From a bacterium (GTDB taxonomy: Bacteria; Electryoneota; Electryoneia; Electryoneales; Electryoneaceae), in contig CAXXKJ010000002.1 of assembly GCA_963675295.2 (NCBI GenBank), forward strand, positions 3,392,001 to 3,456,000: a DNA stretch of 64,000 bases, written 5' to 3'. The translations under genes and the position numbers were made by a program. Positions 1 through 64,000 of the stretch are shown piece by piece (position 1 is the first letter of the stretch; every line of letters begins with the position of its first letter). Below the pieces are notes generated by a model. It was not told where the DNA came from. It searched no databases and saw nothing but the letters and a program-made list of their open reading frames with translations.

Positions 1-511
1 GATCGTAGTCCGCCAGCACTCGTTGGCCGATGGCGAGGGCGTGCATCGCACGGGCCGCCCAGAAATTCAGCGACGGTTTCGAGGTGCGTCCGTCGAGGTT
101 CAACGTGCGATCCGGCCAGATGAAGTTGGCAAAGTGGCCGGTGTCAGTCTGCATCGCGAGCACGAACTGCAGCATCCGGATCGCGCGGGCAGCGTACATC
201 GTGTCGCCGGTCGCTTCGTATTCGCGCAGGTACACCCGTGCCGCCCGGGCGACATCATCAACGCAGGCGTTCCCCTCGTCGTCGTCGCCGGTCCAGTCGT
301 AGCTCGGCGCGTTGGCGTAGATGTGGACGATGTCGCAGTCGCGCCCGTTGACCGTCACCGATTCCGTCAGGTGCTCGAGGTGCGCGAAATTGATCGCTAG
401 GGGATCGGCCGGTGCCGGTTCCCGTCCACACCCACCGAACAGCGTGAGCGAACCGACCGCGGCCAGAATCATGAAAATCAGGACGATATGTCGCGTCGTT
501 TTCATCGTCAT
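1..511 (-). CDS. Partial lipoprotein, probable (alpha/alpha)6 glycosidase-like protein; runs off the window edge
   Basis: Not in the ORF track. Manual translation: MTMKTTRHIVLIFMILAAVGSLTLFGGCGRE...HIYANAPSYDWTGDDDEGNACVDDVARA. Lipobox FGG-C; ATG overlaps the upstream permease stop (TGATG). Confidence 0.7.
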   Translation of the reverse strand, partial: MTMKTTRHIVLIFMILAAVGSLTLFGGCGREPAPADPLAINFAHLEHLTESVTVNGRDCDIVHIYANAPSYDWTGDDDEGNACVDDVARAARVYLREYEATGDTMYAARAIRMLQFVLAMQTDTGHFANFIWPDRTLNLDGRTSKPSLNFWAARAMHALAIGQRVLADYD

Positions 512-1332
512 CACTCCTTCAGGCCGGATGTGGCCATGCTTTCAATGAAGTAACGTTGCAGGAAAACGAACACGATCACGACGGGTAGCGTCATCAACGC
601 CGCCGCCGACAGTTGCACCCCGAATTGCCCTTCCGCCTGGCCCGCGACCGCGAACAATGCCACCATCTGCGGCATCGTCATCAGCATCTCGTCACGAATC
701 ACGATCAACGGCCACAGCGCCTCGTTCCAGATCCCCATGAAGTGGACAATGCCCACCGTGATCAGGATCGGCTTGCTTAGCGGCCAGAAGATTCGGAACA
801 GGATGCTCAGTTCGCCGAGACCGTCGATGCGGGCCGCGTCGATCAGATCTTGCGGCATCTGCAGGAAGAACTGGCGGAACAGCAGAATGGCGAACGCGCT
901 CATCGTGTATGGCAGGATCAGTGCGGCATAGGTGTCGACCCAACCGAACTTGACCATTAGCACGTACAGCGGAATCAGCGTCAACTGGAACGGCATCACC
1001 ATCGTGAACAGGATCAGGTTGTGGATGAAACCGCGCCCGGGGAACCGCAGGCGTGCCAACGCATACCCCGCCAGCGAACAGAAAATCAGCACCGCGACCG
1101 TGGACGCAACCGACACGATCAGGCTGTTCAGCAACGCCCGCAGGATCGGAATTCGTTCGAACAGCACCCTGTAATTGTCCACGTTGTAACTGCTCGCCAG
1201 CAGGCCAACCTCGGTGATCTCGGTTTCCGGCTTGATCGTGGCGACAAACATCCACAGAAACGGGTACAGGAAGCTGAACGCCACCAGCGCCATCACGGTA
1301 AAACCGATCCATTTCATCCAGCGGTTGGTCAT
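511..1332 (-). CDS. Carbohydrate ABC transporter permease (MalG/UgpE-like)
   Basis: EAA-type motif DLIDAARIDG, several TM helices; start reassigned to MTNRWMKW (ATG 1332), next to the stop of the preceding permease. Confidence 0.92.
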   Translation of the reverse strand: MTNRWMKWIGFTVMALVAFSFLYPFLWMFVATIKPETEITEVGLLASSYNVDNYRVLFERIPILRALLNSLIVSVASTVAVLIFCSLAGYALARLRFPGRGFIHNLILFTMVMPFQLTLIPLYVLMVKFGWVDTYAALILPYTMSAFAILLFRQFFLQMPQDLIDAARIDGLGELSILFRIFWPLSKPILITVGIVHFMGIWNEALWPLIVIRDEMLMTMPQMVALFAVAGQAEGQFGVQLSAAALMTLPVVIVFVFLQRYFIESMATSGLKE

Positions 1333-1334
1333 AA

Positions 1335-2249
1335 TCAGTCCTCCCGCTCGACGATTCGGCGCTGGATCAGTACCACCCCGATCACCAGAACCGCCAATGC
1401 CAGACCGACGGTTGCGGCATATCCCATCCGGAAGAAGCCGAACGCCTGCCGGTAGATGTACAGCACTCCGGAGAGTGTCGAATTCATCGGCCCGCCGCCG
1501 GTCAGCACGTACGGTTCGATGAACAGGCTGAACCCGCCAAGCGTGCTCAGGATCAACACGATCACTACCACCGGGTTGATCGCGGGGACGGTGATGTAGC
1601 GGAATTTGTCCCACCATCCGGCGCCGTCCATTTCGGCAGCTTCATACAGGCTGCGCGGCACATTCTGCAAGCCCGCGAGGAACAGGATCACATACAGCCC
1701 GACATTCTTCCACGTCGCCATCACTGCAATCGACGGCATCGCCCAGTCCGGGTTCGACAGCCACGGCACCCGCGCGATATTGAACCATGCCAGCACCTGG
1801 TTGAACAGGCCGGCGTCCGTGCTGAATAGCTGCTTCCACAGCACCGTCACCGCGACACCACTGACCACTACCGGGAGGAAGAAACTGGCACGGAAGAACC
1901 CGCGCGCCGGGATGTTTTCGTTCAGGATCGCCGCCAGGAACAACGCCACCACCACCTGCAGCGGCACATGGATGATGATGAACAGCAGCGTGTTGGTGAT
2001 CGCCTTCCAGAACACGTCGTCGGTGAACAGTTCGGCGAAGTTGTCCAGTCCGGCCCATTCGAGCGGTCCGACAATCGACCAGTGATGAAACACCAGCACC
2101 AGCGAAAAGATCAGCGGGTACGCGGAGAAAATGAGGAAGAAGATCACGTACGGCGCGATCAGAATCCTACCTGCACGCGCTTCCTTGGCAGCCAGGCCGG
2201 GGTGTTTCGTCGCCGTCGCTCCGTGGTCGACTGAGGTGAACAGGCTCAT
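1335..2249 (-). CDS. Carbohydrate ABC transporter permease (MalF/UgpA-like)
   Basis: LAGLQNVPRSLYEAAEMDGA EAA motif; GLDNF and TGGGP motifs. Confidence 0.93.
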   Translation of the reverse strand: MSLFTSVDHGATATKHPGLAAKEARAGRILIAPYVIFFLIFSAYPLIFSLVLVFHHWSIVGPLEWAGLDNFAELFTDDVFWKAITNTLLFIIIHVPLQVVVALFLAAILNENIPARGFFRASFFLPVVVSGVAVTVLWKQLFSTDAGLFNQVLAWFNIARVPWLSNPDWAMPSIAVMATWKNVGLYVILFLAGLQNVPRSLYEAAEMDGAGWWDKFRYITVPAINPVVVIVLILSTLGGFSLFIEPYVLTGGGPMNSTLSGVLYIYRQAFGFFRMGYAATVGLALAVLVIGVVLIQRRIVERED

Positions 2250-3559
2250 CCGTCCCCCCTCAGCCGTAAGGCGGTCCCGCTTCGTTCCGCCGCCTTGGCA
2301 ACTCCCTCTTCCGGTGTACGGCGGCTGTGGATGCAGACAGCGTCAAACTGCGTCGCCAGTGCGTCAAACACTTCCTGCATCACCGGATTCTGGTCAAACC
2401 CGCGCGTGTACGGCACCTGCTCCGCGAACTGCACCATGCGCGGGTGCTTGGCGAAATACTCGGCGTACAACGTATCCGCCAGCAAACCATCTCGTAGCGG
2501 CAACTGGCTGGTGTATTCGAGCAGTTTCAGGTCGGCGGACCGGGATGTGTAGAATTTGATGAACTCCCACGCCACGTCCGGGTGCTTCGTCGTCGAGAAG
2601 ATGCCGATGCTCTTCGGATCTCCGAACGTGTACTTCGGGCCTTCGTAATCATCCGGCACGGGAATCGGCCCGAACTCATACGTGAAGTCCGGCCCCTTGA
2701 AACGTTCGGTGTAGGCGATGTTCCACGGGCCGGTAACCCGGCTGGCGAACCGTTCGCCAACCACGAACGCATCCCCGGCGAACACCGAACGGCTGAACCA
2801 TTTCTGTTCGAATCCGTGCTGAAAAAACGCAAAAACCTGCTCGGTTTCCGGCCGGTCGAAGTTGATCTGGCCATCCTTGAGCAGGGTTTCACCGCCGGTC
2901 GCGGCAATGAAGAACGGGTAAAAATCAAACAGGCGCTGCCGCCATTCGGACACCGGGTTGATAATGTTCATCCAGCGATCAATGCCGCCGTCCCCATCCA
3001 GGTCAGCGACAACCATCTCCGCCGCTGTGGCAAACTCACTCCAGGTTTCCGGCAGCTTCTCGACTCCGCACCTTCGCAGCATCGTCGTGTTGTACTGAAT
3101 CAGGATCGGGTTGCCCTTCCACGGCACCTGGTACAACAAGCCGTCGTCGTCGACGAACGTCTCGAACAGTTCCCCGGGCATGCGTGCACGGATCGACTCA
3201 CGCGCGCCGGGGATGGAATCGAGTGGCACCAGCGCACCGGCGTCGGCCAGCAACGGCGCAATCACCGGCGGAATGTTGGTGCAGATGTCTGGGGCGGTCT
3301 TGCCCGCGGCGGCGATGATCAACACTTCCTCGCCGGAGCGGCCTTCGGGCAGGGGTTGCAGCTCGATCAGAGTATCGGGGTGGGCTTCATTCCAGGCGTT
3401 AACGAGCGCACGGGCGTGGTCGATTTCCTGCGGGTTGGTGGCGGACCACATCAGCAGACGTACTCCGTCGCTCTCCTGCGTCCGGCCGCAACCCAGCATC
3501 AGCAGGCTGGCCGCTGCGAGAAGCAGCAGTGTGCACGTCGACTTCAACCATCGCCGCAT
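2246..3559 (-). CDS. Sugar ABC transporter substrate-binding lipoprotein
   Basis: Lipobox MLG-C; PETWSEF and AWEFIKF motifs typical of family-1 SBPs; operon with two permeases. Confidence 0.92.
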   Translation of the reverse strand: MRRWLKSTCTLLLLAAASLLMLGCGRTQESDGVRLLMWSATNPQEIDHARALVNAWNEAHPDTLIELQPLPEGRSGEEVLIIAAAGKTAPDICTNIPPVIAPLLADAGALVPLDSIPGARESIRARMPGELFETFVDDDGLLYQVPWKGNPILIQYNTTMLRRCGVEKLPETWSEFATAAEMVVADLDGDGGIDRWMNIINPVSEWRQRLFDFYPFFIAATGGETLLKDGQINFDRPETEQVFAFFQHGFEQKWFSRSVFAGDAFVVGERFASRVTGPWNIAYTERFKGPDFTYEFGPIPVPDDYEGPKYTFGDPKSIGIFSTTKHPDVAWEFIKFYTSRSADLKLLEYTSQLPLRDGLLADTLYAEYFAKHPRMVQFAEQVPYTRGFDQNPVMQEVFDALATQFDAVCIHSRRTPEEGVAKAAERSGTALRLRGDG

Positions 3560-3715
3560 CGTTTGTCTCCTTCAACCGGTTCTCAACTGCGAGTTCCGGT
3601 TCCCCTTGATCCCGCATTCAGCCGCGGGCCGGCATCAACTCATCCTCTGCAAGCTTCGATCTATCGCCCTCACGTCTTTCCTGTCTGCGTCACTCTGTGG
3701 AACAGCTTTTGTCAA

Positions 3716-3784
3716 GGGACACTTACTCCGTTATGTGTCCCCACATCAATCATTTCGGGACACTTTGTCCCCAAAGTGTCCCGA
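3716..3784. repeat. Two tandem GGGACAC...GTGTCCC palindromes (REP-like)
   Basis: gggacac-N12-gtgtccc (3716-3741) and tcgggacacttt-gtcccc-aaagtgtcccga (3755-3784); related copy at 45422-45448. Confidence 0.7.
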
Positions 3785-3797
3785 CCTCAATAATCTT

Positions 3798-4841
3798 CTA
3801 CTTCTTCACCGCCGCGTCGGTCTTCAGGTAATCCAGCAGTTGATCCATCATGACGCTGATCACGCCGATCACCCGGTCCGCGCCGCCGTAGAACATGTCC
3901 AGCCGGCCATCATGCACGACGGTCCCTTCCGGGAAGACGACGTTGTCCACATCGCCCTTCAGCTCCCAGTCTTCCGTCGGCTCGAACAACGGCACCGGCG
4001 TATGGCCGATCACCTTGGACGGATCATCCAGATCCAGTAACGCCGCCCCGGCGCGGTAGGAGCGCACGCCCCAGTCGTCGTTGCCGTGGTTGACGCCATG
4101 AATGATCAACAGCCAGCCCTCCGGCGTTTCAATCGGTGCCGGACCGAGACCCATGTGGCTCGATTGCCAGCCGAAATCGCGTTCCAGCAACACGTACTGG
4201 TCCATGTTGCGGATGTAATCTTCCCAGAACGCCTGGTCGCCGAGTTGTTCCATGCTGTCGACGTAGACGAGCTGCATGTCCGGACGGAGACGGTGGATCG
4301 CCGCGATCTTGCCGTTAATGCGTTTCGGGAAAATGCAGAAGTCCTTCTCCCACATCAGTTGCTTCGGATCGTCCTCACCCCAGCGGTCGGCGTAACGCTT
4401 CAACGCCGGCTTATCCTTGACCAGCTTGATCGCGTCTTCGTTGCGGAACAACGGACCGATCCGGAATGCGTCCTCCCAGTCCGTCGGACTGCTGCCATAG
4501 GCGAGCGCCGTGGTCGCGTTGAAACCATCGTATGCGGTGTGGAACATCCAGTATTTGCCTTCGAACTTGATCACACGTGGGTCTTCGACACCGTATTTGT
4601 CCCACTCGTGGCGCGGTTGATAAACCGGTTCCGGCGCACGGTGCACGATTACCGGCTGGTCGTTTTCATAGCGAACGATCGCGTGGCCAACCGTGGACAA
4701 CCAGTCCGGATTGACAGCGCGGTAGTGCATGTGGTGGCCATCCGGCTCGTCAATCATGCTCGGGTTGAGCACGGCACGCCGTTCCCACAAGCCTTCCCCG
4801 GGTTCCATGAACAGTCGGCGATTGAATAGTTCAGGTTTCAT
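3798..4841 (-). CDS. Glycoside hydrolase family 130 protein (beta-mannoside phosphorylase/hydrolase-like)
   Basis: VLNPS, GVEDPRV, YTAY-like HTAYDG, PIETPEGWLLIIHGV, LLDLDDPSKV, NVVFP and YGGAD motifs. Confidence 0.9.
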   Translation of the reverse strand: MKPELFNRRLFMEPGEGLWERRAVLNPSMIDEPDGHHMHYRAVNPDWLSTVGHAIVRYENDQPVIVHRAPEPVYQPRHEWDKYGVEDPRVIKFEGKYWMFHTAYDGFNATTALAYGSSPTDWEDAFRIGPLFRNEDAIKLVKDKPALKRYADRWGEDDPKQLMWEKDFCIFPKRINGKIAAIHRLRPDMQLVYVDSMEQLGDQAFWEDYIRNMDQYVLLERDFGWQSSHMGLGPAPIETPEGWLLIIHGVNHGNDDWGVRSYRAGAALLDLDDPSKVIGHTPVPLFEPTEDWELKGDVDNVVFPEGTVVHDGRLDMFYGGADRVIGVISVMMDQLLDYLKTDAAVKK

Positions 4842-5877
4842 CGCTCGTGTTCCTTATCAAATGGTTTACGAATGAGCTTTTTCGCGCGATAAATTCGACG
4901 CCGACACGCGAGGTCACCGGTTTGCGATCCGGATGATCGATCATGTCGGTGATCGTCTGCACCGCAGCCACGCCAAGTTCCTCCTTGAACACGCGCACGG
5001 TGCTCAGCGACGGATTGACCAAGCCGGCGACCTCGACATCGTCGAAGCCAACTACCGCCAGATCGTCAGGCACATGCACCGCTAACCGATCCGCCGCACG
5101 CATCACACCGAGCGCGATGGCGTCGTTGAAGCAGACCAGCGCCTGTGGCCGTGCTCCCCGGTTCCACATGCGTTCGAATGCCGCGATACCGTTTTCGGTA
5201 CGCGTGTCATTTTCCTCGTGATCGATCCAGTCGGCGTGGAGCGGCAATCCCGCCTCGTTGATAGCTTCCGTGAAGCCGGAAAACCGTTCCCGTTCGCTGG
5301 GGTGGCCGTCCGACGCACCGATGTAGCCGATGTTTTCAATGCCTTGTTCGATCAGATGTTGTGTCGCACGCTTGGTGCCGAGCCGGTTTTCGATCAGCAC
5401 CCGCGACACGTTCATCTCGTCATCACCGAAATCGACCAGCACCATCGGCAGCTTGTAGTTTGTCACGTCGAGGATGACTTTGCGTGGCACGCTGCCGGCG
5501 ATGATGATCCCGTCCACATTGTGTTCCAGCAGAAAGCGCGGCAGGTCATTGCGTGCCGAATAACGTTCCGGCACGGTCGACAGCAGCACGTAAAGGTCGT
5601 ATTCCCGTGCCTTCAGCTCCGCGCCGAGGAACACGCGTGTGTAGAACGGTTCCGCCTGGTTGAAGTGGGCGTCATGAACGATGAAACCGATGTTTCCGGA
5701 CACTTGCTGGGTAAGGTTGCGCGCGCTTCGCCGCGGGGTGTACTCGAGATCACGGATGGCTTTCTGCACCCTGGCAAAGGTGTCAGGATGGATGTAGCCC
5801 TTGCTGTTAAGGACAGCGGACACGGTGGACGGGGCCACATTCGCACGCTTGGCGACGTCTCGGATGGTCGGCGCCAT
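4831..5877 (-). CDS. LacI-family transcriptional regulator
   Basis: TIRDVAKRANVAPSTVSAVLN helix-turn-helix; VPDDLAVVGFDD and PSLSTV in the sugar-binding domain. Confidence 0.96.
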   Translation of the reverse strand: MAPTIRDVAKRANVAPSTVSAVLNSKGYIHPDTFARVQKAIRDLEYTPRRSARNLTQQVSGNIGFIVHDAHFNQAEPFYTRVFLGAELKAREYDLYVLLSTVPERYSARNDLPRFLLEHNVDGIIIAGSVPRKVILDVTNYKLPMVLVDFGDDEMNVSRVLIENRLGTKRATQHLIEQGIENIGYIGASDGHPSERERFSGFTEAINEAGLPLHADWIDHEENDTRTENGIAAFERMWNRGARPQALVCFNDAIALGVMRAADRLAVHVPDDLAVVGFDDVEVAGLVNPSLSTVRVFKEELGVAAVQTITDMIDHPDRKPVTSRVGVEFIARKSSFVNHLIRNTSDET

Positions 5878-6016
5878 GGACTGCCCTTCGGTTTACCCTC
5901 TGGATCTCAATCGTTCGCGCCCGCCGGTCCGTGGGGGGAACTACTCTTGTGTCAACGGTGGCTGGTATTCCCCGGGTGAGCTGTGTGTCCAGCGCGGCTA
6001 ACACGATCGAAACGAG

Positions 6017-6034
6017 TATCGAACCGGTTCGATA
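6017..6034. promoter_or_regulatory. Putative LacI operator (perfect 18-bp palindrome TATCGAACCGGTTCGATA)
   Basis: Perfect palindrome with central CG upstream of the lacI-GH130-ABC operon; near-identical copy at 7294-7307. Confidence 0.75.
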
Positions 6035-6133
6035 TAAGATCGACAGAGAAAACGCCACACGCAAGAGCGACTTCGTTCAGAATAACTATTTCGGATTCAC
6101 TTGAGAGACAGCGATATGTGGCGAAATTCTCAG

Positions 6134-7234
6134 TCAACCACTTGTCACCGCTGAACTTGTCGCCCTCTCCGCCACATCTACCGCGCTTAAGCCGATTTCC
6201 AGTGGAACACGTACCTTGTGCGAAGCGTCACGAACCGCTTTCACGACATCGAGCATCGAAGCACGCACCAAGTCAGCGTAAACCTCCATCTTGCTCCGGT
6301 CCATCCGGAACGTACCGAACACCTCATGCGTCGCGGCGTACGGTTCACCCGTCGCTGCGAAGTGCTTTACGTTGCCGTTGTCGAGGGGTGCTATCGTGCG
6401 TTCGGTCCAGTTCGGCAGAGATCTGATCAGCTCATACGTGGTTTCATCCACCAGCGCATGCAGGTGGCCGTAAGTGGGAATCCAGCCGTGCAGACGCATC
6501 CGCAGCTTGTCGAACGCCAGGCGGATGTGCGTTTCCTCAAACGAGTTCAGGCCAGAGAAATGGTGGTAGTGAGTGGCGATTAAACCGTCTTCATATTCGA
6601 CGGACGCCAGCACCCGGTCCCGTTGCCCGGATCGTCTGTCCGCCGCAGCACCGGTTACACGTGTGACCGGCGCGGCCGCGAGCGTGTCAACCAGGTCGAT
6701 GAAATGGACCGCATGTTCGATCAAGATGCCGCCGGATTGGTAACGATCCCAGAACCAGTGGTTCGGCGGCAGGGTTTCGTCCTGGGCGTAATTCTCAACC
6801 GACGCATGCCGTAGGGGGCCGAAAGTGCCTTCCTTGACCCAGGATTGGAAGGTCTCGAGCAGCGGATGAAGCCGCAGCATGTGGTTCACCGCGACGACAA
6901 CCCCGGCATCATCACGCGCACGCAGCAACCGCTCGGTGTCCGCTTTCGCTGACAGGGCGACCGGCTTCTCCACCAGCAGGTGCTTGCCCGCCTGCATCAA
7001 CGCCACCGCCAGGTCGGCGTGCGTGGACGGCGGTGAGGCGATCGCGACGATGGCCACCTCGGGGTCGTCCGCCAGCTTTTGCCAGTCGTCATAAAAACGG
7101 ATATCGCCGGGATTTGCCTCCGCACGGCTGTCCGCCGCTGCGACGACGAGAACCTCATCCAGCTGCGACCAGCTCTGGTGCAGAAAGCGGGCGAATCCGC
7201 CGTACCCGAGAATCCCAATGCCGAGCTTGTCCAT
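6134..7234 (-). CDS. Gfo/Idh/MocA family oxidoreductase
   Basis: GILGYGGFA Rossmann motif, AGKHLLVEKP, GGILIEHAVHFID. Start MDKLGIG (7234) preferred; the ORF extends to 7273. Confidence 0.92.
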   Translation of the reverse strand: MDKLGIGILGYGGFARFLHQSWSQLDEVLVVAAADSRAEANPGDIRFYDDWQKLADDPEVAIVAIASPPSTHADLAVALMQAGKHLLVEKPVALSAKADTERLLRARDDAGVVVAVNHMLRLHPLLETFQSWVKEGTFGPLRHASVENYAQDETLPPNHWFWDRYQSGGILIEHAVHFIDLVDTLAAAPVTRVTGAAADRRSGQRDRVLASVEYEDGLIATHYHHFSGLNSFEETHIRLAFDKLRMRLHGWIPTYGHLHALVDETTYELIRSLPNWTERTIAPLDNGNVKHFAATGEPYAATHEVFGTFRMDRSKMEVYADLVRASMLDVVKAVRDASHKVRVPLEIGLSAVDVAERATSSAVTSG

Positions 7235-7293
7235 ACCTGCCCCCTGTTGGATTCTGGTAACGTAGCGGTTCACATTATGTCAGGACAAGAGTC

Positions 7294-7307
7294 TCGAACC
7301 GATTCGA
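7294..7307. promoter_or_regulatory. Putative second LacI operator (TCGAACCGATTCGA)
   Basis: One mismatch to the core of the 6017 palindrome; lies in the divergent region between the oxidoreductase and the lipoprotein-GH130 operon. Confidence 0.65.
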
Positions 7308-7428
7308 CAAAATCGAGTATTTCGTGTTTGACTCTGGCGGAGCCGCGCACTACTGTCTACCTTCTCAGTGGCAACAGGGCAGCGCATCCGGGGGAATCAC
7401 GTTGGCACGTTCGACCGTACCTCAGGCT

Positions 7429-8940
7429 ATGAAACCGGTTCAGGGGAAGTGTGTCTCTCCAGCGAGCCGAGTCGCTGCGCGATTCCGAGTAGTATGGACC
7501 GTGCTGCTTGCTTCTCTTGCGGTTGGCCTCATTGCCTGTTCGGACTCCACGCAACAAGAAGCCGGGGACACCTGGCTGGCAATTGCCGGTGACGACACCA
7601 TCACGGTCAACCAGTACACCTACCGTTACGAGACCGCTCCGCACACCGGTTTCGGCACCACCGCCCGCCGGGATTTCCTCGACGCCCTGATCATCGAACG
7701 CCTGCTCGCACACCTCTCCCCCGACACCTCGGAGCGTTACACCGCCCTGCGTGCGCAACTGGCCGCCGAGGCCCGTGTGGAGAGTTTCCTCATCGACCGG
7801 ATTGAGGCCGAGGTCAATATCCCGGAAACGGAGGTGCGTGCCAACGTGCTGCGCGCCATCCGCACATTGACTGTACAAGCGTGGGCCGCCCCGGACTCGA
7901 ACACCGCCGCACGAATCCTCGTCGCATACCTGGGCGGGACCTCATTTGAACGGGCCGGCAATCAGACGTTCAGCGGCGCGGTGTATCTCGATACGGTCGT
8001 GGTGCAGTGGAACACGACCGATCCGGCGCTGGAGGATCTGGCGTATTCGCTCGAGCTGGACGAGGCCGGCGGACCGGTTGAGGTCGAGGGACGCTGGTGG
8101 GTATTGCGGCTGATTCGTTTCGAGCAGGACCGCATCCCCAGTGAGTCGGTGTATCTCGAGCTGGGACCGTGGGTGCGTGACGCCCTCGAAGCCCGGCAGG
8201 CGCGTGCCCGGCAGCCCGAGATCATCGCTGCTGTGATGCGTGGCCACACGATGAACATCGACCCGGACGGCTGGCGCTGGCTGGTTGATGCCCTCCGCGA
8301 ACGGCTGGATTCCGGCGACGATCCGGCGTTGCAATTGCCGTTCACCGCGCTGGAGGAGAACTCACTGCGCGGACTGGATGATACCCCTGACCTCGACCTG
8401 CCGCTGCTGAGTGTTGATGGCCCGGCATACTCGGCCGATTGGACCCGCGCGGACGTGTTGCGCCGCCTCGAGGTCGCGCCGAAACCGGTTCCACGCTTTG
8501 ACGATCCGCGTCGCTTTGAGCACGACCTCCACGCGCACCTGCGCTGGCTGGTCGAATTCGAGGTGCTGGACCAACTGGCGACAGAAGCGGGCTACGATGA
8601 CAACCCGCGCGTGATGCGTGACCGCCGGATGTGGTCCACTCACCTCTCCGCCCGTGAGGAATTGAACCGGCAACTTTCGTTGATCACGGACCACCCTCCG
8701 GATACCACAGCCCGGATCGGCCTCCCGAGGGACGCCTCAGCGGAAGAGCAACTGCTCGCCCTGTTCCGTGACGCTGCGGCGCGGGAAGGGGTGCGTATCA
8801 ATACAGCACTGCTCGACTCGTTGACGTTGGTTGACGTGCCGGTGTTTGTCCGCAAACGGCATTTTCCCAACCGTCCAGCGACTCCATTGCCCGTGGGTCA
8901 ACCTTGGGCGGCCGAACTCGATTTTCCACCTCAGCCCTGA
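7429..8940 (+). CDS. Lipoprotein with degenerate SurA-N/parvulin-like (PPIase-like) architecture
   Basis: Lipobox LIA-C; LAIAGDDTITV, RRDFLDALIIERLL and DPALEDLAYSLELDEAGGPVEVEGRWWVLRL resemble foldase lipoproteins. Start uncertain. Confidence 0.6.
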   Translation: MKPVQGKCVSPASRVAARFRVVWTVLLASLAVGLIACSDSTQQEAGDTWLAIAGDDTITVNQYTYRYETAPHTGFGTTARRDFLDALIIERLLAHLSPDTSERYTALRAQLAAEARVESFLIDRIEAEVNIPETEVRANVLRAIRTLTVQAWAAPDSNTAARILVAYLGGTSFERAGNQTFSGAVYLDTVVVQWNTTDPALEDLAYSLELDEAGGPVEVEGRWWVLRLIRFEQDRIPSESVYLELGPWVRDALEARQARARQPEIIAAVMRGHTMNIDPDGWRWLVDALRERLDSGDDPALQLPFTALEENSLRGLDDTPDLDLPLLSVDGPAYSADWTRADVLRRLEVAPKPVPRFDDPRRFEHDLHAHLRWLVEFEVLDQLATEAGYDDNPRVMRDRRMWSTHLSAREELNRQLSLITDHPPDTTARIGLPRDASAEEQLLALFRDAAAREGVRINTALLDSLTLVDVPVFVRKRHFPNRPATPLPVGQPWAAELDFPPQP

Positions 8941-8962
8941 TCGAAGTACGTGAGGACAGATC

Positions 8963-9910
8963 ATGAACATGAACCCGACAGCCCTGGTCACCCGGTATCC
9001 GCACAACCCGATCCTGACGAAGGATGACATCCCCTACCCCGTTGTCACGGTGCACAACGCTGGCGCAACGCTGTTCGAGGGCCGGACGTTGCTGCTGTTC
9101 CGCTCGCACCTGCGCACCGGCCGTTCGATCCTCGGCCTGGCGGAGAGCGAGGACGGGTACAACTTTACCGTTCGGCCGGAACCGTTCATGACCGCCGACC
9201 CGCATGGCCCGTTTGCGGAGTACGAGGAATACGGCGTCGAGGACCCGCGGATTTGTTTCATTGACGACGAGTACCTGATCACCTACAGCGCGTACTCCCG
9301 GCATGGAGTCCGCATCGGGCTGGCGAAAACTCGGGATTGGGAATCCGTGGAACGCGTTTCGATGATCACCCAGGCGGACATGCGCAACGTGGTCATCTTC
9401 CCGCAGAAATTTGAGGGGCGGTATGCCCGTCTCGACCGTCCGCATTCGGAAATCTCGCCGTGGTCAATGTGGATCTCGTACTCGCCGGACCTCGTGCACT
9501 GGGGTGATTCCAAGGTGGTGATGAAGCCGGTGACGTATCACTGGGACGAGATGAAAATCGGCCCCGGCGCGACACCGATCCGCACGGATAAGGGCTGGCT
9601 GAACATCTACCACGGGGTGTTTCCGACGATGGACGGGTCGGTCTACCGGCTCGGCGTTGCGCTGCATGACCTCGACGATCCATCCCGCATCATCGGTGTC
9701 GCGGACGAGTGGATTCTGCAGCCGGAAGATCCGTGGGAGATCAGCGGCTACGTGCACAACGTGGTCTTCACCTGCGGCGCGGTGGAGGTTGGGGACGGCA
9801 CGATCCGCCTCTACTGGGGCGGTGCGGACACGGTGATGTGCGCGGGCACGGCCAGAATTGACGATCTGGTCGAGCTTTGTCTCAACAATTCCCGCCCACC
9901 GATGGGCTGA
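8963..9910 (+). CDS. Glycoside hydrolase family 130 (beta-mannoside phosphorylase-like)
   Basis: RYPHNPIL, VHNAGA, GVEDPRI, YLITYSAYS, RNVVIFP, KIGPGATPIRTDKGWLNIYHGV, VHNVVFTCG, YWGGAD. Confidence 0.94.
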   Translation: MNMNPTALVTRYPHNPILTKDDIPYPVVTVHNAGATLFEGRTLLLFRSHLRTGRSILGLAESEDGYNFTVRPEPFMTADPHGPFAEYEEYGVEDPRICFIDDEYLITYSAYSRHGVRIGLAKTRDWESVERVSMITQADMRNVVIFPQKFEGRYARLDRPHSEISPWSMWISYSPDLVHWGDSKVVMKPVTYHWDEMKIGPGATPIRTDKGWLNIYHGVFPTMDGSVYRLGVALHDLDDPSRIIGVADEWILQPEDPWEISGYVHNVVFTCGAVEVGDGTIRLYWGGADTVMCAGTARIDDLVELCLNNSRPPMG

Positions 9911-9978
9911 ACCTGTCGGGTTGGCGGGAATCGCGTTCCCTGCCTGTCCGTTCGCACACGACATCCGTAGAAAAGAAT

Positions 9979-10008
9979 AGCGCCGGTTCCTTCTCAGGGA
10001 CCGGCGTT
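9979..10008. terminator. Intrinsic terminator hairpin between convergent genes
   Basis: agcgccggttcc-ttctca-gggaccggcgtt, with an A-rich run on the left (U-tract on the minus strand). Confidence 0.6.
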
Positions 10009-10031
10009 GCTCGCATCTGGTTCAACTGGCC

Positions 10032-11657
10032 TCAGCGGCGTTCGGTCAACCATAGCACCAGCCGGATGAACGTGAACGATCGCCGCTCCGGATGACGCAC
10101 CGCAGTCATCAGCAGCCCCACCACGAGCCCGGGCACAGTCAACCCGCGGCGAATGATGTAGCGGAGCCCGAACGTGGGTCCAGCGTTGTCTGATCCCGAA
10201 CCGGACTTCACACTCTCAGCTCTCCCCTGCACCAGCAAGCGCTGCAACGTTTTCCGCGTAAATAGCAGGTAATCCCGCCCGGCATACAATCGTAGCAACG
10301 CCGTCCGGTGGATCACTGGACCGACTTCGCTGACCCAGCGCGTGAAGGCCTCCGGGACGGGCTGCGATGTCACGATTTCGTCAAAATCCAGCGGCCCGAA
10401 CACAGCCTCGGTGGCCGTGCGTGTCAATCCAGCAGCCCGCTGCAAACCGGCCCGGGCAACTGTTTCGTTGAACGCATGTGGATCGAGTTCCGCGCCCCAG
10501 GTTTTCCACGCCAACCGCGCGTCCAGCATCACCTTCAACGGCTGCAGCAGGTGTTCCACGCCACCGTGCAGCAGCAGGTGGATCAATTGATCCTCCGGCG
10601 CAAGCACGTTAAGCAGCAGTCCATCAACCGTGACCTCCACGGCACGATCCCACACTCCTGCCACATCCCAGTCGAAATCCGCGTAGTACGGCAGCAGGCC
10701 GACATGCAGATCGACCTTGATCCGCCGCTGCGGATCGTACAGCCAGATCTCCTTGCTCTCCGCGATGCCGCCGCCCCCGCCCTGCCGCTGGAATCCGAGT
10801 GACTGGAAAATCACGAGCGCAGCGTTGACGTCCGGTTCACGCACGAGTAAATCCAGATCGGTCATCGGACGTGTCGCCGGATCCGGGTACAGGCTGTGCG
10901 TGAAATACAACCCCTTGAGCACAATCAGGTCGATATCACGTTCACGGAAGGCCGAACTGATTCGCCGTTGCGCGGCAAACAGCCGCTGGTATTGCACCCA
11001 TGCCTGGCGGTAGTAACGTTGCAAGCGTTCCCGGCTCTCAATCGGCACTGTGTCAAGCAGGCTCGCGCGATTCAGCTGCCAGCACAGGTACGGCGCCAGT
11101 TCATGCTGATCTGCGAGCGTAACAATCGCCGGCCATAACGCCTCGTCCGCCGGCAGTGCCCCGTTGAACAACGCCCCTTTTTCGCCGGCAGCCAGCATCT
11201 GGTACAGGGACCCTAGCGCAACGCGGATCGTCCCGCTGCTTCGCGGTCCCTGATAGCGTCCGGTCAGCCTCAGCGCCAGCAGGTGGACACCCCGGATCGT
11301 ATACCACAACTGCCCGCGAACCCATCCGGCCGTCCCACCTCGCACCGTCTTCCACACCCCTCGCCGCTGTTGGGCCACTACCCTGCCGATGAAACGGTCG
11401 GGTGTCACCGGCCGCACATCAACTGTCACCAGATCATCACCCCGAGTCAGCAGCGCCGTGTCCTCGCGACGGATAACCCGGTGAACGATCTGCCGTTCTT
11501 CACCGCTGGCACGGAACACGATTACATCTCCGGCACGCACGGCATCCATCGGACAGGCACGCACTCGCAGCCGTTCCCCGTCACGGAACAGCGAGCGCAT
11601 GCTCCCGCCATGGTAGATAATCTCGTGCAGTTCGCCGGATGATGAGGGTTGGTTCAT
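10032..11657 (-). CDS. Fusion of an S24/S26-type peptidase domain and an NTP_transf_5-type nucleotidyltransferase
   Basis: N-terminal GGSMRSLF...GDVIVF...IVHRVI...TRGD (S26-like); C-terminal IVLKG...YPDPATRPMTDLDLLV, VDLH and DQLIHLLLH (NTP_transf_5-like). Confidence 0.88.
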   Translation of the reverse strand: MNQPSSSGELHEIIYHGGSMRSLFRDGERLRVRACPMDAVRAGDVIVFRASGEERQIVHRVIRREDTALLTRGDDLVTVDVRPVTPDRFIGRVVAQQRRGVWKTVRGGTAGWVRGQLWYTIRGVHLLALRLTGRYQGPRSSGTIRVALGSLYQMLAAGEKGALFNGALPADEALWPAIVTLADQHELAPYLCWQLNRASLLDTVPIESRERLQRYYRQAWVQYQRLFAAQRRISSAFRERDIDLIVLKGLYFTHSLYPDPATRPMTDLDLLVREPDVNAALVIFQSLGFQRQGGGGGIAESKEIWLYDPQRRIKVDLHVGLLPYYADFDWDVAGVWDRAVEVTVDGLLLNVLAPEDQLIHLLLHGGVEHLLQPLKVMLDARLAWKTWGAELDPHAFNETVARAGLQRAAGLTRTATEAVFGPLDFDEIVTSQPVPEAFTRWVSEVGPVIHRTALLRLYAGRDYLLFTRKTLQRLLVQGRAESVKSGSGSDNAGPTFGLRYIIRRGLTVPGLVVGLLMTAVRHPERRSFTFIRLVLWLTERR

Positions 11658-11739
11658 GATGAAATGTCGTCAGCCGCGTGAATGATCGGATGCCTCTCCC
11701 CCCTCGCAAAGGTAAAGCCGTACGCCGTACAAGAGAAAA

Positions 11740-11769
11740 CCCGCTCCCGGTCAAGTTGCCGGAAGCGGG
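11740..11769 (-). terminator. Intrinsic terminator after the T9SS cargo gene
   Basis: cccgctcccgg/ccggaagcggg stem followed by a T-run on the minus strand. Confidence 0.6.
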
Positions 11770-11793
11770 CGAGAAGAGTGCAGTCGCGCGCCC

Positions 11794-13761
11794 CTATTTC
11801 ACCAACGTCAATTTGCGACTCATCTCCTGATTCTGCCAATTCACCCGCAGCAGGTACGTCCCGGACGCGACATCGTCCGCATTCCACACCACCTGGTGCG
11901 TCCCCGCATGTAGCGGTCCCCGTTGCAGCTGCGCCACTTCCCGGCCAAGCACGTCGAACACACAAATCGCCGTGTTTCCGGCCTGTGGAATCGCAACTTC
12001 CACCGACACGCTCGAGTTGAACGGGTTCGGATAGGCACTCACAATCCGGAACTCATCCGGAATCGGAATCGTCTCATCCTCCACGCTCAACAGCGCGTCG
12101 GATTCTGGTTCACGAACGACGCGGAACGCGAACCAGTAACTTTGCGACGCTTCGTCGCCGGAGGTGAAGACAAACTCATCCATCTCATCGAGGAAACCGA
12201 TCACCTGCGGTTGGTTGCCTTCGAGCATGATCAGCTTCACCCGGATGCGTGGCGGCAGATTACTCAGGTCCGGCCAGTAGAGCCGGATATCCGTATTTGG
12301 CAAGTTCTTCACCCGAACTTCCGCCACCCAGTATTCCCAGATCGAATCCCAGTCGCGCAGATCCCACGCGTACCGTCCCGGGACATCCCAGTTGTCGTGC
12401 GGGAACGACATGTTGACATACTGGGTGATCGGCGGCGTGAACTCGAACGCGTCCCACGGGTCGTAATCGTCCTCGCTGCCTTCCCGGACACCGATCTTGT
12501 TGTAGTGGTCCACGTGCTCACCGTCAACCGTCTCGATCGGGATGTCGACAAACCAGTAATAGCGTGGATCTTCCTCGAGATCATCCGGGCTCGGACCATG
12601 CGACCCACCATCGTAGCTGAATTCAAGCTCAGCGTCGCCGGTGGTCGTTTTGATCACCCAGAATCCCTGCCACGGGAAGAGGTAGGACGTCGCCAGTGTG
12701 GCATCCAGCACCTCGTAGGATGACCCGTTGAACGTGTACACGTTGGAGTTGATCCCGTCCTGTCCCCAGCCTGAGGGGTTGCCGCCCACGGTAATGGTTG
12801 ACGTGTTCAACTGGTACGTTCCGTAGAATGGATTCGCCAGCATCGTCATCCCGTTGATATCATTCTGATACCCCGTGATGGTCTGGCTCACGTTCACCTC
12901 CGGCGCGCCCGTTGTCTGCGCCGAGACAACATCGAGCCACGGGTCTTCGACTCCGGGCTCGACATTCTGTACAAACCAGTACCCCAGACCGGGTTCAATG
13001 TCCGGTGGTTCTATGTTCGGATCGTTATCCCCCAATCCGAACCGGTCATAGTTCAGGGTTGCCGGGTTCCACCGGCTCATCACCCATGTTCCGGGCGAAC
13101 TGAGCCCGCCAAGATCGTCTGAGAACAGCGAGTCCGCGACTCGATTTTCGGCCAGGGTTACCAGTGATGGTACCCCGAGCAGATACCAGCGGTTGTTCGT
13201 TGACACGTCGCAGGTGTACGCCGTGACGTTGAACTCCGCCAGGTCGACGTAAACGTTTTGCGTCCGCCCGGCGACAACGTTGTATTCCTGCTCCACGATG
13301 AACCGGACCGCGTCCGCCGTGTCTGGAGCCTGCCCCTCAATGGTGTGTAACGACCAGAACGCTCCCGCCGAGGAAACGTTGTTTTCGACCGGATCGCCTG
13401 CCGGGTTCTCACCCGTGTAGAACTGCAGGTACAGCTTCAGAGTCGACGAATTTCCGTTTCGCAGGTACACCGAGAATTGCACCGAATCCCGTGGCCACAC
13501 CACCAGGTCCTGATATAATAGGTTCGGCCCTTCCAGCGAGTCGAGCACCATCTTCACCGAGTACGTGCCGCTCAATACCGTGCTCAATTCGCGGACAATC
13601 CCGCCCTCGGGTTCAACCTCGATCCAATCCGACACATCGTCAGAGTTCCATGTTTCGAAATCGTTGTTCTGTAGGCTTGCCGGGTTCTGGGCATGGACCA
13701 TCACTGCGGGGAGCCACACCAGCAGCAACAGTCCGATCAGCTTCAGCATCTGTGTTCGCAT
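11794..13761 (-). CDS. Secreted protein with one CBM-like N-terminal module and a T9SS type-A C-terminal sorting domain
   Basis: Signal peptide; LQNNDFETW module; C-terminal AYPNPFNS...FDVLGREV...ASGTYLL...KLTLVK; GGAGG RBS before ATG 13761. Confidence 0.85.
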   Translation of the reverse strand: MRTQMLKLIGLLLLVWLPAVMVHAQNPASLQNNDFETWNSDDVSDWIEVEPEGGIVRELSTVLSGTYSVKMVLDSLEGPNLLYQDLVVWPRDSVQFSVYLRNGNSSTLKLYLQFYTGENPAGDPVENNVSSAGAFWSLHTIEGQAPDTADAVRFIVEQEYNVVAGRTQNVYVDLAEFNVTAYTCDVSTNNRWYLLGVPSLVTLAENRVADSLFSDDLGGLSSPGTWVMSRWNPATLNYDRFGLGDNDPNIEPPDIEPGLGYWFVQNVEPGVEDPWLDVVSAQTTGAPEVNVSQTITGYQNDINGMTMLANPFYGTYQLNTSTITVGGNPSGWGQDGINSNVYTFNGSSYEVLDATLATSYLFPWQGFWVIKTTTGDAELEFSYDGGSHGPSPDDLEEDPRYYWFVDIPIETVDGEHVDHYNKIGVREGSEDDYDPWDAFEFTPPITQYVNMSFPHDNWDVPGRYAWDLRDWDSIWEYWVAEVRVKNLPNTDIRLYWPDLSNLPPRIRVKLIMLEGNQPQVIGFLDEMDEFVFTSGDEASQSYWFAFRVVREPESDALLSVEDETIPIPDEFRIVSAYPNPFNSSVSVEVAIPQAGNTAICVFDVLGREVAQLQRGPLHAGTHQVVWNADDVASGTYLLRVNWQNQEMSRKLTLVK

Positions 13762-14053
13762 TGTACAATCCTCCACTCTCCTTCAGCGACCGCGTTCGCC
13801 GGATAACGAAAAACCGAATTATTCGTAAACTACAATTCATATTATGTATTAAGCTAAGTATACAAATTATTTTTGGTTTCCGTCTGTGATCTGCATCACA
13901 TCATGAGTCCATTTCCAGAAAAATGCGCGTCAACGGAGCACCAATACCGCAAAACTGAGTTTTCTGGCGATTGCTTGTTTTTCCGGAAGTTGTAGCTATC
14001 AATGGTCGGGCAATTCAGCGTGAATTTGTGCGAGGATCCGGTGGAGAGAGAGA

Positions 14054-14085
14054 AAGCGCTCACACCCGGATGGATGTGAGCGCTT
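14054..14085 (-). terminator. Intrinsic terminator after the 805-aa T9SS cargo gene
   Basis: aagcgctcaca-N10-tgtgagcgctt, a perfect 11-bp stem, then pyrimidine-rich on the minus strand. Confidence 0.65.
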
Positions 14086-14103
14086 GAGGTCGTTGGATCA
14101 GGA

Positions 14104-16521
14104 TTACTGCAGCAGCGTGATCTTGCGATGCGCAACCTTGCCGCCAGCCTTCAACTGCAGGAAGTAGGTACCGGACGCGTAGTCCTGCGCGTTCCAGGTG
14201 AAGGTGTGCAGCCCGGCGGTCAGCTGACCGTCGTGGATGCGGGCAACTTCGCGACCGAGGACATCGTAGACCTTCAGCGTCGTCTCGCCAGCTTCCGGGA
14301 TACCCATCTTGACCGAAATCTGTGCGTTGAACGGGTTCGGATAGGCGTTGCTGATCCCGAACTCAACCGGGAGCGCGGCGCCGGACTCATCCGCGACATC
14401 CGTCGAACGGCTCACATCGTACGCGCGCACGTAGAAGTGCTCAACTTCCGACTGGCTGTCGCCAACGTTAAACACGTACTCTCCACCCATCTCGTGCAGG
14501 CGGCCGACCGGCTGAATACCGTTCGGGGTGATGTGCATTAGTTCGAACTCAACATTCTGCGGACCACCCTGAAGCGTCGGCCAGTGAAGACGCAGGGTGC
14601 TGTTCGGCAGACGGTTGGCCTTGACATCGAAGAACCAGACTTCTTCGTCGAAATCGCGATCACGGTAGTCCCACGCGAAGCGGGTACCTTCTCGCCAGTC
14701 ATCATGCACAAACGCGAGGCTGACGTAACGGGAATCCGGCGGAGTCAGCTCGAAGGCATCGTAGCCATCGTAACCGTCGCGGGAACGATCCCGGACACCA
14801 AACTCGTTGTAGTTATCCTGGTATTCGCCATCAACGGTTTCGACGCGAAGGTTGATGCCCCAACCGGTGTCGGTGAACTCATCGACTTCTTCAACATCAT
14901 CGATAACCGGACCGTGTTCATCAGGGTTGTACACGAATTCAATCTGGCCATCGCTTGCGGTCGTCTTGACCACCCAGAAGCCATCCCACGGGTCCAGCAC
15001 GGCTGAAGTCGCCAACTGAATCAGGTACTGACGAGTCTGACCGTTGTACTTGTAGATGTTTGCGTTGATGCCGTTCTGGCCCCAGCCGGAGGCGAAACCA
15101 CCGACCGTCAGGTTCGCGGTAGCGAGTTCGTAGTCACCGTAGAACGGGTTCGCCAGCATGGTTTCGCCGTTGGCAACGATCGTCTGCGTAACGTTCGAAC
15201 TCGGTGCACCAGAAGTCTGCGAAGAGGTGATATCCAACCGCGGGTCCGGAGTGCCCGGTTCAACTGCCTGGACGAACCAGTAGCCGAGGCCCGGCTCGAT
15301 GTCCGGCGGTTCCGTGCCCGGATCACCGTCGCCGTTGCCGAAGCGTTCGTACTGCTGCGTGCTGTTGTTCCAGCGGCTCATCACCCACGTGCTTGCGGTG
15401 CTGTTTCCGCCAAGGTCATCCGCGAACAGGGCATCGGCGTTACGATCAGCCTGGTCGTCGATAATAGTCGGAACACCGATCAGATACCAGACATTCTCGT
15501 CGGATACATCTTCGGTGTACGTGTCGATCCAGTAGTCCACATCATCCACGTAGACCGTCCTCAATTCATCGGGGTCTGTCGTGTTGATCTGCTGAAGTTC
15601 GTAACGCACCCATGCGGTTGAAGAAGGCGTTTCCAAGGTAGCCGACACCTGGGTAAAGCTCGTTGTGTTGGCCGAGTTGGCGTAGCCTTGCTGAATGAAG
15701 TTGTTGTTCGCGTCGTAGGCTTTGAGGTACAGACGCGACAGCTGGCCGGAGGTGATATCCTCAGCGAAGTACGCGCTGCCACCGACGGTATCGCCCGGGC
15801 GCACGTACAGGTACTGGATCAACCGGGGTCGCGAAAGCGCCGCCGAGCTCAAGGCTGCCGAAGCTGAACCGGAGTTCACAATGACATTTTCTTCGTCAAC
15901 CGCTGCATCGCTGACCAGTAGTGCTTCCCAGTAATCGGGTGCTCCACCGGTCCAGTCCTCGAAGCTCTCGTTCACCACCGAAACGTACGTCGGCTGCGTG
16001 ATTACGATATCAGCGTAATCAACGTAGCACACCTGGGGTAACGGCTGCGAATCGTTCTTGAAATGCAGGATTTCGTACTTGATCTGCGTCGTCGAAGCCG
16101 GCGTGACAAAGTCCAGTACCAGGGCCTGCCACGACGTCGTGTTGATCGACTGCGTGAATTCCTGGTACAGAAGGTTGTTGCTCTCATCGTACACCTTTAC
16201 GTAGACGCGAACGAACGAATCGTCGTTGTCGTACACGAAGATGGAAGCTTCAACCTGTTCGTTCGGATCAACGCTGAAGTACTGCACGAGTCGCGGACGA
16301 GTCGAACCGACGTTGTTGATCTTCACCGAAGATCCGCCGCTGTACGCGAACGAATTTTCCTGAATCTCGTTGTTCCCGGATTCAACAACCGTCCAGTCAT
16401 CCGGGTTGTCATCTGTCCAGTTTTCAAAATCTGCGTTTAACAGGTTTTGCCCCGAGGCAGGGAAAACCAGCAACCCAAGAAGCAAAACCAGAAGCGTAGA
16501 AAACAGAACCGAAGACCTCAT
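14104..16521 (-). CDS. Secreted protein with two CBM-like modules and a T9SS type-A sorting domain; paralog of 11794-13761
   Basis: Signal peptide; LLNADFENW and VVNESFEDW modules; shared core TWVMSRWN...EPPDIEPGLGYWFVQ; C-terminal AYPNPFN...YDVLGREV...ASGTYF...KITLLQ. Confidence 0.87.
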   Translation of the reverse strand: MRSSVLFSTLLVLLLGLLVFPASGQNLLNADFENWTDDNPDDWTVVESGNNEIQENSFAYSGGSSVKINNVGSTRPRLVQYFSVDPNEQVEASIFVYDNDDSFVRVYVKVYDESNNLLYQEFTQSINTTSWQALVLDFVTPASTTQIKYEILHFKNDSQPLPQVCYVDYADIVITQPTYVSVVNESFEDWTGGAPDYWEALLVSDAAVDEENVIVNSGSASAALSSAALSRPRLIQYLYVRPGDTVGGSAYFAEDITSGQLSRLYLKAYDANNNFIQQGYANSANTTSFTQVSATLETPSSTAWVRYELQQINTTDPDELRTVYVDDVDYWIDTYTEDVSDENVWYLIGVPTIIDDQADRNADALFADDLGGNSTASTWVMSRWNNSTQQYERFGNGDGDPGTEPPDIEPGLGYWFVQAVEPGTPDPRLDITSSQTSGAPSSNVTQTIVANGETMLANPFYGDYELATANLTVGGFASGWGQNGINANIYKYNGQTRQYLIQLATSAVLDPWDGFWVVKTTASDGQIEFVYNPDEHGPVIDDVEEVDEFTDTGWGINLRVETVDGEYQDNYNEFGVRDRSRDGYDGYDAFELTPPDSRYVSLAFVHDDWREGTRFAWDYRDRDFDEEVWFFDVKANRLPNSTLRLHWPTLQGGPQNVEFELMHITPNGIQPVGRLHEMGGEYVFNVGDSQSEVEHFYVRAYDVSRSTDVADESGAALPVEFGISNAYPNPFNAQISVKMGIPEAGETTLKVYDVLGREVARIHDGQLTAGLHTFTWNAQDYASGTYFLQLKAGGKVAHRKITLLQ

Positions 16522-17082
16522 GAGAAAGTCTCCTCGAAAGTGTTAGCACTACATTCCGTGACCGAACCCCGCCGCCCCGACAAATCTCAGGAAGTGAGTG
16601 TCCCCGGAGAAGAGACTCAGGGTGCTACAAGGCTACAATACTAATGATAGTTTCAGCGCATCAATCTAACGTCTCAGGAACCGAAAAATCTACGTACTGA
16701 GATATTAGAATGCTATGCGGGAGGTCACACGGCGGAGCACGTCTTGGAGTACCCTTGCCCCGCTGAGGCCCGCAACAGCAAACGCCGTCTTGCGAAGTAT
16801 GGTGACTTCTGCCTATCTATGACAAGTCTATCGGACGGTACTCGGAGTTCCTTGAAGTTTGCAGCTTCTGGCTCGAGCCTCTCAAGTAATCTCCGGTTTT
16901 TGCGGATATGTGATTTGTGTCATTGCAAACCCCTTGTCCGGGCAGCGACTTTATCGGTCCGCGAGCGAAATACCAAACATTCAGCGCGCCCGTAGTGCTT
17001 TTTCGGGCTCTGAGTGGAGAGTCCTCTCGGGTTCGGGGGGGTGCATTGGGCTCCTTTTCGCCGCATATTCGGTGCTGATGTG

Positions 17083-17091
17083 TGTTATAAT
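17083..17091 (+). promoter_or_regulatory. Extended -10 promoter element (TGnTATAAT) for the precursor-RRE-kinase operon
   Basis: TGTTATAAT about 60 nt upstream of the GGAGG-preceded GTG at 17152. Confidence 0.55.
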
Positions 17092-17151
17092 TCTTAGCAC
17101 ACTGATTTTCGAGATAACGACATCGCTTTGTTTGACTTTTTGGAGGCACTC

Positions 17152-17319
17152 GTGGAGAAGAGCGTGGGATATGAAAAGCCCTTGCTTGTCGAGCTGTCCT
17201 TGTTGCTGGATACCGCGCACGGTTTCTCTGAACCTGACCCGCCGGGTGGCACGGATGCAGGGAATAACGACAAGGAACACGAAGACCAGCAGGAGTCCGA
17301 TTCTTTCGATTGGTTGTGA
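17152..17319 (+). CDS. Putative RiPP precursor peptide (55 aa, ScmA/lasso-like leader)
   Basis: GGAGG RBS then GTG. MEKSVGYEKPLLVELSLLLDTAHGFSEPDPPGGTDAGNNDKEHEDQQESDSFDWL carries a YxxPxL RRE-binding motif and lies directly upstream of a PqqD-family gene. Confidence 0.7.
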   Translation: MEKSVGYEKPLLVELSLLLDTAHGFSEPDPPGGTDAGNNDKEHEDQQESDSFDWL

Positions 17320-17334
17320 TTGGGCGTTGTTCCC

Positions 17335-17622
17335 ATGTCCTTGAGTGCACCCGTCTATGTGACGGACCCGGCCGTGGTTTTCCGAGAAGACATGAAGGAC
17401 GGCGGGGTGTTGTACCACCCGGAAACTGACCGGGCCTACAGTCTCAATCGTCTCGGAGCTCGTATCTGGGCAATGCTGAGTGAAGGGGAAACCCAAGCCC
17501 GCATTGTTGACCGGTTACGAGCTTCTTTCGCTCCCGGTGAGGTCCCCTCTCTCGACGAGGACGTCGATGAGTTTCTCGCTCACCTCGTCAGAAACAACCT
17601 CGCAAGCGTCGAGGATGCCTGA
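17335..17622 (+). CDS. PqqD-family RiPP recognition element (ScmD-like)
   Basis: PAVVFRED...VLYHPETDRAYSLNRLGARIWAML...DVDEFLAHLVRNNL, the classic PqqD pattern. Confidence 0.88.
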   Translation: MSLSAPVYVTDPAVVFREDMKDGGVLYHPETDRAYSLNRLGARIWAMLSEGETQARIVDRLRASFAPGEVPSLDEDVDEFLAHLVRNNLASVEDA

Positions 17623-18502
17623 CTACTCCCTTCACCTGGCCGACGGATCGCGTTGGCGCTTCTCAAGTACTCCCGACCGTGCCGGCTGGCTCAAACAGTT
17701 CGCGTACACGCTGACTCTCCCATCCGAGGTCTCCGCACCAGCATCCACGACCACTCCTTCACACATCCGCGTTTGTTCGCCGATCGAGACTGAACAGCAG
17801 ATCGGATCTCTCTGGGGAGACACCCGGCCCGCGAACTTCGACCTCGGACCGTTGCAGGTTTACACGCGCCGTGGCTCCACGGAGATGCTGTTTGTCACGC
17901 CCGATAACAGCGACCGGCACCAATGGCTGATGAGCATGTGGTATAGCCTTTACCCGTTGTACCCGGCATTGCTGAAGCGCGGCATCCTCCCGGTTCATGC
18001 CGGGCTGGCAGAGTGGAACGGCCACGGCGTGCTCTTTGCCGCCCCGGGAGGCACGGGTAAATCGACCACGCTGCGTCGATTGCCGGAGAGTTGGCGAACT
18101 GTCTGCGATGACGAAACCTGGCTGGTACCGGCCGACACCGGCCTGCGGACGCATCCCCTGCCGACGTGGAGCGACCTGGTCTTGCGCGGCAAACAGGATC
18201 GTTGGCCATCAGCGACCTCCCTCCCGCTGGGTCACGTGGTCTTCCTGCGTCAGGCGGAACAAGTTTCCGTACGGCCTCTCGACCACGCCGAAACCGCTGC
18301 ACTGCTCAACCAGGCAGTGGAACAGATTCTCCGGCGTGCGTGGACGGTGCTGGTTCCGCCGGACCTTGCGGCGGTCAAGGTGCGCATGTTCGAGCTGGCG
18401 GAAGAACGCACCCGCACTCTCAGCGGCATCCTGCTCGACCTGAACCTGCATGATCCGTTCGCGGACCAACTGCAGGAGATCATCCTCGCGATGGATCGGT
18501 AA
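17615..18502 (+). CDS. HPr-kinase-related P-loop protein (SynChlorMet ScmC-like)
   Basis: YSLHLADG N-terminus; LPVHAGLAEWNGHGVLFAAPGGTGKST Walker A followed by CDD; HPLPTWSD; overlaps the PqqD gene. Confidence 0.82.
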   Translation: MPDYSLHLADGSRWRFSSTPDRAGWLKQFAYTLTLPSEVSAPASTTTPSHIRVCSPIETEQQIGSLWGDTRPANFDLGPLQVYTRRGSTEMLFVTPDNSDRHQWLMSMWYSLYPLYPALLKRGILPVHAGLAEWNGHGVLFAAPGGTGKSTTLRRLPESWRTVCDDETWLVPADTGLRTHPLPTWSDLVLRGKQDRWPSATSLPLGHVVFLRQAEQVSVRPLDHAETAALLNQAVEQILRRAWTVLVPPDLAAVKVRMFELAEERTRTLSGILLDLNLHDPFADQLQEIILAMDR

Positions 18503-18611
18503 TCCCTCCAGCCCGTCGGCATGTTGGCCGGGGTCGCGTGAGGTCGATTCGCGCCGTACCTTTGCCTGAGATAGATTCACGGCAGCTTTGCAGCCCAGTC
18601 TCCGGAGAGTC

Positions 18612-20423
18612 ATGACGGCCCATCAGCAACAGGGACGTGGTTCCTCGTTGAAACCCCTTCTGCGCATGTTGCGCATGATGGGCCGCTACGCGCCCCGCCA
18701 GAGCGCGTTGTATCTCGGCTTTTCCGTCATCAGGGGCGTGCTGCCGTTAATCCAACTGGTGCTCTTCAAGTGGATTGTCGACGCGATCGTGGTCGCGGTG
18801 GACGCGCCCGACCCGACCACTGAGCTGCCGAACGTGATGATGTATGTCATCGCCGCCGGGTTCACCTACTGGCTGCTGATCTCATCGACCACGGCGGACA
18901 ACTGGCTGCGGCAGCATCTCGTTCAGCATTTCACCGATCACCTGTTCGACCGGATCCATCGCAAGTCGATCACCGTCGGCCTCGCATACTACGAGAACAG
19001 CGAGTTCCGTGACAGCCTGCACCTCGCGCAACGGGAAGCGCTGACCCGTCCCGCTCGATTGATTCAGGAAACCAGCAGCCTCTTCCAGAACCTGATCTCG
19101 ATCACTGGCATCGCCGGTTTGTTGATCACCGTCCACTGGCTGCTCGGTCCGGTCTTACTCCTGGCGGCATTGCCCGACGTATTCCTCCGATTCTTCTTTT
19201 CGCGGCAGTGGTACAAGTGGGAACGCAGCCGCACGCACGACGAACGCCGCGCCCGCTATTCGAGCTGGGTGTTGACCAGCACGTATTACGCCAAGGAGCT
19301 TCTGCTCTACGGGCTTGGAGACCTGTTCTCCGACCGCTTCCGTGAACAACGGGAGCAGTTGCGCGAGGAGAAGCTGGAGATTGTCGAACGGCAGTCGGCG
19401 TTCGAGTTGATCGCGAAGACGGTCTCCGCGCTGCTCATCTTCGGATTGTACGCCTTCGTCGCGTTCAAGGCCGCAATGGGCGCGATCACACTCGGCGCGC
19501 TGGTGCTGGTAATCCAGGGCCTGGCACGTGGCGGGTCGATGATCCAGCGTGTGCTCACCGGCATCGCGGCGATGTATCAGAACAACCTTTTCCTCACAAA
19601 CCTGTTCGAGTTCCTCGACCGTAAGCCGCAGCTTACGGCGCCCCCCTCACCAGTCGCGGTTCCATCGGACCTGACCCGGAGCCTCGCCGTCGAGAATCTG
19701 TCGTTCCAGTATCCGAACCGGCAGGACTGGGCGCTGCGGGACGTGTCCTTCGAACTCCACCCCAACGAAGTGCTGGCGGTAATCGGCACCAACGGGTCCG
19801 GCAAGACGACGCTGGTCAAGCTGCTGACCCGGCTTTACGACCCCACCGAAGGCCGGATCACGTTGGATGGGACCGACCTGCGCGACTTCGATCCGGACCG
19901 GCTGCGCACATTGTACAGCGTCATCTTCCAGGACTTCGCCAAATTCCACGACAGCGTGCGCGAAAACATTGCTCTAGGCGATCCGTCCGCAGAAGTAAGC
20001 GAGGAGGCGATTCTCGCCGCTGCCCGGGACGCCGGTGTCGACGAATACATCGACCGTCTCCCCAACGGTTACGACACGTTGCTCGGGACCTGGTTCGCGA
20101 ACAGCGTCGACCTCAGCGAAGGTCAGTGGCAACGGCTCGCGCTGGCTCGTGCGTTGGTTCGTCCCTCACGGATCGTTATTCTCGACGAACCTTCCAGCTC
20201 GCTCGATGTCCAGAGCGAACACGCGCTCGTCTCCCGACTGAAGCAGGTGCTCAACGACCGAGCGGCGATCCTGATCAGCCACCGTCTCTCCACCATCCAA
20301 ACCGCCGACCGGGTACTGATCCTCGAGGACGGGCGGGTCAAGGGATTCGGCACCCCCGCCGATTTGCTGACCACGGACAGTGACCTGCTGACCATTCTCG
20401 ATTCCAATCGCAACCGTATCTAG
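18612..20423 (+). CDS. ABC exporter, fused permease and ATPase (peptide-exporter-like)
   Basis: TM domain plus GTNGSGKT, LSEGQWQR, ILDEPSS and ISHRLST. Confidence 0.93.
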   Translation: MTAHQQQGRGSSLKPLLRMLRMMGRYAPRQSALYLGFSVIRGVLPLIQLVLFKWIVDAIVVAVDAPDPTTELPNVMMYVIAAGFTYWLLISSTTADNWLRQHLVQHFTDHLFDRIHRKSITVGLAYYENSEFRDSLHLAQREALTRPARLIQETSSLFQNLISITGIAGLLITVHWLLGPVLLLAALPDVFLRFFFSRQWYKWERSRTHDERRARYSSWVLTSTYYAKELLLYGLGDLFSDRFREQREQLREEKLEIVERQSAFELIAKTVSALLIFGLYAFVAFKAAMGAITLGALVLVIQGLARGGSMIQRVLTGIAAMYQNNLFLTNLFEFLDRKPQLTAPPSPVAVPSDLTRSLAVENLSFQYPNRQDWALRDVSFELHPNEVLAVIGTNGSGKTTLVKLLTRLYDPTEGRITLDGTDLRDFDPDRLRTLYSVIFQDFAKFHDSVRENIALGDPSAEVSEEAILAAARDAGVDEYIDRLPNGYDTLLGTWFANSVDLSEGQWQRLALARALVRPSRIVILDEPSSSLDVQSEHALVSRLKQVLNDRAAILISHRLSTIQTADRVLILEDGRVKGFGTPADLLTTDSDLLTILDSNRNRI

Positions 20424-20464
20424 CAGCGAATCAGCAGTGGCCCGTCCGTCGCTGCCAAAAACAC

Positions 20465-20492
20465 AAGACCCCCGCCGGATGGCGAGGGTTTG
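20465..20492. terminator. Probable bidirectional terminator
   Basis: Imperfect GC stem acccccgcc-ggat-ggcgagggt between the convergent ABC and SurA genes. Confidence 0.5.
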
Positions 20493-20518
20493 TCACTCTG
20501 GGAAACCGCTGTCTGCGG

Positions 20519-21814
20519 CTACAACTCGTCTGTCATCACTTCGATGTAGACATCCTTGTGCTGGTCGGCGAGCCAGTTGGTGTACTCGATTTCCTGCTTC
20601 TCGCGCAATGCCATTTGGCTGATGCGATCCCAATCGCGTTGCAACTCGAGCTCACGGGCATCGTCGTGCTCGGTCACCGTCACCAGGTGCACACCAACTC
20701 GCGACAGAAACGGCTCGCTGATTTCGCCAACGTCGAGATCACGCGCGACCTGCTGGAACTGGTCGGGAATCGAGTTCAGGTCAAACCAACCAAGGTCACC
20801 GCCTAGCTTGGCGGTTTCATCGTCCGCCGAAGCCTCTTTCGCCACATCGGCAAAACTCTCGCCGTCCATGATCCGGTCACGCAGCAGGCGGGCTTTCTCG
20901 ACCGCACGTTCTTCGTCGGCGTCGGTGGCCTGCAGCATCACGAGAATGTGGTTGGTGTTGATTTTCTCACCACGTCGCCAGTTGAGGCGGATGATGTGAT
21001 AGCCGAAACGGGTGCGGATCGGTTCGCTGATCTCGCCTTCTTCGAGGTTGTACGCGACCGCTTCGAAGTCCGGCACGAGGTCGCCACGCTGAGTCGTGCC
21101 GAGCAATCCGCCTTTCGGCGCGCTCGCACGGTCATCCGAGTATTCCATCGCCAGCGAATCGAAATTCGCACCGTTCGCGATCAGGTTGAACAGGCTGTCC
21201 GCCTTGGCCAACGCCTGGTCGCGGGCTTCTTCCGCCGGTTCGACTTCGATCAGGATGTGCGCAAGCCGGACACGTTCCGGCATGGTTGGCAAATCCTCCT
21301 CGACCCGTGCATAGAAATCCTCGACCTCTTTTTTAGTCAGGGTGGTCTTACGGGTTTGCGACGCGCGCACGCGCTCGATCAGCAGGCTGTTGCGCACCTG
21401 GTCACGGAAATCTCGGCGAATCTGGCGAATCGGCTTACCGTAATACTCCTCCAGCGCTTCCTCGCCGCCGACCTCACGGGTAACCTGGTTGATGCGATCA
21501 TCGAGGGTCATGTCGACCTGGCGGTCTTCGACGACGATGTTCGTGTCTTCCTCTGCAATTGCCAGCAGGATTTTCTGGTTGATCAGCTCTTCCAGCACGG
21601 ACGCCTTCAACTGGGCAATCGCGGTTTCGGTGCGATACTGATCGCGGTTGCGCAGCACGATGTCCTGAACATACTGCAGCACTTCGGATTCGAGAATGAT
21701 TTCGTCATCGACGACGGCGATGACGCGATCGACGACCTGGGCGTCCTGTGCGAAGGCCTGGGTTACGAACAGGGCCAGCAACAGGGCCAGAATCGCGATA
21801 CGAGGGGTGCTCAC
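20519..21814 (-). CDS. surA: SurA-like chaperone / parvulin PPIase (two rotamase domains)
   Basis: VVDRVIAVVDDEIILESEV, HILI, KGGLLG, GEISEPIRTRFGYHII, GGDLGWF; GTG 21814 with a GGAGG RBS. Confidence 0.85.
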   Translation of the reverse strand: MSTPRIAILALLLALFVTQAFAQDAQVVDRVIAVVDDEIILESEVLQYVQDIVLRNRDQYRTETAIAQLKASVLEELINQKILLAIAEEDTNIVVEDRQVDMTLDDRINQVTREVGGEEALEEYYGKPIRQIRRDFRDQVRNSLLIERVRASQTRKTTLTKKEVEDFYARVEEDLPTMPERVRLAHILIEVEPAEEARDQALAKADSLFNLIANGANFDSLAMEYSDDRASAPKGGLLGTTQRGDLVPDFEAVAYNLEEGEISEPIRTRFGYHIIRLNWRRGEKINTNHILVMLQATDADEERAVEKARLLRDRIMDGESFADVAKEASADDETAKLGGDLGWFDLNSIPDQFQQVARDLDVGEISEPFLSRVGVHLVTVTEHDDARELELQRDWDRISQMALREKQEIEYTNWLADQHKDVYIEVMTDEL

Positions 21815-21818
21815 TTGC

Positions 21819-22739
21819 TTACTCCTCCGTGACCGGGGACGGGGTGTCAACATCCACACTGTCCACGGTTTCTTCGTGACTGGGTACAGATTCAGGTTCG
21901 GCGAATCCATCGCCGAGCCGGATGCGGACGAGTCCGCTTTGACGGGCTTCCCGGCGCAGGGCTTCGACGTAGTCAAGTTTGCTCCGGCTCCGCAGTTCCG
22001 CCATCATCCGGTCGCGTACGACATCCGCGACCTCTTCGAATGGACGAGTGCGTCCCTCCTGGAAACGATCCAGCAGTTTGACGATCATCCACTCCCCATG
22101 ATACTCGACAGGCAGGCTGGAGTGTCCAGAGCGGAGAGGCTGGATCGCAGTCGAGATTTCCCGGGGCAACCGGCTGACGCTGATGTTGGTCAACGTATCA
22201 ATTCGGCTGACACCAATTTCCTCGACCATTTGCGCCGCTGTTGCGGATTGATCGAACGCTTCGCGCAACCGCCAGGCGCTGTTCTTCGAATCAACGTACG
22301 CGACGACGAGATTCACTTCCTTCGCGACTCGGGTATACTCACCGGTATGATTCTTCCAGTACTCGACAACATCCGACGATGACGGCGTATCGACAACCGT
22401 ATTCACTTCGATCAACGAGTTGATCAGTAAGTCGTCTTCGAGCGCAGCGATCCGGCGTTTGAAATCCGGATCACGCTGCAGCTTGTTCTGCCGGGCTTCG
22501 TACACCAGCAGCCGAGTGTCGACCCAGTTGTTGACATAGCGGGCGATGTCCTGCTCGCGCGGGTACTCGATCCCCATTTGCCGGAGCACGTCGAGTACGT
22601 CCTCCTCGGTGATCCATTCGTCACCGACGACGGCGAGTGCATCCGCCGGGGGTTCGGATTTGAACAGGCCGCACCCGGCAGTCAGCAACAAGAGAAAGAC
22701 GGCCAGCGCAGCGCCGGCCGTCTTGATTGCCACTTGCAT
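21819..22739 (-). CDS. PPIase-like lipoprotein (rotamase)
   Basis: Lipobox TAG-C; ALAVVGDEWIT and RPFEEVADVVR; middle gene of the tandem PPIase operon. Confidence 0.75.
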   Translation of the reverse strand: MQVAIKTAGAALAVFLLLLTAGCGLFKSEPPADALAVVGDEWITEEDVLDVLRQMGIEYPREQDIARYVNNWVDTRLLVYEARQNKLQRDPDFKRRIAALEDDLLINSLIEVNTVVDTPSSSDVVEYWKNHTGEYTRVAKEVNLVVAYVDSKNSAWRLREAFDQSATAAQMVEEIGVSRIDTLTNISVSRLPREISTAIQPLRSGHSSLPVEYHGEWMIVKLLDRFQEGRTRPFEEVADVVRDRMMAELRSRSKLDYVEALRREARQSGLVRIRLGDGFAEPESVPSHEETVDSVDVDTPSPVTEE

Positions 22740-22740
22740 C

Positions 22741-24498
22741 TTAACCGGCGGACGAATCATTGCCCCCTTCGCCAGCCCAGGTGGTGTTCGGGAAGGTGAT
22801 GTCAATCGCGCGTTTGTTCAGCTGCCAGTCGATGGCGCTCTTGATGCTGTCCATGTACGTGGTCTTGCGCGTTTCACGGCTCCACGCACGCCAGTCGACA
22901 TTCACCTTGTCCTTGACGTTCTCGAATTCATCCGGCTTCGGCTCTTCCTTCGAGATCACCTTGAACACCGACCACTTACCCTGCACACGCAGCGGCCCGA
23001 CGATCTCGCCGATTTCCGCTTCGGCGGCATTGCGGCCAATGGCACCGTACTGAGCCTTCCGGATCGGGCCGAAGATACCTTCCTTCTCCTTCACGCCCGG
23101 ACGAGTGGTGTATTCAATCGCCAGCTCCTTCAGCGACTTGTCACCGCGTTCGGCCATCGCCTTGACGCTGTCCGCCATCTCGCGATCTTCGAGGAAGACT
23201 TCGATCAATGTGTACTGCGCGTCAAGCATGTAGTCTTCCATGTGTTGGTCGAAGTACTTCTGCAGGTCTTCGTCCGTCGGTTCCGGAATCTCATTGATAT
23301 CCTGGTTCACGATCTGACGAATGCGGATGTCTGCCGCCATCTTGGCCTGTTCCAGCACTTCCGGCAGGCTGAGGAAACCGCGTTTCTTGGCGTCATCCGG
23401 CAACAGCACCTTTTCGGTGATGTAGTTCTCAACGATCGCCTTGACCATCTCCGCATCTTCGAACTTGCGATTTGCCATGTGACGCTGCACATACGGCTTC
23501 AGGTCGGCGGCGGTAAACGAACCGTCATCGTATGTCACCAGGTCCCATTTCAGCTGTTTTTCAGTGAGGAAGCTGAACGGATCGGCGGCCGGCTGACGCG
23601 ATTCAATAATGTCGTAGACCTTGTTGATGTTACTCATCTGGAATTCAACATTGCGGGAAGTTTCCAGGTCCTTGACATACTGCCGCGCCATGTCTACCAG
23701 CTCCTGGCCGTGTTCACGCATCGCCAGCTGCTTGATCCGTTCCTTGTCCTCTTCATAGCTCGGACGGTCCGGAATCGGACGGACTTCGTGCGTGAAGATC
23801 AGGTGCCAACCGAATGGCGTGTACACCGGATCGGACATGTGACCCGGCTCTGTTGCGAATGCAACGTTCTCGAACGACGGAACCATCTCACCACGGCGGA
23901 ACCAGCCCAGCTCACCGTTCTGCGAGTTGGTGTCTTCGCTGTTCTCGAGGGCGGCGTTGGAGAAGACCGTGCTGTCAACGGTCTCGTTGTTGTCGAGGAT
24001 CTCCTTGCGGATCTCTACGATCGCGTCATGCGCCTGGACCGAATCCGTGTCCTGGTCGATGCGGATCAGGATGTGGGATGCGTTGACTTCGAACCCGTCA
24101 CGCTCGTAGTAGGCTTTGAGGCTGTCTTCCGGAATCAGCGAGTCGACGATGGTCCGTGTGTACAGCTCGCCGATCGCGGCCATGTTCCGCGCCTCTTCGT
24201 ACGAGGACAACACTTCCGGACGGTTGGCGTAACCCTTCGCGCGGCCGTCCGCGGCCTTCAACTCACCTTCGAGAACCTCGGTGACATAATTATCCATCGC
24301 TTCACGAGTCTGCGTCGCGAGCATCATCTCACCGCCGAACCTGCGCAGCGCGAGATTTTTAAACTCATCCGTGGTCATTTCGTCGCCGTCGACAACCATC
24401 ACCACATCGTTGCCGAGTTTTTCACCGCAGCCCCAGATCAGGGTCAGCGCGGCCAGAGCGAGAAACAGCGCCATCAACTTGGTCTTCATCGGTCTCAC
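22741..24498 (-). CDS. Parvulin-type PPIase lipoprotein (two rotamase domains)
   Basis: Lipobox IWG-C; VNASHILI, GELGWF..GEMVPSFENVAF, SDPVYTPFGWHLI. Confidence 0.88.
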   Translation of the reverse strand: MRPMKTKLMALFLALAALTLIWGCGEKLGNDVVMVVDGDEMTTDEFKNLALRRFGGEMMLATQTREAMDNYVTEVLEGELKAADGRAKGYANRPEVLSSYEEARNMAAIGELYTRTIVDSLIPEDSLKAYYERDGFEVNASHILIRIDQDTDSVQAHDAIVEIRKEILDNNETVDSTVFSNAALENSEDTNSQNGELGWFRRGEMVPSFENVAFATEPGHMSDPVYTPFGWHLIFTHEVRPIPDRPSYEEDKERIKQLAMREHGQELVDMARQYVKDLETSRNVEFQMSNINKVYDIIESRQPAADPFSFLTEKQLKWDLVTYDDGSFTAADLKPYVQRHMANRKFEDAEMVKAIVENYITEKVLLPDDAKKRGFLSLPEVLEQAKMAADIRIRQIVNQDINEIPEPTDEDLQKYFDQHMEDYMLDAQYTLIEVFLEDREMADSVKAMAERGDKSLKELAIEYTTRPGVKEKEGIFGPIRKAQYGAIGRNAAEAEIGEIVGPLRVQGKWSVFKVISKEEPKPDEFENVKDKVNVDWRAWSRETRKTTYMDSIKSAIDWQLNKRAIDITFPNTTWAGEGGNDSSAG

Positions 24499-24802
24499 AA
24501 TCTCCTTCGTCGTCCCGGTTCACACGGTCAGCGGCAGCAGAGTAGAAATGTCCCAGTCTGCGTAACGGACCGCGCCCTCCCTCCGGGAAGGAAAACTTCG
24601 TTTACGTTAAAGGTCGTCTCAGAGCGGGGAAGGTAGCCTCACCCCCGCGCGGTTGCAAGGTTTATTTCCCTCGCACGTACAGGGTACCCATGTACTACTC
24701 ATCACCACAATGACAGTTTCCACGGGCTCTCTGGTGTTTACTATATTCCTGCACAGGCCGGTACACTGTATCCACCGGAAAATTCAACCACGGAGCCTGT
24801 TC

Positions 24803-25597
24803 ATGCCACGCGTCGGGATCCTCTCCCTGTTGTCGTGTATTCTGCTGACGCTCACCCTGTCCAGCCCGTCCCCCGCTCAGACTCCGGACGATACCCGGTA
24901 CCTCGAACTGCAGGAACTGGCACTGAATCCGACGGCAGGCACATTGAAACAGGGGCAGTATGGAGTAGACATCCGGGCGTACGGGGACGGCGGCCTGCTC
25001 GCCGGTGTCGGCGTCGGATTATTCCACCGTTTCATGTTCGGCATCTCCTATGGCGGGCAGAACATGCTCGGCTACGATGAGTTCAAGGGCAATGATCTGC
25101 CGGGCGTGCAGGTACGTTATCGTGTCATCGAGGAGTCGATGCGCATGCCGGCGGTGACGGTTGGCTACCAGATGCAGGGGTACGGCTCGTGGGACAAGGA
25201 GGTCGAGCGCTACCTGTACAAGGCGCCGGGCGCGTTCGCGGTCATTTCCCGCAATTTCGGGTCGCCCTATGGTCACTTCGGCATTCACGCCGGCATCAAC
25301 TACAACACCATCGAGACCAATGACCAGCGCGGCTGGGACGGCTACTTCGGGGTCGACTTCAGCCTCAACGAGCAGCTGACCATCGTCGGCGAGTACGACC
25401 TCGGCCTCGACGACAACATCGACGACAACGGCTATGGCGAGGGCGAGTACGGCTATTTCAATGCCGCGGTGCGCTTCTCGTTTGCCCAGTCGTTCGCGAT
25501 TCAGGTTGATGTCTACGATTTGCTCAACACCAGCGACCGCACCGAGGGCTTTGGCCGGGCGCTGAAGGTGTTCTACGTCGAAACGTTCAGCCTGTAA
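24803..25597 (+). CDS. Outer-membrane beta-barrel protein (YjbH-like)
   Basis: Signal peptide, PTAGTL motif, amphipathic strands, C-terminal aromatic residue. Confidence 0.6.
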   Translation: MPRVGILSLLSCILLTLTLSSPSPAQTPDDTRYLELQELALNPTAGTLKQGQYGVDIRAYGDGGLLAGVGVGLFHRFMFGISYGGQNMLGYDEFKGNDLPGVQVRYRVIEESMRMPAVTVGYQMQGYGSWDKEVERYLYKAPGAFAVISRNFGSPYGHFGIHAGINYNTIETNDQRGWDGYFGVDFSLNEQLTIVGEYDLGLDDNIDDNGYGEGEYGYFNAAVRFSFAQSFAIQVDVYDLLNTSDRTEGFGRALKVFYVETFSL

Positions 25598-25619
25598 TGG
25601 GCTTCACTCAGGGATACGG

Positions 25620-26723
25620 ATGACCATGCGGCAAGTTCTTATCGTGGCAGTAATCTGCCTGCTGATGCTGGCGGGTTCACCGCAGGCCAGCGAAATCAGC
25701 GTCTACGGGACATTCATGAACGGCGGCACGGTGCTCAACACGGCCACCGCCAACAGCATGATGATCCTCGACGACGGCCTGCTGTCATTGTGGACCAACC
25801 CGGCCGGTATCCTCAGCGAGCGACACCAGATCTTCGCCGGCGGTAGTTTGCAGACGGCGTACAGCACTCAATCGCAGGTGTCTCCGGCCAACGTAAAAGC
25901 CGGAATCGGCATGATCGGCTACCTCTACACCTTCCCGACCAGCGCGTTCGCGCTCGCTTTCACTCCTCGAAATTCCGTTGAGGCCAGCGCGGAATACAAT
26001 CTTAGCACCACGTCCTACGAGATCCGCAACACGTTCACGTATTCCGAGCTGACGGCAACCTACGCTCGCAAAATCGGGCGGGGCTACAGCCTCGGTGTCA
26101 GCGCCGGTCCAATCCTCGGACAAGGCAAGGCGGGTGCCATCACGCAGAGCAATCCGCAGGAGACTCTGTACAATCCGCTACTGTGGTTTGCCCGTATCGG
26201 CCTGAAGCAGAAAACCGGTGTCATGAGCTGGGGTCTCGCGCTGGAAACGCCGTCGATTGGCAAATTCACCATCGAGGAACCGACCCTGGTTGGATACCAG
26301 CGCACCAAGACCGACATCGACTATTCCGGTGCGCTGGGTGTGCGGGCCGGTGTCGGCTGGGACATGCGCTTCATGGGCGTCGAGGCGGACTTGCTGTACT
26401 ACAACACTGACATGATCCAGGTGGACGGCGAGAGTGCCGACTTTGACGCGCCAGTGCTCAGCGTTGGTGCCGCCGCCCAGATGCAGGTGCATGAGCTGGT
26501 CCGGGCGCGGATGGGTTTGCGTGTCCGGGTTGAGGATCCGAACGATCGCTCGTTCCTGCAATTGGGTCTCGGCGGATCGTACACCATCAGCGATGAACTG
26601 CTGGTCTACGGTTCCGGTGGGCTCATGTTCCCGAACGGGGACGGGATCAAAGGCACGGCGTTGGAAGACCTGCTGCCGTTTACCTTGCGTGCCGGAGTCA
26701 TCTACCAGAACTTGCCGGAATAG
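25620..26723 (+). CDS. Outer-membrane beta-barrel protein (FadL/PorV-like)
   Basis: Signal peptide, SLWTNPAGI motif, alternating beta-strand pattern. Confidence 0.55.
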   Translation: MTMRQVLIVAVICLLMLAGSPQASEISVYGTFMNGGTVLNTATANSMMILDDGLLSLWTNPAGILSERHQIFAGGSLQTAYSTQSQVSPANVKAGIGMIGYLYTFPTSAFALAFTPRNSVEASAEYNLSTTSYEIRNTFTYSELTATYARKIGRGYSLGVSAGPILGQGKAGAITQSNPQETLYNPLLWFARIGLKQKTGVMSWGLALETPSIGKFTIEEPTLVGYQRTKTDIDYSGALGVRAGVGWDMRFMGVEADLLYYNTDMIQVDGESADFDAPVLSVGAAAQMQVHELVRARMGLRVRVEDPNDRSFLQLGLGGSYTISDELLVYGSGGLMFPNGDGIKGTALEDLLPFTLRAGVIYQNLPE

Positions 26724-26745
26724 GGCTAACTAGACCGGGGGACGG

Positions 26746-27780
26746 ATGTTTCGCGTCGATCTTCGCAGCGACACGGTAACCAAACCGACGGCGACCATGC
26801 GCCGGGTGATGTTTGACGCCGAGGTCGGGGATGATGTGTTCGGAGAAGATCCATCGATCCGCGCCCTCGAGGAACGGGTCGCCGAAATCCTCGGCAAGGA
26901 AGCTGCCCTGTTCGTGCCCTCCGGCACCATGGCGAACCAGATTTCACTGGCGGTAATTGCCAATACCGGTAGTGAGATCTACTGCAGCGAAAAAGCTCAC
27001 ATCTTCAACTACGAGTCCGGCGGGATTTCCGTCATCGCCCGGGCTCAGCTGCACACCATCCCCGGCGACCGGGGCATCTTCAGCGCTGATGAGGTCGCGA
27101 AACGCCTGCGTCCCGTGGATGATCACTTCCCCGTCTCACGCATCATCGAGATCGAGAACACGATGAACGGTGGCGGTGGTGCGATCTGGCCATTGGACTT
27201 GGTCGCCGCACACCGTGAACTCGCGAATCAGCACGGCATGTGGATCCACCTCGACGGCGCCCGGCTGTGGAATGCAGCGGTTGGCAGCGGTGTGCGAGAG
27301 GAAACCTGGGCATCGTACGCTGACACCGTCTCGGTCTGTTTCAGCAAAGGCCTCGGCGCTCCGGTCGGCAGCGCGATTGCGGGTAGCCGTTCGTTCATCG
27401 AGGAAGCCCACCGCTGGCGAAAACGGCTCGGCGGCGGTGTGCGTCAGGCCGGCATCATCGCGGCGGGCGCGTTGTACGCCATCGAGCACCACCGCGACCG
27501 GTTGCACGACGATCACCAGCGCGCGAAACGGCTGGCGGAGGAATTGAACCAGTACGATGTGATCGACGTTGACATGGAAGGGGTGCAGACGAACATCGTG
27601 TGGCTTACCTTCAAGGACGATTCCGCGTTGACGATGATGAACTCGTTGAAAGAACGAGGAATCGGCACGATTGCGTTTGACGGGCAGCGCATGCGCTTGG
27701 TCACCCACCTCGACGTGGACGACAAAGGCATTGACGCAGCCCTGCTCGCGTTCCGTGAACTACTTTCGGCGACACCATGA
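26746..27780 (+). CDS. ltaE: Low-specificity L-threonine aldolase
   Basis: DLRSDTVTKP, GDDVFGEDP, PSGTMANQ, HLDGARLWNA, CFSKGLGAPVGS (PLP lysine). Confidence 0.95.
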   Translation: MFRVDLRSDTVTKPTATMRRVMFDAEVGDDVFGEDPSIRALEERVAEILGKEAALFVPSGTMANQISLAVIANTGSEIYCSEKAHIFNYESGGISVIARAQLHTIPGDRGIFSADEVAKRLRPVDDHFPVSRIIEIENTMNGGGGAIWPLDLVAAHRELANQHGMWIHLDGARLWNAAVGSGVREETWASYADTVSVCFSKGLGAPVGSAIAGSRSFIEEAHRWRKRLGGGVRQAGIIAAGALYAIEHHRDRLHDDHQRAKRLAEELNQYDVIDVDMEGVQTNIVWLTFKDDSALTMMNSLKERGIGTIAFDGQRMRLVTHLDVDDKGIDAALLAFRELLSATP

Positions 27781-27959
27781 GTTCATTGATCCTGATTATC
27801 GCACTGGTGGTTTCCATTTTCACTCTCGGAGTGCTGACGAAGCTGCTTCGCGAGGTGAACCGGCACGCGTCCAGCGAGCTGGAGGAAACCGAACGGCGGA
27901 TCGAGGAACTGGAAGCTCAGATGGACAAGCTGGAACAGCTGGAAAAGGAAGACGATTAG
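27777..27959 (+). CDS. Small membrane protein with a coiled-coil tail
   Basis: ATGA overlap with ltaE; N-terminal TM helix and acidic heptad tail. Confidence 0.65.
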   Translation: MSSLILIIALVVSIFTLGVLTKLLREVNRHASSELEETERRIEELEAQMDKLEQLEKEDD

Positions 27960-27960
27960 A

Positions 27961-28178
27961 CAGTTGTCAGATGTCAGATGTCAGATGTCAGTTGTCAGTG
28001 GTATTTGGTATTTGGTATTTGGTATTTGGTATTTGGGTGTTGCCATTGCCCACAGCCTATAGCCCATAGCCCGAATTCAGTTGTCAGTGGTCTGTTACTC
28101 ATCACTCACCACTCATCACTCATAACTGATGTCGGTGCCAGAGCCCCGCGCCCCAAGCCCGGAGCCCGTATTTTCAGC
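27961..28178. repeat. Composite heptamer tandem-repeat array
   Basis: (WTGTCAG)x5, (TGGTATT)x5, AGCCCA-type x4, ACTCATC-type x4, GAGCCC-type x4. Confidence 0.9.
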
Positions 28179-28193
28179 ACACGGACGAACGCC

Positions 28194-29189
28194 ATGGCAG
28201 ACGAAGCCGCCTTAAATCCCCTGTACGCCTGGCCCTACCTCGACGAACTCAACCCCGGTGAACAGGTCGACACCTTTCTCGCGGTGCGCAAGGCCGAACT
28301 GCGGCGCACCCGTGACAACAAACCGTTCCTGCTGCTTGACCTCGGCGACCGCACCGGGCACATGAAGGCGAATGTCTGGGACGACGCCGAGACCTTCCTC
28401 AAGGCCCTGCCGGTGGGCACACTGGTCAAGGTTCGCGCCACCCCGCAGGAATACCAGGGCAAGCTCGAGCTGAAGCTGCATTTGATCCGTCCAGTCACCG
28501 ACGCCGACGAGTTCGAGCCGGACCGTTTCGTGCCGAAAACCGACCGTGATCCGGAGCTGGACTGGACCGTGATCCGTGACGCGGTGAAGGCCGTCGAACA
28601 CAAGGGCATCAAGCAGCTGTTGGATGGCCTCCTTGCGGATGAGGAGTTGATCGACAAGTTCACCCTCGCCCCCGCCGGCAAAATGTGGCATCACGGCTAC
28701 CTTGGCGGCCTGCTCGAACACACCGCCTCGATCATGGGGCTGGTGCTCAAGCTGTGCGAGCATTATCCGAAGCTGAACCGTGACTTGCTCGTCGCCGGCA
28801 CGCTCTGCCATGACATCGGCAAGCTGTGGGAGTTGCAGACCGATTCGGTGATTGATTACACGGTCCGTGGACGCCTGGAAGGGCACATCGTCATTGGCGC
28901 CGAATTCCTGCAACGCCGGATGGACGAGATCGAGGAACTGGACTTCGAGACGAAGGTCCAGATCAAGCATCTGGTCCTCAGCCATCAGGGTATGCTCGAG
29001 CAGAGCAGCCCTGTGGTGCCGATGACTCGCGAAGCGTTCGTCTTGTATTACCTCGACGAGATCGATAGCAAGCTCAACGCGCTTGATCGCATCTACGACA
29101 AGAACTCCGGTCAACCCGGCGACTTCACGGAATGGGTGAACCTGCTCGGGCGGCATTTGTACAAGAGTGATTCACAAGCTGGTGACTGA
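28194..29189 (+). CDS. yhaM: 3'-5' exoribonuclease YhaM/CBF1 family (OB-fold plus HD domain)
   Basis: LGDRTG OB-fold, PAGKMWHHGYLGGLLEHT, CHDIGK, GHI, LSHQG. Confidence 0.9.
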   Translation: MADEAALNPLYAWPYLDELNPGEQVDTFLAVRKAELRRTRDNKPFLLLDLGDRTGHMKANVWDDAETFLKALPVGTLVKVRATPQEYQGKLELKLHLIRPVTDADEFEPDRFVPKTDRDPELDWTVIRDAVKAVEHKGIKQLLDGLLADEELIDKFTLAPAGKMWHHGYLGGLLEHTASIMGLVLKLCEHYPKLNRDLLVAGTLCHDIGKLWELQTDSVIDYTVRGRLEGHIVIGAEFLQRRMDEIEELDFETKVQIKHLVLSHQGMLEQSSPVVPMTREAFVLYYLDEIDSKLNALDRIYDKNSGQPGDFTEWVNLLGRHLYKSDSQAGD

Positions 29190-29199
29190 CTTACAGGTT

Positions 29200-29291
29200 T
29201 GTCATCCTGAACGAAGTGAAGGATCTCCAGATTATCCAACGCCAGATCATTTGGAGATTCTTCACGTCACCAAGTGACTTTCAGAAGGACA
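29200..29291. repeat. REP/MITE-like structured inverted-repeat element
   Basis: tgtcatcctgaacgaagtgaaggatctcc ... ggagattcttcac-gtcaccaagtgac-tttcagaaggaca; the ends are imperfect inverted repeats; lies between convergent genes. Confidence 0.7.
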
Positions 29292-29295
29292 CCAT

Positions 29296-29769
29296 TCAAC
29301 CTTCCCCGTTCCTATCCTTCCTCTTCTTCGCGAAAAACTCGCGCAACAGCTCCGCCGACTGTTCCTCAAGGATACCGGCGGTCACCGGATACCGATGATT
29401 CAGGCGCGGATTGTCATGCATCCGATACAGCGACTCAACCGCTCCGGCTTTCGGGTCACGGGCTGCGTAGACCAACCGTTCGATCCGTGCCAGCCATAAT
29501 GCTCCGGCGCACATCGGACAGGGTTCCAGTGTCACATACAACGTCGCGCCGTTGAGGTAGCGTTGCCCGATCGTGTTCGCGGCGGCGGTGATCGCTTCCA
29601 TCTCGGCGTGCGCGGTCGGATCGTTGAGCGTGATTGTCCGGTTGCGTCCTTTGCCGATCACCCTGCCGTCCTTGACCACGACCGCGCCGATGGGGACTTC
29701 GTCGTCCCGCGCGGCTTCCTCGGCGAGGTGCAGCGCCATATCCATGTAGAGCCGATCCAAGTCGATCAT
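29296..29769 (-). CDS. tadA: tRNA adenosine(34) deaminase
   Basis: EVPIGAV, DPTAHAE, TLEPCPMCAGA, DPKAGA. Confidence 0.95.
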   Translation of the reverse strand: MIDLDRLYMDMALHLAEEAARDDEVPIGAVVVKDGRVIGKGRNRTITLNDPTAHAEMEAITAAANTIGQRYLNGATLYVTLEPCPMCAGALWLARIERLVYAARDPKAGAVESLYRMHDNPRLNHRYPVTAGILEEQSAELLREFFAKKRKDRNGEG

Positions 29770-29957
29770 CCAGCGTTCCGGGTTGTCGTCAGGTTGTTCG
29801 GAAGGTAGTTCTCAGGGTACTCCTGATCCAAGGAAACAGCACCAGGGCCGTGCCGGGACTGTAGCGGCGCTCACCATGCGGGAGTCGTCTTCGGCGATTC
29901 CATGAAATAGACGGATCTTGCGAATTCATTCCGGATACAGGCTTCATCTCTCCTGAG

Positions 29958-31805
29958 TTGTCGTTTTCACGGGTTCTCGGTACCTTACGACGAATGGGAG
30001 TTCCCACTGTTTTTGAACGTGAGTCCCCCGGACACACAAGCGAGGATCCAGCGATGGCCACCTTGGGCAAAGATGCCAGCACTGCGACCCCTTTCCGTCG
30101 TCTCCAATCGACTGCGGAACACCGGTACCGGTATATCGGCGAGGGCGATTTTGGTGGAAAAGCGTTGGGACTTGCGTTCATGGACGAACTCCTGCGTGAC
30201 CGCTTTGATCCCGCCGAATTCCCCGGCATCCACGTCGCGATTCCGAAACTGGTCGTGTTGCGGACCTCGATGTTCCGCAACTTCATCCAGTTCAACAACC
30301 TCACCGAGCTGCTGAACGACCCACCGTCGGATGATCGCATCGGGCGGGCGTTCCAGCGCGCGACATTCCCCGGCACGTTTACCGGCGACCTGATGAGCCT
30401 CGCGGAAACACTGCGCGGCCCGTTGGCGGTGCGATCCTCGAGCCGTCTCGAGGACGCGATGTTCCAGCCGTTCGCCGGAGTGTACGCGACGAAGATGATC
30501 CCGAACAATCAGGATGGCACCACCGCGCGGTTCCACAAGCTGATCGAGGCGATCAAGTTTGTCTGGGCGTCGACATGGTTTCGTGAAGCCCGGTTGTACA
30601 TGGAAAAGGCCGGCGTCAACCCGATGGAAGAAGAAATGGCGGTGATCATCCAGGAGGTGGCCGGGGTTAAACACGGCGAGCGTTTCTACCCGACGATGTC
30701 CGGTGTCGGGCGGTCGTTTAACTATTACGCGTTCGGACGTGCGCGTCCGGAACAGGGCGTGATCGACCTTGCGCTCGGGTTGGGCAAGCACATTGTGGAC
30801 GGCGGCCTGGTCTGGACTTACTGCCCGGCCTACCCGAAGTTGCCACCGCCGGTCGCCTCACCCCGGGACTTGCTGAAGACCACGCAGAGCCGGTTCTGGT
30901 CGGTGAACCTCGGTGATATTCCCACATTTGACCCGCTTCGCGAAGCGGAGTACCTGCTCAAAAACGAGGTAGACGTCGCAGAGAAAGACGGCGAGCTGAA
31001 CCACATCGCGTCAACATACGACGGCCAGTCCGACCGTATCCTGCCGGGCATTGCGAACCCCGGGCCGCGGGTGCTCGACTTCGGGCCGATCCTGCAATAC
31101 AACGTGTTCCCGTTGAACAAGCTGATCACGCACCTGCTCAAATTGTGTGAGGACGAGCTGAAGCAGGAAGTCGAAATAGAGTTCGCGATCCAGTTGCCGG
31201 AAAAATCCGGCGACACGGTTGAATTCAGTTTCCTGCAGGTGCGTCCGATGGTCGCGTTTGAGGAGAAGGTGACTATCCATGAGGCCGACTTCAGCAACGC
31301 CGACCTGTTGATTTCGTCTGACCGTGTGCTCGGCAACGGCGTCGCCCGTAATGTGGAAGATGTGGTCTACGTCAAGCCGGAAACGTTCACCGCGGCGAAA
31401 ACCTCGCAGATCGCGCAGGAGATCGACAAGATCAACCTCAGCCTGATGCGCGACAAGAAGCCGTGCCTGTTGATCGGGTTTGGCCGTTGGGGCAGCAGCG
31501 ATTCGTGGCTCGGAATCCCGGTGGTCTGGAGCCAGATCTCATCCGCGAGCAACATCGTCGAGGTAACGACCCCGGAGATGAATGTCGACCTCAGCCAGGG
31601 CTCGCATTTCTTCCACAACCTGTCCTCCTTCCAGGTGAACTACTTTGCCGTGTCGCACAACAGCCCGAACGTGGTTGATTTCGACTGGTTGAACACGCGT
31701 GAAGTGGTGCAGGAGACGGACTTTGTACGTCACGTCCGGCTGAAGAAACCGTTATGCATCAAAGTGGATGGCCGCAGCGCGCGGGGAGTGATCATACATG
31801 GTTGA
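29958..31805 (+). CDS. PEP/pyruvate-binding (PPDK N-terminal, ATP-grasp) domain protein
   Basis: GGKALGL, AVRSSSRLED, FAGVY, MAVIIQEV, EIEFA, LQVRP, SQGSHFFHNL. Start uncertain (29958, 29994 or 30054). Confidence 0.85.
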   Translation: MSFSRVLGTLRRMGVPTVFERESPGHTSEDPAMATLGKDASTATPFRRLQSTAEHRYRYIGEGDFGGKALGLAFMDELLRDRFDPAEFPGIHVAIPKLVVLRTSMFRNFIQFNNLTELLNDPPSDDRIGRAFQRATFPGTFTGDLMSLAETLRGPLAVRSSSRLEDAMFQPFAGVYATKMIPNNQDGTTARFHKLIEAIKFVWASTWFREARLYMEKAGVNPMEEEMAVIIQEVAGVKHGERFYPTMSGVGRSFNYYAFGRARPEQGVIDLALGLGKHIVDGGLVWTYCPAYPKLPPPVASPRDLLKTTQSRFWSVNLGDIPTFDPLREAEYLLKNEVDVAEKDGELNHIASTYDGQSDRILPGIANPGPRVLDFGPILQYNVFPLNKLITHLLKLCEDELKQEVEIEFAIQLPEKSGDTVEFSFLQVRPMVAFEEKVTIHEADFSNADLLISSDRVLGNGVARNVEDVVYVKPETFTAAKTSQIAQEIDKINLSLMRDKKPCLLIGFGRWGSSDSWLGIPVVWSQISSASNIVEVTTPEMNVDLSQGSHFFHNLSSFQVNYFAVSHNSPNVVDFDWLNTREVVQETDFVRHVRLKKPLCIKVDGRSARGVIIHG

Positions 31806-34800
31806 AAAGAAGAAGGCCACGTCGGCCGAGCATCTGATCGAAGCGTTGCAGGAACGCGCCAAGGAGCTCAACTGCTTGTACGAGGTGGAAGAGCTGCTCA
31901 ACGACAGCGAGGCCAGCGTAGAGGAAATCTTCAGCGGCGTTACCGCAGTTATCCCCCCCGGCTGGCAGTATCCAGACTACTGCTTCGCCCGCATCTCCTA
32001 CGACGGCGAGGTGTTCGGTCCGGACGGGATGCGTCCCACGGAATGGGTCCTGCGCGCACCGATTGAGGTTCACGACCGCACCCTCGGCCACGTTGAAGTC
32101 TTCTACACCCGTGAGCTGCCGAAAGAAGACAACGGTCCCTTCCTCAAGGAAGAAGCCAAGCTGCTGGAAACCATCGCCGACCGTGTCGGGCACTTCATCC
32201 TGCATAAGCACCTGCGCAAGGTGATTGAGGGCTGGGACACTGCGCGCAAGGACCTGAAGCGGCAGGGCGAATGGCGGGTGATCGTCGATCTGTTGCGCCG
32301 CACCGACCAGGAGCTGTTCCTCGTCGTCGCTCGCAAGATGATGAATCACCTCTGCTGGAAGGGTGTCGTCGAGGCGGACGATATCCTCGCGCAACTGGGC
32401 TCAACGGATCGCCGTCTCGGTGAGACGGAAGACGCCAACCGTCCGCTGCAACGCAGGAAAGCGTACGACATCCTCGCGTTGAGCGAAGAGATCTTCAACG
32501 TCGCGGAAGCGAACCTCTGGGACAACGATATCCTCGAGCTGGTGCAGAAGTACATGCAGGAGGATCGCGCCAGCTTCCTGATTCGCACGTTGATCAATCT
32601 CGACAGCACGCTCACCGACATCTCCGACGCCATCCGCCGCTTCCACCACCTGTCCCTCGACACGATGGACCTCGCTGAATCGACGCGCAAGGGAGTCAAG
32701 GTGGCGATGGTGCGCCGGTTCCTCAGCGATCAGCTCGAGTTCATTCAGATCGCGAAGGACTATGTCGATATCAAAGACTTCATGCAGCTCATTCCGCGGC
32801 TGATCCATCCGATCAACAGCCACGGAAAGCTGGGCGGCAAAAGCGCGGGCATGTTCCTGGCCTGGAAGATGCTGCGCAAGGCGATCGACAAGCACCCGGA
32901 ATTCTCAGAAGTGCGGCTGCCGAAGACGTGGTACATCACCTCGGACGGCCTCCACAGCTTCCTCCACTTCAACAACCTCGAGGAAGTCACCGAGCAGAAG
33001 TACAAGGACATCGAGCAGGTACGGCAGGAACACCCGCACATCGTCCACCTGTTCAAGTCGTCGCATTTCCCGCCGGAAATCATTCCCGGCCTCTCGATGG
33101 CGTTGGACGATTTCGGCGAAAGCCCGATTATCGTCCGCAGTTCCAGCTTGCTCGAAGACCGGCTCGGATCGGCATTTTCCGGCAAGTATACCAGCTTGTT
33201 CCTCGCCAACCGTGGCAGCAAATCCGAACGGCTGGAAGCGTTGATGGACGCCATCGCGGAGGTGTATTCCTCCACCTTCGCCAGCGATCCGATCGAGTAT
33301 CGCGCCGAACGCGGATTGCTCGACTTTCACGAAGAGATGGGCATCCTGATCCAGGAGGTGGTCGGCACGCGTGTCGGGAAGTACTACCTCCCCGCCTACG
33401 CCGGCGTCGCCTTCAGCAACAACGAGTTCCGCTGGTCGCCACGGATCAAGCGTGAAGATGGTCTCGTCCGGCTCGTGCCCGGGCTCGGCACTCGCGCGGT
33501 CGACCGTCTCAGTGACGACTACTGCATCCTCGCCGCGCCGGGCCAGCCGGATCTGCGGGTGAATGTGACCGTTGAGGAGAGTATCCGTTATTCGCCACGG
33601 TACCTCGACGCCATTGACCTCGACAGCAACACGTTCGTCACCCTGCCGATCCAGGAGTTCCTCAAGCAGCACGGGGACAGCTTCCCGCGTGTGCAGGAGT
33701 TTGTTTCCGAGATCGAACACAATCACCTGCGTCAGCCGAACCTCTTTGACCTCGACTTCGAGGAAAAGGATTACGCGGTCACCTTCGAGGGACTGATCCA
33801 CCAGTCGAAGTTCATCAAGCACATCAAGGCGGTGCTCGCAACCCTTGAGGAATCGTTGCACGGGCCCGTGGACATCGAGTTTGCACATGATGGCAAGTTC
33901 TTCTACCTGCTGCAATGCCGTCCGCAAAGTCACGGCGATGACACCCGTCCCGCCGCGATCCCGAAGGACATTCCGGAGAGTGCGATCCTGTTCTCAGCGA
34001 ACCGCTATGTCTCCAACGGTGCCGTGCCAGAGATCAAGTACGTCGTTTATGTCGATCCGGAAGCATACGCCGAGCTTGAGGACAAGAAGGAGATGCTGCG
34101 TGTCGCGCGGGCGGTGGGCCAGTTGAACAAACAGCTGCCGAAACGACGGTTCATCCTGATGGGGCCGGGCCGTTGGGGCAGCCGTGGCGACATTAAGCTC
34201 GGTGTCAGCGTTACCTACAGCGAGATCAACAACACGGCGATGTTGATCGAGGTCGCGCGTCAGAAAGGCGGTTATGTACCCGACCTGTCCTTCGGCACGC
34301 ACTTCTTCCAGGATCTGGTCGAGGCGTCCATCCGTTATCTCCCGTTGTATCCGGACGATTCCGACGTCCTGTTCAACGAACGCATCCTGACCCAATCCTA
34401 CAACATGTTGGGCGAATTGCTGCCTGAGTACGGGAATCTGGACAAGGTGATCAAAGTGATCGACGTGCCGCGCAGCCTCAGTGGCAAGGTTCTCAAGGTG
34501 TACATGAACGCCGATCTCGACCAGGCGGTCGCGATACTGACTCAATCCACCCAGGAAGCTGATCCGGAGACCAAACGAACGGGCATCACGGCATTCGATG
34601 TGCCCGAACGCAGTTCCGACGACCACTGGCGCTGGCGTTACCGGATGGCGGAACGGATCGCGGGTCGGATCGAGGCGGAGAAGTATGGCGTCAAGGCAAT
34701 GTTTGTCTTTGGCAGCACGAAAAACGGCACCGCCAAGGCCGGTAGCGATCTCGACCTGCTGATTCACGTCGCAGATGATGCCTCGAACCGTGACGAGCTG

Positions 34801-34998
34801 ATGATCTGGTTCAACGGCTGGTCGGCGGCATTGGCCGAGATCAACTATCTGCGCACAGGCTATCGCAGTGAGAATTTGCTTGACGTACATTTCGTCACCG
34901 ACGAGGACATCAAGAACCGCACCAGCTACGCGGTCAAGATTGGCGCGGTGACCGACGCCGCGAAGGAAATCCCGCTCGGGGGGATCGATCCGGCATAA
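31798..34998 (+). CDS. Multidomain protein: GAF-like sensor, PEP/pyruvate-binding dikinase domain and C-terminal nucleotidyltransferase
   Basis: N-terminal ERAKELNCLY...PPGWQYP; GGKSAG, IVRSSSLLED, DIEFA, LLQCRP, SFGTHFFQDL; C-terminal VFGS...SDLDLL. Confidence 0.85.
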   Translation: MVEKKKATSAEHLIEALQERAKELNCLYEVEELLNDSEASVEEIFSGVTAVIPPGWQYPDYCFARISYDGEVFGPDGMRPTEWVLRAPIEVHDRTLGHVEVFYTRELPKEDNGPFLKEEAKLLETIADRVGHFILHKHLRKVIEGWDTARKDLKRQGEWRVIVDLLRRTDQELFLVVARKMMNHLCWKGVVEADDILAQLGSTDRRLGETEDANRPLQRRKAYDILALSEEIFNVAEANLWDNDILELVQKYMQEDRASFLIRTLINLDSTLTDISDAIRRFHHLSLDTMDLAESTRKGVKVAMVRRFLSDQLEFIQIAKDYVDIKDFMQLIPRLIHPINSHGKLGGKSAGMFLAWKMLRKAIDKHPEFSEVRLPKTWYITSDGLHSFLHFNNLEEVTEQKYKDIEQVRQEHPHIVHLFKSSHFPPEIIPGLSMALDDFGESPIIVRSSSLLEDRLGSAFSGKYTSLFLANRGSKSERLEALMDAIAEVYSSTFASDPIEYRAERGLLDFHEEMGILIQEVVGTRVGKYYLPAYAGVAFSNNEFRWSPRIKREDGLVRLVPGLGTRAVDRLSDDYCILAAPGQPDLRVNVTVEESIRYSPRYLDAIDLDSNTFVTLPIQEFLKQHGDSFPRVQEFVSEIEHNHLRQPNLFDLDFEEKDYAVTFEGLIHQSKFIKHIKAVLATLEESLHGPVDIEFAHDGKFFYLLQCRPQSHGDDTRPAAIPKDIPESAILFSANRYVSNGAVPEIKYVVYVDPEAYAELEDKKEMLRVARAVGQLNKQLPKRRFILMGPGRWGSRGDIKLGVSVTYSEINNTAMLIEVARQKGGYVPDLSFGTHFFQDLVEASIRYLPLYPDDSDVLFNERILTQSYNMLGELLPEYGNLDKVIKVIDVPRSLSGKVLKVYMNADLDQAVAILTQSTQEADPETKRTGITAFDVPERSSDDHWRWRYRMAERIAGRIEAEKYGVKAMFVFGSTKNGTAKAGSDLDLLIHVADDASNRDELMIWFNGWSAALAEINYLRTGYRSENLLDVHFVTDEDIKNRTSYAVKIGAVTDAAKEIPLGGIDPA

Positions 34999-35034
34999 TC
35001 GTTACTGGAATCCTCTGACAAACAAGAGAGTACG

Positions 35035-35433
35035 ATGACTGAAAATCTGGTTTCTATGCTGCTCGCTTGGGCGTTTGTTACGTTTTCCCTTGGCTTCCAG
35101 TGGATCATGTACAAGCATGGAGATCGCTCGTACTGGAAAGGGAACAAGCGGAATCCCCTGTTCGCCATCGAGGGCTGGGCGGCCCTGTTCAGCGCAGCGG
35201 TGATCTACGCACTGCTTCGCACGTGGCTGTTGATCAATCCCGCAGCTTCAGTTCACGACATCTCGTTCGTTGTTTGCCTGTTTGTCTGCCAGATCGTCTT
35301 CACCGGCAGCCTCTACCTGGCCTGGAAGCTGTTTCCTGATTTTCCGTCTTTCTTCGGCTGGCGTGATTCCCGCGAGACGAATGAAACGTCCGAACCGAAC
35401 GAAGACGCGCAGCAGGCAGTCCCCACGAAGTAA
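35035..35433 (+). CDS. Hypothetical membrane protein (3 TM)
   Basis: Three hydrophobic segments; fills the gap between the dikinase and selA genes. Confidence 0.65.
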   Translation: MTENLVSMLLAWAFVTFSLGFQWIMYKHGDRSYWKGNKRNPLFAIEGWAALFSAAVIYALLRTWLLINPAASVHDISFVVCLFVCQIVFTGSLYLAWKLFPDFPSFFGWRDSRETNETSEPNEDAQQAVPTK

Positions 35434-35448
35434 CCGGAGTCCGCGATC

Positions 35449-36852
35449 GTGTCGAAATCTGTCCAGTCCCGTCTCAGCCAGTTGCCGAAGGTGGATATCG
35501 TTCTCCAGCACCGGGAGCTGGGTGCCTGGTCACGGTCTCCGTTGACCGCCGGCAAAGTCCGTGAGCTGATCGACGAAACCCGGCAGATGGTGCTGGAAGA
35601 TGAGAACACGATCATCCCGGACGCCGCCGACCTCGCCCGGATGGCTCATGACGAACTGAACGATCAGTTTCGCTCCCCCCTGCGCCGGGTGTTGAACGGA
35701 ACCGGCATTATTGTCCACACCAACCTCGGCCGGGCGCCGATCAGCGAGGCTGCGATTGAGGCGATGAACGCCGTCGCACGCGGCTACAGCACGCTCGAAT
35801 ACGATCTCGACCGGGGACGGCGCGGTTCACGACATAACCTCGTGCGTGAACACCTGCTCGCGTTGACTGGTGCGGAGGACGCGCTGGTCGCCAACAACAA
35901 CGCCTCCGCCCTGTTATTGGCTTTGACCACGCTCGCGAAACGGAAAGAGGTGCTGGTCAGCCGTGGTCAGCTGGTCGAAATTGGCGGATCGTTCCGGATT
36001 CCGGACATCTGCCGCGTCTCCGGCGCGAAACTGGTCGAGGTAGGAACCACCAACCGTACTAGACTAGCCGACTACGAACGCGCGATCTCGGCAAAGACCG
36101 GCGTGCTCTTACGGGTGCATCCCTCAAACTTCCGTGTCGTTGGCTTCACTGAGGAAGTGCAGCTCGACGATCTCGTCAAACTGGGTCAAAAACACAACCT
36201 CCCGGTTGTCGACGATCTCGGCAGCGGCGCATTGGCGAATGTGTCCTCAGTGACTCGTCTCCCGCACGAATCACTGGTGTCGGAGAGTGTGGGCGCTGGC
36301 GCGGATGTCGTCACCTTCAGCGGCGACAAGCTGCTCGGCGGTCCGCAGGCGGGGCTCGCTGTCGGGAATTCGGCGTATATCGGCAAGATGCGCAAGCATC
36401 CGTTAATGCGGGCCGTGCGTCCGGACAAACTGACCTTCGCTGCGTTGACCGCAACGTTGCAGCAGTACCTGACGTCGGATCACATCGAGCAGTTACCGAT
36501 CTGGCGCATGTTCAGCCTCGGTGTGATCGAGCTCGAGGCGTGCCTCGGGCCTGTGTACAAGGCGATTAAAGCTGCGGCGAACAACGCCGGACTTGAGCTG
36601 GAGATCGGCCAGTCGGTGTCCTATGCCGGTGGCGGCAGCCTGCCGGAAGAGGAAATGCCCAGCCGTGCGTTGATCTTCTCCGGGACTCAGCGGCGCTTGA
36701 AGGATTTTCAGGACGGTCTCAGGCTCGCGGATGTCCCCCTGATCGGGTATCTTAAGGACAAACGGTTCCATCTCGACGCCCGAACCCTGTCCATTGAATC
36801 CCCGGATGAGATCACGACGCTGCTGATCGCCGGACTGGAGGAGTTGTCATGA
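35449..36852 (+). CDS. selA: L-seryl-tRNA(Sec) selenium transferase
   Basis: NGTGIIVHTNLGRA, SRGQLVEIGGSFRIP, EVGTTNRT, VHPSNF, DLGSG, FSGDKLLGGPQAG. Confidence 0.96.
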   Translation: MSKSVQSRLSQLPKVDIVLQHRELGAWSRSPLTAGKVRELIDETRQMVLEDENTIIPDAADLARMAHDELNDQFRSPLRRVLNGTGIIVHTNLGRAPISEAAIEAMNAVARGYSTLEYDLDRGRRGSRHNLVREHLLALTGAEDALVANNNASALLLALTTLAKRKEVLVSRGQLVEIGGSFRIPDICRVSGAKLVEVGTTNRTRLADYERAISAKTGVLLRVHPSNFRVVGFTEEVQLDDLVKLGQKHNLPVVDDLGSGALANVSSVTRLPHESLVSESVGAGADVVTFSGDKLLGGPQAGLAVGNSAYIGKMRKHPLMRAVRPDKLTFAALTATLQQYLTSDHIEQLPIWRMFSLGVIELEACLGPVYKAIKAAANNAGLELEIGQSVSYAGGGSLPEEEMPSRALIFSGTQRRLKDFQDGLRLADVPLIGYLKDKRFHLDARTLSIESPDEITTLLIAGLEELS

Positions 36853-38219
36853 AGCGGACCCTTGTCATTCTGCTGCTGTTACTGCTGCCATTGGCTTTCG
36901 GCCTGGCGCAGTTGGACAGCACCGCAACCGACACAGCTTCCAGCGAACCGGAGCGTATTTCTGCGAAACGTGGCCTGGTGCACCTGATGTTCATCGAGGG
37001 CGCGATTCACGCCGTCGTCAGCCAGTCCATTGAACGGGCGATTGAGCGGGCGGACGAGGCCGGCGCGCGGGCCTTGATCATCGAGCTCGACACTCCGGGC
37101 GGCCTGCTGGAATCGACCCACGACATCACCAAGACCATCCTCAACAGCCCGGTTCCGATTGTGGTGTATGTTGCCCCCAATGGTGCACGCGCCGGGTCGG
37201 CGGGCGTATTTATCACGATGGCGGCCCATGTCGCCGCGATGGCTCCCTCGACGAACATCGGCGCGGCAACGCCGGTTGGGATGGGCGACTCGCCGACGGC
37301 GACGGATACGACCGAAGCCGCACAATCGGACGCCGAGGCGATGCGCCGCAAGGTGACCAACGATGCGATCGCCAATGTCCGCGCGATGGCGGAAAAGCAC
37401 GCCCGCAACGCCGATTGGGCGGAGAAGGCGGTGCGGGAAGCGGCCTCGATCACCGCGACGGAAGCGCTCGAGTTGAACGTGATCGAGTTTATCGCAGAGG
37501 ATGTGGACGATCTGCTCGAGCAAATGGACGGCATGATCGTCGAGGTTCCGGACGGCGACATCATCCTTGAAACGAAGAACGCTCGTGTCGACGAATTCGA
37601 ACCGACCTGGCGTGAGGATTTCCTCAATACGCTTGCCAATCCGAATCTGGCGTACATCCTGATGCTGATCGGGTTTTACGGTCTCATCTTCGAACTCTAC
37701 AATCCGGGCGCGATCATCCCGGGCGTGGTCGGCGTGATCAGCCTGATCCTCGCGTTCTTTGCGCTGCAAACGTTGCCGATCAGTTGGGCAGGGCTGCTGC
37801 TGATTGTACTTGCGATAGTGCTCTTTGTGCTGGAGGTGTACGTGACCAGTTTCGGTTTTCTCACATTTGGCGGTACGGTCTCACTGGTGATCGGATCGGT
37901 GCTGCTGATTGACACCGATGTACCGGACATGCGGGTATCGTGGTCGGTGATCGTCCCCACCGTGCTGGTCACCATTGCGTTCTTCACGTTTGCGCTGACG
38001 ATGGCGATCAAGGCGCAGAAGAACAAGGTCGCCACCGGCAAGGAAGGCCTGGCCGGCGAGCACGGGCACGCGGTCGGCGACATCGCCCCCCGTGGCAAGG
38101 TCAAGATTGGCGGCGAATACTGGAAGGCGGAAGCAGTTGGCGACGAGATCAAGGACGGTGACGAGATCGAGGTGATTTCCGAGGATCGTCTCGTGGTGAA
38201 GGTGAAACGAGTGGACTGA
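36849..38219 (+). CDS. nfeD: NfeD long-form membrane serine protease
   Basis: LDTPGG, AGSAG, AAMAPSTNIGAATPV, TM region, C-terminal OB domain (GKVKIGGEYWKA). Confidence 0.92.
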   Translation: MKRTLVILLLLLLPLAFGLAQLDSTATDTASSEPERISAKRGLVHLMFIEGAIHAVVSQSIERAIERADEAGARALIIELDTPGGLLESTHDITKTILNSPVPIVVYVAPNGARAGSAGVFITMAAHVAAMAPSTNIGAATPVGMGDSPTATDTTEAAQSDAEAMRRKVTNDAIANVRAMAEKHARNADWAEKAVREAASITATEALELNVIEFIAEDVDDLLEQMDGMIVEVPDGDIILETKNARVDEFEPTWREDFLNTLANPNLAYILMLIGFYGLIFELYNPGAIIPGVVGVISLILAFFALQTLPISWAGLLLIVLAIVLFVLEVYVTSFGFLTFGGTVSLVIGSVLLIDTDVPDMRVSWSVIVPTVLVTIAFFTFALTMAIKAQKNKVATGKEGLAGEHGHAVGDIAPRGKVKIGGEYWKAEAVGDEIKDGDEIEVISEDRLVVKVKRVD

Positions 38220-38220
38220 G

Positions 38221-40575
38221 ATGAACCCGCCGGGGCGTGCAACAGTCATCGCGGCAGCCGTGTTTACCGTCGGCCTGCTGCTCGCTCCGGATCAGACACC
38301 GTCGTTGTGGTACCTGCTCCTCCCCGTTGGCGCACTCGTGCTGGCGGGGATTTTTCTGCGTCTGCGTGATCGAATTCCGCAGACGTTACCTGTCATCGCG
38401 CTGATGCTTGCATTCTTCTCCGCCGGGTGGCTGCTCGGCACTCCACAACCCGCACCGTCGATTCCGGAGGGCCGGATCTGGATCGAGGGCACGGTCCGAA
38501 TTCCGATCGAACGGTATGACGAGCGCCTGCGCTACCGTCTCAGCCTGCACCGTTGGTGGGCGGGTGATGCGGGCGGCGAGCTCGACCTCGGCGCGGTGCT
38601 GTACCTGCCGGATTCGCTCGGTGTGAACCTGCAGCCGGGCGAAGAGGTCCAGTTGATCGCGCGGCTGGAACGTTTCCGTGGCCCACGTAACCCCGGCGAC
38701 ATCGACTGGCGCGGCTACTGGGCGAACCGGGACGTTGACGTGATGCTGCGGTCGGTGCGATTCGTCGAACCGTTGGGCATCAACCGGTTCTTCGGCGGCT
38801 GGACACGTCAGGTTGTCGGCGGTTGGCGCTCTGGAATCGATCAGATCATCCGTGAGTACCTCACCCCGCCCGCGCAACCGCTCGCCCAGGCGCTGCTCAT
38901 CGGCGACCGCTCGCACTGGGACGAAACTCTGCACGACCGCATCGCCCTCTCCGGTCTGATGCACCTTTTCGCCATCTCTGGTTTGCACGTCGGCCTGATG
39001 GTGCTGATCGCGGTCAGCGCGTTGTCGGGGCTGGGTTTCGGGCCACGCATCACCTCGCTGCTGGCGTTGCCGTTGCTGTGGCTGCTGGTCCCGTTGACCG
39101 GGGCGAATCCGCCGGTTGTGCGTGCGGCGATCATCATCAGCGTCGCGGTGATCGGACGGGCGTTGCAGCGAAACGCCGACCCGTTCCACATCCTCGCGCT
39201 GGCGTATCTGCTGCTGCTGTCCCTGCGTCCGGGTGGGATTCACGACCCCGGCTTCCAGCTCAGCTTCGCCGGTGCGGCGGGATCGTTGTACGCCGGCACA
39301 CACTACCGTCATCTGCTCTCGCCGACCAGGAAATATGCGGGTTCATTCCGGCGTTGGCTGCACCGTTGGTCGCGACGGTTCATGGTCGCATTTGTGGTCT
39401 CGTTGTACGCGTGGCTGTTCACCGCGCCGGTGCTGGTGGCGCATTTCGGACGCATCGCGCTGCTCGGCCCGGTCGCGACGCTGCCCGCGCTGCTGACGGT
39501 CACCCTTGCGCTGACAGCCGGTTGGGTGATGGTCGCGGTTGGTTGGTGGCCGTGGCTGGCGAGTGTGTTCGGCGCGTCGATGGATATCCTGTTGCGGATG
39601 ACCAGCGGATTGGCGGATCTGGCAAATCTACACCTGCCATCACTGGAATACCTGCCGGTCAGCGCTGCGGTGCTGGCGTCGCTGGTGCTGGTTGTGGTGC
39701 TGATCACGACCCGCCGGATGGTGTCGCAACCCGTGGGCGGCTGGCTGCTGACAACGTTGTTCGCCGCGGTGATCGTGGTCTATGGTTCGTTGTGGCTACC
39801 GGATTCACGGGTTAAGCTGGCAGTGCTCGACGTCGGGCAGGGGGACGCCGTCCTGATCCGTTCCGGCACGCACGCGGTGCTGATCGACAGTGGCCCTGAG
39901 TACTCGCACGCGGTCGCGGATCAACTGCGACGCCTTGGCATTCGTGAACTGGATCTGCTGCTGATTTCGCACGGTGACGCCGACCACTGCGCGGCAGTGC
40001 CGGAGTTGGTCAAACAGGTACAGGTGAAGGCGGCGCTGGTGTCGCCGGTAACACCGCGAGATCGGGCGGGAATGGCAGCGATTCACGCCCTGCGTGAATC
40101 GGGCACCGATGTTCGTCTCGCCCACGCCGGATTGACTGTCTCCGGACCGTGGGGCGAGCTGCTCTGCATCTACCCGCCGTCGCCGGACATCAACCTGGAC
40201 CTCCCCGACAACGCGCAGTCGCTGGTTTGGTTGTGGCATGCGGAGGACGCGGACGCGGTCTTAGCCGGGGACACGCCGGTCGAGGTCGAGCACCAGCTGC
40301 TGTCCAGATTAAGCCTGTCCGAGGTGGATTTGCTGATGGCGGGGCATCACGGCAGTCGCACCTCAACCTCACGAGAGTGGCTGGCAACGTTGAATCCCCG
40401 AGTTGTCGCCATCTCCTGCGGCCGCAACAACCCGCACAGGCACCCAGCACCGGAGCTGCTAGAGCGGATCAATGAACAAGGTGCGGGGATCTTGCGCACT
40501 GATCAGCAGGGTGCGATCCTGTTCGAGGTCCGGGACGGTGTTCTCACCTCGATTACACACGCACACTGGTGGTAG
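38221..40575 (+). CDS. comEC: DNA internalization competence protein ComEC/Rec2
   Basis: RNPG, HLFAISGLHV, GFQLSF, DVGQGD, SHGDADH, HHGS, HRHP. Confidence 0.93.
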   Translation: MNPPGRATVIAAAVFTVGLLLAPDQTPSLWYLLLPVGALVLAGIFLRLRDRIPQTLPVIALMLAFFSAGWLLGTPQPAPSIPEGRIWIEGTVRIPIERYDERLRYRLSLHRWWAGDAGGELDLGAVLYLPDSLGVNLQPGEEVQLIARLERFRGPRNPGDIDWRGYWANRDVDVMLRSVRFVEPLGINRFFGGWTRQVVGGWRSGIDQIIREYLTPPAQPLAQALLIGDRSHWDETLHDRIALSGLMHLFAISGLHVGLMVLIAVSALSGLGFGPRITSLLALPLLWLLVPLTGANPPVVRAAIIISVAVIGRALQRNADPFHILALAYLLLLSLRPGGIHDPGFQLSFAGAAGSLYAGTHYRHLLSPTRKYAGSFRRWLHRWSRRFMVAFVVSLYAWLFTAPVLVAHFGRIALLGPVATLPALLTVTLALTAGWVMVAVGWWPWLASVFGASMDILLRMTSGLADLANLHLPSLEYLPVSAAVLASLVLVVVLITTRRMVSQPVGGWLLTTLFAAVIVVYGSLWLPDSRVKLAVLDVGQGDAVLIRSGTHAVLIDSGPEYSHAVADQLRRLGIRELDLLLISHGDADHCAAVPELVKQVQVKAALVSPVTPRDRAGMAAIHALRESGTDVRLAHAGLTVSGPWGELLCIYPPSPDINLDLPDNAQSLVWLWHAEDADAVLAGDTPVEVEHQLLSRLSLSEVDLLMAGHHGSRTSTSREWLATLNPRVVAISCGRNNPHRHPAPELLERINEQGAGILRTDQQGAILFEVRDGVLTSITHAHWW

Positions 40576-40590
40576 AAACGGCAGTCACTC

Positions 40591-40718
40591 GTCTCTTGTC
40601 CCTCGTCTCTCGTCCTTCGTCGTTGGTCTCTCGGTGCCTTGGCGGTCGACTTTCGACTTTCGACTGGCTGTCTCTGTACTTTCTTTCGACTCAACACTCA
40701 CAACTCATCACTCACAAC
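40591..40718. repeat. Heptamer tandem-repeat array
   Basis: GTCYYTY x4, GACTTTC x2 and ACTCA-type x4 blocks. Confidence 0.75.
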
Positions 40719-40731
40719 AGTCGTTTCCGCC

Positions 40732-41595
40732 ATGCCTGACAACCTGATCTACGTCCAGACTTCCCCCACCGTCAACCTGTGTGTCCGTTCGCAGCAAGGT
40801 CAGTATGACATGCCGACCGTGCTATTCGTCCACGGCCTCGGCGATTCGTCCCTGTGCTGGAAACCGTTCTACCAGCGGAACGATCTGCTCGATTTCACCC
40901 TGCTCGCGCCGGACTTGCCCGGCTATGGCCGCACGCGTTTGTCCAAGGGTACCGGCGGCGGCATCGCGGCACATGTGGAGCACCTCCGTTCGCTGATCGA
41001 GGAAATCGTCGGCGGCCCGTTGCTGGTGGTCGGTCATTCGCTGGGTGGATTGATCGCGACGTACCTCGTGCGAGCACTCGAGCAAGCCGGAGCAAAACCA
41101 TCGGACGAGCGGGTACACGAACCGGTCCGTCTGATCGGACTGATCAACGTCGAGGGCAACCTTACCGGCGCGGACGCGTTCATCTCCAGCCGTGCGACCA
41201 AGGCCGACCAGCGTGGCCACTTTGACGAGTGGTATCAGGCGTTTGTCCGTACCAGCTACGAAGGCCTGTGGGCGGAGGCGAATCCGCACCTGAAGCACTA
41301 TCCGGATTCGCTGCGCATGGCTGATCCGGCGGCATTTCTGGCCGATTGCCACGAGATGGTCGCATTGAAAACCCGCACCGACAACGACAGCGGCGAGAAC
41401 GAAGCCGGCGGTGAATACCTCAAGATCCGCGCGCCGAAACTGTATGTCTACGGCACCGAGTCAATCCCTCAAATTACGCTGGATTTCATCGCGCGCAACG
41501 AACTGAACAAGGTCGCGGTTGACGGCGCCGGACACTGGGCGATGCATGACGATCCGGATCGTTTCGTGAACCTTTTACTGGAGTGGCTGCGATGA
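40732..41595 (+). CDS. Alpha/beta hydrolase
   Basis: FVHGLG, DLPGYG, GHSLGG nucleophile elbow, GAGHW. Confidence 0.9.
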   Translation: MPDNLIYVQTSPTVNLCVRSQQGQYDMPTVLFVHGLGDSSLCWKPFYQRNDLLDFTLLAPDLPGYGRTRLSKGTGGGIAAHVEHLRSLIEEIVGGPLLVVGHSLGGLIATYLVRALEQAGAKPSDERVHEPVRLIGLINVEGNLTGADAFISSRATKADQRGHFDEWYQAFVRTSYEGLWAEANPHLKHYPDSLRMADPAAFLADCHEMVALKTRTDNDSGENEAGGEYLKIRAPKLYVYGTESIPQITLDFIARNELNKVAVDGAGHWAMHDDPDRFVNLLLEWLR

Positions 41596-42383
41596 GTGTT
41601 GATCCGACACCGTGGAAGCCGGACACGTCCAATCGTCCCGAGATGCGGGTAATCTTCGAGATGTTTCGTGGTCTTCCGCGTCAGGGCCCGGGCAGTGACG
41701 AACACACCTTACGTGCCTGGTCGTTGCTCAAAAACTTACCGCGCCGGCCTGAAATTCTGAATGTTGGCTGCGGGACCGGCGGGGACGCGTTGGCGATCGC
41801 GCGCGGCCATGACGTCCGCACTACCTGCATCGACATTGACCAGCCGAGTCTGGATGTCCTCGCCCGACGCGCAGCGGAGGGCGGCATCCCGGAACGGATC
41901 ACCCCGATCAACCAGACGCTCACCGATCTCAGCCGGTTCGCGGATCGAAGCTTTGATGTATTGTGGGCGGAAGGGTCGATTTTCATCTACGGCTTTGCCA
42001 AGGCGCTGCAGAACTGGAAACGGCTGCTAAGGCCGCGCGGCTACTTCGTGATCTCGGACGTGGTCTGGACCACAGACAATCGTCCCCGGGAAGCGGTTGA
42101 TTTCTGGAATGTCGGCTATCCGGACCTGGAGTCCGTTGAGGAACGAATCCGCCTGATCCATTCCTCTGGCTATGATCTCATCGACCATTTTTCGCTGCCG
42201 GAACGTTGCTGGTGGGATGTCTGCTACACACCGATGGAGAACAACCTGCCGGCATTGCGGGAGAAATACCGTGATGATGCCGACGCGCTGTTGGAAATCG
42301 AAGAAGCCCAGGCCGAGATCAACCTGTTCCGTAAGTATTCGAACGCCTATGGGTACGAGTTCTTCGTGATGCGGCTGCCATGA
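41592..42383 (+). CDS. Class I SAM-dependent methyltransferase
   Basis: RQGPGS, ILNVGCGTG, FDVLWAEGSI, YGYEFFV. Confidence 0.9.
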   Translation: MSVDPTPWKPDTSNRPEMRVIFEMFRGLPRQGPGSDEHTLRAWSLLKNLPRRPEILNVGCGTGGDALAIARGHDVRTTCIDIDQPSLDVLARRAAEGGIPERITPINQTLTDLSRFADRSFDVLWAEGSIFIYGFAKALQNWKRLLRPRGYFVISDVVWTTDNRPREAVDFWNVGYPDLESVEERIRLIHSSGYDLIDHFSLPERCWWDVCYTPMENNLPALREKYRDDADALLEIEEAQAEINLFRKYSNAYGYEFFVMRLP

Positions 42384-42477
42384 CCGGTGTCGCCGTCTCT
42401 CCGGTCGCCCGGATAGCGCGATCTGTTACTATCTTTTGTCAAATTCGACATTCTTAACCTGACCTGCGGAGACTCGC

Positions 42478-43062
42478 GTGGAAGAGACCGGGCTGGTGGT
42501 GTCACCGAATCAGATCGAAAGCCGTTTGTTCATGATTCGCGGCGAACGTGTCATCATTGACCGTGACCTCGCGGAACTGTACGGCGTTGAAACTCGGCGG
42601 CTGAACGAGCAGGTCCGCCGCAACGAACAACGCTTCCCCGCCGACTTTGTCTTCAAGCTGAATGCCGAGGAAAAAGCCGCGGTGCTTGAAGCCGCTGAAC
42701 ACCTGCAGCCATTAAAGTATTCGCGTGCGCTACCGTTGGCGTACACGGAACGTGGAGCGTTGATGGCGGCAACGGTGCTCGATTCGGAATCGGCTGAAGA
42801 TGCAATGGTGATGATGATCCGCTCGTTCGTGCAGATGCGGGATCAAGCCCTGTCCACCAACCAGCTCACCACCGGGCTGCAGTTTCTCAATCAACGCATG
42901 GAACGCACCGAGAAACAGCAGATCCTGCTGCTCACGATGATCAAGGATATCCTCTCGCCTCCGAAGGAAGTGCCCGTGCCGAAGAAACGCCGGATCGGAT
43001 TTGGAGTCGAAGATGAACCGGAAGAGGTCGCGGAAGATACGAATACGCAGGAAACCGAATAA
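42478..43062 (+). CDS. ORF6N-domain DNA-binding protein
   Basis: IRGERVIIDRDLAELYGVETRRLNEQVRRN..RFPADF, AYTERG, C-terminal RRIGF. Confidence 0.9.
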   Translation: MEETGLVVSPNQIESRLFMIRGERVIIDRDLAELYGVETRRLNEQVRRNEQRFPADFVFKLNAEEKAAVLEAAEHLQPLKYSRALPLAYTERGALMAATVLDSESAEDAMVMMIRSFVQMRDQALSTNQLTTGLQFLNQRMERTEKQQILLLTMIKDILSPPKEVPVPKKRRIGFGVEDEPEEVAEDTNTQETE

Positions 43063-43104
43063 CAGAAATGGTTTGTACGGTTGGCAGCACAGCGAAAGGA
43101 TGAT

Positions 43105-43329
43105 TCAGAGACGGTTGATCAGATCATCAACTGTCCAACCGATCCCGCGCAAAATCGCCTTTACAGTACCTGGTCGCATGTCTTTGTTGTGATCGGGCAC
43201 CGTTGCTCGCCGACCATCCTCGTGGACCAGAATGACATGGCTTCCACGTTGACGTTGTTTGGAAAATCCAGCTTTACGCAATACCTGGATTAACTGTCTC
43301 GATTTGACAACGGGTAATTGTGGGGACAT
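43105..43329 (-). CDS. hicA: HicA-family toxin (mRNA interferase)
   Basis: LRKAGF..QRGSH...TVPDH..GTVKAIL. Confidence 0.92.
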   Translation of the reverse strand: MSPQLPVVKSRQLIQVLRKAGFSKQRQRGSHVILVHEDGRRATVPDHNKDMRPGTVKAILRGIGWTVDDLINRL

Positions 43330-43332
43330 GGT

Positions 43333-43575
43333 TTATACCGCGACCGCAACATGCCCAAGGAAGGGGGATTGACTGGAAGAATCGTCTTCCAACGGTAGAG
43401 GCCGTCCTTCTTCGCGGAGTGAATCGAGATACAGTTCAATGGCTTCACGTATCATCCGCTGCGCCTCCTCCAACGTATCCCCTTCACTGACACATCCCGG
43501 CAATGCAGGCACATAAACAGTGAATCCACCATCCTCGGCGGGTTCAAACACCACGGTGTATTTGAATTCCTTCAT
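43333..43575 (-). CDS. hicB: HicB-family antitoxin (short form)
   Basis: GGFTVYVPALPGCVSEGDTLEEA...REAIELYL. Confidence 0.92.
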   Translation of the reverse strand: MKEFKYTVVFEPAEDGGFTVYVPALPGCVSEGDTLEEAQRMIREAIELYLDSLREEGRPLPLEDDSSSQSPFLGHVAVAV

Positions 43576-43654
43576 CAGCGGCCTCTCTCAATTCTGAATC
43601 TCACCGGTTAATATACGACAAACCCTCCTTCATCGAAGGCGGGTATGTGTTTTT

Positions 43655-43685
43655 CTCAAGACTCAGGACTCAAGACTCAGGACTG
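43655..43685. repeat. Heptamer tandem repeat (CTCARGA)x4
   Basis: ctcaaga ctcagga ctcaaga ctcagga ctg, directly after the gatD stop. Confidence 0.8.
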
Positions 43686-43693
43686 TCTTTCCA

Positions 43694-45160
43694 TCACACC
43701 TGATGATGCTTGAAGTAGTCTTCGAGTTCCGGCAGGCCGCCCTGGAAGACGAGGTAGCCGTCGAACGGTTCCCGCTCAGTGATCTCGCCGTTGACCGGGG
43801 TGGTCATCATCCGTCTCACTTCGGCGGGATCCTCTGTCTGGCCCAGCACCCAGCCGAGCTTCACGTATGCCACTTCCGGCAGCATGTTCGCCAACGGTGT
43901 AACACCGATTTCCATGATGTCGCGGCCGGTATCGTACACGTACATCTGGACATAGCCCCAGAGAGTCTGCACGGTCATGAAGATGTGCACACCGGCTTCC
44001 ACCGCCCGTCGCAATGCCGGGAACAGCGGCCGGTTGACATGGCCGAGGCCGGTACCGGCGATGACAATGCCCTTGTAGCCGGCGTCCACCATCGCATCCA
44101 CGATATCCGCCTGCATGTTCGGGTAGTACCACAGCAACGTGACCTTTTCCTCGAAGGAAGTGTTCAGCACCGGCTTGCGGTTCATGTCACGGTGGATGTA
44201 CGCGTTCTCCTCCTTGATCGGCACGAATCCGTCCTGACTCACACGTGCAATCGGGGTGTCGCTCAGCGAACGGAAGGTGCTGCGGTAGGACGAGTGCATC
44301 TTGCGCACCCGTGTCCCGCGATGCAGCAGGCCGTAATTATCCGAGGTCGGGCCATACATGCAGACCATCACCTCGCCCAAATCGCCCTCAGCGGCGGTTT
44401 TCACTGCACGCAGCAGGTTGAAGGCGGCGTCCGAGGACGGCCGGTCGGACGAGCGCTGGCTGCCGACAACCACCACCGGGCACGGCAGGTTCTGCACCAT
44501 GAACGTCAATGCCGCAGCGGTGTAGTGCATGGTGTCGGTGCCGTGTCCGACGACGACGCCATTCACGTTGGAGTTGTTGATCTCATCGACAACCGCTTCT
44601 GCAACTTTCTTCCAGTGCATCGGGCCGATGTTCTCGCTGAACTCGCCGAAGATCTTCTTCGTGTTCATGTTCGCGATGTCGGCCAGTTCCGGCACCGCGC
44701 CGTACAGTTCGCCCGGGCTGAACGCCGGAATCACCGCGCCGGTGCGGTAATCGAGACGGCTGGCGATGGTGCCGCCGGTGCCGAGCAGGATGACATTCGG
44801 TTTTGCCGGATCCTTGGGAAATTCCTTCTCCGGGATCTTGTAATTGGCTTTGCGATAGCCGAGCACCTCGATGTGCTTGATCGACTCGGACTTGATGCCA
44901 ACGTTGTACCCGTTGTACGTCAGCTTGATCACCAGGTGTTTGTCATCGGCGGTTTCGCTGCGTGGCAGCAGAATGCCGACAAAGTCGCCCTGATCAGTGG
45001 TCGCGTTGACTTCGCACCACACCCGCGCGCCGGTCGTTTCCAGCACCGCACGGCTGTAGCCACGGTAGCCCTTGTAATCTTCTGCCGGATCCAGCTCGGG
45101 GAGAGTGACACCCTCGACCACCGAACCGGTCGCCTTGATCTCGAACGTTGTTTCGCTCAT
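43694..45160 (-). CDS. gatD: Glu-tRNA(Gln) amidotransferase subunit D (archaeal-type GatD)
   Basis: N-terminal GILLPR...KLTYNGYNVGI domain plus asparaginase core GTGGTIASRLDYRTGAV, HGTDTMHY, GSQRSSDRPSSD, RKMHSS, GEI. Confidence 0.9.
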   Translation of the reverse strand: MSETTFEIKATGSVVEGVTLPELDPAEDYKGYRGYSRAVLETTGARVWCEVNATTDQGDFVGILLPRSETADDKHLVIKLTYNGYNVGIKSESIKHIEVLGYRKANYKIPEKEFPKDPAKPNVILLGTGGTIASRLDYRTGAVIPAFSPGELYGAVPELADIANMNTKKIFGEFSENIGPMHWKKVAEAVVDEINNSNVNGVVVGHGTDTMHYTAAALTFMVQNLPCPVVVVGSQRSSDRPSSDAAFNLLRAVKTAAEGDLGEVMVCMYGPTSDNYGLLHRGTRVRKMHSSYRSTFRSLSDTPIARVSQDGFVPIKEENAYIHRDMNRKPVLNTSFEEKVTLLWYYPNMQADIVDAMVDAGYKGIVIAGTGLGHVNRPLFPALRRAVEAGVHIFMTVQTLWGYVQMYVYDTGRDIMEIGVTPLANMLPEVAYVKLGWVLGQTEDPAEVRRMMTTPVNGEITEREPFDGYLVFQGGLPELEDYFKHHQV

Positions 45161-45285
45161 CGTCGTCTCAATGGGATTTTGGTCGCTGAGGCGGTAACGT
45201 ACGCGCCCGCGTGCAAACTCGCAAACGCCTCCAGAATCCGAGTTGCGCGTCTGGGTACGGCTGGGTACATTTGTGTCTCGTTAAC

Positions 45286-45357
<72 letters not shown>

Positions 45358-45364
45358 CTCGTAT

Positions 45365-45752
45365 GCTGTGAGCTGTGAGCTGTGAGCTGTGAGCAAGGTG
45401 AGGTTAGCTCCACACAATGTTGGGGACACTTTCTCCGAAAGTGTCCCCGTTTTCGTGGTTGATCGGCGCCTGCCGAACCGGGAATCGCCATCGTCGTGCC
45501 CCAGACATTCATGTCTGGGATCATCGCACCCGGAATCGTGTGACTATCCCGACTTGCAAGCAAGTCGGGGCAGACACATCTTTGGTGTCGGTTGTCGGTG
45601 GTCGGTGGTCGGTGGTTTGGGTTTTATCATAGCCCACAGCCCATAGCCCGGTTTCAGTGGTCTTTGGGTGTTGCCAGAGCCCACAGCCCAGAGCCCCGAG
45701 CCCCAAGCCCGGTTTTCAGCCGAGAGACGAGAGACAAGAGACAAGAGACGAG
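45365..45752. repeat. Composite intergenic repeat region: heptamer arrays plus palindromes
   Basis: (GCTGTGA)x4; ggggacactttc-tcc-gaaagtgtcccc (45422-45448); cccgacttg-caag-caagtcggg (45548-45569); GTCGGTG-type, AGCCCA-type and GAGACAA-type blocks. Confidence 0.88.
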
Positions 45753-45758
45753 TCACCG

Positions 45759-47075
45759 ATGTCCCACAAACCCATGATCGCAATTGTCGGCCGGCCGAAT
45801 GTCGGCAAGTCGACCCTGTTCAACCGTCTGCTGCGCAAGCGGGTGGCGATTGAGCACGATGTTCCGGGCGTCACCCGTGACCGTCTGCACGGCGATCTCG
45901 AGTGGAACGGCGTCTGGTTTACGCTCGTCGACACCGGCGGCCTGATGACACAGGCGCAGGAGGAGATGGACGCACTGGTCTCCGCAGCCGCCGAAGCCGC
46001 CATTGATCAGGCGGACAAGATTGTGTTCGTCGCTGACGGCAAGCGCGGCCTTTCCGACCTCGACACGCAGATCGCGCGCAAGGTGTTGCGTCACAACAAA
46101 CCGGTCATTCTGGCGGTGACCAAGATCGACACCAACGCCGACATCGCCGACATCTACGACTACTATTCGCTGGGACTGGGCGATCCGATTCCGGTCAGCG
46201 GTACCTCCGGCCTCAACACCGGCGACCTGCTTGACGCTATGGTGGAAGGGATTGAGCACGGCCCGGTTGATGAAGACAAAGAAGCGATTCACCTCGCGAT
46301 TCTCGGGCGTCCGAATGTTGGCAAGTCCTCCCTGGTCAACAAACTTCTCGGCCAGGATGTCCAGATTGTCACCGACATTCCGGGCACCACCCGTGATGCG
46401 ATCGACTACACGGTGATCCACAACGAGCGCAAGATCGTGCTGGTGGATACAGCCGGGATGCGTCGCAAGCACCTCACCGGCCGGTCGGAAGAACTGGACT
46501 ACTACACCGCGTTGCGGACGATTCGTGCGCTGGAACGGTGTGACGTCGCCGCGATCCTGATCGACTCCCAGGATGGGTTGACCCAGTACGAACGCCGCCT
46601 GTTTGACGAGATCCGGCACAAGGGCAAGGGTATGCTCGCGCTCTACAACAAATGGGACCTGGTCGAGAAGGATGAGATGACCTACAAGCGTGTGCTCGAT
46701 CAGTTCCGGGATGACCTTCCTGACCTGTCATTCGTGCCGCTCGAGTTCATCTCGGCCAAGACCGGCAAGCGCACCAACATCGTGCTCGACCGCGCAATCG
46801 AAATCGCCGACCGGCGCGCGGATCGCATTCCGACTTCGAAGCTGAACCGTTTCTTCGAGACCGTCTTCGAACGCACTCCTCCGCCCTCGATCAAGGGCAA
46901 GTGGCTGCGGATGAAGTACATGAGCCAGGTGGCGACCAGCCCGCCGGTCATCTCGTTCTTCCTCAACCACCCGGAGCTGATGCCGGACCATTACAAGCGC
47001 TTCCTCGAACGCCGTTTCCGTGAGGAGTACGGCTTCGAAGGTGTCCCGGTGCGGATCGTCTTCCGGCAGAAGTGA
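45759..47075 (+). CDS. der: Ribosome biogenesis GTPase Der (EngA)
   Basis: Two GRPNVGKS P-loops, GVTRD/GTTRD, DTGG/DTAG, C-terminal KH-like domain. Confidence 0.97.
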
Positions 47076-47248
47076 AAAAACGGGCTGTGGACTGTGGACT
47101 GCGTGGCCCGACATGGTGCTGCTGCCATGTCGCGTGTCATGACCTTGCGGATCGCAGACTCCGGGCGATGATGTACCCCTGACCCAGTAAACCATCGGAG
47201 CCGCGTCCGCAAGCGGACACGGGCACTTCCAATCCCTACCTTCCGTCC

Positions 47249-49834
47249 ATGCCGGCGACCCGTACACCCATCCCCGTTGTCCACGTCGCGATCCCCGGAA
47301 TGCCCGGCGATCCGTTAGTCTATACTCCACCTCGCGCTGGATGGCCCGAGCTGGATGTGTGCCCCGACGTGCTTGCACGTCGGGATCAACCGTCCGCCGA
47401 AAATACCGTTAGCAACGATGCCAGCGTCAGCTCTGCTGCCGCGGATCATCACACGCTACATGGCCGCCGTGTCCTGGTCCCATTGTCGAACCGTTCCCGG
47501 GTGGGTGTCATCGTGCCGCCGGTCCATCCCGTTGATACGTCACTTGAACCCGGCAAACTCAGGCCCGTTGACGCTCTCCTCGACCGCGAATCAGCTGTCC
47601 TGCCGCCTGAGCTGATCTCTCTATCGGCTCACGTGGTCAAGCGTTACCTCGCCAGCTGGGGCGAGGTGATTCAGGCGGCGTTGCCGAACGGCTTGCTCGA
47701 CCCGCCGGATATCATCGTTCAATGGATCGGGCCGGAGCTGGAAGGCCAGTGGCCAAGAGAGGTTACGAGCTCGCGTTCTCACTCTACATTAAGCCGCTAT
47801 CTCGCGGGCGAAGGTGTGCTCAGCGCGGCGGCGCTGCGGCGTAAATTCCCTCGTTCCCCGGTGGACGCCATCCTGCTCGACCTTGCGGCATGGGGCCTGA
47901 TCGACCGTGAGGAACGTTTCGCGGACGCCGAGTCTTCCGCCACCACCGACTGGGTGATCGCCAACAAGGATGCTTCCCTCGACGACATCCCCGCCCGTGC
48001 AACCGCCCGGCGACGGCTGTTCGAAGCGTTGCAGCGTGAAGCTGGCGCGGCACCGTGGACCGAGCTCAAGGACCTGGCGAATGTGACCCGTTCCGTCCTT
48101 AATGGCCTCTTGGATGCCAAGCTGGTCTACATCGAGGAGCGGACGAAGGATGTCATCGGCCTCGGCTTTGATCCACGCACGCCGGAAGGCACCCCTCCCC
48201 CGTTGACCGAGGAGCAAACCGCAGCCGTCGCCGAGGTCGCGACCCGGATGGACTCCGGCGAACGCGAGGTTTTCCTGCTGGACGGTCTCCCCGGTACTGG
48301 CAAGACACGGGTGTATGTCGAGCTGATCCGCAAGGCGCGCGAGTTGGACAGGGGCGTGCTGGTGCTGGTCCCGGAGATTTCGTTGACGCCGCAGGTGGTC
48401 GCGCGCATTCGTCAGCTGCTGCACGAACCGGTGGTGGTGCTGCATTCCGGGCTCAGCCGTGGATCACGGTTGGCGGCGTGGCGCGCGCTGCACCGTGGTG
48501 AGGCGAAAATCGCTGTCGGAGCGCGATCGGCGGTGTTCGCGCCGGTGCGTGATCTTGGACTGGTGATTGTGGACGAAGAGCACGAGGAGGCGTACAAGCA
48601 GCAGGACCCCGCGCCGCGCTACCACGGGCGCGACCTGGCAGCGGTGCGTGGCTGGATGGCGAACGCGCCGGTGGTGCTGGCGTCCGCGACCCCGAGTCTC
48701 GAGACGATGCACCTGGTCAACGAGCGCAAGCGGGCGGTGCGGTTGCCGTTGACGCAACGCTTCGGCGCGAACTGGCCGGAGATCAAGGTTGTTGACCGGC
48801 GGCGTGAAGCGGAAGATGCGCCTTATGTCGGGCCGCAACTGGCGGACGCGATCCGTTCGCACACCCGCAACGGCGGCGGCGTCATCCTGCTGATCACTCG
48901 CCGTGGCTACGCGCCGGTGCTGCAGTGCAACAACTGCGGCGAAACGCTTGGCTGCCCGAACTGCGACATCCCGTTGACCTACCACGCTCGCGGCGTGCGC
49001 CGTGGGGAGCCCGATTTACGCTGTCACATTTGCGGCTACAGCAAGCGTGTGCCGGACACCTGCGGGCACTGTGCCTCGGAAGATCTGCGCGCCTTTGGCA
49101 TGGGCACGCAGCGTATCGAGGACGAGATCGCCGAACGCTTCCCCGAGCTTGTCCCCTCGCGTATGGACCGCGACACGTTGCGCAAAGTCGGCGAACAGGA
49201 ACGCTTGCTGCGCGCGTTCGCCGGTGGTGAGTCACAGGTCCTGTTGGGTACGCAGCTTGTCGCCAAGGGGCACGACTTCAGCCACGTCACCCTAGTCGGA
49301 GTCATCAACGCCGACCCGTCGCTGAACCAACCCGACTTCCGGGCGGCGGAGCGAACCTACCGTCTTTTGATCCAGGCGGCGGGACGCGCTGGCCGTGGCG
49401 AGAAACCGGGCGAGGTGATTATTCAGACCTTGCGCCCTGAGCATGCCCTGTTCGGCTATCTCGCGAAACCGGCACGGGATGCGTTCACCCAGATGGAGCT
49501 CGACCGGCGTGCGTTACTCGATTATCCGCCGTTCGCGCACATGGCGCTGCTGACCTTTTCCGGCAATGACGAAGAGCGTGTGCGCGCCTCCGCCCTGCGT
49601 ACGGCGGACTATCTCGGCCACCATCCAGGCCCGTTGCAGATCCTCGGCCCGGAACCCGCGTTCATCAAGCGGGTAAAACGGAAATACCGCTGGCGTCTGA
49701 TGGTCCGTGTGAGCAAGACGGTGGACGCATCCGGCGAGCAGATGCGCAGCGTTTTGCGTACCATGCTTACGGCTGTGATGCACGATTCCGGTGTGCGTGT
49801 CAGTGTCGATGTCGATCCCGTGGAGGTGAGTTGA
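47249..49834 (+). CDS. priA: Primosomal protein N' (replication restart helicase)
   Basis: GLPGTGKT, LVPEISLTPQ, DEEH, SATPS, four CxxC pairs, GTQLVAKGHDF, QAAGRAGR, DVDP. Confidence 0.95.
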   Translation: MPATRTPIPVVHVAIPGMPGDPLVYTPPRAGWPELDVCPDVLARRDQPSAENTVSNDASVSSAAADHHTLHGRRVLVPLSNRSRVGVIVPPVHPVDTSLEPGKLRPVDALLDRESAVLPPELISLSAHVVKRYLASWGEVIQAALPNGLLDPPDIIVQWIGPELEGQWPREVTSSRSHSTLSRYLAGEGVLSAAALRRKFPRSPVDAILLDLAAWGLIDREERFADAESSATTDWVIANKDASLDDIPARATARRRLFEALQREAGAAPWTELKDLANVTRSVLNGLLDAKLVYIEERTKDVIGLGFDPRTPEGTPPPLTEEQTAAVAEVATRMDSGEREVFLLDGLPGTGKTRVYVELIRKARELDRGVLVLVPEISLTPQVVARIRQLLHEPVVVLHSGLSRGSRLAAWRALHRGEAKIAVGARSAVFAPVRDLGLVIVDEEHEEAYKQQDPAPRYHGRDLAAVRGWMANAPVVLASATPSLETMHLVNERKRAVRLPLTQRFGANWPEIKVVDRRREAEDAPYVGPQLADAIRSHTRNGGGVILLITRRGYAPVLQCNNCGETLGCPNCDIPLTYHARGVRRGEPDLRCHICGYSKRVPDTCGHCASEDLRAFGMGTQRIEDEIAERFPELVPSRMDRDTLRKVGEQERLLRAFAGGESQVLLGTQLVAKGHDFSHVTLVGVINADPSLNQPDFRAAERTYRLLIQAAGRAGRGEKPGEVIIQTLRPEHALFGYLAKPARDAFTQMELDRRALLDYPPFAHMALLTFSGNDEERVRASALRTADYLGHHPGPLQILGPEPAFIKRVKRKYRWRLMVRVSKTVDASGEQMRSVLRTMLTAVMHDSGVRVSVDVDPVEVS

Positions 49835-50892
49835 TGCAGCGATTGCTGCGCACAGGCTGGTTGATGGTGGTTCTGCTGGCGCTGCTGGTTGTGCCCGCTG
49901 GCGCTCAATCCGTCCCCGCTCCGGCAAGCCAGAACCTGCCGCCGGGCGACTGGCTGGTGCTGTCGCAGGACGGCTACGTCATCTATCACGAAGCCGCCGA
50001 CCAGTCCGCCGCCAACGATCTGCTCGCCACCTACCAGCGTTTCGACGACGACTTCGCCGGCAAGCTTGGGGTGGAACGTCCACGCGGCATCCGTGTCTTC
50101 ATCGCCCCGACCGAGGGCCGGTTCCGTTACCTCACCCGTGGCCTGCCCCACTGGACCGGCGGGCTGGCGTATCCGACCCAGAAGCTGATCATCCTGCAGT
50201 CGCCACGGATGATGCAGGGACGCGGCCAGTTTACCGTCACCGCCCTGCATGAACTGGTCCACATCCTCACCGCCAACGAGGACGGCAACCGTCTCCCGCG
50301 CTGGTTCAGCGAGGGGCTGGCGATGTACCTCAGCGGCGAAACGATGTACAAGAACCGTACGCCGCTCGGCCGGGCGGTGGTGTTCAATCAGACGTACACC
50401 CTCGAGGGCATCGAGGACATGATGCGGCTCGGTCCGGAACAGGCCCGTATCGCCTACCTGCAATCCATCAGCTTTGTCGAGTTCATCGTTGATCATTACG
50501 GCTGGGACGCCATCGCCGCACTGATGCACGGCTACCAGGCCGGGCTCGACCCGGATGACGTGTTCGAGGAATTGACCGGCAGCCCGTTGTTTGACGCCGA
50601 GGTCGCGTTCCACCAGGAACTGCGTGACAAGTACCGCTGGTTCAATTTGCTGGCATGGCTCAATTTCGACACGTTGCTGTGGAGCGGAGCGTCCCTGCTG
50701 GTGATGGTCACCGGGATCCTCGCGATTGTCCGGCGGCGGCGGTACCTGCACGGCGACAGCGATGGTGAGGCAATCGACGAGTCGCAGGCCGATCCCCGTT
50801 TGTATCAGGGAGATCCGTTGTTTGACGACGACGACGGCGAACTGCCCGGCGGCGAGTGGTACATCGAAGAGGACGAGCCTTGGAGACGGTAG
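49834..50892 (+). CDS. Peptidase MA-like zinc metallohydrolase, membrane anchored
   Basis: Signal peptide, LHELVH...PRWFSEGLA, AYLQS, C-terminal TM helix. Confidence 0.85.
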   Translation: MQRLLRTGWLMVVLLALLVVPAGAQSVPAPASQNLPPGDWLVLSQDGYVIYHEAADQSAANDLLATYQRFDDDFAGKLGVERPRGIRVFIAPTEGRFRYLTRGLPHWTGGLAYPTQKLIILQSPRMMQGRGQFTVTALHELVHILTANEDGNRLPRWFSEGLAMYLSGETMYKNRTPLGRAVVFNQTYTLEGIEDMMRLGPEQARIAYLQSISFVEFIVDHYGWDAIAALMHGYQAGLDPDDVFEELTGSPLFDAEVAFHQELRDKYRWFNLLAWLNFDTLLWSGASLLVMVTGILAIVRRRRYLHGDSDGEAIDESQADPRLYQGDPLFDDDDGELPGGEWYIEEDEPWRR

Positions 50893-51038
50893 CCACTGCG
50901 GTCTCCTGCCGCTCCCGGCTTTTCTTTGCGCGTCTCAGGCCCCATATTAGTGGTGTCCAACGAACCATCCCCGGAGAGCCCATCCCGCTTGCTCATGGTC
51001 GTGTGCCTGATTCCACTTGCAGAACCGGAGAACCACCA

Positions 51039-51971
51039 ATGAGCATCTCTCTGCGCATGCCGAAGACGATTCTGAGCCTGCTTGCCTTGCTGATGTGTGT
51101 CGTGTCTGTGAACGCGTCAACGACATTCGACTTGTTGCGTGTTGACCCGACTCCGCGCGGTGCGGCGCTGGCTGGAAACTCGCTTGCATTGCTCGGCGGC
51201 ACGTTGGACGCCCTCTCGATGCACCCCGGCGGGCTGGCATCCGTGCATCATCAACACGTTTCCGCCAGTTACAGCAACCATCCGCTCGACGTGTCCGGCG
51301 GACGGTTCAGCTATGGCTACCCGTCCAGCTACGGCTACGGCGCGTTCTCGTTGACCTACCTCAACTACGGCGAATTCGACCGCCGGGTATCCCTTGAAGA
51401 CGAAGTCAACGGCACCTTCGCCCCGACGGACCTGTTGGTGACCGCTGGCTTTGCGCGTGAGGTGTATAAGGATCTCGGCGTCGGCTTGTCCGTCAAATAC
51501 ATCAGCAGCCAGATTGACGACTACAACTCCTCCGCCATCGCGATGGACTTCTCCGGCCATTGGAACACCGGCTGGAACATGGTCAAGCTCGCGGCCGGTG
51601 TCAGTAATGTCGGCACGCAGCTTGAGAGCTACATCGACACCGAAGAAGATTTGCCGACCGAAGCCCATGTCGGTGTCGCCAAGCAGCTCGAACACCTTCC
51701 GTTGGTCCTCTCGATCAGCGGCCACATGGACATCGACAGCAACTTCTACGGCGCGGCGGCAGGTGAGTTTACCGTCTCGCCAATCCTCAAACTGCGCGCG
51801 GGCTACACCAGCCTCGGACCGGACTACCACGTCGGAGGGTCGCAGGATGGCCTCGCGGGCATCTCCGCCGGTGTCGGCGTGTTCTACATGGACTTCAACC
51901 TCGACTACGCGTTGGTTTCGCAGGGTCCCATCGGGCAGGTTCACAAACTCGGCGTCACCTACCAGTTTTAG
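51039..51971 (+). CDS. PorV/PorQ-family outer-membrane protein (T9SS-associated)
   Basis: FDLLRVDPTPRGAALAG, HPGGL, YLNYG, G.SVKYI, C-terminal VHKLGVTYQF. Confidence 0.8.
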   Translation: MSISLRMPKTILSLLALLMCVVSVNASTTFDLLRVDPTPRGAALAGNSLALLGGTLDALSMHPGGLASVHHQHVSASYSNHPLDVSGGRFSYGYPSSYGYGAFSLTYLNYGEFDRRVSLEDEVNGTFAPTDLLVTAGFAREVYKDLGVGLSVKYISSQIDDYNSSAIAMDFSGHWNTGWNMVKLAAGVSNVGTQLESYIDTEEDLPTEAHVGVAKQLEHLPLVLSISGHMDIDSNFYGAAAGEFTVSPILKLRAGYTSLGPDYHVGGSQDGLAGISAGVGVFYMDFNLDYALVSQGPIGQVHKLGVTYQF

Positions 51972-52050
51972 TCAGTGCTCAGTGATCAGTGGTCTGTGGT
52001 CTGTGGTCTGTGGTCTGTGGTCCATGGTCTGTGGTCCATGGTCTGCGGTC
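51972..52050. repeat. Drifting heptamer array (11 units)
   Basis: tcagtgc tcagtga tcagtgg (tctgtgg)x4 tccatgg tctgtgg tccatgg tctgcgg, beginning right after the stop codon. Confidence 0.9.
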
Positions 52051-52325
52051 AAATCCTGATTCGCAGGTACATGACTTGCGTCGCAGGATTGCAGGCAGGT
52101 TATTCTGATGCCGCGTCCGTTTGCGGCAGAAGAAGGTCCAGCTTATCAACAGGTTGATCCTGGTTCCTGTAGATCCTGATTCCAGCTTGGTGAAACCTGG
52201 ATCTCCCTCACGTCTCTTCGTTTCGTTCGGAATAACGTTCCGTCAACCTCAAGTATGTCTATAGCCTCAACCAGCCTCACCACCCGATTTTTTGTGAGCG
52301 GGCTCTTGACTGGAGATACCCGATT

Positions 52326-52350
52326 AAACTCTTTTCAATCATGCTGCGTC
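52326..52350 (+). promoter_or_regulatory. Possible ECF-sigma autoregulatory promoter (AAAC-N17-CGTC)
   Basis: Matches the generic ECF -35 AAC and -10 CGT pattern upstream of the ECF gene. Confidence 0.35.
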
Positions 52351-52406
52351 CAATCCATGACGGCGGATCGTCCGCCACATGAACAGGATCGCAAACTGAA
52401 CCGCTG

Positions 52407-53027
52407 GTGGACGCCTTCAGGAGCAATCGGGTGGCCGATCTGACCGGAGAACAGCTCGTCGAGCTCGCGAAGCAGAATCGTGACCGGGCGTTGGAAATGC
52501 TGGTACGCGAATACCGTCGCGAGATCTACGACCTCTGTGTTCGCATCTCCGGAAACACCAGCGAGGCGGAAGATCTGTCGCAGGAAACATTCATCAAGGC
52601 GTACGAGAACCTGCACAAATTCCGCGGGGAAGCATCACCGAAAACCTGGTTGTACCGTATCGCGTTCAACCAGAGCGTTTCCTTCACCCGTCGACTCAAG
52701 CGTTGGCGGATGACCCGGGTCGAAGAGGACTCGGATATCTTTGAAACGGAAGTCGCGTTGAGTACACCGTCCAGCGAGGAAGAGCTGGAGCGAAAGGACC
52801 TCGCCGCACACGCGATGCAGGAGCTGAAACACTTGCCGGTCCGGCAACGGACGGCGGTAATCCTGCGCATGACGAAAGAGCTGCCCTACGCGGAGATCGC
52901 CCGAATCATGGGCACCTCCGTCGGGGGTGCCAAAGCAAACGTCCACCAGGGCATCCGCAAATTGCGGGACGCCCTCGGTGATGGAGAACCGGAACCCGTG
53001 AAGCCGCGCCGTACCGCGCTGCTGTAG
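52407..53027 (+). CDS. ECF RNA polymerase sigma factor
   Basis: EAEDLSQETFIKAY, TWLYRIAFN (region 2); LPVRQR..LPYAEIARIMG (region 4). Confidence 0.93.
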   Translation: MDAFRSNRVADLTGEQLVELAKQNRDRALEMLVREYRREIYDLCVRISGNTSEAEDLSQETFIKAYENLHKFRGEASPKTWLYRIAFNQSVSFTRRLKRWRMTRVEEDSDIFETEVALSTPSSEEELERKDLAAHAMQELKHLPVRQRTAVILRMTKELPYAEIARIMGTSVGGAKANVHQGIRKLRDALGDGEPEPVKPRRTALL

Positions 53028-53038
53028 CGTCCGGAGGA

Positions 53039-53563
53039 GTGACGATGGATAGTGAACGAGTGGAAGATCGCAAACTCGCCCAGGCGTTGAGTTCGGGAGA
53101 TTTCAGCCCGGACAGTGACGACACGGCGTTTCTCGGCGCCGTCCGTCACGGCGTCAAGGTACGCCGCAGGCGGCGAGCGGTGCGTAACAGCGCGCTGGCC
53201 TCGCTGACCGTGCTGCTGCTGGTGGTCGGTGTGTTCCAGCCGTGGAACGGGGCGCAGCAGCAGTTTGGCCCGTTGCTTACCAGCGAGGAAGGCATCGCCG
53301 CGATCGGCTTCAGCGAGGATGAATTGCTGACACTGACGGACAACTACGACGAGCTGTTTTCGTTGACGGATGACCAGGAAGCCTTACAGGACATATCTTC
53401 CGAGCTGGAGACGTTGTTTAGTGTGGGTGATGTGGCTGATCCAGTCGCCTACCTTGCCGGCTACGACGAAGAGGTGCAGGATCAGGTGCTGGAACAGCTG
53501 AAGTCGATGAGCATCTTCGACAACCCGGGACAGATCCAGTTCTCCGCAGAGGGGGAAATATGA
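53039..53563 (+). CDS. Putative anti-sigma factor (single TM)
   Basis: Directly follows the ECF gene; RRRRR then a TM helix and an acidic periplasmic part. Confidence 0.6.
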   Translation: MTMDSERVEDRKLAQALSSGDFSPDSDDTAFLGAVRHGVKVRRRRRAVRNSALASLTVLLLVVGVFQPWNGAQQQFGPLLTSEEGIAAIGFSEDELLTLTDNYDELFSLTDDQEALQDISSELETLFSVGDVADPVAYLAGYDEEVQDQVLEQLKSMSIFDNPGQIQFSAEGEI

Positions 53564-54144
53564 TTCAGACACGACGACACTCAGCACTGCTGCTGATGGT
53601 TTTGATTGCGATACTGTTCGCCGCCACGGTAGTCGCGCAACCGCCGGATCCTGGCAATCAGCCGCCGATGACCGAAGAGCAGCAGGAACAGTTGCGCCAG
53701 CGGATTGAATCGATGCGCATCTGGAAGCTGACCGAACTGCTGCAGCTCGATCCGGACAAGGCAGCTGTGTTTTTCCCGATGTACCGGCAGCATCTCGTCG
53801 AACTGGATACGTTGCAGCGCCGGCAGATGGAGCTCGACCAGACCATCGAAGCGGGCCTGCACGGTGAGACAGTCGATTACGATAAGCTGATCAAGCAATC
53901 CTTCGACCTGACCGAGCAACAGAACAAGCTGGTCGAGAAGCTGATCAAGGACTCCGGCAAGGTGCTCAGCACCCAGCAGCAAGCGGCACTGGTCCTGTTC
54001 GAACGCCGCTTCCACCAGCGTTTGCGCGAGATGATGTTCGAAGTCTCTCGAGATTTCGGCCCGCCGGGGATGCGGCACCGTGGAGGCATGCAGGACAGCT
54101 CCGGTCGCGGTATGGGTCGCGGGTACGGTAGCCCCGGACGGTAG
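53560..54144 (+). CDS. Spy/CpxP-like periplasmic helical protein
   Basis: Signal peptide, LTELLQL, VLSTQQQ (LTxxQ-like) motif, Gly/Met/Arg-rich tail. Confidence 0.65.
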   Translation: MIQTRRHSALLLMVLIAILFAATVVAQPPDPGNQPPMTEEQQEQLRQRIESMRIWKLTELLQLDPDKAAVFFPMYRQHLVELDTLQRRQMELDQTIEAGLHGETVDYDKLIKQSFDLTEQQNKLVEKLIKDSGKVLSTQQQAALVLFERRFHQRLREMMFEVSRDFGPPGMRHRGGMQDSSGRGMGRGYGSPGR

Positions 54145-54455
54145 ACAGGCTGAGCAAGATGGATCGCGGACGGGTTGACAACACCCATCTTTCGACGATA
54201 TCGCAACCGCAGCATTCGAAACGACTTAACTCATCTCAAGGGACGCCGGCACCCGCCACGCGTCCCCGTTTTTTCTCACTAAATACCCACTCGCTTGAAA
54301 CCGAAAGAGAGCCACTCTGGCTCTCGTTGTCTCCTGTCACTTCGAAAAACGGAGCCATACTGTAGTATCTGATAAAATTTATCACTAATATAAGTAAGAA
54401 TATCAGTTTAGGATAATAGAGAATTATAGTATTTTTAGTTTTTAAACGGGTAGAA

Positions 54456-55040
54456 TCAGGCAGTGACGGGTCTTTGCGGTGCGGGCAGAAAGGTATCCAT
54501 GGTGTTGAACAGGTGGCGCAGACTGCGTTCGTCGTCCACATTTGACGCCGGGGAGACAATCAATGTCGCACTGTAGAGGCGGTTATCGTTGTTGAAGGTG
54601 ACTTTGTGCGGGCTGTGAGCATGCGCGAACAGAAGTTCGACATAGGGATCGGGATCGGTGGCCAGCAGGACGGTCACACGTGCCGACCGTCTCGCGATGT
54701 TTTCGCAGAGCCCACGTGTTGGCAGGGCGAAGCGGGTAGCCTGTTCGGTTCCGTACGGGACGCAGGTCCAGTTGACCGGGAGACCGTCCAGCTCGTTCCA
54801 TGCGGTTCCGGGAGTGATGCAAGTGATTGTGCGGTACGGAGCGTCGTTAAAGTTAGCTCTGGCAAACCTGAGCTCTCTAGTCGCCGTTTTGGAGTCGCTG
54901 CTGGTGATCAGGATGATGTGATCGCCGGGATCGGTGGTGGTGCTGGAGCGAGCAGACGCTCGTTCCGCCTGCCGGATGTGGCGGCGGTAGACCCAGTCTC
55001 GCAGCAATCGATAGACGCCTTTGGCTTCGATGAGGCTCAT
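54456..55040 (-). CDS. Hypothetical protein
   Basis: ORF fills the gap between genes; start MSLIEAKG; no recognised motif. Confidence 0.5.
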   Translation of the reverse strand: MSLIEAKGVYRLLRDWVYRRHIRQAERASARSSTTTDPGDHIILITSSDSKTATRELRFARANFNDAPYRTITCITPGTAWNELDGLPVNWTCVPYGTEQATRFALPTRGLCENIARRSARVTVLLATDPDPYVELLFAHAHSPHKVTFNNDNRLYSATLIVSPASNVDDERSLRHLFNTMDTFLPAPQRPVTA

Positions 55041-55299
55041 GCAGGGAATGGTAGCTTGTCGCCGGGTCCGGAGCAATTGCCGGAGGAGTGGAGCACGGAG
55101 AGCCTCCTGGAGATTCGGTCGAGTGAACCGGCTGTCATTTTTTCTCGATTTCAAAGAGGCTCTGGTAGTGGCGGTAGCGAGGGACTATCTTCTTCCCTGC
55201 TCCAGTTTTTGCCCAACTCTGCAAATTAGCGCGGCACTCTTGCACACGAAAAACTGATACATACATGTGGGGAAGGTCCAACCAGAACGGAGATCGAAG

Positions 55300-57861
55300 A
55301 TGAAGTTGTTACGGATTCTATTGGTTGCGGCTCTGCTCGTGCCTGTATTGACGGGGGCAGCATTCGCGTTCGAGAAAACCGTACTCATCGAGTACTTCAC
55401 GAACACGGGTTGCGGTCCTTGCGCGGGCCAGCACGACCCAATCGAAAACATGCTCGCACAGTATACGCGTGATGAGATTGCGTTCATCTGCTATCACGTG
55501 AGCTGGCCGAGCAGTTCGGATGGCTACTACCAGGCCAACATCAGCGAAAACAGTGGTCGCTGGGGTTACTACGGCGTTAACTCGGTGCCGTGGTTCGAAG
55601 GCGAAGGCATCTACAATGACAACCCGCTATCGGGTGTCCTGCCGCAGACGGCTGCCCGGATCGGCAATTACACGCCGTTCGACATCGACCTCGGCGACTG
55701 GCCGGCACAGGGTACGACGGTGCCAATCAGCGCGACGGTGACCTGCGCGGAAGCGACTACGGGCGACATGCGCTTCAACATCGTCCTCGTCGACAAGATG
55801 CAGGTGGTCCCGCCGGGCTCGAACGGGATCGATGACTACAAGTACAACATGCTCGACATGGCGTTCTCGTACAGCGGTCAGACGTTCACCTCCACCGGTG
55901 GTAACCAGGAGCTGGACTTCAGCTACGACTTCAGCATTCCGGCCAACAACACGTTCGGCAACCTCGCCGTCGTCGCGTACGTGCAGAACTACTCGACTGG
56001 CGAGATCATGCAGTCGGCGTACCTCTCCTCGCCGGAAGTCGTGATTGCTGGTACCGTCACGCACGCCATCACCGGTCTCCCGATGTGGCTGGCGGTTGTG
56101 CAGTTGAACGGTGGCAATGACGGCGAAGACATTACCGGTCAGGACGGGAGCTACAGCTTCAACGGCCTCGGTTCTGGTGACTACGCGTTCAGCGTCTTCA
56201 TGAACAACTACGAGACTCTTGAAATTCCGGCTGAGTTCTTCGACTATGGCAACCACACGCGTGACTTCGAGCTGATGAACCAGCACGAAGGCCTCATGAT
56301 GGTTTCCGGTGTTGGGTCGGAAGATGTGGTCAGCGGTGCGGACGAAGTCGGCAACCTGGCGTTCCTCGCCTGTGGTACCGACGGTCTCAAGATCGTGGAC
56401 ATTACTGATTTCGAGAACCCGGTAGATGTCGGTTCCCTCGATGTCGGTGACGACGCGATGGACGTTGTCGTTGATGGTGACTACGCGTATGTCAGCGGTG
56501 TGAACGCGGTGTACGTGGTTGATATCAGCACCCCGTCGAGCCCCTCGCTGGCGACGTCGGTGACCACCTCGTCGAGCAACTTCAACCTCGACAAGGCTGG
56601 CAACTACGTGTACGTCGCGGGTGCGAGTGCGGGTCTCGTCGTGATCGACGCGTCGACTCCGGGCAGCGCCTCGCTGGTGACCGAGTTTGACACGCCGGGT
56701 TATGCGCGTGATCTGTACGTGATGGGCGGTTATGTCTACATCGCGGACGGTTCGCAGGGTCTGGCGATCATCGATGTGTCAACCCCGGGCAGCCCGAGCC
56801 TGACCAGCAACATCAACAGCAGCGGTTATGCCGGCGGCGTTGAGATCGTCGACGATGTCGCGTACCTCGCGGACGACTCCAACGGCGTGATGATGATTGA
56901 CGTTTCAGACGTCAACAACCCGACCGACCTGGGTTCGTTCGATACGACAGGTCGCGCAAAGCAGCTCGATTCCGTCGACAACTACCTGATCGTCGCGGAA
57001 TACGCGAACGGTCTGTATGCGTACAGCCTGACCGGAACCCCGGCGCAGGTTGGCTACACGCTGACCCCGGGTGCCAACACGAATAACGTGACGGCCTTCG
57101 GCGATCACCTGTACGTTGCGGATGATGACTGGTTCCTGTTCACAGATGCGTCCGGTCTCGCTTCGACCCCGGGTGTTGTCTTTGAGGTGACCGGTATCAA
57201 CACGCAGATTCCGGCTGGCGGCGGTACGTTGACCTACAACGTCAACTTCCAGTACAACCTGCCGAACCCGGTGAACTCGGTTGAGTACTGGACCAAGGTG
57301 ACCACACCTGGTGGCCAGACCCTCGGCCCGATCATGCTGCAGTCGTTCAACGCGACTCCGGGCATGCAGGTTAACACGAACATCGCGCATCAGGTTCCGG
57401 GTACGCTCGGCGCAGGCACCTACACCTACCGTGCCTACCTCGGGAACTATCCGAACCCGCAGTTGATGGATACGTTCACGTTTACGAAGGACGGCAATGC
57501 GCTGGCCGACGTGATCGACCTCGGCGAGTGGACCACCACTGGTGGCTTCGACAACCTGGCGCAGCTGGCGTCTGAGTTCGAAACCGTGCTTCCGACCGAA
57601 TACGCGATCGAAAATGCGTATCCGAACCCGTTCAACCCGACCACGACGATCAACGTCGCTCTGCCGGAAGCGGCTGAGCTGAACGTGACCGTTTACAACG
57701 TGATCGGTCAGCAGGTTGCTCAGCTTGCGAACGGCCGGATGGATGCGGGACGTCATACGTTGACGTTTGACGCGTCGAACCTCTCCAGCGGTCTGTACTT
57801 CGTTCGTGCCACGGTTCCTGGGCACATGAATGATGTCCAGAAGGTCATGCTGGTCCGCTAA
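55300..57861 (+). CDS. T9SS cargo protein: Omp28/thioredoxin-like CxxC domain, carboxypeptidase-regulatory-like domain, LVIVD repeats and sorting domain
   Basis: VLIEYFTNTGCGPC...YHVSWP...YYGVNSVP; IAGTVT...TGQDGSYSF; repeats YVYVA..GLVVID.S.P; AYPNPFNP...SSGLYF...KVMLVR. Confidence 0.88.
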   Translation: MKLLRILLVAALLVPVLTGAAFAFEKTVLIEYFTNTGCGPCAGQHDPIENMLAQYTRDEIAFICYHVSWPSSSDGYYQANISENSGRWGYYGVNSVPWFEGEGIYNDNPLSGVLPQTAARIGNYTPFDIDLGDWPAQGTTVPISATVTCAEATTGDMRFNIVLVDKMQVVPPGSNGIDDYKYNMLDMAFSYSGQTFTSTGGNQELDFSYDFSIPANNTFGNLAVVAYVQNYSTGEIMQSAYLSSPEVVIAGTVTHAITGLPMWLAVVQLNGGNDGEDITGQDGSYSFNGLGSGDYAFSVFMNNYETLEIPAEFFDYGNHTRDFELMNQHEGLMMVSGVGSEDVVSGADEVGNLAFLACGTDGLKIVDITDFENPVDVGSLDVGDDAMDVVVDGDYAYVSGVNAVYVVDISTPSSPSLATSVTTSSSNFNLDKAGNYVYVAGASAGLVVIDASTPGSASLVTEFDTPGYARDLYVMGGYVYIADGSQGLAIIDVSTPGSPSLTSNINSSGYAGGVEIVDDVAYLADDSNGVMMIDVSDVNNPTDLGSFDTTGRAKQLDSVDNYLIVAEYANGLYAYSLTGTPAQVGYTLTPGANTNNVTAFGDHLYVADDDWFLFTDASGLASTPGVVFEVTGINTQIPAGGGTLTYNVNFQYNLPNPVNSVEYWTKVTTPGGQTLGPIMLQSFNATPGMQVNTNIAHQVPGTLGAGTYTYRAYLGNYPNPQLMDTFTFTKDGNALADVIDLGEWTTTGGFDNLAQLASEFETVLPTEYAIENAYPNPFNPTTTINVALPEAAELNVTVYNVIGQQVAQLANGRMDAGRHTLTFDASNLSSGLYFVRATVPGHMNDVQKVMLVR

Positions 57862-57888
57862 GCGCCATAGCGCTATCTGGCGAAACAA

Positions 57889-57920
57889 TACGAGCCGTCC
57901 GGTATTCCGGACGGCTCGTT
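57889..57920 (+). terminator. Terminator hairpin; left copy of the 32-bp target-site duplication
   Basis: tacgagccgtccggtattccggacggctcgtt, identical to 59535-59566. Confidence 0.9.
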
Positions 57921-59534
57921 CAGACTGCTGACAAACCCCGTCATTTGATGGGGTTTGTTTTGTATTCACACGGCACATCCTACTGGTTGGATTTGTGGTA
58001 TAGTTGGCAGGTTGTGTTTGGTTCTTCGCTCGATTTTTCTGTCGAGACCGTTGAGCGTGGTGCGCTGGGATAGAAGACCGGCTAAATAGGTCCATAGTCT
58101 TGAGATAGAGGGGTGTTTCGCCATTGTCATGGCGATCTTCTTCATGTTCTGGCAGGCGGCGGACAGCAGGCATTGTTCACGTGCTCCGGCTATCGAGCGC
58201 AGCCGGGCATAGCGATGGCCATACAGTTGTTTGGCTTCGCCGAAGCTGCGTTCGACCGTCTCCCGTCGTCGCCGGTACGTGGCCCGTCCGCGTTCTGTCC
58301 GAGCGGTCGCGATCATCTTTTCACGGCTGGCCTGCCACACGTGCCGGGTGACCACCTTGCGGTGATTGGCGCTTTCGGTGCATTGCTGCAACAGGGGACA
58401 GAGGACACAGCACGACGGGTCGGAAACATATTCCTGGTAGCCTTCACGTGTCGTCGTGCGATACGGTAGTGTCTGGCCGCCGGGACAGTGGTAGACATCC
58501 CCCAGCGAATCGTACACAAACAGTCGTTTTGCCAGCATTCCCTTCTTGCGTGTCGTACGTACCGAGCCGATCACGCCGTCGATCTTTCGATCCTCCAGCC
58601 CCTTGCAGATGGCGGCGGTATTGTAGCCGGCGTCGAGACCGACCCTTTCCACCGGGAAGTGGAATTTGCGAATCTGTGTGTCGAGACGCTCGAGGTAGGG
58701 GGTGCTGTCATGTACATTGCCGGGGGTGACATGCGTGTCGGTGATGATTCCGGCCTTGTTGTCTACGGTACGGTGGTCAAGGTAGAAAAAGCCCTGCGGC
58801 TTGCCGTCCCGGACCATGAAGCCGCTGTCCGGATCGGTGGTGCTGACCTTGATTTCCTTTGTCGCCGGCGGTGATGAATCGTCATTGTCACGTTTCTTCA
58901 GTGGCTTTTTGCCATGCGCCAGGCGATCCGCATCCACCGCCTCTTCCAGATCGGACAGATACGACTTCGTCGCCACTGTCACCTGCCGCTTCTTGAACTT
59001 CTTCTTGTTCGCGCTGGCTTTCAGGTGCGTCGAATCGGTGAACAAGACCCGGCCATCGACCAGGCCACGACGGATCGCCAGCAGCACGATCTCGTCGAAG
59101 ATCTCCTGGAAGATGGTGCTTTCACGGAAACGGCGTCGTCGATTCTGGCTGATCGTGGACGCGTCCGGCACCTTGTCACGCAGATCCAGCCCGAGGAACC
59201 AGCGATAGGCAACATTGACCTGGATCTCACGCACCAGCTGACGCTCGGACCGAATTCCGTACAGGTAACCGATGAACAACATCTTGAACAGAAGGACAGG
59301 GTCAACAGCCGGACGGCCATTGTCGGCGCTGTAGAGATGCTTTACACGATCCCGGATAAACGAAAAATCAATTGCCGCATCAATCTTCCGCAAAAGATGA
59401 TCGTCCGGGACCAAATCGTCAATGTAAATAAGCTCCGCTGCGCTTTGATGAGCTTTGGAAGTAGGTAGCATCTACAAAGATACAAAACAAATCCCCACAG
59501 GTCGAGAGCCCGTGGGGACTTTGTCAGCAGTCTG
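57921..59534 (-). mobile_element. IS1182-family insertion sequence, 1614 bp
   Basis: Perfect 15-bp terminal IRs CAGACTGCTGACAAA (57921-57935 and 59520-59534), flanking 32-bp direct repeats, single transposase. Confidence 0.93.
57966..59471 (-). CDS. IS1182-family DDE transposase
   Basis: DDLVPDDHLLRKID, GRPAVDP.LLFKML, GIRSERQL, DSTH, STTDPDSG, DAGY, RRETVERSFGEAK. Confidence 0.95.
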   Translation of the reverse strand: MLPTSKAHQSAAELIYIDDLVPDDHLLRKIDAAIDFSFIRDRVKHLYSADNGRPAVDPVLLFKMLFIGYLYGIRSERQLVREIQVNVAYRWFLGLDLRDKVPDASTISQNRRRRFRESTIFQEIFDEIVLLAIRRGLVDGRVLFTDSTHLKASANKKKFKKRQVTVATKSYLSDLEEAVDADRLAHGKKPLKKRDNDDSSPPATKEIKVSTTDPDSGFMVRDGKPQGFFYLDHRTVDNKAGIITDTHVTPGNVHDSTPYLERLDTQIRKFHFPVERVGLDAGYNTAAICKGLEDRKIDGVIGSVRTTRKKGMLAKRLFVYDSLGDVYHCPGGQTLPYRTTTREGYQEYVSDPSCCVLCPLLQQCTESANHRKVVTRHVWQASREKMIATARTERGRATYRRRRETVERSFGEAKQLYGHRYARLRSIAGAREQCLLSAACQNMKKIAMTMAKHPSISRLWTYLAGLLSQRTTLNGLDRKIERRTKHNLPTIPQIQPVGCAV

Positions 59535-59570
59535 TACGAGCCGTCCGGTATTCCGGACGGCTCGTTTTCC
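59535..59570 (+). terminator. Terminator hairpin with T-tract; right copy of the target-site duplication
   Basis: acgagccgtccgg-tatt-ccggacggctcgt followed by tttcc. Confidence 0.88.
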
Positions 59571-59592
59571 TTCTGGACCCGTGGCTCAGTTC

Positions 59593-59844
59593 TTACTCGA
59601 CAGCAGCGTCAGACTCAGACCCGTTGTCTCGCGGCGAACTGTAGCGCCAGAATCGCGGCGGCTTGCCGTTGCCTGAATGCAGGTACACAATACTCGGCGC
59701 ATGTGTTCGTGCGATCTGGCGAGCCAGATCGACGATCATGTCTTTGTAGGGGTCCCGTGCGTACACACGCCCGCTTGTTTCCTGCAATGTCCAATTGTTG
59801 GCCGAGTCCTTTCGAATGTGAAAGGTCTTTACCCCTTCGACCAT
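59593..59844 (-). CDS. Small DUF2188-like protein
   Basis: FHI....W......R......K...LARQIA.....VYLHSGNG pattern. Confidence 0.55.
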   Translation of the reverse strand: MVEGVKTFHIRKDSANNWTLQETSGRVYARDPYKDMIVDLARQIARTHAPSIVYLHSGNGKPPRFWRYSSPRDNGSESDAAVE

Positions 59845-60282
59845 ATTGTCCCCACCCGGTAGGTTAAGTCGTTCCTGCCCTTCTCAAGCTTACAGCTGCT
59901 TTATCGCTGAGTAAGGCTGAGAATCGCCATCCAACGCCCTGTCTCCAGGAGAGGTAACTTGTTGCTACTATGAGAGATAGCAACTGAACTCAACAGTTGT
60001 GAACAGCAAGTACAATTGGAGAAGTCTGCTTGTACACGGGAAATCAAGAAGCAATGACGTTTGTGGACAACTCTTGGGTAATGGTTGTAATTTTATTCAT
60101 TCAATAGCAGTATTTCTTGCATCGGAATTACAAGTATGCTCATTCTCAACATCGACGATTGTCTTGCAGCCGTCTCGACCTCAGCTGGCCCCGGCTTGCC
60201 TTTCAAGTTAGGAGCGTTTTACTTACGGTTTCAGTCGCATCATCCTCATGAATGGGCAGCAACACCGAAGGAGAAGTCACAG

Positions 60283-61371
60283 ATGCATGCACCCCCGCTT
60301 CCGATCAGCCACATTCATCATGTCGAGCTCGCCGTCGGCAATGCCAAGCAGGCGTCTTACTATTACCGCAACGCGTTTGGTTTTGACCAGGTCGGCTACG
60401 CCGGCCCGGAGACCGGCCAGCGTGATCGCGCGTCGTATCTCTTGAGACAGGGCAACGCACACATCATCCTGACGACGCCGATTTACAAGGATGATCCGCT
60501 CGCGGTATTTCTCAATGAACACGGTGATGGTGTTATCGACATCGCCTTCCGCGTCAACAACGTGGACTCGGATCATGTTTCCGCGGTCAGCCGTGGCGCG
60601 AAGGAAGCTGCGGCACCGTTTACGGTCAAGGACAAGCACGGTGAAGTGCGGCGTTCTGCGATCCATACATACGGTGATGTCGTCCACACCTTCATCAATT
60701 CGGACAGTTACGACGGGTTCTTCCTGCCCAACTTCGAGCCGTGGAAGATTCAGGGCCGCAACAACGGCCTGCGCGCGTTCGACCACATGGTCGGCAACGT
60801 GGAAGACCGGCAGATGGATGTCTGGGCAAACTGGTACCAGCAGGTGCTCGGCTTCCAGCAGTTCCTCAGCTTCGACGACAAGCAGATTTCGACGGCGCAC
60901 TCGGCCCTGCGCAGCAAGGTGATGGCGTCCGACAACATGCGCATCAAGATGCCAATCAATGAACCGGCGGACGGGCTGAAAAAAAGTCAGATCCAGGAAT
61001 ACGTCGAGTTCAACAACGGTCCAGGCGTGCAGCACATCGCGTTATACACCGAGGACATTATCGACACCCTGTCCACCATGTACGAACAGGGCGTCGAATT
61101 CCTCGAGGTGCCGGACGCGTATTACGACGAGTTGCAGGACCGTGTCGGTGCGATCCAGGAAGATATCAGCGTGCTCAAGAAGCTCAAAGTGCTGGTCGAC
61201 CGGGACGAAAAGGGCTACCTGTTGCAGCTGTTCACCAAGCCGGTGGAAGATCGTCCAACGTTGTTCTACGAAGTTATCCAGCGTCGCGGCGCGGAAGGCT
61301 TTGGTGCCGGTAACTTCAAGGCGTTGTTTGAGGCGATCGAACGGGAGCAGGCTCGCCGCGGAAATCTGTAA
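60283..61371 (+). CDS. hppD: 4-hydroxyphenylpyruvate dioxygenase
   Basis: HHVELAVGNAKQA, HGDGV.DIAF, DHMVGN, PINEP, QIQEY, GVQHIAL, LLQLFTKP, FYEVIQR, GFGAGNF. Confidence 0.97.
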   Translation: MHAPPLPISHIHHVELAVGNAKQASYYYRNAFGFDQVGYAGPETGQRDRASYLLRQGNAHIILTTPIYKDDPLAVFLNEHGDGVIDIAFRVNNVDSDHVSAVSRGAKEAAAPFTVKDKHGEVRRSAIHTYGDVVHTFINSDSYDGFFLPNFEPWKIQGRNNGLRAFDHMVGNVEDRQMDVWANWYQQVLGFQQFLSFDDKQISTAHSALRSKVMASDNMRIKMPINEPADGLKKSQIQEYVEFNNGPGVQHIALYTEDIIDTLSTMYEQGVEFLEVPDAYYDELQDRVGAIQEDISVLKKLKVLVDRDEKGYLLQLFTKPVEDRPTLFYEVIQRRGAEGFGAGNFKALFEAIEREQARRGNL

Positions 61372-61632
61372 CTGGTGGCCGGTTATCGGCAATAGCTATC
61401 GGTTATCGGTATCCGGTAAACGGTTGTCGGTAGTCTGTGGGTTGTTGCCATAGCCCATAGCCTACAGCCCGAGGTCAGTGGTCAGTGACTCATCACTCAT
61501 CACTCACGACTGGATACGTGCCCGTGTTTGCTTGCAAACGCGGACCCGGACAAGCAACGAATTTGGATCCAGAGCCCAGAGCCCGATTTCTCAAGTCCGA
61601 GAGACAAGAGACTAAAGACGAAAGACGAGAAC
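61372..61632. repeat. Composite heptamer tandem-repeat array
   Basis: CGGTTAT-type, AGCCCAT-type, TCAGTGG, ACTCATC x3, AGAGCCC x2 and AGACRAR-type blocks. Confidence 0.82.
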
Positions 61633-61633
61633 C

Positions 61634-62800
61634 ATGCCCATCTATCACACCTTAGGCGACATCCCGCGGAAACGGCACACCGTCTTCCCGAAGAAGAGCG
61701 GCGACGGCATCCATCACGAAGAATTGATGGGGACGTATGGCTTCGACGGCGCCTCCTCCCTGCTGTACCACCTCCATCCGCCGACAACGGTGCTCAAGGA
61801 ACGGCAGTTGCAGATCGTGAACTGGGAAGCCGACCCTGAACCGCATGTGCGGATGCGGCATTTCCGTCTCTTCGATTTGCCGAAGGGTGGCAGTCCGGTG
61901 CTGAACCGTATCCCGGTGCTGTACAACAATCACGTCGCGGTCAGCTTTGTCCAGCCGGACAAGTCGGATGATTTCTTCTTCCGCAACAGTCAGGGCGATG
62001 AGCTGGTGTACATCGCGGAAGGTGAGGGTGTACTCGAGTCGGTTTACGGCGACCTGCCGTACCACGCCGGCGACCACCTGATCATCCACCGTGGCATCCT
62101 GCACCGGTTCAAGCTGGGCAAGGGTCCGCATCGGTATATGGTCTTTGAGGGCACCGGGTACTTCCGCTATCCGAAGCGCTACCAGAACGATAAGGGCCAG
62201 CTGCTTGAACACAGTCCGTATTGCGAACGCGACATCCGCCGTCCGGAGTCGCTGCAGGTCCACGACGAAAAGGGCGAGTTCAAGCTGGTGATCAAGCGGC
62301 AGAACGTGCTCACCGAAGCGATTCTCGGCTCACATCCGTTCGACGTCGTCGGCTGGGACGGATACTACTACCCGTGGGCGTTCAACATCAACGACTTTGA
62401 GCCGATCACCGGCAGCCTGCACCAGCCGCCACCAGTGCACCAGAGTTTCGAATGCGAACGATTTGTCGTCTGCGCGTTTGTGCCACGCATGTTCGATTAC
62501 CACCCCCAGGCGATCCCGGCGCCGTACAACCACTCGAATGTGATGAGTGACGAGATGCTGTTCTATGCCAACGACGAGTTCATGAGCCGCAAGGGGATTG
62601 AAATGGGGTCGTTGACGCTGCATCCGGCCGGTTTCCCGCACGGTCCGCAGCCGGGCAAGTACGAGGGCAGTGTCGGCGCCAAGCGCACCGAGGAAATCGC
62701 GGTGATGATGGACACCTTCGACCCGGTCAAGATCGCCAGGGCGGTGACGCAGGTCGAGGATCACACCTACGGCCGCTCGTGGATCAACAACATCGAGTAG
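61634..62800 (+). CDS. hmgA: Homogentisate 1,2-dioxygenase
   Basis: PRKRH, SLLYH, HPFDVVGWDG, HQPPPVH, PYNHSN, TLHP.G.PHGP, E.AVM.DTF; adjacent to hppD. Confidence 0.95.
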   Translation: MPIYHTLGDIPRKRHTVFPKKSGDGIHHEELMGTYGFDGASSLLYHLHPPTTVLKERQLQIVNWEADPEPHVRMRHFRLFDLPKGGSPVLNRIPVLYNNHVAVSFVQPDKSDDFFFRNSQGDELVYIAEGEGVLESVYGDLPYHAGDHLIIHRGILHRFKLGKGPHRYMVFEGTGYFRYPKRYQNDKGQLLEHSPYCERDIRRPESLQVHDEKGEFKLVIKRQNVLTEAILGSHPFDVVGWDGYYYPWAFNINDFEPITGSLHQPPPVHQSFECERFVVCAFVPRMFDYHPQAIPAPYNHSNVMSDEMLFYANDEFMSRKGIEMGSLTLHPAGFPHGPQPGKYEGSVGAKRTEEIAVMMDTFDPVKIARAVTQVEDHTYGRSWINNIE

Positions 62801-62866
62801 TTCGCACAACGGAGCCCGGGTGATGATTGTGGATGCACTCGTCTCTGCGTATCCGTCTCGCAACTC

Positions 62867-62894
62867 AAGCCACGCGGTTTCGCGTGGCTTTTCT
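62867..62894 (+). terminator. Intrinsic terminator after hmgA
   Basis: aagccacgcg-gttt-cgcgtggctt followed by ttct. Confidence 0.75.
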
Positions 62895-62951
62895 CTGTCC
62901 AGATGTGGGGATAACGTACAGGTGTGACACGTTGTCAGCCGTGGAGGATCC

Positions 62952-63368
62952 ATGGGTACGCGAACAGCTTGGCGAGTAGCGGCGGCGCTCGCGGTATGGG
63001 TGGTACTGGCCGGGTGTTCGACCATCGCCACCTTCAATCAGCGGGCGTTGGAGAACGCGACCGACCTCAAGGCGTACGCGTTGATCCTGATGGACCACGC
63101 CGACGAGGACGCCGACAAGTATTCGGAAGACATCGAATACCTCGAGCTCCGCCTCTGGCAGGCGTACGAGTATGCCGCCGCGATCCCGAAGAACGAGGAG
63201 AGCGCGCGCCAGTGGGAGATTCTCAAGGACCCGGAGCGTGACCTGCTCGGCGGATTTCTCCGTGACTGGAAGGACGGTCCGTTGCTCCCGTTCCTGATCA
63301 CGGAGAAGAAGAAACAGATCAGCGCGGCGTTTGATGAGATCATCCGTCTCGAAAAAGCCAAGCTCTGA
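62952..63368 (+). CDS. Hypothetical lipoprotein
   Basis: Lipobox LAG-C; helical body. Confidence 0.75.
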   Translation: MGTRTAWRVAAALAVWVVLAGCSTIATFNQRALENATDLKAYALILMDHADEDADKYSEDIEYLELRLWQAYEYAAAIPKNEESARQWEILKDPERDLLGGFLRDWKDGPLLPFLITEKKKQISAAFDEIIRLEKAKL

Positions 63369-63382
63369 GGCTGGGAGGAACC

Positions 63383-63700
63383 ATGGATCAGTTGCTGCAA
63401 GCCATCCTGGACGATGTCCGCGTTTATGTCGGCCAGAATGTGCGTGAGTACGCCGATCAGGTGTTGACCGATAGCAAGGACTTTCTCGAGTCCACAAAGG
63501 ACGATCTGCAATCGTGGACGGCGGCCATCGCACGCGGTGAATTGGACCAGGCCGGGTTCGAGTCGCTGCTGCGTGGTAAGCAGGACCTGCTCGAGATGCG
63601 TGCGTTGACCGAAGCCGGACTCGCCAAGGTGCGGATTGATACCATCCGCAACGCGATCATCGGCATCGTGATCGATCGAGCGCTGGGAGAACTCGGCTGA
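63383..63700 (+). CDS. Hypothetical helical protein
   Basis: GGAGG RBS; directly follows the lipoprotein gene. Confidence 0.7.
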
Positions 63701-63741
63701 ATCGTTTGCCACCCGGCGAACACAAACACGTACCTTCCGCC

Positions 63742-64000
63742 ATGGCTTTTCACGTACATACCGTCCAGAAACTGCCGCCGAAGTACAAGGGCACGCCCCG
63801 TCCCGCAATCGCGGTGGCGGGCCGTTCCAATGTTGGCAAATCGACGCTGATCAACCTGCTGCTTAACCGCAAGGTAGCGGCCACCTCGAAGCAACCGGGC
63901 CGCACCCGAGGTGTGCACCGCTTCCTCATCAACGAACGCTGGGACCTGGTCGATCTGCCGGGCTACGGGTTCGCCAAGGTCGGGGAAGACCTGCGTGGCA
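63742..64000 (+). CDS. engB: Ribosome biogenesis GTP-binding protein YihA/YsxC (EngB), partial
   Basis: Not in the ORF track. Manual translation: [16 protein letters not shown]...TSKQPGRT...[12 protein letters not shown]; runs off the window end. Confidence 0.92.

Follow-up and report, generated by a model that had tools for sequence, protein, structure and literature searches.

What does a SynChlorMet-like set of genes do with its peptide when both radical SAM (rSAM) enzymes are missing? The question is raised by a locus in a 64,000-nucleotide stretch of DNA (hereafter the window) from the 4.81-Mb, two-contig, 92.8% complete genome of an uncultured, diderm FCB-group bacterium of Ca. Electryoneota. 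A preliminary description had proposed a minimal RiPP class in which a RiPP recognition element (RRE) delivers a small peptide to a kinase, a nucleotidyltransferase (NTase) extends the phosphate, a fused peptidase removes the leader and an ABC transporter exports a linear product. All of the genes that it listed were recovered at the same coordinates, with every frame open and intact. Indeed, the cassette is real and the enzymes are missing, but the class is not an unknown one: the claim of a new minimal class is largely pre-empted by the LPPs, as described by Popov et al. (Nat Commun 2026; PMC13381572). We consider that the locus probably encodes a functional RiPP pathway that is LPP-like, descends from SynChlorMet and includes a dedicated secreted partner protein, and that its product is most likely a small, exported linear peptide decorated with phosphate.

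The peptide gene and the proteins encoded with it

The precursor peptide gene (17152 to 17319, plus strand) starts with GTG and encodes 55 amino acids, none of which is Cys. Its product consists of a leader carrying a YxxPxL RRE-binding motif, followed by A22-x-G24 and then by an acidic, Pro-rich core beginning at approximately FSEPDPP. Both the frame and the start are supported by an alignment of the window with three relatives from the same genus (L005, L006 and L007), wherein a GGAGG Shine-Dalgarno sequence (17142 to 17146) and the GTG at 17152 are kept, substitutions fall mostly at third codon positions, and a stop codon is located upstream of the GTG in L005. The dN/dS value for the precursor relative to L005 is 0.17. 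In a family of 21 precursors, the motif (YEKPLL, residues 7 to 12) is present in every member with Y or F as its first residue, P10, L18, G24, E27 and P28 are invariant, and Ala22 is nearly so. Nineteen of these sequences have a Ser or Thr in the stretch that separates the invariant Gly from the invariant Glu-Pro, and two have only a Tyr at the place of the candidate acceptor. Cys is absent from 20 of the 21 aligned Electryoneota precursors, and the remaining one has a single Cys.

The divergent intergenic region (16522 to 17151) contains several blocks that are conserved in the genus in the same alignment, and the strongest non-coding block upstream of the peptide gene spans approximately 17033 to 17100. 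A promoter had been reported here, but a scan with the sigma-70 consensus detects no match ahead of the peptide gene. The region (16522 to 17151) matches no Rfam family, and its folding energy is not unusual (z -0.29). Metatranscriptome contigs cover the peptide gene in three RNA-Seq runs, which belong to two studies; a 182-nt contig from a wetland run is identical to 17118 to 17299, and the RNA-library contigs reach from 16804/16837 to 17452/17478.

Downstream on the same strand, a discrete PqqD-family RRE of 95 amino acids (17335 to 17622; PF05402, 52.2 bits) is followed by the P-loop protein ScmC (17615 to 18502; 295 amino acids), a presumed peptide kinase. The RRE misses the equivalog threshold for ScmD (TIGR04248, 44.1 bits; cut-off 100), and its best solved relative is the lasso B1 protein TbiB1 (E 4.7e-8). 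Two recent entries of the PqqD family also match it weakly, namely 9x90_B (E 0.037) and 9x8z_B (E 0.64), and we take these, as a guess, to be proteins of the LPP paper. ScmC is present in one copy in the genome and clears the cut-off of its own model (TIGR04249, 179.8 bits, E 7e-53; cut-off 125). Of the profiles by which the gene assignments were to be checked, those for ScmC, PF05402 and PF14907 all match ORFs of the cassette, and that for ScmD falls short. The scmC ATG overlaps the PqqD stop codon by 8 nt, and the two genes are translationally coupled. The last gene on this strand (18588 to 20423; start codon provisional) encodes an ABC half-transporter with fused transmembrane and nucleotide-binding domains (PF00664, PF00005), whose top NCBIfam match is MsbA (264 bits, under the cut-off) and whose identity in L005 to L007 is 73 to 92%.

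On the minus strand, a 541-amino acid protein (10032 to 11657) combines, as judged by profile matches, an N-terminal leader peptidase and a C-terminal NTP_transf_5 NTase. The peptidase domain (amino acids 9 to 97; 11367 to 11633) carries Ser19, His59, Asp74 and Asp80. Its best model is the archaeal-type signal peptidase I (TIGR02228, 44.7 bits, under the cut-off of 51.85), it matches SEC11C with an E of 2.2e-5, and residues G17, S19, M20, H59, R60, G73, D74 and D80 are identical in all 67 cassette peptidases compared. The NTase domain (amino acids 172 to 421; 10395 to 11144; PF14907, 161.4 bits) carries Gly249 and Asp267-x-Asp269, and all 51 sequences compared share G249, D267 and D269. No membrane helix is predicted in the fusion protein, which argues against a housekeeping signal peptidase. 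The fusion is also present in L005, L006 and L007 and has arisen independently in L032; that the two enzymes were joined twice argues for both acting on one substrate complex. A peptidase is not detectable in the related cassettes L105 and L107, and the genomes of both hold a second, canonical cassette with a peptidase. A terminator-like hairpin of 12 pairs, 9 of them G-C (11739 to 11770, minus strand), lies between the stop codon of the adjacent cargo gene, T9a, and the fusion-gene start; it is a consensus match only, and such sites are equal in number in this region and in shuffled sequence.

Comparison with LPP and lasso pathways and a proposed route

According to the LPP study, which calls these peptides restricted to Bacillota, the gene order is lppA-K-B-S-D-N, LppK polyphosphorylates Ser3 of the core and took neither Thr nor Tyr, leader cleavage by the SpI-like peptidase LppS (S29/H68/D93) requires the RRE, and no activity was seen for LppN (PMC13381572). 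[quoted passage not shown] Moreover, the precursor hydroxyl residue is located 19 to 20 residues after the Tyr of YxxP, and the phosphorylated Ser of LppA is located 19 after. Likeness to LppK, LppS and LppB was judged by gene content and published descriptions rather than by sequence alignment. The scheme proposed earlier is partly supported: its steps have been demonstrated in part for the Bacillota LPPs, whose gene set is the same, and the active-site residues of all three enzymes are intact here. Its readings of the class, of the peptidase and NTase, and of the type IX secretion system (T9SS) proteins are corrected here.

The differences are also clear. The host is a diderm of the FCB group rather than a member of Bacillota, the kinase is of the ScmC family, with only a remote likeness to the lasso-type HprK-like kinases, and the RRE is nearer to TbiB1. 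The sequence after YxxP conforms to LxEIxLLDESAxG and the core has an invariant E-P..P, the peptidase and NTase are fused, and the cassette is tied to T9SS cargo, whereas LPPs are tied to capsule loci.

An RRE, an HprK-like kinase, a PF14907-type NTase and an ABC pump are shared with lasso clusters of the paeninodin/pseudomycoidin type, for which a real paeninodin-type cluster (L143) served as the comparison; the NTases are homologous (168 bits against an NTase profile built here). The known chemistry of this type, as given in PMC6993621, is a phosphate and then a hexose on that phosphate: PsmK needs D158/D159, and the D134/D136-dependent PsmN is needed for the +162 Da (hexose) on the phosphate of pseudomycoidin. 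In contrast to these clusters, the window cassette lacks both a macrolactam synthetase and a B2 Cys protease, its leader would be removed by a Ser peptidase, and its acceptor probably lies close to the N-terminal end of the core instead of being a C-terminal Ser.

These comparisons suggest the following route. The discrete RRE would bind the precursor through YEKPLL, as the precursor family suggests. By analogy with LppK, PadeK and PsmK, ScmC would (poly)phosphorylate a hydroxyl residue just past the leader, for which Ser26 of G-F-S-E-P is the best candidate. On the RRE-bound substrate, the NTase half of the fusion may then decorate the phosphate, with hexose transfer by PsmN as the precedent, and the cytoplasmic, Ser-His-Asp signal-peptidase-like half may remove the leader. 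Cleavage could occur after nearly invariant Ala22, which is as far from YxxP as the cleavage site of LppA, or after invariant Gly24 by an A-x-G rule. The MsbA-like pump would carry the acidic, Pro-rich linear product of approximately 31 to 33 residues over the inner membrane, and the product would act jointly with the T9SS cargo proteins that carry T9core and have their genes next to that of the peptide. In a diderm, such a pump delivers to the periplasm only, and this counts against our best explanation.

One step that can be read differently is that of ScmC, which might work on the peptide without being an LppK-type Ser kinase: it could adenylylate the peptide, phosphorylate another residue or act as an HprK/P-like phosphorylase, and the product would then be unlike an LPP. 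The best whole-length structural matches of its AF2 model (pLDDT 91) are PEPCK (Z 13.5 and 12.4), HprK/P fits only the C-terminal half (residues 123 to 295; Z 9.7 to 9.9, rmsd 3.3 to 3.8 Å over 123 to 128 residues), and its sequence likeness to HprK is marginal and confined to the P-loop half (E 0.015), such that another ATP-dependent chemistry is conceivable. In addition, ScmC is normally found beside two rSAM enzymes that act on Cys-rich cores, with no LPP precedent, and the candidate Ser is missing from two of the 21 precursors. A search of the literature for the SynChlorMet/ScmC family found no experimental paper, and TIGR04248 to TIGR04251 were absent among the matches listed, which concerned unrelated SCMC/SCME acronyms. 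Nevertheless, we regard this reading as rather unlikely. The ScmC profile aligns with that of the paeninodin-type lasso-cluster kinase (hhalign 93.6% probability, E 2e-7); the Walker A and DD motifs, which PsmK needs (PMC6993621), are invariant in the ScmC family; and the genes that surround scmC, for the RRE, SpI peptidase, PF14907 NTase and MsbA-like pump, are the ones known from LPP clusters. ScmC is thus best described, by analogy, as an HprK/PEPCK-fold enzyme and presumed peptide kinase.

T9SS cargo proteins beside the peptide gene

The minus strand also encodes two T9SS cargo paralogs, as previously recognized; they are 44% identical over 636 amino acids and both end in a Por_Secre_tail domain. 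T9a (11794 to 13761) has a signal peptide, a CBM-like N-terminal part, a conserved two-domain module that we call T9core (12082 to 13209) and a C-terminal sorting domain (11809 to 12033); its ORF is open from 11794 to 13776, and the ATG at 13761 was chosen as the start by alignment with L005. T9b (14104 to 16521) has a signal peptide, two CBM_4_9-like domains, a T9core (14395 to 15510) and a sorting domain (14119 to 14343). The sorting domains were compared with TIGR04183 and PF18962 (TIGR04183, 39.4 and 44.1 bits; cut-off 23), the N-terminal hydrophobic segments are those of Sec signal peptides, and the genome encodes a T9SS (SprA, 830 bits). Judged by sequence, T9a and T9b are type A T9SS cargo.

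These genes had been treated as mere neighbors, but no other part of the cassette is linked so specifically or explained so little. Among approximately 431 CTD-like places in this genome, T9core is limited to the two cassette genes. It occurs at 12 of 40 rSAM-less loci and at none of 49 rSAM loci. Seven full-signature precursor genes lie within approximately 100 nt of orphan T9core genes (6 of 20 loci examined), and in all three genomes without a cassette-adjacent precursor (G036, G013 and G010), a T9core-precursor pair is found on a different contig. Thus, the cargo proteins are not bystanders, and T9core-precursor pairs recur apart from the enzymes; T9core presumably has a role connected with the peptide.

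This recurrence could be read to mean that the whole system serves the T9core proteins, with the peptide as an intermolecular chaperone, a pro-peptide in trans or a regulator that the enzymes tune, and with no free product. Pairs that are kept without enzymes alongside, the confinement of T9core to the cassette in this genome, and several precursors that stop shortly after the invariant EP..P motif, which implies that long tails are dispensable, are all consistent with such a role. However, Thermodesulfobacteriota, Chlorobiota and methanogen MAGs are places where the RRE, ScmC, peptidase, NTase and pump occur together without T9core. Roughly one in two of the phylum's strong T9core genes lacks a detected neighboring precursor, and the Sec pathway exports T9core, but the enzymes are cytoplasmic. 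We therefore find this explanation improbable relative to an LPP-like pathway with a secreted partner.

Missing enzymes, ancestry and meaning

The reported absence of rSAM, lasso cyclase and transglutaminase-like genes from the window is confirmed and extends to the whole 92.8%-complete genome, in which a search for ScmE/ScmF or a lasso cyclase that might act in trans found none. ScmE (TIGR04250) has no match at E ≤ 1e-3, and the best ScmF scores (TIGR04251), 37 to 41 bits, come from a generic SPASM protein 830 kb away; the cut-off is 400 bits for both, and the positive control L025 scores 602.5 and 577.4 bits, respectively. B2 (PF13471) has no match in the genome. The single Asn_synthase was considered as a lasso cyclase and rejected, as it is asnB-type by TIGR01536 (436.8 bits; cut-off 267) and far under the cut-off of the lasso cyclase model (213 versus 525). 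The genome does contain 13 generic rSAM genes, none within the window, including two adjacent 388-amino acid genes at C2:2577618-2580714, and 7% of it may be unassembled. That rSAM or lasso enzymes act on the peptide in trans is nevertheless highly improbable, given that the pair consists of an anaerobic sulfatase maturase (TIGR03942, 425 bits; cut-off 349) and a generic SPASM/twitch protein (ScmF, 40.8 bits), that no PqqD or ScmC is encoded near them, that the peptide has no Cys, and that the sole Asn synthase is asnB-type with no B2. The core without Cys and the genome without ScmE/ScmF together suggest that no rSAM chemistry is involved.

The view that the cassette is a functionless, decaying SynChlorMet remnant after rSAM loss, which the missing ScmE/ScmF and the scores of ScmD and the peptidase below curated cut-offs might suggest, is effectively refuted by open frames, intact catalytic residues, dN/dS values of 0.05 to 0.21 for all seven cassette genes versus L005, RNA-library contigs over the peptide gene, and an arrangement kept in 16 genomes of several families. 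Of the 79 Ca. Electryoneota genomes, 17 are ScmC-positive, and these 16 are all but one of them; synteny is kept in four genomes of the genus.

The cassette can also be compared with SynChlorMet itself. ScmC is above its cut-off, a PqqD partner and a YEKPxL leader are present, and the peptidase, NTase and ABC genes are those found in canonical cassettes, whereas both rSAM/SPASM enzymes are missing, the core has no Cys, ScmD is below its cut-off and a T9core partner is present where none of 49 canonical loci has one. The peptidase and NTase had been read as extras on a stripped SynChlorMet cassette, but both are ordinary members of canonical cassettes (peptidase at 44, NTase at 27 and an ABC gene at 22 of 49 loci). 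Canonical cassettes therefore look like an LPP-like core to which two rSAM enzymes and Cys-rich cores are added. By a definition derived here from the loci, a canonical precursor has a YEKPxL-type leader and a Cys/Gly/Ser/Thr-rich core; the window precursor has the leader motif and a core with no Cys. At rSAM loci, 50 of 63 motif-bearing small ORFs have at least two Cys. Peptide and enzyme set change together, the peptides being Cys-rich at rSAM loci and Cys-poor in Electryoneota.

The window cassette is thus an LPP-like variant made of SynChlorMet parts. What is new here is the gene content of canonical SynChlorMet cassettes, the peptidase-NTase fusion in the genus and the association of T9core with precursors. 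One tentative extension, which we hold to be doubtful, is that peptide and T9core form a two-part extracellular device, wherein the peptide is pumped to the periplasm, taken up by the conserved double beta-sandwich of its cognate cargo and carried by type IX secretion to the surface. If so, the peptide in the device would be phosphorylated, possibly glycosylated, acidic and Pro-rich, a secreted protein would have a RiPP as its dedicated ligand or as a prosthetic piece, and a single enzyme cassette would serve the dispersed T9core-precursor pairs as alternative "cartridges". T9SS cargo would then solve the problem of outer-membrane export for a diderm RiPP producer.

Cassette genes and the precursor ORF

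The cassette at 10032–20423 consists of seven genes. All are intact and under purifying selection (dN/dS 0.05–0.21), and signs of pseudogenization, which the preliminary description had listed as a concern, are lacking. The minus strand carries the gene for a 541-amino-acid fusion protein (10032–11657), in which an N-terminal signal-peptidase-like leader peptidase (TIGR02228 at 44.7 bits, short of the 51.85 cut-off; SEC11C at E 2.2e-5) is joined to a C-terminal NTP_transf_5 nucleotidyltransferase (NTase; PF14907, 161.4 bits). On the same strand lie the genes for T9a and T9b, two type IX secretion system (T9SS) cargo paralogues that are 44% identical over 636 amino acids, both with Por_Secre_tail and the latter also with CBM_4_9. 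The plus strand encodes a 55-amino-acid precursor (17152–17319), a PqqD-family RiPP recognition element (RRE; PF05402, 52.2 bits), the presumed kinase ScmC (TIGR04249, 179.8 bits with a cut-off of 125), with an 8-nt overlap between its start and the stop of the RRE gene, and an MsbA-like ABC exporter. The genes named in the preliminary description are thus all present, with profile matches to PF05402, PF14907, and, above its cut-off, TIGR04249. The flanking genes, for a GH130 phosphorylase at one end and SurA-like PPIases at the other, are unrelated to the cassette. The PPIases correspond to three successive SurA/PpiC-type peptidyl-prolyl isomerase genes (20519–24498, minus strand) directly downstream of a cassette with a Pro-rich product, which is probably a coincidence.

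The intergenic DNA was aligned with that of three relatives from the same genus (L005, L006, and L007), whose ScmC proteins are 81%, 54%, and 55% identical to that of the window. A GGAGG sequence and the GTG codon at 17152 are kept in this alignment, a stop codon precedes the GTG in L005, and substitutions in the ORF track the reading frame, with a dN/dS of 0.17 relative to L005. This pattern of conservation marks the small ORF as a real gene. A Cys-rich alternative frame from the ATG at 17171 was rejected, as it is not conserved and the third-position changes fit the frame of the 55-amino-acid ORF. RNA-Seq libraries also contain the region: a wetland run yields a 182-nt contig identical to 17118–17299, and two freshwater-sediment runs from another study yield ∼95% identical contigs (645 and 649 nt) that span 16804/16837 to 17452/17478, all of which indicate presence only and say nothing on level, strand, or transcript ends. 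The relative's contigs carry an insertion behind 17250 that is offset by a deletion at 17254, and the frame is kept. Within 16000–19000, the stretch without such a contig (17515–18900) carries no evidential weight.

A promoter had been proposed ahead of the peptide gene, but a sigma-70 consensus scan finds no site there. Several noncoding blocks between 16522 and 17151 are conserved throughout the genus (four genomes), at a divergence that leaves the rest of the intergenic sequence unalignable. The strongest block (∼17033–17100; roughly 70 nt) lies 50 to 120 nt upstream of the peptide start. Because the RNA-library contigs start ∼320 to 350 nt before the start codon, this conserved block may sit in a long 5′ leader. 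An Rfam search of 16400–17400 gave no match at E ≤ 1, and the RNA folding energy of 17020–17165 is not unusual (z −0.29). Synonymous divergence from L005 is ∼0.21 for the peptide and PqqD genes (17152–17622), a third to a quarter of the 0.58 to 0.89 for neighboring cassette genes, which could stem from constraint on the RNA or from this segment having been exchanged recently.

ScmC loci with and without radical SAM genes

The preliminary description had seen no radical SAM (rSAM) or lasso cyclase gene in the window, and this absence extends to the whole genome (two contigs, 92.8% complete). There, ScmE has no match, the best ScmF match reaches 37 bits, the sole asparagine synthase is asnB-type, and no B2 protein is found. 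A Chlorobiaceae locus used as a positive control scored 602 bits for ScmE and 577 bits for ScmF. Two adjacent 388-amino-acid rSAM genes located 830 kb off were rejected as partners, as they encode an anaerobic sulfatase maturase and a generic SPASM/twitch protein, and their neighborhood holds neither PqqD nor ScmC. The two genes lie outside the window at L144 (G000:C2:2574000–2588000), where they flank a 272-amino-acid ORF and adjoin a sigma-54 activator and FGE/GldK-like proteins, and this locus is unrelated to the cassette.

We surveyed 89 distinct ScmC loci, 80 from genome contigs and a further nine from the phylum. ScmE/F-like genes lie within 8 kb at 49 of the 89, and two such genes are present at 46 of these 49. 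The rSAM loci also hold PqqD (45), the same signal-peptidase-like gene (44), NTP_transf_5 (27), and an ABC exporter (22), and the peptidase and NTase are therefore, by their frequency, normal members of the cassette. The peptidase gene of the rSAM loci is stand-alone and encodes ∼210 amino acids. Fusion of peptidase and NTase was found, among the loci examined, only in the genus of the window and, independently, at one Omnitrophota locus (L032). Small ORFs of the rSAM loci combine an M-x-YEKPxLxxL leader with a Cys-, Gly-, Ser-, and Thr-rich core, and 50 of the 63 that bear the motif have at least two Cys residues.

The neighborhoods of ScmC homologues that lack rSAM genes show that the rSAM-less variant is conserved as a type. 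Of 79 genomes from the phylum Ca. Electryoneota, which belongs to the FCB group, 17 have ScmC, and an rSAM-less cassette is present in 16 of them. The usual gene order is T9SS cargo with the T9core module described below, precursor, PqqD, ScmC, peptidase, ABC exporter, and NTase, relative to which the cargo and fusion genes are inverted in the genus of the window. Canonical cassettes (L045, L050, and L063) are found in three genomes of the phylum, beside or instead of the rSAM-less one. In a quick 90-row tree of ScmC, 11 of the rSAM-less rows group in a single clade (SH-aLRT 95), and the genus of the window and L117/L118 are on long, unresolved branches. A 41-row tree, built from a subset with 49 rows omitted by choice, places all 17 rSAM-less rows on one side of a branch (support 94.8, unstarred). 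The two trees are mixed, and a single origin of the rSAM-less ScmC, whether by loss or by gain of the rSAM genes, would at most be compatible with them. A tblastn search of ScmC against plasmids gave no match.

Several loci depart from these arrangements. An Acidobacteriota MAG (L068, 9434–11797) has an rSAM-less set of precursor, ScmC, peptidase, and PqqD outside the Electryoneota, and its precursor combines a Y-x-K-P-E-L leader with a Cys-free core of Ser/Gly/His repeats. In two related cassettes (L105, 10907–11392; L107, 10906–11391), the peptidase slot is occupied by a hydrophobic ORF of 162 amino acids that does not match the peptidase profile even at E 10; the same genomes also hold a canonical rSAM cassette with a peptidase (L063 and L050). 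At three loci of delta-proteobacterial MAGs (L057, L061, and L066), ScmC stands on long contigs without PqqD, rSAM, peptidase, or NTase genes within 8 kb. ScmC is accompanied by a Cys-rich YMKPEI precursor at L057 and L066 but by none detected at L061, and the enzymes may have their genes at other sites of those genomes.

The precursor family and its T9SS cargo partner

The precursor family has 21 members that share the pattern [Y/F]xxPxLxEIxLLDESAxG, followed by one to six residues, E-P-x-x-P, and variable acidic or Gly/Pro-rich tails, although some end directly after the EP..P motif. In the numbering of the window's precursor, P10, L18, G24, E27, and P28 are invariant and L12, A22, and P31 nearly so. 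Nineteen members have a Ser or Thr between G24 and E27, and the other two have only a Tyr there.

The conserved two-domain module of T9a and T9b, here called T9core (T9a residues 185–560), is predicted by AF2 to form two beta-sandwich domains (pLDDT 88.2). It has no convincing structural relative: Foldseek returned no match at E ≤ 1e-3, and the best VIA Z was 5.0, to generic sandwiches. Pfam assigns member 1 to no family at E ≤ 1 and gives stray matches in three of 15 members, and the ESM Atlas search returned only unnamed clusters. The module is nevertheless not rare, as a search of 1.84 billion proteins with its profile gave 169 representatives at E ≤ 1e-30. In the genome of the window, it occurs only in T9a and T9b.

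T9core adjoins 12 of the 40 rSAM-less loci versus none of the 49 rSAM loci. In the phylum, it is found at 35 places at or above 340 bits, about half of them at a cassette by a count from the table. Twenty other T9core loci include six with a full-signature precursor gene within ∼100 nt (seven genes, a count that excludes motif-only small ORFs without the LLDES..EP part) and no enzyme genes in the vicinity. In each of the three genomes where no precursor adjoins the cassette, a T9core–precursor pair is found on another contig. Complex prediction for the module and the precursor family scored 0.11, which gives no answer and weighs neither way on binding.

The genome encodes SprA (830 bits). About 431 places resembling the C-terminal sorting domain (CTD) of T9SS cargo are found in its 4.8 Mb (contigs C1 and C2), roughly one per 11 kb, and its T9SS secretome is unusually large. 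Given this density, neighbors that have only a CTD are uninformative in these genomes.

A probable LPP-like core in the cassette

The Linear Polyphosphorylated Peptides (LPPs) of Bacillota, in the main text of PMC13381572, are made by a core of precursor, HprK-like kinase, discrete RRE, SipW-like SpI leader peptidase, MsbA-like pump, and NTP transferase. The kinase LppK adds several phosphates to core Ser3, the peptidase LppS (S29/H68/D93) cleaves after T-1 and requires the RRE, and no activity was detected for the NTase LppN (PMC13381572). In pseudomycoidin, PsmK requires its DD motif, and PsmN requires its DxD motif to place a hexose on the phosphate (PMC6993621).

The cassette enzymes keep the equivalent residues. 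ScmC has an invariant Walker A motif and D165/D166. Its AF2 model (pLDDT 91) matches PEPCK from end to end (Z 13.5 and 12.4) and HprK/P in the stretch of residues 123 to 295 (Z 9.7–9.9), and its profile matches the kinase of a paeninodin-type lasso cluster from Paenibacillus cellulosilyticus (93.6% probability, E 2e-7). S19, H59, D74, and D80 are invariant in all 67 cassette peptidases, as are G249, D267, and D269 in all 51 NTases. The spacing from Tyr7 to Ser26 in the window's precursor is 19 residues, versus about 18 to 19 in the LppA motif (PMC13381572), and Ala22 occupies the place of the LppA −1 residue. No membrane helix is predicted in the fusion protein, which thus fits a cytoplasmic leader-peptidase role better than a housekeeping one. 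The fusion also supports the idea that the NTase would act on the RRE-bound peptide. On plasmid NZ_CP034185.1 of Deinococcus psychrotolerans, an NTase-domain match lies under a gene annotated as a lasso peptide biosynthesis B2 protein, which may be a B2–NTase fusion or a misannotation.

The preliminary description proposed a pathway in which the RRE delivers the peptide to the kinase, the NTase extends the phosphate, the fused peptidase removes the leader, and the pump exports a linear product. This remains the best reading of the cassette, but as a class it is not new, since it matches the one published in 2026 (PMC13381572). That main text regards LPPs as confined to Bacillota and makes no mention of radical SAM enzymes, although its supplements may hold SpI–RRE clusters from other phyla. 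Literature searches found no SynChlorMet paper and no report of a RiPP–T9SS cargo pairing; the listed matches that combine type IX secretion with an RRE are genome surveys. Among the matches listed, those for TIGR04248-51, ScmC, and ScmE were unrelated acronyms, and those for PF14907/NTP_transf_5 concerned phosphonates. RiPP, lasso, T9SS, and PqqD are absent from the main text of the two Electryoneota genome papers.

Judged against the LPP main text, the phylum is new, and the logic of RRE, HprK-like kinase, signal-peptidase-like leader peptidase, NTase, and pump is extended from Bacillota to a diderm phylum that is uncultured. Also new are the ScmC-type kinase and the fusion of peptidase and NTase. 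LPPs are tied to the uncharacterized SynChlorMet cassette, in which two radical SAM enzymes would be added to the same core. On this reading, ScmC, an experimentally uncharacterized family, gains a testable function. New above all is the specific pairing of the precursor genes with one T9SS cargo family, which is kept even where the enzymes sit elsewhere in the genome.
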